DNA from: Guillardia theta CCMP2712
Lineage: Eukaryota; Protista; Cryptophyta
NCBI RefSeq assembly: GCF_000315625.1
Contig: NW_005434669.1
Coordinates: 695,638-759,637 of the forward strand
Direction: 5' to 3'
Length of the DNA: 64,000 nt
A program made the position numbers and the translations under genes. A model generated the notes under the pieces. The model did not search any database, was not told the DNA's origin, and saw only the letters and a list, made by a program, of their open reading frames with translations. This document shows positions 1 through 64,000 of the stretch, piece by piece; positions within the stretch are counted from its first letter, which is position 1, and every line of letters starts with the position of its first letter.

Positions 1-200
1 TTCTTTCACCAGGACACAGTCGTAGTACGCCTTGTAGAAAGGCTCACATACTGGATACTTGTCGGCTTCACACTCTGTTCAATCAATCATCATCAGAGTG
101 AGCGTACCAATCGTTTCTCGCCCGCCTATCCGTGAGAGCTACCTTGACTGAGTATTATATCCGTTTCTCCTCACGACACCTTTTCATGTTCGCCGTGAAT
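1..200 (-). CDS. Possible partial small Cys-motif (CX9C-like) protein running off the window edge
   Basis: The minus strand at 1-75 reads ECEADKYPVCEPFYKAYYDCVLVKE (C-x9-C) after a plausible AG acceptor; upstream exons are only tentative. Confidence 0.25.
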
Positions 201-778
201 TCTAATGTTCAACATGCGGCGTCATTGTTTCATACTCAAACATCACACATCCCCGTCTTGACTCGACCTCACCTACCCCCACACTCCTTTTGCAACTACC
301 AGTAATAGTTCTTCTCCGGAGCTTTCCGATGTGCATGTTCACATACCTTTGCCATTGACGGTCGACGGCTTCTGATAGTCTGGGTCAGATCCGTATTCGG
401 TCCGTGTCAGCGGAGAGGGCATTCCGCTGTACCCAATCCGCTACCACCCTCCAAAACAACAAAGACCTCTCTAGGTTACAGCTCGGAATCAAGTGGGGGT
501 TATTGGTCATTAAACAACAGGGGTATATGGCAGCCATCGAGGGGGGAGGGGTATGACCCTTGAAGGGGTGACTCGAAAGGTAGCGAGGAGGACTACCTGA
601 GGCGGTACCGTGTTCATTGTCCAGCCTCCCTCCGTCCGCTGCCCAGGCGGACCCCCGGGCAACGCAGGGTCCTTGTCGAACGACTGCCCTTTCTCCGTCC
701 GCGGCCGCCCGCTTTGTGGCGGGAGCGGACGGTCGGACGTCTCGACTGACAGTGGTCAGTCGGCTGCCTCCGGGTATC

Positions 779-878
779 NNNNNNNNNNNNNNNNNNNNNN
801 NNNNNNNNNNNNNNNNNNNNNNNNNNNNNNNNNNNNNNNNNNNNNNNNNNNNNNNNNNNNNNNNNNNNNNNNNNNNNN
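779..878. other. Assembly gap (100 N)
   Basis: N run; it falls where other copies of the unit have only ~20 bp. Confidence 0.99.
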
Positions 879-879
879 G

Positions 880-3800
880 GACTCCTATCCTCCTGCATGC
901 TCCTGCTGCTTGTTGCTTGATTGCCTGACCCTTAGGCTGCTTGTCTGCGCGGCTTCGCGCTTGGGCTGGCGATGCCGCGTCTGGGTGCCAGCAGTGCTGG
1001 TTCTTTTCGGGCTTGTGTTTTGTGTGTGTTTGTGCAGCTTCTCGCTGTGGACTGTGTGCCTGCCGGTTCAGCTTGTTCCTGCTTTGTTTTGCTTGAGGCA
1101 CTTTTTCCCTTCTGCCAGTAAATCCTATACTGCAACATGGAGGGCGTCGAGGTTGACCTCCCCCCACTTGGTCAGGTCGGCAGAGCTACCAATGTAACGG
1201 TGGACCAACGTCACGTCCGCCATCAAGCCCTCGTACTGCTCGGACCCTCGATCGCGGATTCCAGGAATGTGGATATCGCTCAGAGGCATCGAGCGCTGAG
1301 CAATGATGTCCGCGAGATACCAGATGAAGCGGACGGAGGGAGGCTGGACACGGGAACACGGTACCGCTCGAGGTAGTCCTCCTCGCTAGCCTCCGAGTCA
1401 GCGGTAGCCGAGACCAACACCGCCCGTGACGGCGGCGACGCCGCGGCAATGCCCAAGGACCGGCGTGACCGGACCCGGCAGGACGCCCCCCGGCATATGT
1501 GGTACACATCCCTGGTTTGCGCGGCGCTCTCGTCGACTCGTCTCATGAGCAGGACATAGGATTTACTGGCAGAAGGTAAAAAGTGCCTGAGCACTTCATT
1601 CCTGCGCAGCGCAATGTGACCCCTCTTGTCATGCGCGGCTTCGCGCTTGGGCTGGCGGTGCCGCGTCTGGGTGCCAGCAGTGCTGGTTCTTTTCGGGCTT
1701 GTGTTTTGTGTGTGATTGTGCCGCTCCTCGCTGTGCGCTGTGTGCCAGGAGGTTTAGCTTGTTCCTGCTTTGTTTTGCTTGAGGCACTTTTTACCTTCTG
1801 CCAGTAAATCCATTATCATGCGCGTCTTCCCTCGCCATGTGCATGCTCGCGCTGCGAGCATGCAAAATCCATCGCTCCCGAACGAAGCTGGTCTTCAGAG
1901 CGTCATCGAGGTAAATGGATTTATTGACCCTTAGGCGCATGACGCCCTTGCGGGCGCAAGCACTTCTCGAGCCAGAGGACAGCTCCTCCTGAGGTCCTGA
2001 CTCGCAAACGCGCCGCCACCTATCAGCGCCTCACCATGCAGCTGACGCTGGAAGCGCTCTTGTCTGGTGCGAGGCGCATGACGCCCTTGCGGGCGCAAGC
2101 ACTTCTCGAGCCAGAGGACAGCTCCTCCTGAGGTCCTGGCTCGCAAACGCGCCGCCACCTATCAGCGCCTCACCATGCAGCTGACGCTGGAAGCGCTCTT
2201 GTCTGGTGCGAGGCGCATGACGCCCTTGCGGGCGCAAGCACTTCTCGAGCCAGAGGACAGCTCCTCCTCGGACTTTGTCGAGTCGCCCGAGGAGTCTTCG
2301 CCGGAGGTCTCCGACTCCGATGGGGGAAACCCTTCGAGTGGCCCCGACGATGGGCGCGGAGCTGGCGACTCGGAGGCGTCTCCGTCCCTCACTGTGACGT
2401 CGGGTGCCTCCGGAGAGCTCGACACCACTGGGGTGCTTGCTGCTGGTCCGAGCTCGCCTGCTTCCTCCCCGAGCATCGGTCGGGTCACGCCGGTCCTTGG
2501 GCATTGCCGCGGCGTCGCCGCCGTCACGGGCGGCTACCACTGACTCGGCTACCGCTGACTCGGAGGCTAGCGAGGAGGACTACCTCGAGCGGTACCGTGT
2601 TCATGTGTCCAGCCTCCCTCCGTCCGCTGCCCCAGGCGGACCCCCGGGCAACGCCGGCTCCTTGTCGGCGGCTGCCCTTTCTCCGTCCGCGGCCGCCCGC
2701 TTTGTGGCGGGAGCGGACGGTCGGACGTCTCGACTGACAGTGGTCAGTCGGCTGCCTCCGGGTATCGCGTCTAAGGGATTTTATTCCTCCTGCATGCTCC
2801 TGCTGCTTGTTGCTTGATTGCCTGACCCTTAGGCTGCTTGTCTGCGCGGCTTCGCGCTTGGGCTGGCGATGCCGCGTCTGGGTGCCAGCAGTGCTGGTTC
2901 TTTTCGGGCTTGTGTTTTGTGTGTGTTTGTGCAGCTTCTCGCTGTGGACTGTGTGCCTGCCGGTTCAGCTTGTTCCTGCTTTGTTTTGCTTGAGGCACTT
3001 TTTCCCTTCTGCCAGTAAATCCTATACTGCAACATGGAGGGCGTCGAGGTTGACCTCCCCCCACTTGGTCAGGTCGGCAGAGCTACCAATGTAACGGTGG
3101 ACCAACGTCACGTCCGCCATCAAGCCCTCGTACTGCTCGGACCCTCGATCGCGGATTCCAGGAATGTGGATATCGCTCAGAGGCATCGAGCGCTGAGCAA
3201 TGATGTCCGCGAGATACCAGATGAAGCGGACGGAGGGAGGCTGGACACGGGAACACGGTACCGCTCGAGGTAGTCCTCCTCGCTAGCCTCCGAGTCAGCG
3301 GTAGCCGAGACCAACACCCGGTGACCGCCCGTGACGGCGGCGACGCCGCGGCAATGCCCAAGGACCGGCGTGACCGGACCCGGCAGGACGCCCCCCGGCA
3401 TATGTGGTACACATCCCTGGTTTGCGCGCTCTCGTCGACTCGTCTCATGAGCAGGACATAGGATTTACTGGCAGAAGGTAAAAAGTGCCTGAGCACTTCA
3501 TTCCTGCGCAGCGCAATGTGACCCCTCTTGTCATGCGCGGCTTCGCGCTTGGGCTGGCGGTGCCGCGTCTGGGTGCCAGCAGTGCTGGTTCTTTTCGGGC
3601 TTGTGTTTTGTGTGTGATTGTGCCGCTCCTCGACCTCACGAGAGCCTGCTCTGGCTCTAGAAGTGCTTGCGCCCGCAAGGGCGTCATGGCCTTTCTGCCA
3701 GTAAATCCCATTATCATGCGCGTCTTCCCTCGCCATGTGCATGCTCGCGCTGCGAGCATGCAAAATCCATCGCTCCCGAACGAAGCTGGTCTTCAGAGCG

Positions 3801-6240
3801 TCATCGAGGTAAATGGATTTATTGACCCTTAGGCGCATGACGCCCTTGCGGGCGCAAGCACTTCTCGAGCCAGAGGACAGCTCCTCCTGAGGTCCTGGCT
3901 CGCAAACGCGCCGCCACCTATCAGCGCCTCACCATGCAGCTGACGCTGGAAGCGCTCTTGTCTGGTGCGAGGCGCATGACGCCCTTGCGGGCGCAAGCAC
4001 TTCTCGAGCCAGAGGACAGCTCCTCCTCGGACTTTGTCGAGTCGCCCGAGGAGTCTTCGCCGGAGGTCTCCGACTCCGATGGGGGAAACCCTTCGAGTGG
4101 CCCCGACGATCGGCGCGGAGCTGGCGACTCGGAGGCGTCTCCGTCCCTCACTGTGACGTCGGGTGCCTCCGGAGAGCTCGACACCACTGGGGTGCTTGCT
4201 GCTGGTCCGAGCTCGCCTGCTTCCTCCCCGGCATCGGTCGGGTCACGCCGGTCCTTGGGCATTGCCGCGGCGTCGCCGCCGTCACTGTGACAACGATCGG
4301 CTAATAACTTGCACGGCGTGCACCAACTGGCTGCGCAGGGGAGAGAAGAGCGGCAAGCACTTCTTGCTGGTTCTTCTCGGGCTTGTGTTTTGTGTGTGAT
4401 TGTGCAGCTTCTCGGCGGCTGCCCTTTCTCCGTCCGCGGCCGCCCGCTTCAATGTGGCGGGAGCGGACGGTCGGACGTCTCGACTGACAGTGGTCAGTCG
4501 GCTGCCTCCGGGTATCGCGTCTAAGGGATTTTCTTCCTCCTGCATGCTCCTGCTGCTTGTTGCTTGATTGCCTGACCCCGGTTAGGCTGCTTGTCTGCGC
4601 GGCTTCGCGCTTGGGCTGGCGATGCCGCGTCTGGGTGCCAGCAGTGCTGGTTCTTTTCGGGCTTGTGTTTTGTGTGTGTTTGTGCAGCTTCTCGCTGTGG
4701 ACTGTGTGCCTGCCGGTTCAGCTTGTTCCTGCTTTGTTTTGCTTGAGGCACTTTTTCCCTTCTGCCAGTAAATCCTATACTGCAACATGGAGGGCGTCGA
4801 GGTTGACCTCCCCCCACTTGGTCAGGTCGGCAGAGCTACCAATGTAACGGTGGACCAACGTCACGTCCGCCATCAAGCCCTCGTACTGCTCGGACCCTCG
4901 ATCGCGGATTCCAGGAATGTGGATATCGCTCAGAGGCATCGAGCGCTGAGCAATGATGTCCGCGAGATACCAGATGAAGCGGACGGAGGGAGGCTGGACA
5001 CGGGAACACGGTACCGCTCGAGGTAGTCCTCCTCGCTAGCCTCCGAGTCAGCGGTAGCCGAGACCAACACCGCCCGTGACGGCGGCGACGCCGCGGCAAT
5101 GCCCAAGGACCGGCGTGACCGGACCCGGCAGGACGCCCCCCGGCATATGTGGTACACATCCCTGGTTTGCGCGGCGCTCTCGTCGACTCGTCTCATGAGC
5201 AGGACATAGGATTTACTGGCAGAAGGTAAAAAGTGCCTGAGCACTTCATTCCTGCGCAGCGCAATGTGACCCCTCTTGTCATGCGCGGCTTCGCGCTTGG
5301 GCTGGCGGTGCCGCGTCTGGGTGCCAGCAGTGCTGGTTCTTTTCGGGCTTGTGTTTTGTGTGTGATTGTGCCGCTCCTCGCCTCTCCGCTGTGTGCCAGG
5401 AGGTTTAGCTTGTTCCTGCTTTGTTTTGCTTGAGGCACTTTTTACCTTCTGCCAGTAAATCCATTATCATGCGCGTCTTCCCTCGCCATGTGCATGCTCG
5501 CGCTGCGAGCATGCAAAATCCATCGCTCCCGAACGAAGCTGGTCTTCAGAGCGTCATCGAGGTAAATGGATTTATTGACCCTTAGGCGCATGACGCCCTT
5601 GCGGGCGCAAGCACTTCTCGAGCCAGAGGACAGCTCCTCCTGAGGTCCTGGCTCGCAAACGCGCCGCCACCTATCAGCGCCTCACCATGCAGCTGACGCT
5701 GGAAGCGCTCTTGTCTGGTGCGAGGCGCATGACGCCCTTGCGGGCGCAAGCACTTCTCGAGCCAGAGGACAGCTCCTCCTCGGACTTTGTCGAGTCGCCC
5801 GAGGAGTCTTCGCCGGAGGTCTCCGACTCCGATGGGGGAAACCCTTCGAGTGGCCCCGACGATCGGCGCGGAGCTGGCGACTCGGAGGCGTCTCCGTCCC
5901 TCACTGTGACGTCGGGTGCCTCCGGAGAGCTCGACACCACTGGGGTGCTTGCTGCTGGTCCGAGCTCGCCTGCTTCCTCCCCGGCATCGGTCGGGTCACG
6001 GGCGGCCGGTCCTTGGGCATTGCCGCGGCGTCGCCGCCGTCACTGTGACAACGATCGGCTAATAACTTGCACGGCGTGCACCAACTGGCTGCGCAGGGGA
6101 GAGAAGAGCGGCAAGCACTTCTTGCTGGTTCTTCTCGGGCTTGTGTTTTGTGTGTGATTGTGCAGCTTCTCGCTGTGCGCTGTGTGCCAGGAGGTTTAGC
6201 TTGATCCGAGGAATAGGATCCTGCTTTGTTTTGCTTGAGG
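880..6240 (+). repeat. Higher-order tandem repeat, ~3 copies of a composite 1.75-1.9 kb unit
   Basis: Anchor TGCAACATGGAGGGCGTCG at 1131, 3028 and 4781 (periods 1897 and 1753); identical ORF translations recur (e.g. the 79-aa MEGVEVDLPP ORF three times). Confidence 0.9.
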
Positions 6241-6505
6241 ACTGACATAGGATTTACTGGCAGAAGGTAAAAAGTGCCTCAAGCAAAATAAAGCAGGAAC
6301 AAGCTGAACCGGCAGGCACACAGTCCACAGCGAGAAGCTGCACAAACACACACAAAACACAAGCCCGAAAAGAACCAGCACTGCTGGCACCCAGACGCGG
6401 CAGCGCCAGCCCAAGCGCGAAGCCGCGCAGACAAGCAGCCTAAGGGTCAGGCAATCAAGCAACAAGCAGCAGGAGCATGCAGGAGGAATAAAATCCCTTA
6501 CACGC

Positions 6506-6741
6506 NNNNNNNNNNNNNNNNNNNNNNNNNNNNNNNNNNNNNNNNNNNNNNNNNNNNNNNNNNNNNNNNNNNNNNNNNNNNNNNNNNNNNNNNNNNNNNN
6601 NNNNNNNNNNNNNNNNNNNNNNNNNNNNNNNNNNNNNNNNNNNNNNNNNNNNNNNNNNNNNNNNNNNNNNNNNNNNNNNNNNNNNNNNNNNNNNNNNNNN
6701 NNNNNNNNNNNNNNNNNNNNNNNNNNNNNNNNNNNNNNNNN
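6506..6741. other. Assembly gap
   Basis: N run. Confidence 0.99.
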
Positions 6742-7095
6742 TGGTCGGCAGAGCTACCAATGTAAGGGTGGACCAACGTCACGTCCGCCATCAAGCCCTC
6801 GTACTGCTCAGACCCTCGATCGCGGATTCCAGGGATGTGGATATCGCCCTTCATCTTGCGGAGGGTACCTGCCGTCGAGAACGAGGATCCCCCACTGTAT
6901 CGATGACGCTCTGAAGACCAGCTTCGTTCAGCATCGACCGAATCGTACGAGTGAGGTTGTCATGCGCCGTGGGAAGCTTGGAGGATCGGCGTTTGCAGGT
7001 CTGGAGATGATGTGCAGCAACGGAGGGATCGAGCTCGCGCTGACATCCATCACATTCCGTCGGACACTGGCAGATCGGCATGCCATGGAGATAGC
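6742..7095 (-). pseudogene. Retrotransposon Zn-knuckle + restriction-like endonuclease fragment
   Basis: YLHGMPICQCPTECDGCQRELDPSVAAHHLQTCKRRSSKLPTAHDNLTRTIRSML...KGDIHIPG...LMADVTLVHPYIG, the CCHC / RHN-like / PD..D arrangement of RLE elements. Confidence 0.75.
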
Positions 7096-7349
7096 AGTCG
7101 AGCTTCTTGTCTGCGCGGCTTCGCGCTTGGGCTGGCGGTGCCGCGTCTGGGTGCCAGCAGTGCTGGTTCTTCTCGGGCTCGTGTTTTGTGTGTGATTGTG
7201 CAGCTTCTCGCTGTGCGCTGCGTGCCAGGAGGTTCAGCTTGATCCTGCTTTGTTTTGCTTGAGGCACTTTTTACCTTCTGCCAGTAAATCCATTGTCTTG
7301 CGGCCATGAGGATGGGAGGGTACCTGCCGGCAAGAACGAGGATCCCCGA

Positions 7350-8375
7350 CTGTATCGATGCCTTCGAGGTCGTCACTGGCGGGATTACACTTGGCGGCCT
7401 GCCTATCGGCACGGATGGATTTCATGCTAGTCAGCTCCGAGCGAAGGTTTCTACCCTCAACGAAGAGCTCTCGAAGCTCGGGCTCGTCCAGCATGGCTTC
7501 ATGTTCAAGACGCTGGTGAGGGCGAGCCATCTCCAGAAGCTGCGCTTCTTCCTCCAGGGGTCTTCTCCGTTTCTCCCGCGGGTCCAATCACAGATTCGTC
7601 GCTTTGACCTCTCTGTCCACCTGGCGCTTGAGAAATACCACCGCTGGCCTTCCTCGCAGTACCTCGCCGCGCATCCCGACCTGCTAGAGTTTGCGAGGTT
7701 CAAGCGGGAGCTTCCGTATAGTCGGGGAGGGGACGAGTTCACGCCCTCTGAGGGTCTACACCCCGCTGTTTACTATACGGCTATCGCTCGCTTCCTCGCT
7801 TGGTACTCTGACCAGCCGATGTCCCGGACCTTGCCCTCTCCTCATAGCCTGGACGTTCACTGCTCGAGATCTCTCCGTGCCCAGAAGCATCCTCTGGCGA
7901 CCTTCTTCGTTGAGGCGCACGACTTCGTTCATAATGCTGGAGCGATCCTCTACCGTCGTGTGAAGGCTCCTGCACCGGCTGCAGATGGCGCGGCGATCCC
8001 ACCTGCCCCGGCTGCTGTGCCTGATGACGCAGGACGCCCCCCGGCATCTGTGGTACACATCCCTGGTTTGCGCGCTCTCGTCGACTCGTCTCATGAGCAC
8101 TTCATTCCTCCGCCTGCGCAGCGCAATGTGACCCCTCTTGTCATGCGCGTCTTCCCTCGCCATGTGCATGCTCGCGCTGCGCTGACCGATCAGCAGCGTG
8201 ATATCCTCACCTTGCACAGCCGCAGGACACACTCGCTCAAGTCGCAGGATAGGGTCTTGCAGTCTACCATCTTCGCTCATTTTCCTGAGCGTGACCTGAG
8301 CCACTCTCCGATGCGAGTCTCGAGCTACTACCCCCTCACTGAGGCCTTCCCGCACCGCTATGCTCAGATGCCTAA
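7350..8375 (+). pseudogene. Longest contiguous retrotransposon ORF fragment (end of RT and thumb/linker)
   Basis: ORF 7306-8805 contains GITLGGLPIGTDGF (RT domain 7 G..LG.PiG type) and ~330 aa downstream; both ends are fused to unrelated shuffled pieces; no YxDD core is present. Confidence 0.7.
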
Positions 8376-10904
8376 GGGTGAAGGGTCAGGCAATCAAGCA
8401 ACAAGCAGCAGGAGCATGCAGGAGGAAGAAAATCCCTTAGACGCGATACCCGGAGGCAGCCGACTGACCACTGTCAGTCGAGACGTCCGCTGCCGCCACA
8501 AAGCGGGCGGCCGCGGACGGAGAAAGGGCAGCCGCCGACAAGGAGCCGGCGTTGCCCGGGGGTCCGTCTCGCTGTGCGCTGTGTGCCAGGAGGTGACAGG
8601 TTTAGCTTGTTCCTGCTTTGTTTTGCTTGAGGGGCACTTTTTACCTTCTGCCAGTAAATCCTATACGTCCGCCTGGGGCAGCGGACGGAGGGAGGCTGGA
8701 CACAGGAACACGGTACCGCTCGAGGTAGTCCTCCTCGACGCAATAGTGGATTTACTGGCAGAAGGTAAAAAGTGCCTCAAGCAAAACAAAGCAGGATCAA
8801 GCTAAACCTCCAGGCACACAGTCCACAGCGAGAAGCTGCACAATCACACACAAAACACAAGCCCGAAAAGAACCAGCACTGCTGGCACCCAGACGCGGCA
8901 TCGCCAGCCCAAGCGCGAAGCCGCGCAGACAAGCAGCCGAAGGGTCAGGCAATCAAGCAACAAGCAGCAGGAGCATGCAGGAGGAAGAAAATCCCTTAGA
9001 CGCGATACCCGGAGGCAGCCGACTGACCACTGTCAGTCGAGACGTCCGCTGCCGCCACAAAGAAGGGCAATATTCACATCCCTGGAATCCGCGATCGAGG
9101 GTCTGAGCAGTACGAGGGCTTGATGGCGGACGTGACGTTCGTCCACCCTTACATACGTTGGTCCACCCTTACATTTCGGGTAGCCGCGTCTGCCGACCTG
9201 ACCAAGTGGGACAATGGATTTACTGGCAGAAGGTAAAAAGTGCCTCAAGCAAAATAAAGCAGGATCAAGCTGAACCTCCTGGCACGCAGCGCACAGCGAG
9301 AAGCTGCACAATCACACACAAAACACAAGCCCGAAAAGAACCAGCACTGCTGGCACCCAGACGCGGCACCGCCAGCCCAAGCGCGAAGCCGCGCAGACAA
9401 GCAGCCTAACCGGGGTCAGGCAATCAAGCAACAAGCAGCAGGAGCATGCAGGAGGAAGAAAATCCCTTACACGCGATACCCGGAGGCAGCCGACTGACCA
9501 CTGTCAGTCGAGACGTCCGCTGCCGACACAAAGCGGGCGGCCGCGGACGGAGAAAGGGCAGCCGCCGACAAGGAGCCGGCGTTGCCCGGGGTCCGCCTGG
9601 GGCAGCCTGCGGCCTATACTGACGGAGGGAGGCTGGACACGGATATCGCCCTTCATCTTGCGGCCATGAGGATGGGAGGGTACCTGCCGTCGAGAACGAG
9701 GATCCCCCACTGTATCGATGACGCTCTGAAGACCAGCTTCGTTCAGCATCGACCGAATCGTACGAGTGAGGTTGCGTGGGAAGCTTGGAGGATCGGCGTT
9801 TGCAGGTCTGGAGATGATGTGCAGCAACGGAGGGATCGAGCTCGCGCTGACATCCATCACATTCCGTCGGACACTGGCAGATCGGCATGCCATGGAGATA
9901 CAATGGATTTACTGGCAGAAGGTAAAAAGTCCTAGTTGTTCCTGCTTTGTTCTGCTTGAGGCACTTTTTACCTTCTGCCAGTAAATCCATTGTGACCAGC
10001 CTAGATAGCGGTCGAGCATCTGAGCATAGCGGTGCGGTCGAGACTCGCATCGGAGAGTGGCTCAGGTCACGCTCAGGAAAATGAGCGAAGATGGTAGACT
10101 GCAAGACCCTATCCTGCGACTTGAGCGAGTGTGTCCTGCGGCTGTGCAAGCCTGTGAGGATATCACCGTCTGCTGATCGGTCAGCGCAGGCGCTGAGCGC
10201 GAGCATGCACATGGCGAGGGAAGACGCGCATGACAAGACGGGTGACAGTGGGGGGAGGTCAACCTCGCCGCCCTCCATGTGGCAGCGTCGACACCACTGG
10301 GGTGCTTGCTGCTGGTCCGAGCTTGCCTGCTTCCTCCCCGGCATGACTCGGGCCGGCATCGGTCGGGTCACGCCGGTCCTTGGGCATTGCCGCGGCGTCG
10401 CCGCCGTCACGGGCCGGGTGTTGGTTTCGGCTACCGCTGACTCGGAGGCTAGCGAGGAGGACTACCTCGAGCGGTATCGTGTTCCTGTGTCCAGCCTCCC
10501 TCCGTCCGCTGCCCCAGGCGGACCCCCGGGCAACGCCGGCTCCTTCAACGGTCGGCGGCTGCCCTTTCTCCGTCCGCGGCCGCCCGCTTTGTGGCGGCAG
10601 CGCTCGGACGTCTCGACTGACAGTGGTCCGATCGGCTGCTTCCGGGTATCGCGTCTAAGGGATTTTCTTCCTCCTGCATGCTCCTGCTGCTTGTTGCTTG
10701 ATTGCTTGACCCTTCGGCTGCTTGTCTGCGCGGCTTCGCGCTTGGGCTGGCGGTGCCGCGTCTGGGTGCCAGCAGTGCTGGTTCTTTTCGGGCTTGTGTT
10801 TTGTGTGTGTTTGTGCAGCTTCTCGCTGTGCGCTGTGTGCCTGCCGGTTTAGCTTGATCCTGCTTTATTTTGCTTGAGGCACTTTTTACCTTCTGCCAGT
10901 AAAT

Positions 10905-11640
10905 CCTATCTCCATGGCATGCCGATCTGCCAGTGTCCGACGGAATGTGATGGATGTCAGCGCGAGCTCGATCCTTCCGTTGCTGCGCATCATCTCCAGA
11001 CCTGCAAACGCCGATCCCGGAGTCCAAGCTTCCCACGGCGCATGACAACCTCACTCGCACTATTCGCCGAGTCAATGCTGAACGAAGCTGGTCTTCAGAG
11101 CGTCATCGATACAGTGGGGGATCCTCGTTCTCGACGGCAGGTACCCTCCGATCCTCATGGCCGCAAAAGGAAGGGCGATATCCACATCCCTGGAATCCGA
11201 GATCAAGGGTCTGAGCAGTACGAGGGCTTGATGGCGGATGTGACGTTGGACCACCCCTATATTCTGCTGAGGTCTTGGCTCGCAAACGCGCCGCCACCTA
11301 TCAGCGCCTCACTATGCAGCTGTGACGCTGGAGGCGCTCTTGTCTGGTGCGAGGCGCATGACGCCCTTGCGGGCGCAACTTAGCACTTCTCGAGCCAGAG
11401 GACAGCTCCTCCTCGGACTTTGTCGAGTCGCCCGAGGAGGAGTCTTCGCCGGAGGTCTCCGACTCCGATGGGGGAAACACTTCGAGTGGCGCCGACGACC
11501 GGCGCGGAGCTGGCGAGGCGTCTCTGTCCACACCACTGGGGTGCTTGCTGCTGGTCCGAGCTCGCCTGCTCAGCTCCTCCCCGGCATCGGGCCGGGTCCC
11601 GCCGCGGCCCGGTCCGCGGCCGGTCCTTGGGCATTGCCGC
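10905..11640 (+). pseudogene. Second degenerate Zn-knuckle/RLE plus C-terminal tail fragment
   Basis: Same CDGC..HHLQTC..KGDIHIPG..DVTLDHPY motifs, with frameshifts. Confidence 0.7.
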
Positions 11641-12436
11641 GGTGAGTAAATTGGCTCATTTAGCTGTACTGGTATCACGATGCTCGTTGCTTGCCCCCCT
11701 CAGTGCTGTCTACGTGGCTTGCCGCGCGGCCCGCGGACGGTGGGCTGGCACTGAGTGTAGACCGACTCGGAGATTTCAGTGACTGGCAGAAGGTAAAAAG
11801 GGTCTGGTTGCCAGCAGTGCTGCCGGGTTACTTTTGTGAGTCCGTACCGTGATCGCTTTTGTTGCAGTGCTGTGTGCGCCTATGCCCAGTGACGTTTTTG
11901 CTTGTTTCTGCTTTCTTCTGGCCTTGAGGCACTCGCGTGGCCGGCCCGTCAAGTACCGTCTGACCAGCCAATCATACTGCCGGGTCACGGACATGGCGGC
12001 CCTCTCCGGGGCCTCACACAGCCTGGACGTTCACTGCTCAGCCGGTCCCCCGGGCCAGCCCCCGGGCACCGTCACGCCGCCGGACTGCCGCAGTGCAGCG
12101 CGGCCCCCGGGCCCGGCCAGTTGACTGAGGTGGTTGGACTGACTCCCGTTGCCGGTGGGTTCACTGACGTGTTGATAGCACGGGAGGGAGGGGTGGGTTG
12201 CTTCCCTTTGAGGGTGGGGGTACATCTAGTAACACCCCCCCTGGCACTCCCCACCCCCCGCTAATTTTCTTCGCACGAGGAATAACCCCTCCAACCCCGA
12301 ACCGAAGGTTGGAACTCCATGGAGATAGGGTAGTGTAGGGTAGGGTCAGATCGCTTTTAAAAGTGTGGGCGGGGTACTAGAGAGATATACCACCCCACCC
12401 CAAACCAAAGGTTGTCAGACAATGGCAACAGAGCAG

Positions 12437-13380
12437 GATAGAGGATAGAGGATAGAGGATAGAGGATAGAGGATAGAGGATAGAGGAAAGAGGATAGAGG
12501 ATAGAGGATAGAGGATAGAGGATAGAGGATAGAGGATAGAGGATAGAGCATAGAGGATAGAGGATAGAGGATAGAGGATAGAGGATAGAGGATAGAGGAT
12601 AGAGGATAGAGGATAGAGGATAGAGGATAGAGGATAGAGGATAGAGGATAGAGGATAGAGCATAGAGGATAGAGGATAGAGGGGAGTATCTAGAGGATAG
12701 AGGATAGAGCAGTAGAGGTGGAGGATAGAGGATAGAGGTGGAGGATAGAGGATAGAGGATAGAGGATAGAGGATAGAGGATAGAGGATAGAGGATAGAGG
12801 ATAGAGGATAGAGGAAGAGGAGTAGAGGATAGAGGATAGAGGATAGAGGATAGAGGATAGAGGATAGAGGATAGAGGATAGAGGATAGAGGATAGAGGGT
12901 GAGGATAGAGGATAGAGGATAGAGGATAGAGGATAGAGGATAGAGGATAGAGGATAGAGGATAGAGGATAGAGGATAGAGGATAGAGGATAGAGGATAGA
13001 GGATAGAGGATAGAGGATAGAGGATAGAGGATAGAGGATAGAGGATAGAGGATAGAGGATAGAGGATAGAGGATAGAGGATAGAGGATAGAGGATAGAGG
13101 ATAGAGGATAGAGGATAGAGGTAGCAGGCAGGTAGAAGGTAGAGGATAGAGGGTACAGGAGGTAGAGGAATAAAGGATAGAGGGAGAGTGTAGAAGGTAG
13201 AGGACAGAAGGTAGGAGGACAGAGGGTATAGGAGGTAAAGGATAGAGGGAGAAGGTAAAAGGTAGAAGGTAGAGGACAGAGGGTAGGAGTATAGAGGATA
13301 GAGGACAGAGGGTAGGAGGTATAGGATAGGAGGATAGGAGGATAGAGGACAAGAGGTAGAGCGTGAGGATAGGAGGATAA
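12437..13380 (+). repeat. (GATAGAG)n heptamer satellite, nearly pure to ~13120, then degenerate
   Basis: Directly visible; it produces the spurious SSILYPL-repeat ORFs. Confidence 0.98.
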
Positions 13381-13443
13381 ACGAAAAGAGGTAAAGCAAA
13401 GACTGAAGAGAGAGACAAATGAAAGCAGACACGACAAGCAAAG

Positions 13444-14414
13444 ATGCTGTTTGCCATGAGACGGAGGTACCTGAGTAAGATGAGAAACTCTTACATGTAC
13501 AATGCAGACCAGATCCGTCAAAAGTTGCCAGAGACACAAAAGGAAGAAGAAAGGCACACCTAATGTTCAAATGTTTCCCCTTCCTATCTAAGCAGAAATC
13601 TGCGAAGCCTTCACAAGGTAATGGTAGTTTCAAGGTTGCTGGAGGAGGTTGATGTGGTTGAGTCAGATTTTCCTCGAGAGGACGAGCAGGACACCAGCAG
13701 AAAGGTGCAGCAGGCCGCAAGCCCAAAGGCCGGGACGAGCAAATTTGGAGCAACACCAGACAAGAAAGCAGGAGACGGAGAGGATACGGCAACCAGCAGC
13801 ATCCCGTCACCAGCGAGCAACGGTATCCATACGCAGGCGCAATGGGCACGGGTGCAGCTGAGCGAGCAGTCGAAGAAGCACCAAGAGAAGAAGAGCAACT
13901 TCGACTCCTCCGCTGTCTCCAAACAAGCTCAGTGGGCGCGTGAGCAGCTGAACGCGCAAGCGAAGAATCAGCAGGTGGAGAAAGAGAAGTTCGACTCCAA
14001 TTCCGTCTCTCAACAAGCGCGCTGGGCGCGTGAGCAGTTGAGCGCTCGAGCCAACCAAGAAAGGGCAAAAGAAACGACCTTTGACACAGGAGCTGTCTCT
14101 AAACAAGCCAAGTGGGCAAAAGAGCAACTTAGGCTGCAGAATCAAGATGAACTTCCCAACGAGTTGTCGGATTATGACGTTTCAGGTCAAAAATCCTTGG
14201 TTCATGCAGAAAAGGCATCGGGGTTTGGAGAGGAAGAAAGCGAGGAGAATCAAGCTCAGTCAGGTAATTCCTGCGATTTCTATTTCTCTGTTTCACCATC
14301 CCTCTCGTGACAGACCTCGAACTCGTGGACTCGCAAGTTGCACCAACTCTGGAAGATGAAAACTGTTTTTCGCAAACCGACAAGTCTCTAAGCAAGTCTC
14401 CACCTGCTTCCTAG
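13444..14414 (+). CDS. Hypothetical protein with 30-aa tandem repeats (FD..AVS.QA.WAREQL)
   Basis: ORF 13621-14310 with repeats every 90 nt (13837, 13927, 14017, 14107); flanking exons and start are tentative. Confidence 0.55.
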
Positions 14415-14915
14415 TAATGAATGGTAACTCCCTTTCATCTATTCCTGAAGCCCTCTTCTGCTGATGACTCGATCTGATCTCATTGAGAGACTCAATCTCG
14501 CCTTTTGACGACTCGTAGTTATAACAACTTCCCAGTTTCCTCTGATCTTGTTTTGTGCTTGATCTTGTTTCTTTCCTTCTTCTCTTCGTCATTCGTATAT
14601 GATGTTCGATTGTAAAGCGCTTCTCCGTTTGCCGCATTTTCATCATGTTTTTGTTTTGCTGCTGGCACCTCGCCGCCGTGGTGGTTTCGAGCAAGCGCGC
14701 CTCGTTGCTCCCTTACATGTATCGGGAGTAAATTTTCCGAAAGGGGTTTCTAATTCTCTTTGCTGTGCATGCATTTGCATCTTCCAGCTGAGAAAAGTAC
14801 CGGTACAGACGAGTGATTGCATATCATTTCACTACCCCATCCGCACGAATCCAATCCCAAGAATGCTCCGAGCAGCGGCCCTGACAATGTGAGTGCGACG
14901 AGCGAGCTGGAAAGG

Positions 14916-15019
14916 NNNNNNNNNNNNNNNNNNNNNNNNNNNNNNNNNNNNNNNNNNNNNNNNNNNNNNNNNNNNNNNNNNNNNNNNNNNNNNNNNNNNN
15001 NNNNNNNNNNNNNNNNNNN
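14916..15019. other. Assembly gap
   Basis: N run. Confidence 0.99.
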
Positions 15020-15544
15020 ACTCATAGCCTTGCGAGGGAGAAAGTAGGAGAAAGTAGGAGAAAGTAGGAGAAAGGAGGAGGGGGCTCCTCTGTAGCTGAA
15101 TGGGGGAGTGGGAGGAGGGGGAGTTTCAAGCTCGAGAGGTGGAGGTAAGGGGGCAAGCAGAGATGGAGAAGCGGGTCGAGAACCCCCAGGTCAGGCAAAG
15201 GGAATGGAATTGAGAATCAAAAGTTAGAACATAGCAGGAATCGGCCAAGATCTTGGAAACAAATGAACAACCAGCAAATCTATGATGAATCAGCAAACAT
15301 TCAAGAACTCGACTGACCCTGTGCGCTTTGCAGCTCGATCGGTTCAGCATGTGGATTCTCTGTTAACTTTTTCAACAAGCCAAGCATAGGACGAGGTTTG
15401 TCTCTTCCTTCTCTTCCTTCCTCACTCTCTGCAGACGTTCGAGCAGGAGTCGTCGCTTTGAATATGATTGACTGTCATGGTACCGCCGATATGATTTGGT
15501 GGCTGGAAGTTGAAGAGGAATGCAGGAGGAGCTCACCTGTCAGT

Positions 15545-17432
15545 AGAACAGAAGAAAGCTTTGCGAGAGACTGCTGAACTCGTCGCTCGCTCCGGTGAGT
15601 CTGACAAGAAGTGATGGAGGATTGAAGGGACGGCAGGGAAGGGCATTACGGCATGCGATGAGGGGCCCGGAACGATTGGAGACAGATTTGAGAAAGTGGG
15701 TATTGTCAACACAGAAGAGAATCGAAGGTATGCGACATCTCTATGAACCTGAAGGCGAGACAGAGCGAGAGGGAGGGAGGGGAGACGAGAGGAAGTGGGG
15801 AGGAGGAGATTCACAGAGTGACGAAGACCTTGTCAGACTTTATCGCCAGATGCTCTTCACCAATCCCGTGGGCTCGGACTATCTCAGTGCTGGTTTATTT
15901 GTTTTCCGCTTAACGTCTTGCTCCTCTCATTCGTCTTTCAGCTATCTTGGACCCCGAGACCATCTTTCAGCGCAGCGACGCCGGCGAACCTTTCCCGTCG
16001 CTGCTCATGTCCCAGGGGATCGTGCCGGGGGTGAAGCCTCACCTCAAGGTCGCGACTCTTCCTGGCGCTGGCGGTGCGACGGTCATGCAAGGCCTCGACT
16101 CCCTCGGCACCCGCTGCCGCTCCTACTACGAGGCGGGCGCGAGATTCGCCAAGTGGAGAAGCCCGCTGGTGATCAAGGTAGAGGAGATCTGAAGGAGGAG
16201 GATGGAGACGCAGCAGGTTGACGAGACGTCAGGATGGCGACATTTCTGACCTCGCGGTTCGCACGAACATGGAGGACCTTGCTCGCTATGCTCTTATCTG
16301 CCAGGCGAGCTGCCTTGCCTTCTCTTCTTTTCTCACTTGCCCGCAGAGTGAAGGTCTCATGCCCATCGTGGAACCAGACATCAGCCTGCAGGTCTTGTCC
16401 TGTTTCAAGAGCGAAGGAGGCGGAGGGGCTGATCAAGAGAGCAAACAGGGCGACTACGACCTTGAGACAGCCATCCGAGTCAACGTCAAAGTCCAGTCTC
16501 ACCTCTACAAGGTTCACCTCCCACTTCCCCCCTCGTCTCTCCTCCTCACCCACTGCAGGCGATGTTGGACCATGGGGTGTACATGGAGGGCACAACGCTG
16601 AAGCCAAACATGGTGACACCAGAGGGAAGCACGAGGCTGATGGCTGATGCTCCTCAGGTCAACCCGGGCAAGAGCTGCCAGCGCAAGTACACAGCTGAGG
16701 AACTCGGAGAGGCGACGATTACCGTCCTCCGCCGCTGCATGCCATGTGCCATGCCAGGAGTGAACTTCCTCAGCGGCGGACAATCTTTGGAGGATGCAGC
16801 TGCCAGGTCTGAGTCTTTGGCCCCTTCCTCTTTGCCTTCCTTCGCTCCTGATGCCGGCTGAACTTGAACAGGCTGAACGCCATCAACCGAGCCAAGGGCA
16901 ACAGCCCATGGAATCTCAGCTTCTCCTGGAGTCAGGTTCTGCCTCTCTTCCCTCAGCTCGTTCGCCTTCCTCCTCCTCTACAGCCCTTCCCTGCATCTCG
17001 TCCGCTCATCCTCCGATCAGGCCCTCCAGCTGCCCCTGTTGGAGCTCTGCAAGAAAAATCCTCCTGGTTTGGCTCCATCCCATCAGCTTCTGCTGATTCT
17101 CCTTGCTCAGGTTCGCCTCTCCCGCTGAAAGAAATGTCCGAGTTGCTCTCCAAGGAGCTCGCCATGGCGGGGGCTGCCGCCAGGTCTGCTTGTAGTCCTC
17201 TCCCCCTCTCTTCCTCGATCCCTCCTACCAGAACCTTCCGACCTTCTCGTTTCATTCTTCTTTCCTTCTCTGTTTGTTCTACTCGCTCTCCTCACCTCCG
17301 CTCATCTCAGAGGCGAGTACCATCCTGCTCCTGGTCAAGGCGACCATATTCCCCCCGCCAAGGCTGCTGTCGTTGCTTGAAGTCTTTAGGAGGAGAGAGC
17401 AAGCGAGAATCACATGTCAGTCAGCAAATTGA
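15545..17432 (+). CDS. FBA: Fructose-bisphosphate aldolase, class I (multi-exon; start and stop approximate)
   Basis: Spliced exons give [51 protein letters not shown] (Schiff-base Lys), FLSGGQS, WNLSFSW. Confidence 0.93.
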
Positions 17433-18742
17433 GATTGTCCATCAGCTTGAAGAGCTTCACGCACATCCGCACAGTCTCTGCCACAGGCTACTCGCGTCAA
17501 ACTTGAGAGCGACACGAGAAGGAGCGACGGAGCAAGAAAGCAGATGGAGGGAGGAAAGGGGGGAAAAGGGAGCTGAGGGAGCAAAGGAGAGTGGAGACGA
17601 AGGCGAAGGGGAGGAGAAAGGGAAGGAGGGGTTACCTTGAGGAAATCTCTTGGTCTTGTACTCCTGCAACTCTGAACCACAAGGGTCGCTTGAGCGTATG
17701 GCAGCCGGAAAATGTGTAGCCTTGTCGATCCTGCTGAGCAAGTGAGGGATATGGAGGAGTCAGAAGGAGCTCGGATCACAACACCTCGTCCACTTATCAC
17801 GGCGCTCCTGAAGACATCATTGTATGCGCCCATAGCATCCTGCTGTTTGTCAACCAACGAGGATGCGGCAAGAAGCAGCCGTGTGTGTGGGGAGAAGAGG
17901 TTCAAATATAGGAGGAGGAGGAGGAGGAGGAGGAGGAGGAGGAGGAGGAGGAGGAGGAGGAGGAGGAGGGGATTGTGTGGACCTCTGAGAGGTTGGAGAG
18001 CGCCTCCAGGTTCGCACCCAGCCCCAGCCCATCAACGCCATCAGCGGTGCAGTGGAGGATGCGCGAGTCGTCGGAGAGGAGGAGCGACATCTTGATCCCG
18101 TTGACCCGCATCAGCCCCTCCAGCACAGGAGCGACCAGCCCCTGCAGCACCACCGGGATGGTGGCGTGAAAGGGCTCGAAGTCATTCAGGTTGATGTGTG
18201 GCGTTCCTCCTCCCACCTGCTTCTGCCTCAGCCTCTTCCTCCTCACCCTGCTCACCTGCCTTGGCTAGGCTCGCGCCGAACTGTCGCCGGAAGGAGCTGA
18301 GAAGTTCCACGGCGATCAGCCGTCCAAGCTCGGGCCCGTCCTCCACGTCATGGAACAGCGCGCAGATGAGCGATCCTCCTCCGCTCCTCCTTGGCGTCTG
18401 CTTGGGAGTTGCTGATGGAGTCTCGTGCCGCTCAACAGGATTATGAAACTCAGACTTGTGGCGGGAAAGGTGAGGAGGAGCCGGGGAAGCGCTGCCGCTG
18501 CTGGCTGTCGACGGTCTTTCAAGCATGAGCTTGGCGTCTTCAGGACCTTTGGAGGAGCAGATGGAGACGGCGATGGTGCTGAACTCTAGGTAGCTGACGG
18601 GAGCCCCGACGTTGTTGGTGGAGAACTCAAGGATGGCAGTGAGGAGGGAACCGACGAGGCGGGGCTGAGAGACAGTGTTGAAGAACTCCTTGGAGAAGAG
18701 AACGAGCCCTCCATCAGAAATGATGAGAACGTTCCTTAGCAT
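17417..18742 (-). CDS. Conserved hypothetical protein with longin-like N-terminal domain
   Basis: MLRNVLIISDGGLVLFSKEF...GSLLTAILEFS...ICALFHDVEDGPELGRLIA resembles a longin-fold start; downstream exons are split by CCT-repeat introns. Confidence 0.55.
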
Positions 18743-19372
18743 CGATCTTCTTCCTCCTCCCTCTTCTCCACCCTCTTCTCCACCCTCTTCTCCACCCTCT
18801 TCTCCCCCTTCCCTTCCTCCTAATTATTTCCTTCCCTTCGCCATCGCTGCCGGCGTCCAGTAGCGGCCAGTACGGCGAACTCGGAGCGCGGGCCCGGCAA
18901 AGGCTGCGAGCAGAACTGAAGGGACTGGAAGCCTCTGCGTTTGCTGTCTAAATTCTCAACTAACAAGTAAAGCTGAGGCGAGCTTGCAGAATATAGGTGT
19001 CAGCCCCTTCAAGCTTATCTTGTAATTTTGTCAGACTTGTGACGTGCGGCCCCCATCGCCTAATGGAGGAGGGAGGTCGAGGAGGGAGGGAGGACGAGGA
19101 AGGACGGGAGGACGGGGAGGGAGGGAGGACGAGGAGGGAGGGAGGACGAGGAGGGACGGGAGTGGGGGAAGAAATTGAGCAAGCGGATGGAAAGAGTGGA
19201 AGATAAGCAAGGGACTGTGAGAAAAATGATAACATCGCTTAAGCAAAGTTTAAGGAGAAGAATTTGAGGAGAAGTCACAATGAAGTGAGCAAGGGTTGTT
19301 GAAACATGCGATACCGGATGAGGGAAGAAGGATAGTGGAATGCTGATGGGATGTATCGTCAGGTCTTTCGCG

Positions 19373-20900
<1,528 letters not shown>

Positions 20901-21138
20901 AGTTGATGGATAAAGAAAAGAAAAAAACCAACATGTGTGAAGATGATGGTGGTTAAAGTAGGCTAGACAGCGAGGCGATGATGATGAGGATAATGCCACG
21001 TGTGAACGAGGAGGTGATAGAGGCAAGGCGAGGAGGATGGGGTAGGGGACGAAATAGCAGGCTGTAGCGGATTCAACGAGGAGGGACAGCGTCAGCCTTG
21101 TCGTCGACTTGCTCCTCCTGCAGGCAATCAGAGTCACG

Positions 21139-24100
21139 TCAGGGTTGCTCTGGTCTTTCCTTGCTGTAGAGCAGGAGGTACGGAGTCTCCAGCCTCCTCC
21201 CGCGCCCTTGACAGCTCTTGGCGCCGTCAGCGTGAGCGAAACGACAAGTAGGCGCACCTCGAGGGAAGAGATTTCGACGTGCTCGTCATCGAACTTGCAC
21301 CACATCTCTGCACTCCTCCTCACTCTCCTCTCGCTGCTCTTCCTCTATCACTCACCTGGGTCGTGAGGCTGCGGTCTAGCTCGGGCGTAGGCGACGTAGT
21401 GGCCGTGATGGATGGACCTGCTGGACGTGACGGAGGAAAAGAAAGCGAGAGCCGCTCACGTGCCCACATGCGCGATGACAGCGATGAGCCGATACGAGAC
21501 CCACCCACCCCTCCCCCTCCCCCTTCCCTCCGTCGGCAAAGAAAGTTTCCTGTAGCAGCAGTCAAGGAGAGGAGAGGGAGAGGAGATGAGATGAGAGGAG
21601 ATGAGATGAGATGAGATGAGAGGAGAAGAGAGGAAGGGGGTGGAGATGAAAGGAGAGGAGATGAAAGGAGAGGAGATGAAAGGAGAGGAGATGAAAGGAG
21701 ATGAGATGAAAGGAAGGGGGTGGAGATGAAAGGAGAGGAGAGGAAGGGGGTGGAGATGAAAGGAGAGGAGATGAAAGGAGAGGAGATGAAAGGAGAGGAG
21801 ATGAGATGAAAGGAGAGGAGAAAAAGGTTTCAGAGACTCTGGCAGCTCGACGTGTCTGCAGTCTTTGTCTCCCGTATGAGAAAGAAACCGTAGCAGAGTG
21901 ACCTGCAGGTAACGAGGAGCCGCGTTGATCTGTCGCCTGTCACCCCCTCCTCCTCCTCCTCCTCCTCCTCCTCCTCCTCCTCCTCCTCCTCTGCTTCACC
22001 TCGCTGTGCTTGCGAGCATCGCTCAATCGCCCGCAGCTCTCGCAGTGGTACTGGTCGCTTCCCGACATCCGCTGACAAAGATCATGAGAACCATAAAGCA
22101 AGTGAGGAGCGAGGAGGGGGGGGAAAAGAGAGGTAATACCTCCACGCCCAGAGAGCGGGCGATAAGATGAGGGAGGGAGATGGCTGGAGGGAAGGGAAGC
22201 GAGTCAGAAGGTGGAAGCTATCGGCTCCTCTCACTCTCTTCTGGAGAGCCAGAGGGCGAAGGAGGAGGAGGAGGAGGAGAGGGAGCCGTTGCACTATCCT
22301 CTCTCTCTATGACCCCAACGATCGGAACAGCAAGGTCCTGGCAGACTTTCAACTCCCTCCTCCTCCATTCACCATCCCTGCCCCCCGCCCTCCCTCCCTC
22401 CTCCTTTCCTCCTCCTATGGCACTTTCACCCTTTACCCCTTCCTCCTTGTCCCTCGTCCCCTTTCTCTCACCCAAAACGTCTCCAGATGACGCTTGCTCG
22501 TGTCGCAGGTCTCGCATTGGATGAAGCTCGCGACTACCCCCTTCGCTCGATGGTCACATATCTCCTCCTCCTCCTCCTCCTGCTGCTCCTGCTGCTCCTG
22601 CTCCTCCTTTACCTCAAACAAGCTGGCAGGATTTGCATCCTCTTCTCTCCCCTCCTCCCTTCTGATCGCCTTCCGCTGCTCGTCAAAGTTTTCATGCTCT
22701 CTCAACTCTTTGAAACAAGTCTCAACGCAGGTGAGGAGATGCCGACCAAACTCACTGAACCAACGAGAAGATGAGAAGAGAAGAGAAGAGAAGAGAAGAG
22801 AAGAGAAGAGAAGAGAAGAGAAGAGAAGAGAAGAGAAGAAGGGAAGGGAAGGGAAGGGAAGGGAAGGGAAGGGAAGAAGAGAAGGGAAGGGAAGGGAAGA
22901 GGAGAGGAGAGGAGAGGAGAGGAGAGAAGAGGAGGGGAGAGAAGCGAAGCGAAGAAAAGTGAGGAGAAGAGAAGAGAGGAGGGAAGAGAGGAGGAGGGGA
23001 GAGAGGAGGAGGGGAGAATTGTGGTGGAGAGAAGAGAGTAAACTGGAATGGAGGAGCCGAGGGAAATGAAATTGGCGGGAAGTGAGCAGAAGGGAATGAG
23101 GAGGGAGAGAGAGAGAAGGAAAAGAAGGTGAAAGAGGAGAAGAGCGTTACCACGAGTCATGTTGTTCACCGCGAGTAAATCGACCCTCAAGGGTTCGCAG
23201 AAGCGTCTCGGGGTTCACGACTGTCAACGATCTGCTCAGTCATCCGCCGCCTCCCTCCTCCTCATCTCGCCCCTTCGCTTCCTCTTCTTCTCCCTCCCTC
23301 CTCCTCATCTTCGGTCGAGAACTCACATGCGGCTTTGCTGCTCGCCAGCTCTTGGAAGACTTGGCGCACGTTGCGCGTCACTGCCGCCGCGTGCTTGTCT
23401 GCCTCTCCTCCCAGCTGTTGACCGACACGAGCAGCTCGGGACGAGAGGAGGTGCGAGCGAAAGTCAAGGGCGTGAAAGAGAACCTGAGACAAGTCATGAA
23501 ACATCCTGTGACGTGATATGATGTGATATGCTATGCTATCACATAAAATTTACAAAGTTTCACCTGCAGGAATGCAGACATGTAGCAGCTGTCCACCAGT
23601 GTGTCATTGCTCCTCCTTTCCTCCTCCTCTCCTCCTTCCTCTCCCTCCCTCCCTCTCCCTTTCCTTCCTCACTCAAATTTCCCGCAGCTTTCTCGTTCTC
23701 TTCCTTCACCTGTTCCCAATATTGGCGATCCCGCGCAGTGTGCCACAGGCTGCTGGTACTCCTCGCGTTCCTCCTCCGCTTGTGCTTTCGCATTCTTCTT
23801 CTCTCCCGTAGACAAGAGCCGTCCTGAGAGCAGCAACAAGAACAAGCGAGGAGGAGGCGAGGGAGGCGGACGAGAGGAAGACACAGGGCACGACAGGTCA
23901 GAATTGAGAGGCCAAGGAGGAGAGTGTCAGGACTACAAAAGGGGAGGAGGAGAGAGGAGGGGGGGAGCGACGAGAGGGGAGGAGGAGGGAATGTGGAGAA
24001 CCTCTGCAGGACAGCAGCAACATCCTCGTCAGTGACGGTGACGCCATGGCGGTCGAGGAAGGATCTTGACGGAGCATGAGACCCTCGAGTTTCAGTCGCA

Positions 24101-26867
24101 TCGTCACCTGAGCTCCTTTTCCCTGCTGTGGACACGCGACATGCCCTCCACCACAACTGCGCAGCCTCTTACTCTGGTCCTGCTGCCTCTTCCTCCTTTC
24201 TCATCTTTTTCTCTCCATGTCCTGAACTCACCCAGCAGCTGCTGTAAACCAGGCGAAAGAGAGGACGGAGGAGTAGGGGGAGGCTGCTCCCACTTGCGAT
24301 GCTCGCGCTCTTCCTAGTCATGGGTGAGGATGGAGGAGAGAGGAAAGGAAAGAACCTGATAGTCTCCCACTAGCAGTGGACGAGCAGGAAAGGAAAAGCA
24401 CTTGTACGACATGTCATTGATTTCACCGAAGATGGAAACCTGGAAGGTCGGGAATCAAAGGAGGCCAAAAATGAGGGCGAGGAGAAGACTGAGGAGGGGA
24501 GGTGAAGTGAGAAGGACGCTGCTCATGCTGCCTGTGGTAGTTCCGATGATGACAGAGAGGAGGAGAGACAGGGAGAGGATGCCTGGAGGAAATGCTCTCC
24601 TTCTTCAAGCAGGGGAACCGACAAGCCAAACGCCACTTCCTGCAGTCACATAACGATACGGGCAAACAGAGAGAAACAGCAGCAAGAGTAGAGGGAGGAG
24701 ACGATACACGCATAGGGATAGAACATGAAAGACGTAAGGAAGAGGAGAAGAGAAAGATAGGATGAGGACGTGGTGGTGGAGGAGAGAGCACCTCGTTGAG
24801 GGAGTTGACATGTATCGTTTGCGTCTTGGCGTGTCGACTAGGAAGGGAGTTGAGGTCTCGGCTGCTTCTCGTCTCCTCCTGCTCCTCTGACGGCATCGTG
24901 TTGGTCACCATCATGTAGAGGCCCGAAGGCGCGTCAGTGCTCGTCCTGCGAACCGACGCGTGGACTCGAGTGACGCCCTTCCTCTGCCGCCGCGGCAGAT
25001 CCAGGCCGACGAGGGCCACGCCCAGGCCCTGAGGAGGAGGAGAAGAGCTTGACGGGGAGAGGGAGGAAGCATCTTGCTCTAGATCCATCCTCTTGGTTTC
25101 CTTGCAACCTCGAGTTACGTCACAGTCAGAAAGGCAGCAGATACCTCAAGCTCGCGAGCCAAGCGATCAAACAGCTCGTGGAACCCGTCGAAGGTCGCGC
25201 CATCGCCAAGCAGAGCAGCTGCGAGGACATCGAGAGAGGAGGAGCAAGCAGCAGGATCCTTGAGCGCGCTCACGAGCTGCGAGGAGAAGGAAGAAACGGC
25301 TTCGAACACGACTTGTCCCCACCCCCTTTTGTACGAGCCGATGAAAATGGCGCCGACCCATCGAGCGAGAGGAGGAGAAAGCGGGAGGCTGAGGAGGCGA
25401 CGGAGAGCCGCAGAGAAATGCGACTGATCGCATGCGAGTGACGAGAAGTGACCAACCGCCTTGTCCACCAGACCCTGAGGACATGCGGTCACGAGGAGCA
25501 GAGCTGGAGGGAGAGGGAGGGAGACAGGAGGCACCTGCGGGCAGAGGCTGAGGACGATGCTCAAGGATGCGCTGGGGTTCTCGCTGCTGCTCATGTAGTA
25601 GCTCATCGTCTGCTCCATACTGTAGGCCAGGAAAGATTGACCAGCCGACGGATGGTCCCAAAGTGAGCGGAGAAACTCCAGAGCTCGAACAAGACACAGT
25701 CCTGCTGCTGCTCCTGCTGGTGACAGCAGCCTCACATCACTGTACGCACACTCGCAAGCAAAACCTTGAGCTCTCACTTCACGCACAAGATGAGCAGGGA
25801 GGTCGGGCCAATCCTCTTCCAGCAGGGGAGGCGGAGGAAACAACAGGAAAGACGTCGGGGCAGGACGATGAGAGCTGAGGGCAGACAAGAGAACTCGCGT
25901 GAACCGAACGATCGCCTCGCCTCTCCTCGACGACTTCGTTTCTCCTGGTCTCCAGCCCTCTGCGAGAGCCTCGTCGATGAGTGAGTCAAGGCGAGCAGAG
26001 GCCACCTGCTCTGAGGTGAGCAGGAGCAGGAGGAGGAGGACTCGTGTCGGATCACCAGCACATGCCCCAGCACGGCAAGAGGCTCGAGGGGAGGCCTGTC
26101 CTCCTGCAGGACGAGCGCCATCACATCCAGTAGCTTCAGCACAGTCAGGATGGAGTCAGGCGAGCACGTCAAGACCTGCTCGTCACTGAGCGTCCACGTG
26201 CCGAACCTCAAAAAGAGCAGGAGGAGCGCGGGGAGAGAAGCAGCCACCTCCGGCAGGCTCTTGTTCCGACATCCTTGCTCTAAGACCGAAGCAGCAAAGG
26301 ACGCCCCCCGGTCTAAAAGCAGCCTGACCCTAAAATTGAGAGCAGCCGGTGGAGGCAGAAGAGCAAGGGGAGGACGAGACAAGGCGGCAGGACAGTACGT
26401 GGTTGTTGTCTTAGTAGGATCAATGGCTCAGATAACAGAAACATCACCAGCACATCGAGAAATCATCATCTTCTTCATCTTCTTTATCATCATCATCATC
26501 TCCATCGTCGTCGTCGTCGTCGTCATCATCATCAATTCAAGAAAACAATCATCATTATCTTGCATTCTCCTCACCTTGACACGATCTCACTTCCCATTTC
26601 CTTACGAAGGCTGTCAGGACCTGTCAAGCAATCTCAGTTGCTTCACCCAACCACACCCGTGCTGACCCTCCATGCTCCACCCAGCCGCAGCTTGAGCCAG
26701 AACCTTAGCATCGCCTTCCGTCAGGCGCTTCGTTGCAAGGATAAGCTTCTGAACATGCTCATGTCAGCGACACTCGCAGCGTCTTCCACGTGTAGTACCT
26801 CGAACAGGTCGAGCTTGACTTGTAGAGGATGATCGCTTTCGATCAGCCCGTTGAAGATAGTCTCCAT
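21139..26867 (-). CDS. Ubiquitin-specific protease, USP35/USP38-like (helical N-terminus + C19 domain), many introns
   Basis: Start METIFNGLIESDHPLQVK; Cys box GIANIGN|SCYMSAFLQ (~23580-23740); QHDS; His box GHYVAYAR (~21400); WCKFDD; TPYLLLY at the end. Joining the N-terminal exons is inferred. Confidence 0.75.
21575..21822 (+). repeat. Intronic GA-rich minisatellite (GGAGATGAAAGGAGA-type) and (GAGAT)n
   Basis: Visible tandem units. Confidence 0.85.
22765..23020 (+). repeat. Intronic (AGAAG)n/(GGGAA)n/(GAGAG)n compound microsatellite
   Basis: Visible tandem pentamers. Confidence 0.9.
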
Positions 26868-27285
26868 CTCACAGTGTCTTCACTCGCACCTCTCACATCC
26901 CTCCTCCTCCTCCTCCTCCTCCACCATTTGCCGTCATCGTCACTTCCATCCCTTGAGCATTTTTCCTAGGGAGCGACTGGCCAACCCCTACACAGGAGGG
27001 CAATGGCGGAACTGATGGCGGAAGCAATGGCGGTCTGAATGGCGGTATGGCGACGGAAACAAGTGAGAGACGATGACGTGTGGAGGAAGCGGAAGGGAAG
27101 AAGACAAGAAAACACAGTCAGACATGCTTGTCTTGTGATAGACGCGATATATGTTCGCACAGTGATGTGGAGGATGTCTTGTAGTAGCAGATAGAGAATG
27201 ACATGTAGTGGCGGGCTGCAAACCTACTGGCAGAGGTGAAAGGAGGCGGAGGATGTGAGAGCGAGTAGCTGGCACATGTCTGGTC

Positions 27286-27774
27286 ATGCATGGTATCTGT
27301 CTTGAACTTGTTCGCAGGCTTCAAGGTTGGTGACGTCACTCGTCGATCAGCCGGCGTCAGCCTCAAGGCTAAAGTTGTGAGGGTGTGCGTTCAAGGGCGA
27401 GCAGGAGAGGAGCACGAAGGAGGGTACGGAGACGTTCTGATAGGAGATGTGAGGAGGCCCCACTGCTCCTTCCGCATCCTCACCTCCTGCTGTCATGGCA
27501 GGAAACTGGATGCATTCTACTGCTGGCTGCGGGTGCGGAGCTCGGCATGTTGACGCCAGGAAGCAGTGTCCTCCTTCGCAACGTCTCCATCGAAGTTCTG
27601 CATCAGCGCATGCGACTTACGATCGGTCGTTGGGGAAGCATGGAACCGTTGGAGCCTGGTCTCACTTGCGAGGTGAATGTAAGTGAGTTCATGAGAACTG
27701 TTTGTCTCCTTGACATCTGGTGGCAGTTGGAAAACGACTTGTCGTCGAGAGATGTCGCAAGCGATGATAGTTAG
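27286..27774 (+). CDS. Small OB-fold nucleic-acid-binding protein (plant At4g28440-like)
   Basis: FKVGDV...LKAKVV...LIGD|ETGCILL...PGSSVLLRNVSI...MRLTIGRWGSME, the typical single-OB-fold pattern. Confidence 0.8.
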
Positions 27775-27789
27775 AGGGAGTGAGGATGT

Positions 27790-28650
27790 AGGGCCTTGTG
27801 CATGTGACTTTCATGGTTGCACGTTCCAACACTGGCGTGTATCAACCCGGTTGCGAATCATCTTGTAAGTGTGATGTCCTGCACGAAGTCTTCCCTGCTT
27901 GTCACAGTCAGCGATGGCGCAGCAACGTGTCACTGGACCTGAGGATCGCCAATGAGTTCTTGATGATGTTGAGCCCGTTGTTGTGATCCTTCTGCGCATG
28001 AGACGACAGCAGCTTGCTTCTCTCGGTGTGATATGCCATGTCGAGATCTTCATAGTGACCATGAGTGAACCCTCCTCCTCCTCCTCCTCCTCCTCCTCCT
28101 CCTGTCACCTTCTCTAATGTGGATGGACGAGGCTTGAGGCGACGGCTGCGAGTAGTCGCCGAGCTCGTGCTCCAGCTCCCAGTCCCGGCACTCGAGGATC
28201 GACTCGACTGCCTTGGCCCGCACGATCTCGAGAGGAACTAGCCCGCTCTTGGCAGACGATACCTGAGGAGCCAAAAGCAGGACAGTTAGCTCCGATGCAT
28301 GCGATATGCCCTTGTGCTTGCGCTACCTGTCCCCTCCCTTCACTCCTGGGCCTGTACGGAGCTGAGACGCTGAAGTTAGCATGTTTGTCTGCTCCGAGCA
28401 TCGCGATCGCCCTCGGTTTTCTTTTCCAGTTGGCTAGACGGATCTCATTGAGAATCTCCTGTACCAGAGCCCTCATTCTCACAGACCCTCCGCTCGCCCG
28501 CTCCTGCTCGAAGAGAAGCTCGTCGGGAGCTGCGAGGGAAGACAGCTGGACTCGATCGAGATCTCTGACAGACACTCGACAGCCTCCTCCTGCCCAACCA
28601 GCAAGAAGCATCCTGCTTCCGCAAAAGCATCCGCAGAGACCATTGGACAT
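27790..28650 (-). CDS. Hypothetical protein
   Basis: Consecutive coding-like minus-strand ORFs separated by short GT-AG introns; no recognisable motif. Confidence 0.4.
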
Positions 28651-29052
28651 GCTCTTTCACTCAAGCAGCGCTCCTCGTGCCCTCGTCGCACGCTAATGCC
28701 AATGGGAAGGTAATTTTGAGGAGCAGCAGGGGGAGGAGATGTGGAGGAAGGGAGAGGAGGTGGAGGAGGGGAGGAGGAGATAGAGGAGGGGAGGAGGAGA
28801 TAGAGGAGGGGAGAGGAGGTGGAGGAGGTGGAGGAGGAAGTGATGGTGGTGGTGGTGGTGGAGGGGAGAGAAGGTGGAGGAGGGGAGGATGAGATGGAGG
28901 AGGTGGTGGGCTGCACCAAGGCAGGGACCAAGGGAGCCGGGGCAGACGACCAAAAGCGATCTGGCAGTGAGTCCCCTATCTCTTATTGCTGTCCTGATTA
29001 TTATCATATCATAGCACCTGAGGCAGACTTGATGTTGAAGGGTCATGCCGTG

Positions 29053-30426
29053 ATGGCCGACCGACTGTGGATGCCGGCTGCGGCAGGGGCGACGCTGGTA
29101 TTGATGGTGATGACAGGCCTAGGTAAGAGAAGACAAGGAGGAGGGAGGGATGGAGGGAGGGATGGAGGGAGGGATGGAGGGAGGGATGGAGGGAGGGATG
29201 GAGGGAGGGATGGAGGGAGGGAGATGCTAGTCTGAGGTCTCATCTTTTTGTGCAGCAGGATGGACATCCGAGAGAAGAATCGAGGCGCAAGGTTTGCTTC
29301 TATACTTGGCATTGAGATCGTCTGTTGACGTGGAGGAGCAGGCAGCTTCAAGTGCTTCGTCGTAGACGGGAAGGCGAAATGTCTGCCCAAACAGCGAATG
29401 CTTGCAAATGAGAAGCAGGAAGCCAAGGTAAAATGACTTGACCCCTTCGCGCATGACAAGCGCAGGTCACCATCTCAGCAGCGAGGCTCTCTAAGGTGCT
29501 GGAACGAGCCAAAGAAAATCGCAGGATAGCAGACGAACTTCTCCGAACAGGTTGCGCTTACCCTGCTCTCCTGATCGATTGAAGCTCTTCAAAGAGGGAC
29601 TGGAAGGGTTGCAGAGAAATCAGAAGAGAATCGCGGAGTTGGCTGCCGCGAAGATCAGGGGGATGAAGTAGTTGATTGCTGGGGCCATGTCGGGGTATTG
29701 ATGCTCTTCTCTAGCCGCATGCTTGGTGCGCTCGAGGCCTCCAACGAGGGCGTCGTGAGGGAGCTGGTTGGCCGCCCTCGCACGACTCTCCGTGTGACAT
29801 GTCGATGCAGATCGAGAAGGCTTCTGCTCCTGGCCCAGAGGGTCCTCGCGGCCCTCCAGGTCCTTTCGGAGCAGCTGGTCAGTTGCAAGACATCGCTTCC
29901 TCTCATGCCATGCTCTCCTCCTCGTCTCATGATGAGCTCTCCTCCTGACTTCTGCCAGGTCTCTCAAACCTCCCGGGTCCGCCGGGACCTCCAGGACCTC
30001 CAGGACCGCAGGCAAGTCGAGGCTGCTTGCTTGCTTGCTTGCTTGCTGCTGTGTTCTCACCTCTTCGTGTGCAGGGCGACCCCGGACCCTCCGGCAGGGA
30101 CGGACCTCCCGGACCTCCCGGACCTCATGGGCTGCAAGGGACGGAAGGGAAGGAGGGCGAGGAGGGAGACGAGGGCCCGGAGGGCAAGGAAGGCGCTCCC
30201 GGTGAGTGAGAGGGTCAAGATGCGCGGGGACTGAGGTATGAGAAGGTCCTCCGGGCCCGGAAGGACAACAGGGGCTTCAGGGGCTGCCAGGACGGGCAGG
30301 CAAGGGCGGCACACGAGGACAGGTGCTGTGCGCTGCTGCTTGTCAGACCTCACGCTGCTGCAGGCTGGACCAGCAGGACCGCAGGGGATGCCAGGACTGC
30401 CTGCTCGCATCATGTCGTGGCGATGA
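29053..30426 (+). CDS. Collagen-like (Gly-X-Y) protein with N-terminal hydrophobic segment
   Basis: [14 protein letters not shown]|[42 protein letters not shown]|[16 protein letters not shown]|[12 protein letters not shown]; N-terminus [23 protein letters not shown]. Confidence 0.75.
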
Positions 30427-30429
30427 GAG

Positions 30430-33400
30430 ATGGGAGGGTAGGAGGTGTCGGAGGAGGAAGAAGCTCCTTTGCTCTGCTGCGTTTTCTCTCGCTCGACAAT
30501 ATCTGCTCTCACTTTGATCGGGGCCACAACGAGTCGCTGACGTAGGCCCATGCTCCCTGAGCAAGACTTTCATCGCGTGAGCAGCAGCCGTCGAGCTTCA
30601 CCTTGATGCCTTCGACTAGCGTCTTCCATGATGTCTTCACCTCCATCATCGTCTCTGCAGCCACCGCAGCCACCTGCCTCCTGTCATGCCGTCGCGATTG
30701 CAAGCTCTGTTACCTCTCCCTCCCCTCCCAGATGGCGAGCAAGCCGGTAGAAGCTCAGAGCTCGCTGCTCGTCCGCCGCCACTCCTAACCCCCGTTCGTA
30801 CATCTGACCAAGCGCGATGGCAGCCCTGAGACCTCGATGAGGTGGAGGAGGAGTAGAGGAAAGGAGAAAAGGAGGAACTGCAGGCGAGATGGAGAGGCGA
30901 TGATGATCGAAGAGGAGGGAGAGGAAGGAGGGAGGGAGAGGAGGAGAACACGAGAGAGGTCTGCCAGGCGCACCGGGCCATGTAAGAGTCATGCTGTGTC
31001 AGCGCCTTCTCATAGAGTCTTGTGGCTGACTCGTATCGCTTCTCCTCCATCGCCATGTCCCCCAGCCACACTGTCAGCAACTTCACTCGCTCGCCAGGGA
31101 AGCGACGGAAGGGACCTGAAGCTTCGCCGCTTCCCTGCATCGACGCCTTCTCGAGCAGAGCGACGGCAAAGCTCCTGCTGCAGTTGACGTCGCCCCTCGT
31201 CTCCGGCTGCTCAACTCGCGCCTGCGCCTCGTCAGATGGTGCTCGACCCTCGTCCTGCGCGCACCAGCCCCTTGAGGATCATCCAAGCTGCGTTACACTG
31301 CGCCACCTCGAAACCGACTTGCGCTGCTCGCTGCTCGCTTGTTAGTCTGAGCAGGAGGCGAGGGAAGGGACCAGATACAGCTTGAACGCGTTGGCGTACT
31401 TCCTCCGCTTGAACAAGGTGTATGCGTTCTTGAGGACGTCAGCCCATGGCCCTCGTTCCTGCTGACTGCTCAGCTGGTCATGTCAGAGGTATCAAGACTT
31501 ACAGCTACGAGCTTCATGAGGAAAGCTGCGTCGAAGCAGCTGCATGGAACCAAGATGTTCAGCGAAGCTCCTCCGCCTGCTCTGCTCTCCCTACCTCCTC
31601 TCAGTACCCCATCCGAACCAGTAGCTTTGACCCAGCATGTACATCGCCTTGAAGTGACCCCGCTGCTGGCAAGTCAACGTGGCCGGGAAGGGAGAGGGGG
31701 AGGGAGGGACCATGGCGGAGGCGTGAAAGCATCTAAAGGCTTCCGTGCGGTTCCGTTCGACTCCTTGCCTGGCAGGCGCATGAGTTCGACTTCCTCTCGC
31801 TCTGCCGCCTGACCCTCCTCGAAGCATCTCCCCCATGTTGAACAGCGCCTGCACGTCGTTCCTTTCGGCGGCTTTCTTGTAGAACTCGTAGGCCTGCCAT
31901 GAGTCAGGCGATCAGAAGAGGCAGAGGACAGAAGGGGAAGGTGAAGCTCGAGGAGGTAGGGGAGAGAAGACCTTGCTGTAGTTCTGTTCAGCACTTCCTA
32001 GACCATAGTAGTGGATGTAGCCCAGCCCTACGTAGCCTCCAGGTTCTCCGAGTGCAATGGCTGAAGGAGCGTTAATGAAGTTTCAGGAATAGAAGGAGGC
32101 ACGGGAGGAGGTGGGAGGAGGTGGGGGGAGGTGGGAGGAGGAGGAGGAGGAGGAGGAGGAGGAGGAGGAGGAGGAGGAGGAGGAGGAAGAGGAGGAAGAG
32201 GAGGAGGAGGAATTCGTTTTGCCTCTCTCGAATTTCTCAATCGCCTTGGTTACATTCTTCTCAGTTCCCCAGCCGTTGGCCAGCATGTACCTTCCCGCCC
32301 AGCTCTCACGCCCGCCTCATCAGAACCTCCCGGCGACTCACCCGTGATTAGCGAGAGCAAGCCCGTCCTCGGCTTCTGCGGCTTTCTCGAGATAAGCCTA
32401 GCGCAGAGATTTCACTGCTAGCGAGGAGGAGGGGGAGGGGAGGGGGAAGCAGCACAGGAGGAAACTGCAGCAGGAGAGTAGAGGAGCTTACCGCGCCCTG
32501 CTCCAAGTCGCGCTCGGATCCTTTGATCCCATGGAACTTTCTGATCGCAAACTGACATGCTTCAGTCAACACCTTCCCTCCTCTCCTCTCTCCTCACCTG
32601 AATCTGAGCCTCAACAGCCTCCTTCCCTCCTCCTTTGTCCGCCTAAACCCTCAACTCAGCCAGCCACCTGCGAGCAGGCATGTCGACCTTGTGCTGCAGG
32701 AACTGCAGCTGAGCATCGTCCTCCCTTTCGTCCTTGGCTGGATCCCATTCCACCTGTAGAGGGTGAGAGGAGGAGGCGACGGAGCGTCTCAGCACCTCCG
32801 ATAGCCTCACTTGCTCCCCCTCAGCGTCGCTCCCTCCGTGTTTCTGCTCGACAAGCGAGGACATCAGCTCATGGCTGTCACAGCAGCTGCAAGTACCTCG
32901 ATGGCCTTTGACGCCAAGTCAGCAGCGGCGCGATACCAGTGGAAGGCTCGGCTGCAAAGCTCCTCGTCCTTCTGCGCCAGGAGACTTCCTGCCCCGGAGC
33001 TCTCATAGTGCCTGTAACCCATCGCCAGCAGCGCCAGCTCACTTCCTCTCTGAGCAGCGTCGTGCAGCCAAGTCTCGCTCTCCGTAGCCAGGATGGAAAC
33101 ATGCTCTTCCTTCCAGCTCTGCTCGGTGCTGCAGTTCCTTTGCCATGCCGTCACTTGAAGCGCCTGCTTGACTCCAAGCACAAACTTGGCGTCGCGGCTT
33201 CCCATGCTGGCTGCCAGCTGGTAGGTGACGTCAGCAGCCTCGATTTCTTGAAACTCTTTCATCTCAGCCAGTAGGTATGCGGCCCGCGCACTCCCCAGCT
33301 TGAAAGCGTTTGACAACTTGCCAGCAGCTGCCTCGAAGGCTGCAGCAGCGCTCGCGTATGTGGCAGAATGAGAACCGAAGCGAGCGAAGCTCAAGGCTTT

Positions 33401-34915
33401 CTCCGCCTCCACGAGCAATTCTTTCTCCTCCTCCTCTTCCTCCTCCTTCTCCTCCCCTTCCTTGCCTTGTGAGAACACGCACTTGAACCCGAGCTCTGTG
33501 TCACAATCCAGCTGTGACCAGACCTCCTGCACGTCAGATAGGTACACGGCTGTCCCCCAGGAGACGCACGGCTGGATCTCGTAGCGACGTTTCATCTGCT
33601 GGCACTGATCTGTCCTTATCACGTCCTCTTGGTCTCGATGCGACGCGCTGACTTCAACCTTGTCCGCGTCTGTCGATTGCGCGAGGAAGGAAGGGATGGA
33701 ATCAGAGTCGACGCTGCTCTCCGCTGACGCCTTCCCCTCCTCCTCCTCGATGTTGGCTGTGGCGATGTACTCGAAGTGCATCGGCTCTCTCACTTCGATC
33801 TCTATCCTACGCGGCTGCTCCAACTTCCCAAGAAGCTCTCGCTCAACCTCTACGAGCGCTGCTTCAGCCGCTTCACTTGCACCATGACCCTCCTGCTCCT
33901 CCTGCTCCTCCTGCTCCTCCTGCTCCTCCTGCTCCTCCTGCTGTTCGGATTTCTTCTGCTCTTTGCTTTCGTGTTGCACGTGCAGCAGGCGATCGGAGAA
34001 GATAGCGTGGTCCTCGCTGAAGAAGCGAACGTCCCTCGCGTCTGCTCCCGCTGGCGCCAACTGGACGGACTCGCTCGAGCTCTCAACTAGCGGGTCTCTG
34101 GGCGCGAGGAGCCGGAGGTGCTCTAGTGACGTCACCTGCAAGCAGTCAGGAGGGGGAGGGGGGGAGAGAAATACCTCGTAGCCTGCGTAGAAGGAGCCGC
34201 GGATGAGGAGCCGATCAAGCGTCTGGATCACTCGCCTTGTTTCCTCCCCCTCTGCTATCCTGCCGTCATGTGTATGACGCCATCCTGACTGCAAGTCGTT
34301 GTCAGAAGTCGATCGTCACCTCGTCTCGTCTCGTCTCGTCTCGTCTCGTCTCGTCTTCTCTCCTCACCTCAGGCTTGTCGAGGTTGATGGTGATGTCAGA
34401 GAAGGGCACCCAGGGATCGAACACGCCGGTCAGTCCGACGGAGAGGTTGGAGGTCGACGCCATGACGATGTCGAAGTGTGAGAGAGCATCGCGATGGAGC
34501 GAGTTGAACTCGGGGTGTGAGATCCTAGTGCTGGCGTGAGGGCCTGGGAGGAGAAGGGGGGAGGGAGAACTACCTCAAGGACAGAGAGGTCGCTCGCCGG
34601 ACTCTCTGCAGGAAGTGTCTCGGCGCGGAGAAGAACCTGAGGCAGCACGTCACCTCACCACCTCTGTCGCTCATGCTCCAACCAGATCTCGTCGCCCTCA
34701 TCCCCTCCAGCCAGCGACGCCCCGAAGGTGCTCAGGTTCTGACACCCCAGCCCCCAGCAGCTCCAGCCGTCCACGTCGAAGAAAGGAAAGTTGTGCTCCA
34801 CCATGGTCGCCTGCTCCCTCGCTTCCCTAGCATCGCACTCGACTGCTGCATGGAACAATATGTTCGAGCAGAGGAGAATCGCGGCGAGGCTCGACGAGGA
34901 GCATAACTTTGACAT
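30430..34915 (-). CDS. Secretory-pathway SEL1-repeat protein (SEL1L/Hrd3-like); 3' end approximate
   Basis: Signal peptide MSKLCSSSSLAAILLCSNILFHAAVEC; multiple SLR motifs (LAMGYRHY..CSRAFHWYRAAA, YMLANGWGTEKNVTKA, LGYIHYYGLG, ALFNMGEM, LGQSYWFGWG, LGQMYERGLGV). Confidence 0.8.
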
Positions 34916-34944
34916 TTCGACGGCAAAGAGAAGCGAAGTGAAAG

Positions 34945-35298
34945 GGAGAGGAGAGGAGAGGAGAGGAGAGGAGACGCGATGCGATGCGATGCGATGACAG
35001 GAGAGGAGAGGAGAGGAGAGGAGAGGAGAGGAGAGGAGAGGAGAGGAGAGGAGAGGAGAGGAGAGGAGAGGAGAGGAGAGGAGAGGAGAGGAGAGGAGAG
35101 GAGAGGAGAGGAGAGGAGAGGAGAGGAGAGGAGAGGAGAGGAGAGGAGAGGAGAGGAGAGGAGAGGAGAGGAGAGGAGAGGAGAGGAGAGGAGAGGAGAG
35201 AAGAGGAGAGGAGAGGAGAGGAGAGGAGAGGAGAGGATGGGAGGGGAGATGCGATTCGATGCGATCAGAGGAGAGGAGAGAGGAGAGAGGAGAGAGGA
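34945..35298 (+). repeat. (GAGAG)n pentamer microsatellite between divergent genes
   Basis: About 48 pure units at 34999-35235. Confidence 0.97.
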
Positions 35299-35385
35299 GA
35301 TCAGTTTCGATGCGATGTCAGTTGTTTCGTGTATCTCCCGCCATTACCATTATTAACTAAAACTTATCTTGAATTTCTTCGCCCG

Positions 35386-37183
35386 ATGCTGTTGGCTGTG
35401 CGAGTTCTGTTCCCTGGGGAGCAGAGGAGGAGGAGGAGGAGGAGGCGAGAAGGCAAGGCAGAGGACGATGATGATGATGATGATGATGATGATGAGGAGG
35501 AGGAGGAGGAGGAGGAGGGAGCGAGCAGCAGCAGGGGACTGCAGGGGCGTTTCGCTGCTGCTCGCTGTCGCATTCTTGCTAAGAGTGAGGGTCTCAAGGG
35601 ACTACGTCATCCGCATCTCGCGGCGTATGTTGAGGTGGTGGAGGTCAGGGGCCGCATCCTCCTCGTCTCCTCCTCCTACAAGCGGAGCCTCGCCATGTCG
35701 CTCGTCCAGGGCTCGGCGCTCAGTCTTCAGCTCTGCGTCACAATCTGCCTACACGTTCTGAGCGCGTTGGAGTTTCTGCATGGCCGGGGCATCGCGCATG
35801 GCATGCTGAGCCCCTTCTGCGTTCTCTTTCGAGCAGACGACCATCTTGTCCTCGGCGACTTCGGCCTGTCGCATGCGACTGACCATGGCGCCGACGTCGA
35901 CTCGTTCTTAGGCATCGTTGACTTTAGGGCGCCCGAGACCTTCAGAGGGGAGACGCGAGTGGCGGGGACGCCGGCAGGAGACGTCTGGTCCTTGGCGTGC
36001 GTTCTCTTCCTCGCCTTCACTGGAGCGCTGCCATGGGATGCGGATGAGCAGCACAAGGGTTGGAGCAAGTCGCCCTCCTCCCGCGGCGACGCTTCCTCCC
36101 TCCTCTCAGTAGTGCTGGGCATCCTGAGCTTCGCTGGATGCGTGAGACGTTGTGGAAGTGCTCGCGAGAGAAGCGCAGGGAGCGCGAGCTGGTCCTCCTC
36201 CTTCGATCGCTTCCGTCAGGATTTCTTCCCTTCCCTGCGAGACTCTGAGTTCGGCCTCGCCAAGATGCTGCACGCCATGCTCAATCCTCACGCGCCCTGT
36301 CGGCCGACCAGCGAGACTCTGCTGTCGAATCCCATCTTTGAGGAGGAGAAGGTGAGGATGCGGTTGAGGGAGAAGCGCTGCTTCGATCACCAGCACACCT
36401 TCGATCATCTCGATCTCGACGTCGAGTCCCTTCCTGCTCCTCCTTCTCCTCCTCCTGTTGCCTCCGGCGAGATTGAGATGGAAGTGGCAGGAGAGGAGGA
36501 GTTTCTCTTTCGCAGCTTCTTCTACTGCTGGCTCGCCGCTGGCGGCGACGTCTTACGCTTCATGAAGGGGACGGGAGGGAGTTCCAAGCCTCCCATCTCG
36601 AGGCTCCCGCCACTCGGCCCCATCGATGAGCGATCTCCTGCCATGGCGAAGGAGCAGCTGGAGGAGGAGATCGCGAGCTTCAGTGTGCCCGTGAGCGAGA
36701 TGGTGCAGGAGTTGCAGGAGGACAAGGAGTCGACGTGCCGAGTATTCCCTCCTTCCTTCATCGGCATGGCAGCACTCACTGGCATCGAGCGGCTCCCCAA
36801 GAAGCAGGCGAAGTCGATCTGGAGCTTGTCGAAGAGGATGCGACGTGCGATCTCTGCAAAGGCTTCTCCTCACTTCGACCTCTCCCTTGCTCAGCTGGAG
36901 GTCCCACGACGAGCGCAGCAGCTGCAGGAGCTCTGCCCTCAGCTTGAGCTGCCTGCGCCGGTGCGAGGAGACGTGTGGGGATGGCTGCTGGGGGTGGAGG
37001 CGAGCTGGAGCCGCGAGAGGTTCGAGTTCCTGCAAGCTCAGACGTGCGACGGCGAGTCGTTGAAGCAGATCAACAAGGACGTGCGGAGGTGTCACCAGTA
37101 CCATCCGCTGCTCTCCTGTCACGTCGGACAGGTTCTCTCGCACTCCTCAAACCCGCACCCGCACCACTACCACCACCACCTTC

Positions 37184-37214
<31 letters not shown>

Positions 37215-38544
37215 CTTCCATCCTGCTCCTCCTGCTCCTCCTGCTCCTCCTGCTCATTATCTTCCTGATTTGTTCGTAGGAAAAGCTCTGCTTGGTGCTG
37301 AGCGCATGGGTCCGCAACAACCCGAGCATGGCATACTGGCAGGGGCTTGACTCCCTGGCTGCTCCTCTCCTCCTCCTCTTCTACAACGACCTGCCGACCT
37401 GCTTTGGTGAGGCTTTCCCTCCTCCTCTCATCCCTCATCCCTTTCAGGTTGTTTGGATCGCCTCGTCAAAATTCATTTTCATCAGTTTTTCGTTCACGGT
37501 CACCCCGAGGCAATTATGCCTTCTGCTGCTGCTGCTGCCTCCTTGTCTCCCCCTGACTCTCACTCGCTGACAGACCTCAGCGCTGCATGCGGTCTTGAGC
37601 AGCTTCATTCGCCTCCTCGCATTTCTCGATCCTCAGCTCTTCTGCCTCCTGAAGGAGGCCGAGCTCTCTCCTGACCTCTTCGCCATCCCCTGGTTTCTCA
37701 CCTGGTTTGCTCACTCCCTTCCTCTCGACACCATCGTCCCTCTCTGGGATCAGCTGCTCTGCGGCCACAGCAACCTGCTCCTCTTCTTCGCTTGTCGCGT
37801 CCTCTCCGTCATGCGATCCTCCTTGCTCGAGGGGACAGCAGAGGAGATCTTGGAGAAGCTCAGCTCCCCTGTAACCTCTTCGCTTCTCCTCTCCTCCTCT
37901 CCTCTCCAGGCGCTCCGCTTGTTCCCTTTCCTCGCTTCCTGTTCCTCCTCTCCACGCGCTAATCGTTGCCTTGCAGGCTTACTTGCCCACCCTCCTTCAT
38001 CGCCGCCAGGATGTCTCTGGGCACGTGCAAGCAGCGCTGCAAGATCTGCGCGCGACTCCTTCCTCGGCAAGTCTCGCGAGCTCTCCTCCCTCTCTCTCAT
38101 CTTGTGCAGATCTTGTCCAACTCGCCTCCACCTGGAGTTCAGCTGGCGGAGACCAGGAAGATCATCGGGACAATCTCGCTGGACGACTGCGGTCCCTTCC
38201 TCTGTGCTGGCCTGCTGCTGGTGCTGGTGTCACGAGATGCTCTAGAGGATGAGGGGCAGGGACACGGGTGGGGTAGCATGAGGTTCGACCTGTCCAGCTG
38301 GGAGGTCAGCAAGGCAGCCAGCCAAGTGATTGCAGTGACGGCAGAGGACGAGGAGGAGAGCAGGAGACAAGCTGAGGTCCAGCGTGTGACGCTAGAGTCA
38401 TACTCTGACCTCTTCTTCAGGCTCTCCTTGTCAAGCATCTCCTCCCCCGCGTTTGCATCCTCGCGTGGTCAGACTACCTGGAGATCTTCGGCGAAACCTC
38501 CAAGACAAGCGAACCGCAGGCGAAGAAACCCGCACGCACATTAG
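35386..38544 (+). CDS. TBCK: TBC domain-containing pseudokinase
   Basis: Pseudokinase (LRHPHLAAYV, HGMLSP, DFGLSH..DHGADV, RAPE, DVWSL), YCWLAAGGD, and a TBC domain (VRGDVW, QINKDVRRCHQYHPLL, YWQGLDSL, FAIPWFLTWFAH). Confidence 0.9.
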
Positions 38545-38657
38545 CCGGGGGACGAGGAGGAGGAGGAGGAGGAGGAGGAGGAGGAGGAGGAGGTGGAGGA
38601 GGAGGTGGTGGTGGTGGTGGAGGCAAGGGACTGGGACCAGTCTCATCACTTGGAGGA

Positions 38658-38890
38658 TGGAAGCCTTCGAGTATTCTGCAGGGCATTCGAGAGACTGCAG
38701 CATCTTTGAGGTAGGAGGAGGAGGAGGAGGGGAAGGGAGAGGAGGAGGAGGAGGGGAAGGGAGAGGAGGAGGAGGAGGGGAAGGGAGGGAATATCCTCAA
38801 TTTACTGCAGGGGCGAGGAGAACAAGTTCAAAGACGCTCCTACAATTGACGGTGACCTACTTGCAGCTTTTCCTCCTCCCACTAAAACTG

Positions 38891-38938
<48 letters not shown>

Positions 38939-39765
38939 CATGCTCTCTTTCACTTTTTCTTCTCATTTTTCTCGCAGCTTCTGCCACAAATGAGGAAGGG
39001 AGGGGTCAGGAGCAGGAGGCGGCGAATCAAAGGCCCGCCTCCTGCTCCTGCTCCTCGTTCTCGTCTGTCAAGGAGGAGACTTCCAGCCTCTCCTCGTCTG
39101 TCAAGGAGGAGACTTCCAGCCTCTCCTCGTCTGGAGTGCATGGCGAGGTGACTAGAAAGACGTCAGAGATGCTCTTCAGGCGCTCTTGCTGCTCTCGCCT
39201 CCTCTTCTCTGACCCCCTGCCAGGAAAGTCTCCAGCTTGTCCTCCTGGACATTCTCTGACAACGAGGAGGAGCTGGAAGGGGAGGGAGAGCTGCACGAGG
39301 AGTTGAAACAAGAGCAAGAGGGGCTGCGGGATGGTGGAGCATCGAAGGAGGTGAGGGACGGCGCCAGTAGCCATAACTGAAGTCTTTGGCAGGACGACTC
39401 GCATGAGGAAGATGAGGAGAAGGCGGTAGAGGAACAGGAGAAGGCGATAGAGGAGGAGATGGCTTCGGAGCAGCGAGGAGGGAGCAGGTAAGGGAGTTTG
39501 TTCATCCACTGCAGAATTGTTGACTGCCTGCAAACGCAGGGAGGGGAAAGAGGAGGGAGAGGAGGGAGCAGCTGCACCATCTTTGACTTCACAGACGCCA
39601 GGGATGGGCGAGCAGGAGCAAGGGAGGGGGAGAGAGGCAGCGAGGCGGGGGGAGGAGAGTCGTCGCAAGAATTTCTTCTCCCTCCCGAGCAGCGTCCTCA
39701 GCGGAGCTCTGGACCGAGGAGCCTCGCTAGGGATGAAACTTCTAGATTCGCTTCCTGATGACTGA
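38658..39765 (+). CDS. Hypothetical acidic low-complexity protein
   Basis: Glu-rich exon-like segments bounded by GT/GC-AG introns; no motif. Confidence 0.3.
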
Positions 39766-39804
39766 ACCTCCTCTAGCCCTCCTCTTCTCCTCCACTGTCC
39801 CTTC

Positions 39805-41296
39805 TCACCATCCATAGCGAGAGTTGACTTGCTGCCTGTTCCTCTTGCTCTCAGCAGCTCGCTCGAGATACTCCAACTCGTTGGCAGCAGCCTGCAGGAG
39901 GTGAGCGAAGCAGCAGCGGGAAGGAGAAGCAGACCTGATGGAGGACATCTGTGATGTGATGCTTCCTCTTAGCCATCATCGACGTCGTCCCCGTCACCTG
40001 CCAGCACGTCACTCCCCTCCCCACCTCCTTCCTCCTCCTCCTCCTCCACCACCACTCTCCCTTCTGCTCCCCTCCTCAACCCGCAACTCGATACCTTCAT
40101 CGGCGTGTGGTAGGCAGCTGCATAGCTGATATACTGGCCATGCTTCTCACCCGCCATCATGTCCGCCTGCTCCTGCGTGAGAGGCACGAGAGCAGATCGA
40201 GCAACTCACCACTGTGACGGCGACAGGAGCGATCTCCTGCGGCACCACCTCCTCTCCCTTCGCCATCGCCCTCTTCGCCTGCATCTTGAGCTCGCGCTGC
40301 AGCTCCTCCGGCAGGTGCGCCGAGGCCCCCGCGTCCTCGCTGGGATGTGAGGGATGCTCCCACTGCGTGACTCCACTCTGAAAAAGACGCTCAGCACACG
40401 TTTCCGTCCCTCCTCTCCTCCACTTCCTCTCTACTCTCTCTTCCCTCCTCTCCCTCCTGCCTTCCTCCTCTCTTCCATCTGTCACCGTGTGGTAGTAGTA
40501 GAAAGCTCCACTCGCTTCATCCCACGCAGCTGCCCAGCCCTCCGGAAGCTTTTGACTTGAGTTAGAGAGAGGAGGAGAGAGTGGTACAAGGAAGGACTAG
40601 AAGAGCAGGGGGAAGGACGGGGAAGGAGAATTTGCCGCACCGGCTCTACAGGCTGCAGCTCCTCCTGTTGAGCCTCCTCCTGTGCTTCTAGCTCGGCTGC
40701 TCTCGCCTTGTCCTCGTTCTCGCGGGTGTCCTGCACTCTCTTCTCGAAGATGGCGGCGGCGAGATGAGAAGGCTTCTTTTTCTTCTTCAGTGCCTGAGAG
40801 GATGGGTGACATGTCAGCACACAGGAAGGAGGCGAGGGAGAGGCACGAGCATGGCGAGGAGAGGAGACATCGGAGTCAGAGGACGTGAGAGCAGACGGAT
40901 CAGACGAGCGAGAAGGAACAAGAAGGCAGAGCACACACCAGATCTTCGAAGATGTCGCTATCTGCTTTTGTTGACACGAGCTGTCGAACAGTGGATGTGT
41001 CGTTCTTGGGAGCAGGGAGCTGGAGATGGTAGAAGTTACAAGACCAGAGACAAAACAGCATGCCATCAAGTTACGCTGGCCAGAAGTCCTCCTCCTCTCC
41101 GAGAGCTGCGGAAAAGTTTCTCATCCTCCTCGTCATCATCGTCGTCATCTGCTGTAGTGCTTGCGGGAGGATGTTTCAAGGAAGGTAGAGGTAAGGTCAG
41201 AGTTCTCCTAGGCTTGCTGCTGCCTCCCTGCGGCTGCGCGGACGTCTTGGCGGGCTCTTCGTCGCTTCCACTCTCGTAGGCAGCAAACGCGTCCAT
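39805..41296 (-). CDS. PRCC: PRCC-family protein with an internal WW domain
   Basis: N-terminus MDAFAAYESGSDEE; C-terminus KRKHHITDVLHQ|AAANELEYLERAAESKRNRQQVNSRYGW*, matching the PRCC C-terminal motif; WW: LPEGWAAAWDEASGAFYYYHT|SGVTQWEHP. Confidence 0.8.
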
Positions 41297-41563
41297 GTTT
41301 GTTACGAGGGATGTCAAGGCCGGCAATCTTTCAGTTCATCACCTATGATGATGATTAGCGACAAGAAATGATATCAATGTCGTCAGACTATCTCTTCCTC
41401 TTTCTCTCTCTTCCCTCCTCTCTCCTCCCTCCTCCCCTCACCCTCCTCCCCTTCCCTTCTACGCTCGCATGCGATTTTGGACCCCGGTGGACTCCCTTGG
41501 GTGGGGTACTTTTGTAGTAATTGGAGGGGGGTGGGTGAAAAGAGGAAAGCGAGGGAGGGGCGA

Positions 41564-41595
41564 ATGGCGTCGACGAGAACTCCGTTGATCGAGGT

Positions 41596-41631
<36 letters not shown>

Positions 41632-43560
41632 ATCTTTCTCCTACTCCTGCTCTTGATCCTGCTGCTGCTGCTGCTGCTGCTTCGCTTTCGCTTTCTGATC
41701 CTGCTCCATCGGCACATGTTTCTTGTCTCATCTTTATCACTCTTGTGCGCAATTACATTCGTTCTGTCTTGTGCCCTGCTGAATGCTCGTTGCTGGTCTT
41801 CTCCTCTTCTCTTCATTTATTTCGCTCGCAAAGTTTGCGCCGCAACGTTCTCACTGACAAGGGGGACAGGTCAATTTTCTCGATGACTACAACATCAACT
41901 TCGTCCTCAGCAACACGGACGTGAGCATAGCCAATGCCCTTCGCAAAGCCATCATCTCCGAAGTTCCAACCATCGCCATAGACTTAGTGGAGATAGAAGA
42001 GAGTGAGCTCCTCCTCACACTCTCCTCCCTTCTCTTCTGCTCCCTCGCGCCGTCTCTGCCGCTGCCTACGATGATCTGTGTGCCTTCAGATTCTTCGGTG
42101 CTGGCCGACGAGTTCATCGCCCATCGCCTGGGGTTGATCCCCCTGGTGTCGACGAGAGCGATGCACGCGGATGGCCCCGTGCCTTTCAGGTTCGGAGCCT
42201 CTGACTTGCAAGGGGTTGAATGATGTTGGATCAGAGATGTTGAAGGCAACATAACATCCTTCCTTTGGCATCATGAGGCATCAGAGTATGTCTGCGAGCT
42301 TCTTCTTTTATTTTCTGAGTATTGCTTTCCTTGCATGACAATGCGATCTGGACATCTGTTCGCTTCTCTCTTCTCTTCTCTGCAGCGACAAAGATTGCGA
42401 AATAAAGTTTGAGCTCGAGGTCAGGAACACCGAAGACAACCCGATGGAGGTGAGATTGATCCTCATCCGCCTCTTGGAGGTTCTGAGACACGGCGGAGGT
42501 GACGACAAGGCATCTCCGACTAGCGGCAATGCACGGAGATTCCTCACAGGAGAACTGCGGTTCTTGCTGCATTGCTTGTGGTCTTCTTGATGATTGATCG
42601 GATGAGCAGGAGTGAAGCCCGTTGAGTATGACCCCGAGTATCCTGTTGTGATCGCGAAGCTGAAGCGGTCCTCTTGCTCTGCTCTTGCTCTGCTCTTGCT
42701 CTGCTCTGCTCTTCTCTTGTCTGATCTGCTCTGCTCCTCCCTGCTCCTCTCCATCTTCTCTCATCGTCTGATCCTTATTCTCCTGACACTCTTGGTAGAA
42801 ATCAAGCCATCAAGCTTACAGCAATTGCAAAGAAGGGGGTCGGTAAGATGCACAGCAAGTGGTCGCCTGCCAGGTTCGTCCTCTTGTCTCCTGGAACCCT
42901 CGTGACGGTGGCAACTCAGTGGCGTCTACTTCACCTACGAGCCAGTTGTCACCATCAACTACGAGAGGATGGAGGGACTATCAGCCCAGCAGCGCAAGAC
43001 TTGGGTAGAAGCATGTCCGCCGGGGATCTTGAGGTTCAACGAGATGACAGGACAGGTCGGCACGTCTTGATGCTCTGCTCATTGGCTCTCTAGTGGTGAC
43101 TTCTGGCTGTGCAGGTGGAAGTTGAGGATGAAATCAACAATGGTGAGAGGCAAGGCAGGGTTTTCTTGACGTCTCAAGTCTCTTGCTCGCTCGCAGGTAT
43201 CGCCTTCAGCGGAGAGTGCGAGAAAGTCGCCAAGGAGGTACGAGACGCGAATAGCAATGGCAGGGCAGCTCATTCTCTTCAGTTGTTCGGTTATGACTTC
43301 TACGACTTGATCGTCATCAAGCCCAAGAGCGGCTCCGATGGATACGTGAGAAAAGTTCTCCTGCATCGTGTGGTTGATGGCCTGCTAGCCCGACAGGTTC
43401 AACTTCTTCGTGGAGACTAACGGAGCGCTGGACCCGGTGACGCTTGTGCGAGCGGCGATATGGGAGGTGAGAGGAGAACTTCTCTTGCTATCAAAGTGAC
43501 TCTCGAGCGAAGTTGGTCCGCAAGGTTCAGAATATCGAAGAGTCTCTAAGAACAGGTTGA
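41564..43560 (+). CDS. RPB3: RNA polymerase II subunit RPB3
   Basis: [30 protein letters not shown]|[53 protein letters not shown]. Confidence 0.93.
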
Positions 43561-43661
43561 CTGATGTTCGTCCAGCCTGAGAGGTCTCACTGACTGGCTC
43601 GTAGGAGAGATGTAGAGAAGCAAGCTCAACACGTGGAGGATGATAAAGTTTTCTCAAGCAA

Positions 43662-45002
43662 TCACATGAAGAGGCCTCCGTCCACTGTGATGGTTTGGCC
43701 TGTGATATACGAGGCTCCTCGGGAGCACCTGCATCCGCAAGTCAAGCACCGCACGCTGCCTCCTCTTCCTCACAGGAAGGCGACAGCACTCGCGACTTCC
43801 TGGGCCTCTCCGAATCGATTCAGCGCGACCTGCTCTTGCCATTTTGCTCGCGTTTCTTGTTGGAGTGTCAGGGGTGAAGGAGTGATATCGCATCACCTGG
43901 CGGCAAGCTCGACGTGAGGTCAGTCTGGATGAACCCTGGCTCCTGCTCGCCCGTCAGTTGTCCTCCTCCTCCCCCTTCCTTTCTTGGTACCACAAGGTTC
44001 ACTCGTATCCCTCGCGGGCCCAGCTTCATCCCAGCAAGTCAACAGGCAGGCAGTGCGAGCATGCCGGTACCTCGCGGGCGAGAGACTTGGTGAAGCCGAT
44101 CATCCCCGCCTGCCCGTCACGCTCATGGTGACTCGTCACAGAGCAAGCGAGGGACCTTGGACGCTGAGTACGCGGCTTGACCGGCATTGCCATGCGACCC
44201 GACGACCTGCGCGAGGCTCATGGGAATGCAGCAAGCCCGCCTCCTTACACTGCCGATGTTGACGATTGACCCGTGCACCCGATGCTTCACCATCCCCTTG
44301 ACGATCTCCTGCTGCCGCTCTCAGTCGCTCTGCTCGGGCTGACCTCAGAGTGACCTTGGTGAAGAGCATGTGCCCGACCAGATTCGTGTTCATCAGGTCG
44401 ACTATCTGCTGCTCGCTCATCCTCACCAACAACGCGTCCTGCTGTCATGCTCAGGCCGATGTTGACTGACCCGGGAAGCAGCACCTGAGATGTTCCCGCA
44501 TTGTTCACGAGGATGTCAGGGTTGAAATCAATCTCTCCCAGCTTTGACAGCTGCGCAAAGATGTAAGTCAAGCGATGGCTGAATATGGAAGCTTACCGCC
44601 TCCTCTCTGCTCGAGGCAGAAGAGATGTCGCACTTCACGAAAGTGTGCTTCAAGGATGAGTTGGGCAAACTTGCCTTGATGCAACTCATCGTGAGGTTCC
44701 AACAGATGTGGACTTACAATGACGTCTTGACATGCTTTCTCGTCACGAGACAAGATCGCAATTCTCCCTCCTTGCCTGGCAAGCTCATGGCAGATCTGCT
44801 CACAAAGAAGCAAATCAACACTAGACAATACAGTTTGATGGTTTCGCTCTGACTTGACCTGAAGCCCTATATGTGTCTCTCTTTCTCTCTGTCTTCCTCT
44901 CTTCCTCTCTTCCTCTCTCCCTCTCTCCCTCTCTCCCTCTCTCCCTCCCCCTCTCACCGCTCTTCCGATGCCTCGGCTTCCGCCTGTCACAATCGCCTTC
45001 AT
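43662..45002 (-). CDS. Short-chain dehydrogenase, 3-oxoacyl-ACP reductase (FabG/CBR4-like)
   Basis: TGGSRGIG, LVNNAG, IVNIGS|VVGSHGNAGQAAYSASK, GFIQTDLT, YITGQTITVDGG. Confidence 0.92.
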
Positions 45003-45493
45003 TTTCGTTTCTTACAACCCAACACCACCCACCCTGTTCCCCTCCTAAGAACCTCTTTATTACCCCCCTTTGATGCGCTTTGTACCCCTTCCTACCATAC
45101 CTACCTACCCCTACTGCTATCAGTGGCTTAGCGATGCGACTACTAATGTGAAGCATGCAGCGATGGCTGCTGCTGCTGCTGCTGCTGCCTCCTTCCCCCG
45201 TCACTTCCGCTGCCTCCCTCCGTCTAGCAGGAGGAGGCTTAATGAGCAAGAGGCCTGGAAGCAATGTGTTGGTTCCTACCACCACTCCGGGATCGGTAAG
45301 TTCCAATGGTGGCGAGGACGAGTGCCGAAAGGAGGATGAGAAGGGCAATGGTGTGAAAATGTGGAGGCAGACGGGGAGGCAGGCAGAGAGGCAGGCAGGG
45401 ATGAGAAGAGACAGAGAGGCAGGCAGGGATGAGAAGAGACAGGGTGAACGCAGAGGAATGGTTTGATTGATGATCAAGGTACATAAATTCGAC

Positions 45494-48071
45494 ATGCCTT
45501 CATACACAACCTTGGATGTCAACCCAGACTTTTCGTTGGATGATCAGGTTGGGTTAACCGTCAGCTTCTCTTGTCTTACCGCTGGTAGGATTGGTATGCA
45601 GGCATGGACGAGGACGAGGTAGTGCTTGCTGGCTTGCTGGCTTGACATTGAGCCTGACCCTCGCAGGCAAGTAACGGTACTGTTGGTTCTCTTCCTATTC
45701 CCGAACCATTGCCGCCGCTCGTTCAGGTTCCGTGTGCATCGCATTACTTTAATGTTTTGACTGCAAGCTTTCTTCAGCTCGCCATTGGAAATGTGAGAAA
45801 TGCGCCCATCAATACACAAGTGGCGATGGCATGGGTGTTGAAGACCGATGAGAGGCTGATTGTGATCCTTTGCAACTAAAACAGGATGTTTCTTAACTCA
45901 CACAACCAGGAAAGATTCCAAAAACGTTCCGATGAAGTGAAACATAACATTTGCAAGACATGCCTTGGGCCGAACGTGATGGTTGACGTCAAAGTGTAAG
46001 TTCAACTTGTTCCGAACTATTCTAACAAGTCCCAGGCTCCCCAACAAGGGAATCTGCATCATATGCAAAGATCGCTATGATCGTCTAAAGTGAATTCGAT
46101 GTCGACTGTTGCTCCTGGGTGAAGAGCTCGCAGGTGGACACCAGACACCATCGACGTCAGGTTGAAGGTACCTTCAATTATGCCGCCCTTGAGACATGCT
46201 GACCGTGAGCAGGTTAGGACAAAATATTCGATCATATGCAAAAAATGTGCGGAGAAGAAAGATGTCTGTCAGGTGCTCGCCCAATGTGTGTGTATCAAGT
46301 AATACTGACGCTGCAATGCATTGATAGACTTGTCTCTTTGACATGAAGTTTGGACTGCCTGTGGAGGTTCGTGATAAATTGTTGGCAAGGTACGAAATTG
46401 GTTGTTTGGACGTTGTGAGAGACATGCTTTGGCGTTGCATGGATTGCAATCTTTACTTTCTACTCTCTTTTTTATGCTCTCAACTTTCTTCGAATACTTG
46501 CTGAGAAAGATCCTAATTTCGTCTCCTTTACAGAACCGACGGGGTGATCCCCAGCAGCATCGTCAAGCTATTGCCTGAAGCTCCCGACTACCTTCTTGAC
46601 GATGTCTGTCTTTCCTCGAGCGAACTGTGTCTTGACAAATGAACAGGAGGAGGTGAAGAAGAGGAATGAGCGCATGTCAAAAGCTGAGGTCACTTGTCTC
46701 AATGTGTCTCTCAGTCTCAAGTAGAAGCAGGGCGCAAGAAGATTGAGTCACGGACCTGGAACACCTCTGCTCACCCTCCAGACACAAGGAGACGAGACAC
46801 AACCTACCGACCTTCTCGAGCGACAATCATCCGAAATCATGGATGATCACGAGGACTCTTGCAAAACTCACAAGACGACCAAGATAGCAGGTTATCAATT
46901 CGTTTGTGGAAAGATTTCGAGACCAAACAAGTTGAAACAGCAGAAGAGCGAAGGTTATGATTGAACCATGATGCTTTATTTGTTGTGAATGAGAGAATGC
47001 AGATGCGATCTCAGAGAAGATATCACTCTCGACGTTCAAAAAAGTTGTTTGTGGATGATGTCAAGATCGATCTCAATATGAGCAGGTCCAGGCACTCTTC
47101 AAGAAAAAAAGATCTTGGCAAACTTTCTACCAGCAGAACAGGTTCTGGCATCAAATCCAGTCTTCGGCTCTCATTGTCCATTTCCGACAGAGCGAAGATA
47201 TGCACGTTTTGGATGCGAGGGGAGTGTGGCAAGGGAGTGTTCTGTGAGTTCCGGTAACTCCCTCACGGTCTCCTGCTGCTGCCTCACGGACTTGAAGGCA
47301 CGAGAAGCCAACAGGCGGCGAGATGGTCTCGATGGGTCTGGTGAGAGGGAGGGGTTGGCCCGTTGACATGTGAAGGTGACTTGAAGTCGGTCAGGTGCCG
47401 GGGGTCAGGGCTCCTTCGTCCTACGATAGCATCCGAGCTAGATACATGGGCACCGGGGGAGATCCTGTCGGCCTTTCCTCCTCTCCTCTGACGTGCTGAA
47501 GCTGCCGGCAGGTCGGACTGGAGATGACCAAGTTGCTCGTGGGGGAGGGAGACGACCTCCTCCAAGGCAGGGAAGAAGCGACGAGGGTGGAGAGAAGGTT
47601 GGGTCGCTGGTTTTGGCGAGGTGTAACCAGAGGTTAGCAGTACTTCGACTCGTCCTGTGTGGAGTAGCAGCGCCTCTAAAGGCAACCCGACGTCTCCTCG
47701 CTCCTCCTCTCACTCGCTCTGCAGGCGAGAGCACCATCGTCGTAACTTGGGACACTTTCGCGTCCCTTCAAGATCTCTCGCTGCGCACAAGATTCTCAAG
47801 ATTCGGCGAGGTGAGTCAGAAAGGTGGAGGAGAGAGCGTGACCGAGTTGGTAGGTCACGAGCGTTCGGGTGGCGAAGGGAGCAGGTCGAGCATACATCAA
47901 GTTTGCTAAGGTGATTCACTTTTCTTCCTCTGCGCTCTTGCCAGGTCAGGTCGCCCGCCCTCACTTTCTTCGCAGGCTGCCTGTGCTGCTGAAGCGGCGA
48001 ACGAGGCCAACGGAGAAGTTTTGGAAGGAGTGAAGATCAGCACGCAGCTGCGCAAGCCGTTGACGCGATGA
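45494..48071 (+). CDS. RBM22/Slt11(Ecm2)-like splicing factor (Cys-rich N domain, CCCH finger, RRM)
   Basis: ICKTCLGPN, CIIC, ICKKCAEKKDVCQ|CLFDMKFGLPVEVRD, ICTFWMRGECGKGVFCEFR(H), and a C-terminal RRM (FSRFGE..RAYIKF). Confidence 0.75.
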
Positions 48072-48149
48072 GGGAGGGAGACACTTTGACGTGAGCTTGC
48101 AAGGAGGAAAGAAAAGCGATGGAAATGCGAGAATGAAATTCATGCTTTA

Positions 48150-48264
48150 TTCGCCAGGTTGATTTAGCATCCTATACTGTACAGTAACCGCTGGCCGACG
48201 CCCATCCTCGAGTCAAGCTCAGGATTGACTGCAAGAAGGTCAGAGTTAACGCTCCTCCACCACC

Positions 48265-48303
<39 letters not shown>

Positions 48304-50350
48304 CCCTGCGCCTGCGCCTGCGCCTGCCCCTCCCTTCTTACCGCTCCCCCTGCTCGCAGCACAGCGTTTGCGACAAGAAACGAGCGGAGCCACCCGAGGG
48401 GACGCTGTGCAACTAAGTCAGTCGGACCAGCTTCTAACCTCCCCTCTCCTCCTCCAAGTCTTTCCACCCTTCCCAGATTCTTCCTCACCAGCATTCTATC
48501 ATAGCTCTCGCGTCGCAGCAGAAAGGCTTTCAGTGAGAACCCCGCATGCGAGGACCGCCTGCAGCAGCAGCATGAGGCAGCGAAGGAGCTCGGAGTGACA
48601 GACCAGGAGGTCGCGAGAGGGAAGAAGGCGTGATTGCTCCGCGTCCTCTCTGCTCTCAGCAGCGGCCTGTACGCTCATCAAGGGAAGATAACGAGACGGC
48701 CAAGGCAGACAAGTCCAGCTGGTCGTGACGAAGGAGGTTGACCCCTGCAGCATCTCCTCGCTCCCTCAGGATCTCAGGCTCGTCGTCAGCTACGAATCCC
48801 CTTGGCTCTCCTCACCGCTATCGCCTCGGGCAGATACGCTCCACGGCCCTCGGAAAACTCAACGCTGACATTACGAGTGAGGGGGGGAGGGAGTGGGGGC
48901 AGCTTACTCGTTGCTCGCAAACAAGATGTAAGGAGACCGGGAGAGATGAAGTGCCACGTCAGCAGCCCGCAGCTCGTCTGCCTCCTCCGACAGTCGCACA
49001 ATTGCGACACCCTGAGCAGCGTCAGAAGGATGCGACAGACTTGAAACGGACGATCATGCGACCGTTCGGGGATGCAAGAAATGAGACGAGGAGCAGCAGA
49101 ATCGAAAAGCGCGAGCAAAGGTAGGTGGCGAGAGCAGGGAAGATGACAGCGAGCGTGACCTTGAACTCCTGCAGGATTTCTTCGTTATACCCAGAAGTCT
49201 CGTTACGTCGCACCAGGATGAGAATCTCTTGCACTGGATAGCTGTTTGAGTCGAACAAGCTCTGATGGACATTTCAGTGCCTCCCTCCTCTACTTGTGCC
49301 TCCAATCACCAGCAGCAATCTCTTCATCGCTTGTATGTCTCCACTCAGGCAGAGCAGGGCGACGGTTACTTCGCATTCCTCAGGGGCTATAGATTTCTGC
49401 ATCGAAAATCTCTTCGCTCTCTTTGCCACCAGCTCATCGTCCTTGCCCAGTAAGCCTTCTTGCCTTGCGCAAGGAACGGGGACTACTCCCTCCCATCCGC
49501 ACAGAGAGTTGCACGAGTCTCCTCCCGCTAGGCATGCCATGTCCATCTCGCCCACCGCCTCTGCCTCCTCCTCCTCTTCCTCGGCTTCGCTTGTCATGAC
49601 CTCAACTGCCATGCTCGCTTCGCACTCCTCATCCTCTTTCAGATTCCTGATGCTGCCGCACCCCGTTAGAGCTCCGTCTGGGCTGCCAAGGACAGATCAT
49701 TCAACCGCCTGCCCAGCTTCTGTGCTCACCGATGGATGGCAGCGATGAGGACGAGTGAAGAGGTCACTTGCTCTTCCTCGGAGAGAGAAAGCTGCCGGGA
49801 ATGAGCGGCAGGAGAAGCAGCAAAGGCGTCTCACCTCGAAGCTCGCGGACTCTGTAAAACTCACGAACTTGTTCATAGCAGACAGGCTGAAGGAGGCGTA
49901 CGAGTTTGGATGAAGTGCCTATAACAAGTAAGGCATGCTGCCCTTGTCCTTGCCTGGCTTACTTGCATCCCATTCATCCTCACGCTCACTGACCAGGTCG
50001 ATCTTCTCTCCACGAGAGCTGAGACGCTCCAGTCAAAGGAGATACCAGCGCAGATCGATAGATTTCTGCTTGAGCCGCATCCTCCGAGTTCCTGTCGCTA
50101 CCTCACCCTCGATCGATCAACTTTCCCCTTCACCTTCGCAGTGATTGTCAATCTTTTGATCTTTGAAGTCTTTTGGTCTGTCAAATGCTTCAGACGATTG
50201 TCGTTTCAAGTGCTACGACCTGGAAGAGGGTCGCAGACTCGGTCAAGCTCGATGACGTATTCTGCGTGAGGGAGAAAATCGACTACTTCATCCATGTGCA
50301 CGTCCTTTCCGACATCTTCGCTTGCAGTCGCTCGGAGAGAAACAAGCTTG
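48150..50350 (-). CDS. Hypothetical multi-exon protein (may continue the upstream gene)
   Basis: Chains of coding-like minus-strand ORFs (e.g. 49022-49258, 49274-49612, 48786-49118) with short introns; no motif recognised. Confidence 0.35.
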
Positions 50351-50394
50351 CAACATCTTACAAGACCGAGGCGAGACGAGGCGAGGAGTCACCT

Positions 50395-51995
50395 TGAAAC
50401 ACGCTTGCTTGTATCTGCCTTGCTTGAGGCAGTCGAGTTGTGCTAGCGCGAGCGACGAGACTTGATCCTTGTAGTTCCTCACTCGCACGTATCCGTCCCA
50501 GACTTCACAAGAGAACTTGTTGTCTCGGAGTTGCCTGCAGATCGCATGAGGCACAACAAGCGTGACTTGCTCCTCACTGAAGCTCCGACGCTGTCACGAA
50601 GACCACAACCTCCTGCATTGCAAACTCACGCGGAGGAGACAGGAGCGAAAAGTCTCCACCTTGAGCGAACGGAGCCATCCGACCATGTCGGCAAAGAGCT
50701 GCATCAGCTTCGCATGCTCTTCGGGGGAGTAGGTCCTGCAGCTCAAGGTCAAGGGCTGCAGGACGCGCAGGTTGAGGCTACTCGGAGAGAGCGTTCTGCG
50801 AGTGCCACTGGAGGGCGACGTAGTCTTCCTCCCTCAGTCGCTTCAGGATTTCTCTCTGCATTGACCCCCATCACCTCCTCTCATACACGTCCCTCTCACC
50901 TTGGCTGCCTTGAAGCAATCTTCCCATCTCTCCTCCTCCTCGAACGCGGGGTCGAACATAGTGCGAGCCATGCTTGCGATCCCTGGAAGAAGACCTCTCC
51001 CGCTTGCTTCTCCCTCGACCATCCTCAGCCCTGAGACGGACATTCACGACCAGCCGCTCCCTCCCTCGCCGTCACCTGAGCGAACAAAGATGCTCCCCAT
51101 GGTGGGAGGGCCATAGTGGCACGGCATGGCTGTCACCGACGGCCGATAGCCCCAGAACTCTTGGAACCCTTCGATCCCTTCCTGTGCTCTACACTCAGAT
51201 GTCGACCTAGCAGCATGCGCTGACGTAGTCAGACCTCAACCCATCGTGTCAGCTCCTCAAGGTCTTTCTGATAGCTCCTGTCGTCCGACAGGTACTCCGA
51301 ATGTGTGCTGTGAAACAATCCCGACGAGCTGTTCCGAAGACCGTAGTGGTAGTAGGTCAGCCCGTTGTTGAAGTACCAGGACGTGATAGCATCCTCTGCT
51401 CTCAAGTAGCCAACCCAAGCGCTCGTGTCAAAGTGCGACCGCCCATGATACTCGGGATGCCAGAGGCCCTTCTGGAAGCCTTGCTTGTACTTAGCTCGAA
51501 GATCTCCTCGCTCATACGGAGACCTGGAGGCCCCTCCGGATGAGTTGTGCCACCAGAGCTCACGATACGAGCAGCTTGCACGTCCAGGACAGCCTGAGTC
51601 TCTCATGCTATCGTAGTCGGGACCTGCTACCACCCAGAATGGCGTGATGACTACCTGCTTCGGGGAAGGGTGCCCCGAGTTCAGTCGACTCAGGAGGTCG
51701 AACAGCTCGTCGAGGTCTGAGCTTGTCTCTACTGTAGCTCTTGACGGAGACCCACCTGAGACAGCTTGTTGGCACACATGCATCCAACTTGTCGCTCACC
51801 TGACAACCACAGTCCTTCTTCTCCGAACATCTGTCGAGCGCTCTTGTCCGGCCATACTGGCCCATGGTTCGACCATCGTCCCCAGTCGTCACTGCCGATT
51901 GAGATGAACTTGAGGCTCTCAGACGCTGGCAGGAGGAGGAGGAGGAGGAGGAGGAGGAGGAGCTGCGACGGAACCGGCTTGACGCCCTCCCTCAT
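50395..51995 (-). CDS. Secreted polysaccharide deacetylase-like (NodB/CE4-fold) protein; 3' end uncertain
   Basis: Poly-Leu signal peptide, ISIGSDDWG, VITPFWVVAGPDY, WHPEYHGRSHF, GFQEFWGYRPSVTAMPC. Confidence 0.65.
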
Positions 51996-52089
51996 CCTCT
52001 CCCTGTGCCCATTCCCCTCTAGTTCCCGTCCTATCGGGGCCCCGTCCAGTCCTCGTAGAACATTTCGCAGTCACCGTATATCCGTCTCC

Positions 52090-52810
52090 CCGGGCCCGCC
52101 CGGCCGCGAGGACGCCGAGGCCCGTGACTGACTCCCGAGTCCCGTCACGGGGCCGCGCCGCCGCACCGCGGAAACTTAGGTAGTCGAGTGTCAGTGGTTC
52201 TTAAACTTGACCCTAGGAAATGAGTCACTCAAACGTCCTTTACTCAAAGTTAAGTTCAAGATCAGTGCTGGGACAATCAGGAGAGTCCGAGCCGCTGAGC
52301 GGTCGACTGAGGAGGCTTATCCCTGACACTGTCGCACTGGCCAAACGGCGAGACTCTTGAAGAGAAAAGACAGCGAGCGGCCGGGCCCGGCCGCGGGGCC
52401 GGGCCGTACCCGGTGCCATGATTGGAAGTACATTGTCACACGCTAATTATTGAACCTTTCAACCACTGTGCAGCAAGTTTACTCAAAGTTAAGTGAGCAA
52501 GTGTGTCGCCGCAGGAGGCGGCTCCGGAACTGAGGTGTGTCCAGTCCCGTTCAGTTAAACTTGGCAGCACTGAGCTGAGCTGAGGAATACAGCAGTCACG
52601 GTCGGACGGTCAGTCTTCAAGCCGTGGCCGACACTGTGACAGCCTCCGTGAACCGGAACCGTCACACTGAGTGACAGTCACCGTACGGCCGCCGCGGGGG
52701 GGCTCAGGCCAGCTTGAATCCTCCGAGTCCGTCGTACTGTACTACGTAGTAGTGACGCCGCCGGGTAGTGCGATGGACACACTGATGACTCACCCGTCGG
52801 AGCAGCCTGC
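52090..52810. repeat. Non-coding GC-palindrome / short-repeat cluster
   Basis: CCGGGCCCGG and GGCCGCGG palindromes, ACTCAAAGTTAAG twice (~52243, ~52481), recurrent GTGAC/TCAGT/CACTG words. Confidence 0.5.
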
Positions 52811-52869
52811 CCAAGTTTGAGCATTCCATTGAATTTGAATCGCAGCTGCTTGAAGCAGAATCGCTCTAA

Positions 52870-54844
52870 GGTTTTAATGGAAAATTGTGAATTTCTTCCT
52901 GTTTTACCCATCCCCACTCCTTTTCGATGCCTTGCCAAATCCATCTCATCGGAGACAAGAAAGATCCAGGCAAGCGATGATCTGCTTCCGGTGGTACAAA
53001 CACAAACCACGATCGATAGACTGCTCAACAACAATACAACGGGTGAGAACTCCGTATCCATGTAGAAAAGGATTCAAGAATTCACCGTCATCACAGGCAT
53101 CAGTCAGATGAATTCTGAGACCGTTTTCATTTGCAAATTTATTCACATGGTGATAGGTCAACGGCCACCTGTGAAGCATTATTGAAGTCATCCACCACAT
53201 ATTGACCAAAAGCGCAAGAACAACACTTACTCCTTCAAATCGTAATCATGTCCGGCCAGGATCCCTCCACCCCTTACTTTTCCTAGCAGGATTTCAAAAA
53301 CAAAACCACAAGACAGTGAGAATCAGAATTGTGAGAACTAGAGCTCAAGCTCGTCTTACCGTACCACTCCTTCAACGTGTTGCCGTTTTCCTGAATATTC
53401 ACAGTGTCATCTACTTGCGATTAAGCAGAGTGAGAAATACCTGTCCATTGTGGGCATAACCATCGATGTAAACAAAATCGAAAAAACCATTTGGAAAGAA
53501 TGAGGAAGCATGCTCAAACGTCATTCTCAAAACCTAAACTTTGAATGTCATCATCTTCTTTTCTTTCACATCTGTACTCAGACCATGTTTTTGTGACAAA
53601 ATGGCGCCAAATATTGAAGCGTAGCGAAATATTCATCGATGACTGTCAAAACAAGGATATATGGGTTACAATCTCGATTTTCGACTGATCAGAAATGATA
53701 CAATGATCACGTTGTTCGTCATCCCAACTGTAGGAAAAGATCAGAATAGAAAAGCAGTGTCAGCCTCAGCCTTCTGACCTATCTACAGAGAATAGGTATG
53801 ATATGTTCCGAGTCTGAAGCAGCTCAAACGAAAACTTCCCCGATGCAACTCCGAGCTCTGGAAGGCATACTCATTTTCGTGGTAGAGTCCTGACTGATGG
53901 CTGTAACAATGTGTTTGGTAGTCACCTATTGCTCGTGAACCATTGGTCTTGGGATCATAAATCACAGAAGGGATGTCCCTCCTGAAATGCCACATCAGCT
54001 GAAACAAGTGTTCTTGTGCTTTCCGACCTGCAGAAACTTGTTGCTCTTTCATCTATCCTTTCGACCAAGTCGAACTTCTGTGTGCTCACGGACTTTAATG
54101 GCAAGAGATGATAGCAGAAATCACCTACCGAACCCTCAGCAAACTTCACGAGAATGGATACTTGGTCTTTCGAGAGCACCATCCCATCGTCAAAGTCTTG
54201 AAGGGTGGCTGATAAGGTGATCTGACAAGACTCAACAGCTCTACCTTCACACACATCGTTTCAGATGAGAGATACTGTATATCACTGAGCAACCCAAAAA
54301 CGTGAGGGAACTTACTTTTGTCCCTCCCTTCAAGAAATGCAGAATTCGGAATACGAAACAATATTTCTTCATCGACAACAGGTCTTGGTTGAAAGTTTGA
54401 TCCATGACAAATATCTTGTGAAAAGTATACTGGATCCACTTCCAAATCTTGAAACTCTATGCTTGCAACCAACACCCATGCACGGCAATCAATCAAGGTT
54501 CCAACACTGGGTTAAGGGATGAAGCATAAAACATCGCCACAGCAACATGAGAAACTACCTTTTCATGTTCAATGCAAGATGCATAGAATATGACTTATCT
54601 TGTATCGGCGATCCAATCCATATCTCTCGAGGAGGACTAGATATGCGAACCTATCCTTGATCACTCCAGGAAATGCTCGATGAAATCAGCATCAGCATAC
54701 CGTTCCTTCTACGACTCTCCCCGGATCAACAGTCTCATGCATCTTTGATTGATCTTGTTGCTTCTGAGAGCTTAAAGTTCCTCCCCAGGTCTCTTCCTCT
54801 CCGCCCACTACTAGCACCGCAAACAACGCCATGAGCAGGCGCAT
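52870..54844 (-). CDS. Secreted/membrane protein with C-terminal class I SAM methyltransferase (Methyltransf_24-like); 3' end approximate
   Basis: N-terminus MRLLMALFAVLVVG; FPNGFFDFVYIDGYAHNGQ, TLKEWY, GGILAGHDY, WPLTYHHVNKF. Confidence 0.7.
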
Positions 54845-55369
54845 GTTCTCCAGTCGGGGCGGGCCCGGCGAATCCGACTTGCAAGGCTTTAGTAACCTTC
54901 CTAGGACCAAGTCCTATAACCTTTTCTACCTTTTAGTCTTAGGATCGGTTTTAGGCGACATCTTTTTAAAATTACTCTATGGGCAATGGTACTAGACTTG
55001 GTATAGCAAGGATCCTATGTAATCACATTCCTAGACCCTTCCTAGTACCCGACAAGGGACCCAATAACTCCAAAAAGTTCCTAGCACCTCGACTAGGACC
55101 ACATCCTATACGGCCTTATCAAGGTATGCAGATGTTTACGACCCTTGGGCCTACAAAATGGGAAGAGAGAAAGGGAGATGGAGGGAGCGGAGTTGGAGAG
55201 CATGTGTGTTGTGATTCAAGAGGAGAGAGACGGGGTGAGAGGAGACTGGAGCGATGCCGGTGGGGCTTATGCAAAGACATCTATGATTGTAGAAACACAA
55301 CAGGAAATAGAGAGCAACACGCCATACAACTGACTGCTTCCTGTAGATTGTTTAGGAGTCTTTTTAATC

Positions 55370-58300
55370 ATGGGCTGCGGTTCATCGACACAGTCGAGTC
55401 AAGTGGCTCCGAACAACAATGTCCAGTCGAATAATACAGGCCATGTGAAAGTAGAAGCAGCGAAAGACAATGCCATTCGCCCGGATATCAAAAGTTCAGA
55501 TACAATGAAGTCAAATGTTGCCTTGAAGCAAACGATCAATGCAGAGACACCCACTACCTCCCTCGTGAAGGACAGCAACGCCAAAGGAAACGAAGAAACA
55601 ACAGGTCGGCAGAACCCTCCAGACACCCGCACAGAAATACAAGAGAAACTTAAGGATCTGAAGAGCTCCAAGACTGATTTCTGCGCCTTGCAGGATATTG
55701 AAGACAACAATGAGCAACCTGCCGAAGATTGGCTCCCAGAATACTTGCCGCAAAATGTTATCCCTCCGCACTTGGAACACAACACAACCTTTTCATCTAG
55801 AGGAACGCGGACCAGCAAGGCAAGCATTCTTCAGAAGCAAAAAACAATCAGAAAAACAAAGATCGTGTGTACCATGGGCCCCGCCTGCTGGAGCGAAGAG
55901 GTCATCGGTAAGCTGCTCGACGCAGGGCTCAACATCGCAAGGTTCAACTTCTCGCATGGGTCCCACGAGGGCCACCTGGAGGTGCTCGAGCGCTTCCGAG
56001 GCGTGTGCGCCTCCAAGGGCAGCCATGCGGCGGTGCTGCTAGACACCAAAGGGCCGGAGATCAGGACGGCGATGCTGCGGGAGCACAAGCCGATCCTGCT
56101 GACCAAGGGGCAGGAGATCATCGTGGAGGCAGTAGGGGACGAGTACAGCAGCTGGGAGGGCTACAAGGACGAGTCGGAGACGCGGATAGGACTGTCGTAC
56201 GCGAAGCTGTGCCAGAGCGTGAGGCCGGGCAACAGGATTCTGCTTGCGGACGGATCGATCGTGATTGAGGTCGCGGAGATACGGAGCGAGCGGGAGCTCA
56301 GGGGCGTGGTGCTCAACGAGAAAGAGCTCGGGGAGCGGAAGAACTGCAACCTGCCCGGAGTGAAGGTCGACATCCCCGTGCTGACGGCAAAGGACATCGA
56401 CGACGTGCAGAACTTCTGCGCGAAGCACAAGATGGACTTTGTTGCCGCCTCGTTTGTGCAGACCGGGGAGGACGTGAAGCTGATCCGGAGAACGCTGGAC
56501 GAGGCGGGAGGGCAGGATGTGAAGATCATCAGCAAGATCGAGAACGAGGCGGGGCTTGAGAACATCGACGACATCATCCGGGAGACAGACGGAGTGATGG
56601 TAGCGAGGGGCGATCTCGGGATGGAGATCCCGTCGGAGAAAGTAGCGCTTGCCCAGAAGATGATCATCACGAAGTGCAACATTGCTGGGAAGTTTGTGAT
56701 CACAGCGACTCAGATGCTGGAGAGCATGGTGAAGAATCCGCTACCGACACGGGCGGAGATGGTGAGAGATAGAGGAGGAGGGAGGAGGGGGAGGGGAAGG
56801 GATGGGGAGGGGAGGGGAGGGGAGAGGGGAGAGGAAAGACGATAACGTTTGTGTACAGACGGACGTAGCGAACGCGGTGTTTGACGGGACGGACTGTGTG
56901 ATGCTATCAGGAGAGACAGCCAACGGGAGCTTTCCGGACACAGCGGTGGAGACGATGGCGTCGATTGTAGCCAATGCTGAGCTTGGAATTGATTACTATT
57001 CGCAATATGGGTTTATCAAGCAGCTTAATTTTTTGTCCTCCAAAGGTTTGTCCATTGACGAGTCAATTTTGGCCTCCGTTTCCAAAAGTGCAATTGAATT
57101 CTCTGAAGATTTAGACGGGAATGGAGTTATTGATTCCGACGAGGTAGCGGTTGTGATTGTTTTTACTGCAAGTGGTCGATCTGCCGATATTGTCTCCAAA
57201 TATCGTCCTTCGGGACCAGTCCTCGTTGTATCAGACAAAGATGAAGTGATCAAGAAGACAAATTGTCGATTTGGTCAACACGGATACAAAATAGAATCTC
57301 TGCAAATTGGATCTCTTACTTTGAAAGAAAAGATGAAGCTTGTTTTGGACGAAGTGGTACGGCGCGGATATCAAGACGGATTCATAGTTCCAGAAAAACA
57401 CGTTCTGGCAGTCTGTGGTGTCCACGAAGTATCTGCAGATCAGACTGCAAATGTGTCATATGTCGAAGGCCAATCGGAAAAACGAAATCCTCTTTTATAT
57501 CTGAATCCAGGAAAGCTGGGATATATTCAATCCCTGATCACCACTAGAATACACAAGGATTTGCTTGTTAAGAAAGCCCAGAACCGAAGGGCAACAAAGA
57601 TCGTGTGTACCATGGGCCCCGCCTGCTGGAGCGAAGAGGTCATCGGTAAGCTGCTCGACGCAGGGCTCAACATCGCAAGGTTCAACTTCTCGCATGGGTC
57701 CCACGAGGGCCACCTGGAGGTGCTCGAGCGCTTCCGAGGCGTGTGCGCCTCCAAGGGCAGCCATGCGGCGGTGCTGCTAGACACCAAAGGGCCGGAGATC
57801 AGGACGGCGATGCTGCGGGAGCACAAGCCGATCCTGCTGACCAAGGGGCAGGAGATCATCGTGGAGGCAGTAGGGGACGAGTACAGCAGCTGGGAGGGCT
57901 ACAAGGACGAGTCGGAGACGCGGATAGGACTGTCGTACGCGAAGCTGTGCCAGAGCGTGAGGCCGGGCAACAGGATTCTGCTTGCGGACGGATCGATCGT
58001 GATTGAGGTCGCGGAGATACGGAGCGAGCGGGAGCTCAGGGGCGTGGTGCTCAACGAGAAAGAGCTCGGGGAGCGGAAGAACTGCAACCTGCCCGGAGTG
58101 AAGGTCGACATCCCCGTGCTGACGGCAAAGGACATCGACGACGTGCAGAACTTCTGCGCGAAGCACAAGATGGACTTTATCGCCGCCTCGTTTGTGCAGA
58201 CCGGGGAGGACGTGAAGCTGATCCGGAGAACGCTGGACGAGGCGGGAGGGCAGGATGTGAAGATCATCAGCAAGATCGAGAACGAGGCGGGGCTTGAGAA

Positions 58301-61300
58301 CATCGACGACATCATCCGGGAGACAGACGGAGTGATGGTAGCGAGGGGCGATCTCGGGATGGAGATCCCGTCGGAGAAAGTAGCGCTTGCCCAGAAGATG
58401 ATCATCACGAAGTGCAACATTGCTGGGAAGTTTGTGATCACAGCGACTCAGATGCTGGAGAGCATGGTGAAGAATCCGCTACCGACACGGGCGGAGATGG
58501 TGAGAGATAGAGGAGGAGGGAGGAGGGGAAGGGATGGGGAGGGGAGGGGAGGGGAGAGGGGAGGGGGGAGAGGAAAGACAATAACGTTTGTGTACAGACG
58601 GACGTAGCGAACGCGGTGTTTGACGGGACGGACTGTGTGATGCTATCAGGAGAGACAGCCAACGGGAGCTTTCCGGATACTGCAGTTTCGATCATGAGTG
58701 CTATCGTTGTCAATGCTGAAAGGGGAATAGACAAACCGGACGTGTACAATTTTATTCGCAATTGGACACCAAAACCAATGAGCTTCAGAGAAACCATTAC
58801 TTCCTCTGCCATTCAAGCTTCTTTCGATATGCGTGCGGCTCTGATAGTTGTAATTACAAATGATGCCCGTACTGCGAGTCTGATTTCAAAATGGAAGCCG
58901 TTCTCGCCAGTCATCGTTGTCACTTCATCGAAGTCGCTAACAAAGTCGTGCAGCAGTAGGTACGGCCTCCATCCTTTTTACATGGAAGAAATACCATCTA
59001 TGCAAGAAACGATGCGACTCGTTGTTGACTTTGCAAAGCAAAAACAGCTGGCTAAATTCGAAAACAAGGAATTGGAAAATGGTCAGATCGTAGTCGTTTC
59101 GGGTAGAAACATGAACCTAACTGGCACTTTGTTACAACTGACTACTTATCTGTTTGGCGAAGAGGCGAAAAACCTTGAAGAGAATCATGGCTACGAGGGA
59201 AAACACACATTTACCTTCAAATCAACAAAAATTGGACTTGACTTGGTATGTGAACCAGTTTTTTCAGTGCGCAAAACAAAGATCGTGTGTACCATGGGCC
59301 CCGCCTGCTGGAGCGAAGAGGTCATCGGTAAGCTGCTCGACGCAGGGCTCAACATCGCAAGGTTCAACTTCTCGCATGGGTCCCACGAGGGCCACCTGGA
59401 GGTGCTCGAGCGCTTCCGAGGCGTGTGCGCCTCCAAGGGCAGCCATGCGGCGGTGCTGCTAGACACCAAAGGGCCGGAGATCAGGACGGCGATGCTGCGG
59501 GAGCACAAGCCGATCCTGCTGACCAAGGGGCAGGAGATCATCGTGGAGGCAGTAGGGGACGAGTACAGCAGCTGGGAGGGCTACAAGGACGAGTCGGAGA
59601 CGCGGATAGGACTGTCGTACGCGAAGCTGTGCCAGAGCGTGAGCCGGGCAACAGATTCTGCTTGCGGACGATCGATCGTGATTGAGTCGCGGAGATACGG
59701 AGCGAGCGGGGAGCTCAGGGCGTGGTGCTCAACGAGAAAGAGCTCGGGGAGCGGAGACTGCAACCTGCGGGGAGGGGGAGGGTGGACATCCCCGTGCTGA
59801 CGGCAAAGGACATCGACGACGTGCAGAACTTCTGCGCGAAGCACAAGATGGACTTTGTTGCCGCCTCGTTTGTGCAGACCGGGGAGGACGTGAAGCTGAT
59901 CCGGAGAACGCTGGACGAGGCGGGAGGGCAGGATGTGAAGATCATCAGCAAGATCGAGAACGAGGCGGGGCTTGAGAACATCGACGACATCATCCGGGAG
60001 ACAGACGGAGTGATGGTAGCGAGGGGCGATCTCGGGATGGAGATCCCGTCGGAGAAAGTAGCGCTTGCCCAGAAGATGATCATCACGAAGTGCAACATTG
60101 CTGGGAAGTTTGTGATCACAGCGACTCAGATGCTGGAGAGCATGGTGAAGAATCCGCTACCGACACGGGCGGAGATGGTGAGAGATAGAGGAGGAGGGAG
60201 GAGGGGAAGGGATGGGGAGGGGAGGGGAGGGGAGAGGGGAGGGGGGAGAGGAAAGACAATAACGTTTGTGTACAGACGGACGTAGCGAATGCGGTGTTTG
60301 ACGGGACGGACTGTGTGATGCTATCAGGAGAGACAGCCAACGGGAGCTTTCCGGACACAGCGGTGGAGACGATGGCGTCGATCGTAGCCAATGCTGAGAT
60401 TGGAGTGAATTACCCTCAAGTCTTTTCAAGTCTTCGAGATTTCACTCCGAAGCCAATGGGATTTATGGAATCTATGTTATGCTGTGCTGCTAAGAATGCT
60501 GTTGATTGCTACGCTGGTTTGATTGTTTTGTTTTCAAAGACTGGACGAGCGGCAAGGCTTGTTTCGAAGTATCATCCTTTTGTTCCGGTGGTGGTGATTT
60601 CAGACAATGAAAGGGTTACAAAGCAGCTCAATGCATCTTTCTCACTTTTGCCATATCCAGTTACTGAAATTCCTCAAGAACCCGACCAAATCTCAAGAAT
60701 GATGCTGGACGTCATCGATTGGGCAGTAGACAAGCAGATATGCTTGTCCGATTCTAAAGTAATCATTGTAAAAGGTGCACATGAAGCGGATGCAGATATC
60801 CAACCAACGATTCTCCTTCACAATGCTGACAATTCTGGAAGACATTTCATCCGAAGGAGGACATCTCTTCAGCATAAGCCATTCCATGTGGTACCAACAC
60901 ATAGCGTCGAGAAAACAACCTCTATAAGGTGTAACAGCATATCCCTTGATCAGATAACAAGCAAGTATCAACCTCCAAGGAAGACAAAGATCGTGTGTAC
61001 CATGGGCCCCGCCTGCTGGAGCGAAGAGGTCATCGGTAAGCTGCTCGACGCAGGGCTCAACATCGCAAGGTTCAACTTCTCGCATGGGTCCCACGAGGGC
61101 CACCTGGAGGTGCTCGAGCGCTTCCGAGGCGTGTGCGCCTCCAAGGGCAGCCATGCGGCGGTGCTGCTAGACACCAAAGGGCCGGAGATCAGGACGGCGA
61201 TGCTGCGGGAGCACAAGCCGATCCTGCTGACCAAGGGGCAGGAGATCATCGTGGAGGCAGTAGGGGACGAGTACAGCAGCTGGGAGGGCTACAAGGACGA

Positions 61301-62601
61301 GTCGGAGACGCGGATAGGACTGTCGTACGCGAAGCTGTGCCAGAGCGTGAGGCCGGGCAACAGGATTCTGCTTGCGGACGGATCGATCGTGATTGAGGTC
61401 GCGGAGATACGGAGCGAGCGGGAGCTCAGGGGCGTGGTGCTCAACGAGAAAGAGCTCGGGGAGCGGAAGAACTGCAACCTGCCCGGAGTGAAGGTCGACA
61501 TCCCCGTGCTGACGGCAAAGGACATCGACGACGTGCAGAACTTCTGCGCGAAGCACAAGATGGACTTTATCGCCGCCTCGTTTGTGCAGACCGGGGAGGA
61601 CGTGAAGCTGATCCGGAGAACGCTGGACGAGGCGGGAGGGCAGGATGTGAAGATCATCAGCAAGATCGAGAACGAGGCGGGGCTTGAGAACATCGACGAC
61701 ATCATCCGGGAGACAGACGGAGTGATGGTAGCGAGGGGCGATCTCGGGATGGAGATCCCGTCGGAGAAAGTAGCGCTTGCCCAGAAGATGATCATCACGA
61801 AGTGCAACATTGCTGGGAAGTTTGTGATCACAGCGACTCAGATGCTGGAGAGCATGGTGAAGAATCCGCTACCGACACGGGCGGAGATGGTGAGAGATAG
61901 AGGAGGAGGGAGGAGGGGAAGGGATGGGGAGGGGAGAGAGGAGGGGAGGGGAGAGGAAAGACAATAACGTTTGTGTACAGACGGACGTAGCGAACGCGGT
62001 GTTTGACGGGACGGACTGTGTGATGCTATCAGGAGAGACAGCCAACGGGAGCTTTCCGGACACAGCGGTGGAGACGATGGCGTCGATCGTAGCCAATGCT
62101 GAGTTGGTCAACAATTTCTACGCCATCTTTGCTTTCATCCGAGATTTCACTCCCAAGGTGAGATTTTTTGATTGCCGCTTTTGCTTCTCACTCTTCTTCT
62201 TCGCTTTTCCTTTCTTGGTCTTGATTCTTCAGCCATTCTCCACCAAGGAGTCAGCGGCTTCCAGCGCAGCACAAGCTTGCATTGATGGTCATGCAGACCT
62301 TGTGATCGTCTTAAGCAAGTCCGCGGAGAGCGCAAACCTAGTCTGCAAGTATCGCCCTAGTGCGCCTGTGCTGGTTGTGTCTGCGGACGAGAAGATTGTC
62401 CGGGGATCGTGCTCGCAGTTTGCCCAGTACGGGTTGTTGAAGAACGTCAAGGACATGTCGCTGGAGGACTTCAAGAAGTCCGGGGCTCTAGAGGAAGCAC
62501 TTGCCTATGCTCGCGAGAGGAAGTTGATAGGAGACAAGAGCAAGGGGGTCGTGCTGGTGGCAGAGCAGAGCGAAAAGCATCTGATCGTCTCTCATGTTTG
62601 A
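55370..62601 (+). CDS. PK: Quadruple-domain pyruvate kinase, ~2,260 aa; exons 55370-56761, 56859-58499, 58598-60177, 60276-61889, 61981-62157, 62233-62601
   Basis: Four full sets of PK motifs ([74 protein letters not shown]), joined in frame with no stop after removing phase-0 GT-AG introns; frameshifts occur only at 59641-59785. Confidence 0.9.
55856..62103 (+). repeat. Four near-identical ~1.1 kb intragenic repeats (PK A/B core + intron) starting 55856, 57594, 59276, 60984
   Basis: Nucleotide identity visible by eye, including synonymous sites and the intron. Confidence 0.97.
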
Positions 62602-62678
62602 GATCCAGATGTTTTCATGTTGCAAGCAAGCTGCTGTCTTGCTTTCTATTGTTTTTTTGGAACAAAATGTTTGTCATA

Positions 62679-64000
62679 TCAGAATTGCGACAACAGTTTC
62701 TCCATGATCATTTGTCCCTTCCTCAGGTTGAGGATTCGAATCCTCTCATTGGGCAGGTGTGCGTTGTCCGACGCTTGTCCCATGGGCAAGTGAATTGCTG
62801 GGGCCTTGAGCGTCTGCTCCAGGAAGGTCGTCACACCCCCGTAGCTTCCTCCTTCTCGCACCAGGATGGGTTCTATCCCCCACACCTCGCTCACTGCCTT
62901 GGCTGCTTGCCGGAAGATGTTGTGGTCCGTGTTGCCCAGCCACCAGCCAGACGCCTGAAGGAAGACGACGGACAGCGAGTTGGTGGAGTTCCGCTGACGA
63001 AAGAAGTCGTGGAGATGTTTCCTTAGTGCCTCCTGCAGCTGCCCGATCTCCTGCTTGGGAACGAAGTGCAAGCTCAGGCGCCCGACCACAGCCTTGGGAA
63101 TCTTGCGGAAGACTTGAGAGCGGTTGGTGGTCTCGATGCTGCTGACGCTAATCCATGGCTCTGACCACCTTGACTTGAGGATTTCTTTCCTGTCCTCCGT
63201 GCGGAGCTTGGCGACTCCGATGCTCTTGCAGTAGCTGTCGATGTCGAGCTGCAGGGCGGTGTACCTCGCCTCTTCCTCCTCCGACACCGGCTGTAACCCA
63301 ACGAGCAGCTCCTTGACCTGCATCGCTTGTTAAGGAGGACGTGGAGGTTGCGGGAGGAAGGTGAAGTGAAGGATCAGGAGGAGGTTGGAGGGGAGGACGA
63401 GGAGGGAGAGACAGGGATACCGCCAGTCGTCCTTGTTGGTCCGTGAGAGAGGCAATGAGGGCGGTCAGGTCGTGCATTGGCTCGTTGACGGCTCCTCCGT
63501 CCACTCCCGAGTGCAGATCCTTGCTTGGTCCGGTGACCCAGAGCTCGAAGTCAATGACACCCTGGTAGAAGCGCTAAGGATGAGGAGAGAGAAACAGACA
63601 GGCGAGACGAGACGAGGGAGAGAGATGAGGGTATGTGTGTGGGGAGAAGAGAGCGACGAGAGAGGAGGGAGACTCGGGGAATGTGAACTACGGGGCGGCG
63701 AAGATGAACAGAAGCGAGGAGATAGCTTGAGACAAGGAGAAGGGCAAGGAAGATGAGGAAGAGGAAGAGGAAGAGGAAGGGGAAGAGGATAATAAGGAGG
63801 AATAATAGTGCATGAGGGGGAGAATAGCGGGATAGCAGGAGGAGACTGACCCGCATTCCGTAGGTCAGGCAAGGGCGCTGGTCGTCGATCCAGTAGTTGT
63901 TGCTGATGATGATGGCCCGGCAGTTGCCGAACCAGTGCATGTGGTCGACGATGATCTCCTCAAGGCCTCGCTCGGAGAGGCTCAGGCCGCTCTCTTCCTC
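62679..64000 (-). CDS. M20 metallopeptidase, Dug2-like (3' part; continues beyond the window)
   Basis: EEESG, SNNYWIDDQRPCLTYGMR|G, KDLHSGVDGG, WWLGN, PILVREGGS, LPMGQASDNAHLPNER. Confidence 0.85.

Follow-up and report, generated by a model that had tools for sequence, protein, structure and literature searches.

A four-unit pyruvate kinase gene in the cryptophyte Guillardia theta and its relationship to the four-unit proteins of green algae

The window analyzed here is a stretch of 64,000 nucleotides from contig NW_005434669.1 of Guillardia theta CCMP2712. On its + strand, between positions 55370 and 62601, a Pfam profile search identified four units, each made of a pyruvate kinase (PK) barrel (PF00224) and a PK C-terminal domain (PK_C, PF02887); the features of the locus are collected in Table 1. 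Four catalytic cores, each with its own C-domain, had been described in an earlier note on this DNA, which also placed five introns in the gene. The profile search recovers 4 PK and 4 PK_C domains, and GT..AG ends are present at exactly the proposed boundaries of all five introns. All four core introns are inserted after an identical codon (gagatg/GT). The fifth intron is in phase, the frame would stay open if it were retained, and its removal restores TPKP-F/M-S, a family motif present in units 2 and 3. When the window was translated, neither a stop nor a spacer was found at any of the three unit junctions. The single open frame of about 2,260 aa that the note had proposed is borne out at these junctions but not within unit 3, where the assembled sequence breaks the frame. 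With the unit-3 core read as in public sequencing runs, the spliced coding sequence comprises 2,258 codons and has one stop, at its end, and the predicted product has 2,258 aa and a mass of 247.5 kDa; four PK and four PK_C domains lie in one open reading frame once this correction is made, and not in the raw assembly. With the unit-3 error set aside, one G. theta gene encodes four complete PK units of the eukaryote type, each comprising an N-segment, an A/B barrel and a C-domain.

Table 1. Features of the four-unit PK gene, in positions of the window.
Feature	Position	Strand	Evidence
Start codon and 162-aa N-terminal extension, begins MGCGSS	55370..55855	+	Translation
Unit 1 A/B catalytic core, exon 1 part	55856..56761	+	Pfam PK 1-298/328, E 9e-107; aligns to solved PKs
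Core intron 1, 97 nt, GT..AG, purine-rich	56762..56858	+	Homologous to intron spliced in RNA contigs
Unit 1 A-domain tail, C-domain 1, linker 1	56859..57593	+	Pfam PK_C; position-1 clade, 96
Unit 2 A/B core	57594..58499	+	Pfam; 2 nt differ from core 1
Core intron 2, 98 nt	58500..58597	+	GT..AG ends
Unit 2 A tail, C-domain 2, linker 2	58598..59275	+	Pfam PK_C; gap-free 655-nt contig
Unit 3 A/B core, frame-broken in assembly	59276..60177	+	Translation, core alignment, run contigs
Indel/substitution cluster, probable assembly error, net -4 nt	59642..59784	+	Alignment to other cores; run contigs
Core intron 3, 98 nt, seen spliced	60178..60275	+	RNA contigs
Unit 3 A tail, C-domain 3, linker 3	60276..60983	+	Pfam PK_C; 645-nt contig; position-3 group, 89
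Unit 4 A/B core	60984..61889	+	Pfam, core comparison
Core intron 4, 91 nt	61890..61980	+	GT..AG ends
Unit 4 A tail and start of C-domain 4	61981..62157	+	Pfam PK 299-328
Fifth intron, 75 nt, GT..AG	62158..62232	+	In phase; homology support
C-domain 4 and stop codon at 62599-62601	62233..62601	+	Pfam PK_C

The frame break in unit 3 lies in a 143-nt cluster that, compared with the other cores, contains four G deletions, one compensating +1/-1 pair, a -2 and a +2, together with five base substitutions. The assembled frame meets a first stop after codon 1411 and 52 further stops beyond it. At nearly all positions of the cluster, contigs of three public runs (DNA run X1 and RNA runs X2 and X3) agree with the canonical core sequence, and nowhere do they show the assembled letters; X1 has no contig over 59756-59780. 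For this reason the break is most likely an assembly or consensus error. An error of this kind would split or truncate any gene model built from this assembly.

DNA word depth in the DNA run was ~243 over the core and 47-65 over the unique C-domains, and this roughly fourfold depth supports a copy number of four; the earlier note had named misassembly of fewer copies as one way in which its reading could fail, and the depth fits four cores. Run contigs were examined over 58690-61010 (2,321 letters), a segment chosen to contain a single core copy. The spliced joint 60176/60275, with GT..AG ends, was found in RNA runs X2 (depth 3273) and X3 (194), and was absent from DNA run X1. A 655-nt contig covers 58648-59302 gap-free in the DNA run and both RNA runs and crosses linker 2, and a 645-nt contig spans 60369-61010 without gaps in DNA and RNA runs and crosses linker 3; a further RNA run, X22, gave only 8 raw reads on the examined segment. 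The gene is expressed, its core intron is spliced, and its RNA is continuous from C-domain through linker into the next core at two junctions. Transcript continuity at the junctions, proposed as a check in the earlier note, is thus found in RNA contigs at junctions 2-3 and 3-4, contigs that cannot prove a single 6.8-kb mRNA, but at the first junction (57480-57620) the support comes from homology.

Two other readings of the locus question whether the four units form one intact gene. If unit 3 were truly frameshifted in the strain, the product would be truncated at ~1,411 aa, or two and a half units, and the rest of unit 3 and unit 4 would be a decaying remnant. The indels do stand in the assembled sequence, and the run contigs merge four identical cores, so that a rare variant copy could be lost from them. 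However, not one contig in the three runs carries any assembled variant, DNA depth over 59314-59781 is at the four-copy level (243-308 versus 47-65 in unique sequence), and the changes are mostly homopolymer-length errors within 143 nt of an otherwise 100% identical block, while core 4, C3 and C4 are all intact, with expression matching that of C2 and position-specific conservation; we consider a true frameshift very improbable. It could also be that four adjacent but separate PK genes, or a misassembled or collapsed repeat, have been mistaken for one reading frame, since near-identical 1.1-kb repeats are hard to assemble and contigs running across genes are no proof of one transcript. This is the least credible reading of all those weighed here: the units follow each other without a stop, a spacer, a promoter-sized gap or a polyA signal region, two junctions are crossed by RNA contigs, three distinct C-domain-to-core joins and the N-terminus-to-core join occur in independent runs with a depth that fits four copies, and the same order of units is found in a metagenomic orthologue (P0001) and in >25 annotated four-unit proteins, some of them from transcriptomes.

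In the Pfam search the PK barrels of units 1, 2 and 4 scored 357-395 bits, above the gathering score, and that of unit 3 was recognized in two pieces (146 + 193 bits) owing to the frame break. The core aligns to solved PKs, best to 3eoe (E 2e-93), and this alignment and the translation show intact active-site, K+ and Mg2+ motifs, including ATQMLES, the residue roles in these motifs being those known from PK structures. At the DNA level the four cores (~1.1 kb including the intron) are 99-100% identical, and the four C-domains are 28-35% identical to each other, in agreement with the earlier proposal of identical active sites combined with four different C-domains, once the unit-3 error is set aside. 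In a tree of the cores, units cluster by species. These comparisons suggest that the cores evolve in concert while the C-domains and linkers stay position-specific; gene conversion would keep the A/B cores and their intron ~100% identical, and G. theta appears to be the most extreme case of core-only gene conversion.

All C-domains exceed the Pfam PK_C cut-off of 28 bits (44.7, 58.6, 57.1 and 44.8 bits for C-domains 1 to 4). PK C-domains contain allosteric sites and the C-C interface, and here they carry the loops TASGRSA (C1), TNDARTA (C2), SKTGRAA (C3) and SKSAESA (C4), so that the canonical effector/sugar-phosphate loop T-x-S-G-x-S-A is present in C1 only; C-domain 1 also has a position-1-specific insert. 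The linkers are 40-55 aa long and partly non-conserved, linker 1 being conserved in P0001. The N-terminal extension contains a W-LPEY-LP..V-PP motif at about 55727-55768, and its MGCGSS start (Gly2/Cys3) is a dual-acylation-type motif. Chlamydomonas PYK3 and the proteins of Haematococcus, Mesostigma, Ulva and Pseudoscourfieldia also begin with MGCGSS or MGC, and the WxPEY motif is a recurrent feature of the four-unit family; the MGC start and the WxPEY.P motif that we used as marks of this family are both present in G. theta.

Annotated proteins of (PK-PK_C)x4 architecture and 2,100-2,550 aa are found in C. reinhardtii, Volvox, Gonium, Haematococcus, Monoraphidium, Raphidocelis, Tetradesmus, Ulva, Ostreobium, Mesostigma and marine MAGs. 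Four PK and four PK_C domains each are present in P0309 (C. reinhardtii CHLRE_05g234700v5, 2306 aa), P0323 (Monoraphidium minutum, 2279 aa), P0322 (Mesostigma, 2248 aa) and P0302 (a MAG, 2227 aa). The family is widespread, extending over green algae, Mesostigma, cryptists and marine MAGs. The earlier note had left open whether multi-PK fusions are annotated in other algae, and had suggested an architecture search; they are annotated in dozens of green algae, and since (PK-PK_C)x4 proteins were already on record there, the novelty of the gene was overstated. The G. theta gene is a cryptophyte addition to a known but little-studied four-unit PK family. A full-text literature search gave gene lists naming PYK3/PYK2 and citations of a monomeric enzyme reported in 1989, and among the papers searched none described natural multi-PK chains. 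The annotations of family members read 'pyruvate kinase' or 'hypothetical protein' and nothing more. The annotated model of G. theta itself was absent from the matches of our protein searches, which were length-limited word-index searches.

The tree of C-domains places units 1, 2 and 3 of G. theta in the position-1, -2 and -3 groups (SH-aLRT 96, 93 and 89, respectively); this grouping covers positions 1-3, the tree giving C-domain 4 no clear place. Unit 2 is sister to unit 2 of P0001 (100), and this metagenomic orthologue has the same C1-linker-core-C2-linker-core order, with non-identical cores. By the AU test, a single clade of the four G. theta C-domains is rejected (delta lnL 127, p 9e-5, for a grouping chosen once the tree was known), and with it an independent quadruplication within the G. 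theta lineage. Position-by-position orthology with the green-algal (PK-PK_C)x4 proteins argues that the fusion is old and was inherited or transferred whole, without an origin in the G. theta lineage, whose member extends the position-wise orthology to a taxon that is not part of the green lineage.

C. reinhardtii PYK3 (Cre05.g234700 / CHLRE_05g234700v5, 2306 aa) and its green orthologues (Haematococcus, Ulva, Ostreobium, Mesostigma) likewise have four PK and four PK_C domains in one chain, and they share with G. theta the MGCGSS/MGC N-terminus, the WxPEY pre-core motif, the C1 insert and STK-I/V-GLD in linker 2. G. theta differs from this group in being a cryptophyte and in the ~100% identical DNA of its cores, intron included, whereas core divergence is strong in unit 4 of Chlamydomonas and in several other units of green algae; its C-domains are ~33-37% identical to those at the matching Chlamydomonas position. 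A second green paralogue (C. reinhardtii XP_001695738.1, 2430 aa; Monoraphidium minutum, 2279; Raphidocelis, 2278) is likewise built as (PK-PK_C)x4, and its C-domains also form clades by position. Unlike G. theta, it has no MGC start, and a very long branch leads to its unit-2 core, which is possibly non-catalytic. Each G. theta unit has the same full A/B/C set and active-site motifs as the canonical homotetrameric PKs (Toxoplasma PK1 3eoe, human PKM2, E. coli PykF), from which the G. theta enzyme differs in that its four subunits are covalently joined and its C-domains vary from unit to unit. Tandem PKs are also found in a three-unit chain of Prymnesium parvum (P0298, 1703 aa), whose units are identical to each other, that is, in concerted evolution; because these units group with single-unit PKs, outside the four-unit family, this is an independent fusion. 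Other tandem PK reading frames are two-unit families (P0161-P0167) and PK-PK-adenylate kinase fusions (P0039, P0334).

PK is a textbook allosteric homotetramer, and a single-chain intramolecular pseudo-tetramer is a plausible form for the product of this gene. Folded back on itself, the chain would hold four equal active sites and four unequal regulatory C-domains in a fixed 1:1:1:1 ratio, and it would appear as a monomer of ~250 kDa. The monomeric green-algal PK of 1989 reportedly had a mass of about 235 kDa, and Monoraphidium minutum is the present name of S. minutum. That monomeric enzyme (Knowles et al. 1989) is cited as an example of 'monomers' in two reviews (PMC8100219, PMC6181219); a pseudo-tetramer agrees with such a report, and the purified enzyme may have been the product of a four-unit gene such as that of M. 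minutum (2279 aa).

The same gene could instead encode a polyprotein precursor, with one mRNA and one translation product cut in the linkers into four PKs of ~55-60 kDa. These PKs would then either join into an obligate 1:1:1:1 heterotetramer or be sent to separate locations. Among other secondary algae, Euglena and dinoflagellates have polyprotein genes, and linkers of 40-55 aa that are partly non-conserved would suit such a precursor, as would a 2026 review that gives the green-algal (Selenastrum) PKs as homotetramers of 56-57 kDa subunits (PMC13409958), a description that also counts against the single-chain form. Nevertheless, no cleavage motif is repeated among the three linkers, each of which is conserved by position with green algae and contains a normal PK N-terminal segment; the units would not be identical mature products, given C-domains that are 28-35% identical; and a green-algal PK has been reported as a monomer. 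The ciliary PYK3 peptides, also set against cleavage, are numbered on the full-length model, which does not show size. Membership of the Euglena/dinoflagellate type of polyprotein was rejected on the differing linkers and the C-domain divergence, and we judge a cleaved precursor unlikely. The joint explanation that we favor, and consider probable, is one nuclear gene for a 2,258-aa four-unit PK that arose by an old fusion, with gene conversion of its cores, a pseudo-tetrameric form that would follow from its architecture and, more weakly suggested, acylation.

Chlamydomonas PYK3 is present in the ciliary methylome at R2261 (PMC11244166), and PK is found in the flagellar proteome, where predicted myristoylated proteins are enriched (PMC2171396). 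Because the MGC start is shared and Chlamydomonas PYK3 is ciliary, a testable idea of the enzyme's workplace can be put forward: acylation at Gly2/Cys3 might tether the enzyme to a membrane, possibly flagellar, for local regeneration of ATP. More broadly, and tentatively, the protein may be an ancient pseudo-heterotetramer common to green algae and cryptists (including the plastid-lacking Goniomonas), anchored by acylation at the flagellar or plasma membrane for local ATP, with gene conversion limited to the cores and their intron and selection maintaining four position-specific regulatory C-domains. If true, this would offer a natural experiment on heterotropic allostery fixed by covalent linkage, and possibly a shared-derived character of Cryptista and Chloroplastida or a whole-gene transfer between them. 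A natural four-subunit chain fixes subunit order and stoichiometry, and could reveal the route of allosteric signals across the A-A and C-C interfaces.

ORF listing and translation of the pyruvate kinase (PK) gene of Guillardia theta (55370-62601) recovered four + strand blocks that are nearly identical, each with a tail of its own behind it. The PK barrel (PF00224) and the PK_C domain (PF02887) were found by Pfam in all four units claimed by the earlier note, always over the curated cut-offs, and the five introns that it had proposed begin with GT and end with AG at exactly the positions it gave. The same codon precedes the four core introns (gagatg immediately before GT). The repeated block is 99-100% identical in DNA between units, intron included, with cores 1, 2 and 4 differing at just 2-3 of 907 positions; C-domains plus linkers show 28-35% identity between units. 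The claim of one frame through four units (about 2,260 aa) does not hold in the assembly, where the spliced sequence stops after codon 1411 and carries 52 stops in total, but it stands once the unit-3 core is taken from public sequencing runs: the CDS then has 2,258 codons and one terminal stop, and encodes a protein of 247.5 kDa with PK cores starting at residues 163, 710, 1238 and 1776. Conventional single-unit PK loci are also present in G. theta, on contigs 189, 45 and 8.

Introns of the four-unit PK gene and effector-loop sequence of each C-domain
Feature	Position	Strand	Description
Core intron 1	56762-56858	+	GT..AG, 97 nt
Core intron 2	58500-58597	+	GT..AG, 98 nt
Core intron 3	60178-60275	+	GT..AG, 98 nt
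Core intron 4	61890-61980	+	GT..AG, 91 nt
Fifth intron	62158-62232	+	GT..AG, 75 nt
C1 effector loop			TASGRSA (canonical)
C2 effector loop			TNDARTA
C3 effector loop			SKTGRAA
C4 effector loop			SKSAESA

The frame break is most likely an assembly error. Aligned with the other cores, unit 3 shows clustered small changes at 59642-59784 (four single-G deletions, one +1/-1 pair, a 2-nt deletion, a 2-nt insertion and a few G-for-C calls), a net loss of 4 nt within a block that is otherwise identical. We compared one DNA run (X1), two RNA runs (X2 and X3) and a raw RNA read run (X22) with 58690-61010, a stretch chosen to hold one core copy. Over the cluster every contig of X1, X2 and X3 has the canonical letters and none the assembled ones; X2 and X3 cover it fully, and X1 is without a contig at 59756-59780, with canonical loose ends on either side. 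DNA word depth across the cluster is 243-308, the four-copy level, against 47 and 65 in the unique C2 and C3. Contigs merge the four cores and can lose a minority variant, so that this evidence on unit 3 is strong but short of proof. The cluster resembles a low-quality consensus patch within a collapsed repeat, with homopolymer-length errors and G/C miscalls, and gene models from this assembly will be split or truncated there. Single bases of assembled unit 3 also differ from the run contigs at 59506, 59857/59859 and 60290 (C>A, G>A, T>C, T>C). At a Val/Ile codon that differs between cores (gtt vs atc) the contigs show atc alone, which means that even the few core-to-core differences may come from popped bubbles or from noise in the assembly.

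The same runs bear on transcription. A joint at 60176/60275, skipping 98 nt with GT..AG ends, has a depth of 3273 in X2 and 194 in X3 and is absent from X1, which identifies X2 and X3 as RNA and shows splicing of the core intron at the predicted sites; the intron is covered at about 5% of the exon depth. Two gapless contigs are present in X1, X2 and X3: one of 655 nt (58648-59302) links the A tail to the next core across C2 and linker 2, reaching 28 nt into that core, and one of 645 nt (60369-61010) follows the same path for C3 and linker 3. Both end at the start of the four-way repeat, as is inevitable for de Bruijn contigs. At 59273 a loose end continues into the unit-1 N-terminal extension. 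Of the C-domain-to-core junctions, 2-3 and 3-4 are thus crossed by RNA contigs, while junction 1-2 is based on the open frame and on a metagenomic orthologue (P0001) with a single ORF from C1 through linker, core, C2 and linker to the next core, its linkers recognisably those of G. theta and more PK pieces on either side of its contig. RNA depth in the unique parts (718 and 989 in X2; 41 and 67 in X3) is about one quarter of core depth, as expected for equal expression of all units. The contigs fall short of proving one 6.8-kb mRNA, and X22 has only 8 reads on the stretch.

A minus-strand neighbour (62679-64000) is convergent with the PK gene, and the two stop codons are separated by about 78 nt (62602-62679), which leaves room only for overlapping or very short 3' UTRs. 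Elsewhere in the window, the 2-kb bin 12001-14000 has a GC skew of 0.43 and an AT skew of 0.39, far over the rest.

Judged by their sequences, the four units look catalytically competent. The core aligns over its full length with solved PKs (top match 3eoe, E 2e-93) and keeps intact PTRAE and the other motifs that in PK structures bind K+, Mg2+ and the substrates. Each linker closes with the N-terminal segment typical of eukaryotic PKs, making each unit a complete PK. In yeast and mammalian PK the effector-phosphate loop reads T-x-S-G-x-S/T-A. This loop differs from unit to unit in G. theta while the cores are nearly identical, so that 'equal active sites, unequal regulatory modules', in line with the earlier reading of identical active sites joined to four different C-domains, is a fair description, with the roles of the C-domains putative.

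Cores and C-domains have different histories. In the A/B core tree, units cluster by species and not by position (all four MAGb units, from a metagenome-assembled genome; Haematococcus 1-3; units 1-3 of Chlamydomonas PYK3; Mesostigma 1 and 3), and G. theta units 1-4 sit on zero-length branches, making G. theta the extreme case of core homogenisation. Its conversion tracts run from the first core codon through the intron and end in the A tail, whereas neighbouring cores of P0001 clearly differ. The homogenised intron is a purine-only GGAGGG-type tract, and its variable length between identical flanks indicates slippage inside conversion tracts. Some green-algal cores have very long branches (1.8-5.5 changes per site) beside conserved neighbours (Ostb_4 of Ostreobium, Ulva_4, Mesv_2 and Mesv_4 of Mesostigma, CreXP_2, Mmin_2 and Pedi_2), among them unit 2 of the second green-algal four-unit paralogue; these units may have lost catalysis and been kept as pseudo-enzymes for regulation or assembly.

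For the C-domains, chains were cut into units and the part after the SGETA motif was analysed with IQ-TREE (LG+C20). G. theta C1 falls within a starred position-1 clade (96*), C2 joins the position-2 group (93), and C3 that of position 3 (89); for C4 this tree gave no resolved position group. The four G. theta C-domains as one clade, a group named after the tree was seen though it is the natural alternative, was rejected at a cost of 127 log-likelihood units (AU p 9e-5). PYK3 and G. theta also have in common a C1 insert, an STK-I/V-GLD motif in linker 2, the lack of a tail following C4, an MGCGSS start and a WxPEY.P motif upstream of core 1. Together with the position-wise grouping, these details imply that the four-unit gene is older than its presence in the G. 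theta lineage, which owes it either to ancestry shared with green algae or to whole-gene transfer. In the 780-aa P0184 of Goniomonas avonlea, the partial C-domain at the front belongs with position 2 and the next unit with position 1, the reverse of the expected order, which suggests that this cryptist without a plastid arranges its units differently or has more than four of them.

Whether multi-PK fusions were annotated in other algae had been left as a question, and they are, in dozens of green algae, so that with the name PYK3 already given in Chlamydomonas the architecture cannot count as novel. Many proteins with a PK_C followed by another PK barrel came out of a full HMMER scan of 1.84 billion representatives. 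Length-matched searches found annotated proteins of 2,100-2,550 aa in Chlamydomonas reinhardtii (PYK3, CHLRE_05g234700v5, 2306 aa; second paralogue, XP_001695738.1, 2430 aa), C. incerta, C. schloesseri, Edaphochlamys, Volvox (three species), Gonium, Pleodorina, Astrephomene, Haematococcus, Sanguina, Monoraphidium minutum (2279 aa), Raphidocelis, Tetradesmus, Scenedesmus, Ulva, Ostreobium, the streptophyte alga Mesostigma and large marine MAG clusters, and the four that were domain-scanned all carry exactly 4 PK and 4 PK_C. Shorter multi-unit pieces occur in Goniomonas and Monoraphidium neglectum, and a short cryptophyte fragment in Hanusia. A three-unit transcript of Prymnesium parvum (P0298; 1703 aa, 3 PK and 3 PK_C) has identical cores and identical C-domains 1 and 2; its mutually identical units, which also evolve in concert, fall among single-unit PKs, which indicates a fusion independent of the four-unit family. 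Adenylate kinase domains (PF00406) are fused to PK or PK-PK chains in P0039, P0334 and P0218 (eukprot / ENA), and an EF-hand to another two-unit PK (P0166); such ATP-buffering combinations recall flagellar enzymes.

The observation is real except for the frame break in unit 3, and our results establish a single expressed gene with different C-domains and a conserved architecture. Its interpretation as a single-chain tetramer is plausible: the four-unit chain is predicted to fold back into a PK-like pseudo-tetramer, for which, by simple geometry, linkers of about 40-55 residues would be long enough. The alga whose PK was reported as a monomer, which we take to be the present Monoraphidium minutum, encodes a four-unit PK. 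The monomeric green-algal PK of 1989 was reportedly of about 235 kDa. A green-algal (Selenastrum minutum) PK is given as the example of a monomer in passages of two papers (PMC8100219, PMC6181219); a 2026 review instead gives 56-57 kDa homotetramers for the same alga (PMC13409958).

The Gly2/Cys3 start suggests myristoylation and palmitoylation, and hence membrane tethering. In Chlamydomonas, PYK3 belongs to the ciliary methylome, with methyl-Arg at residue 2261 (PMC11244166), and the flagellar proteome, which is enriched in proteins predicted to be myristoylated, includes PK (PMC2171396). It is a reasonable guess that the four-unit PK would regenerate ATP locally in the flagella of G. theta, a biflagellate. 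What this analysis adds is modest: the family gains a cryptophyte orthologue that corresponds position by position, its gene conversion is extreme and confined to the cores, and an error in the assembly has been flagged. As no description of the four-unit architecture was found in the literature searched, the family is still under-studied and offers an attractive system.
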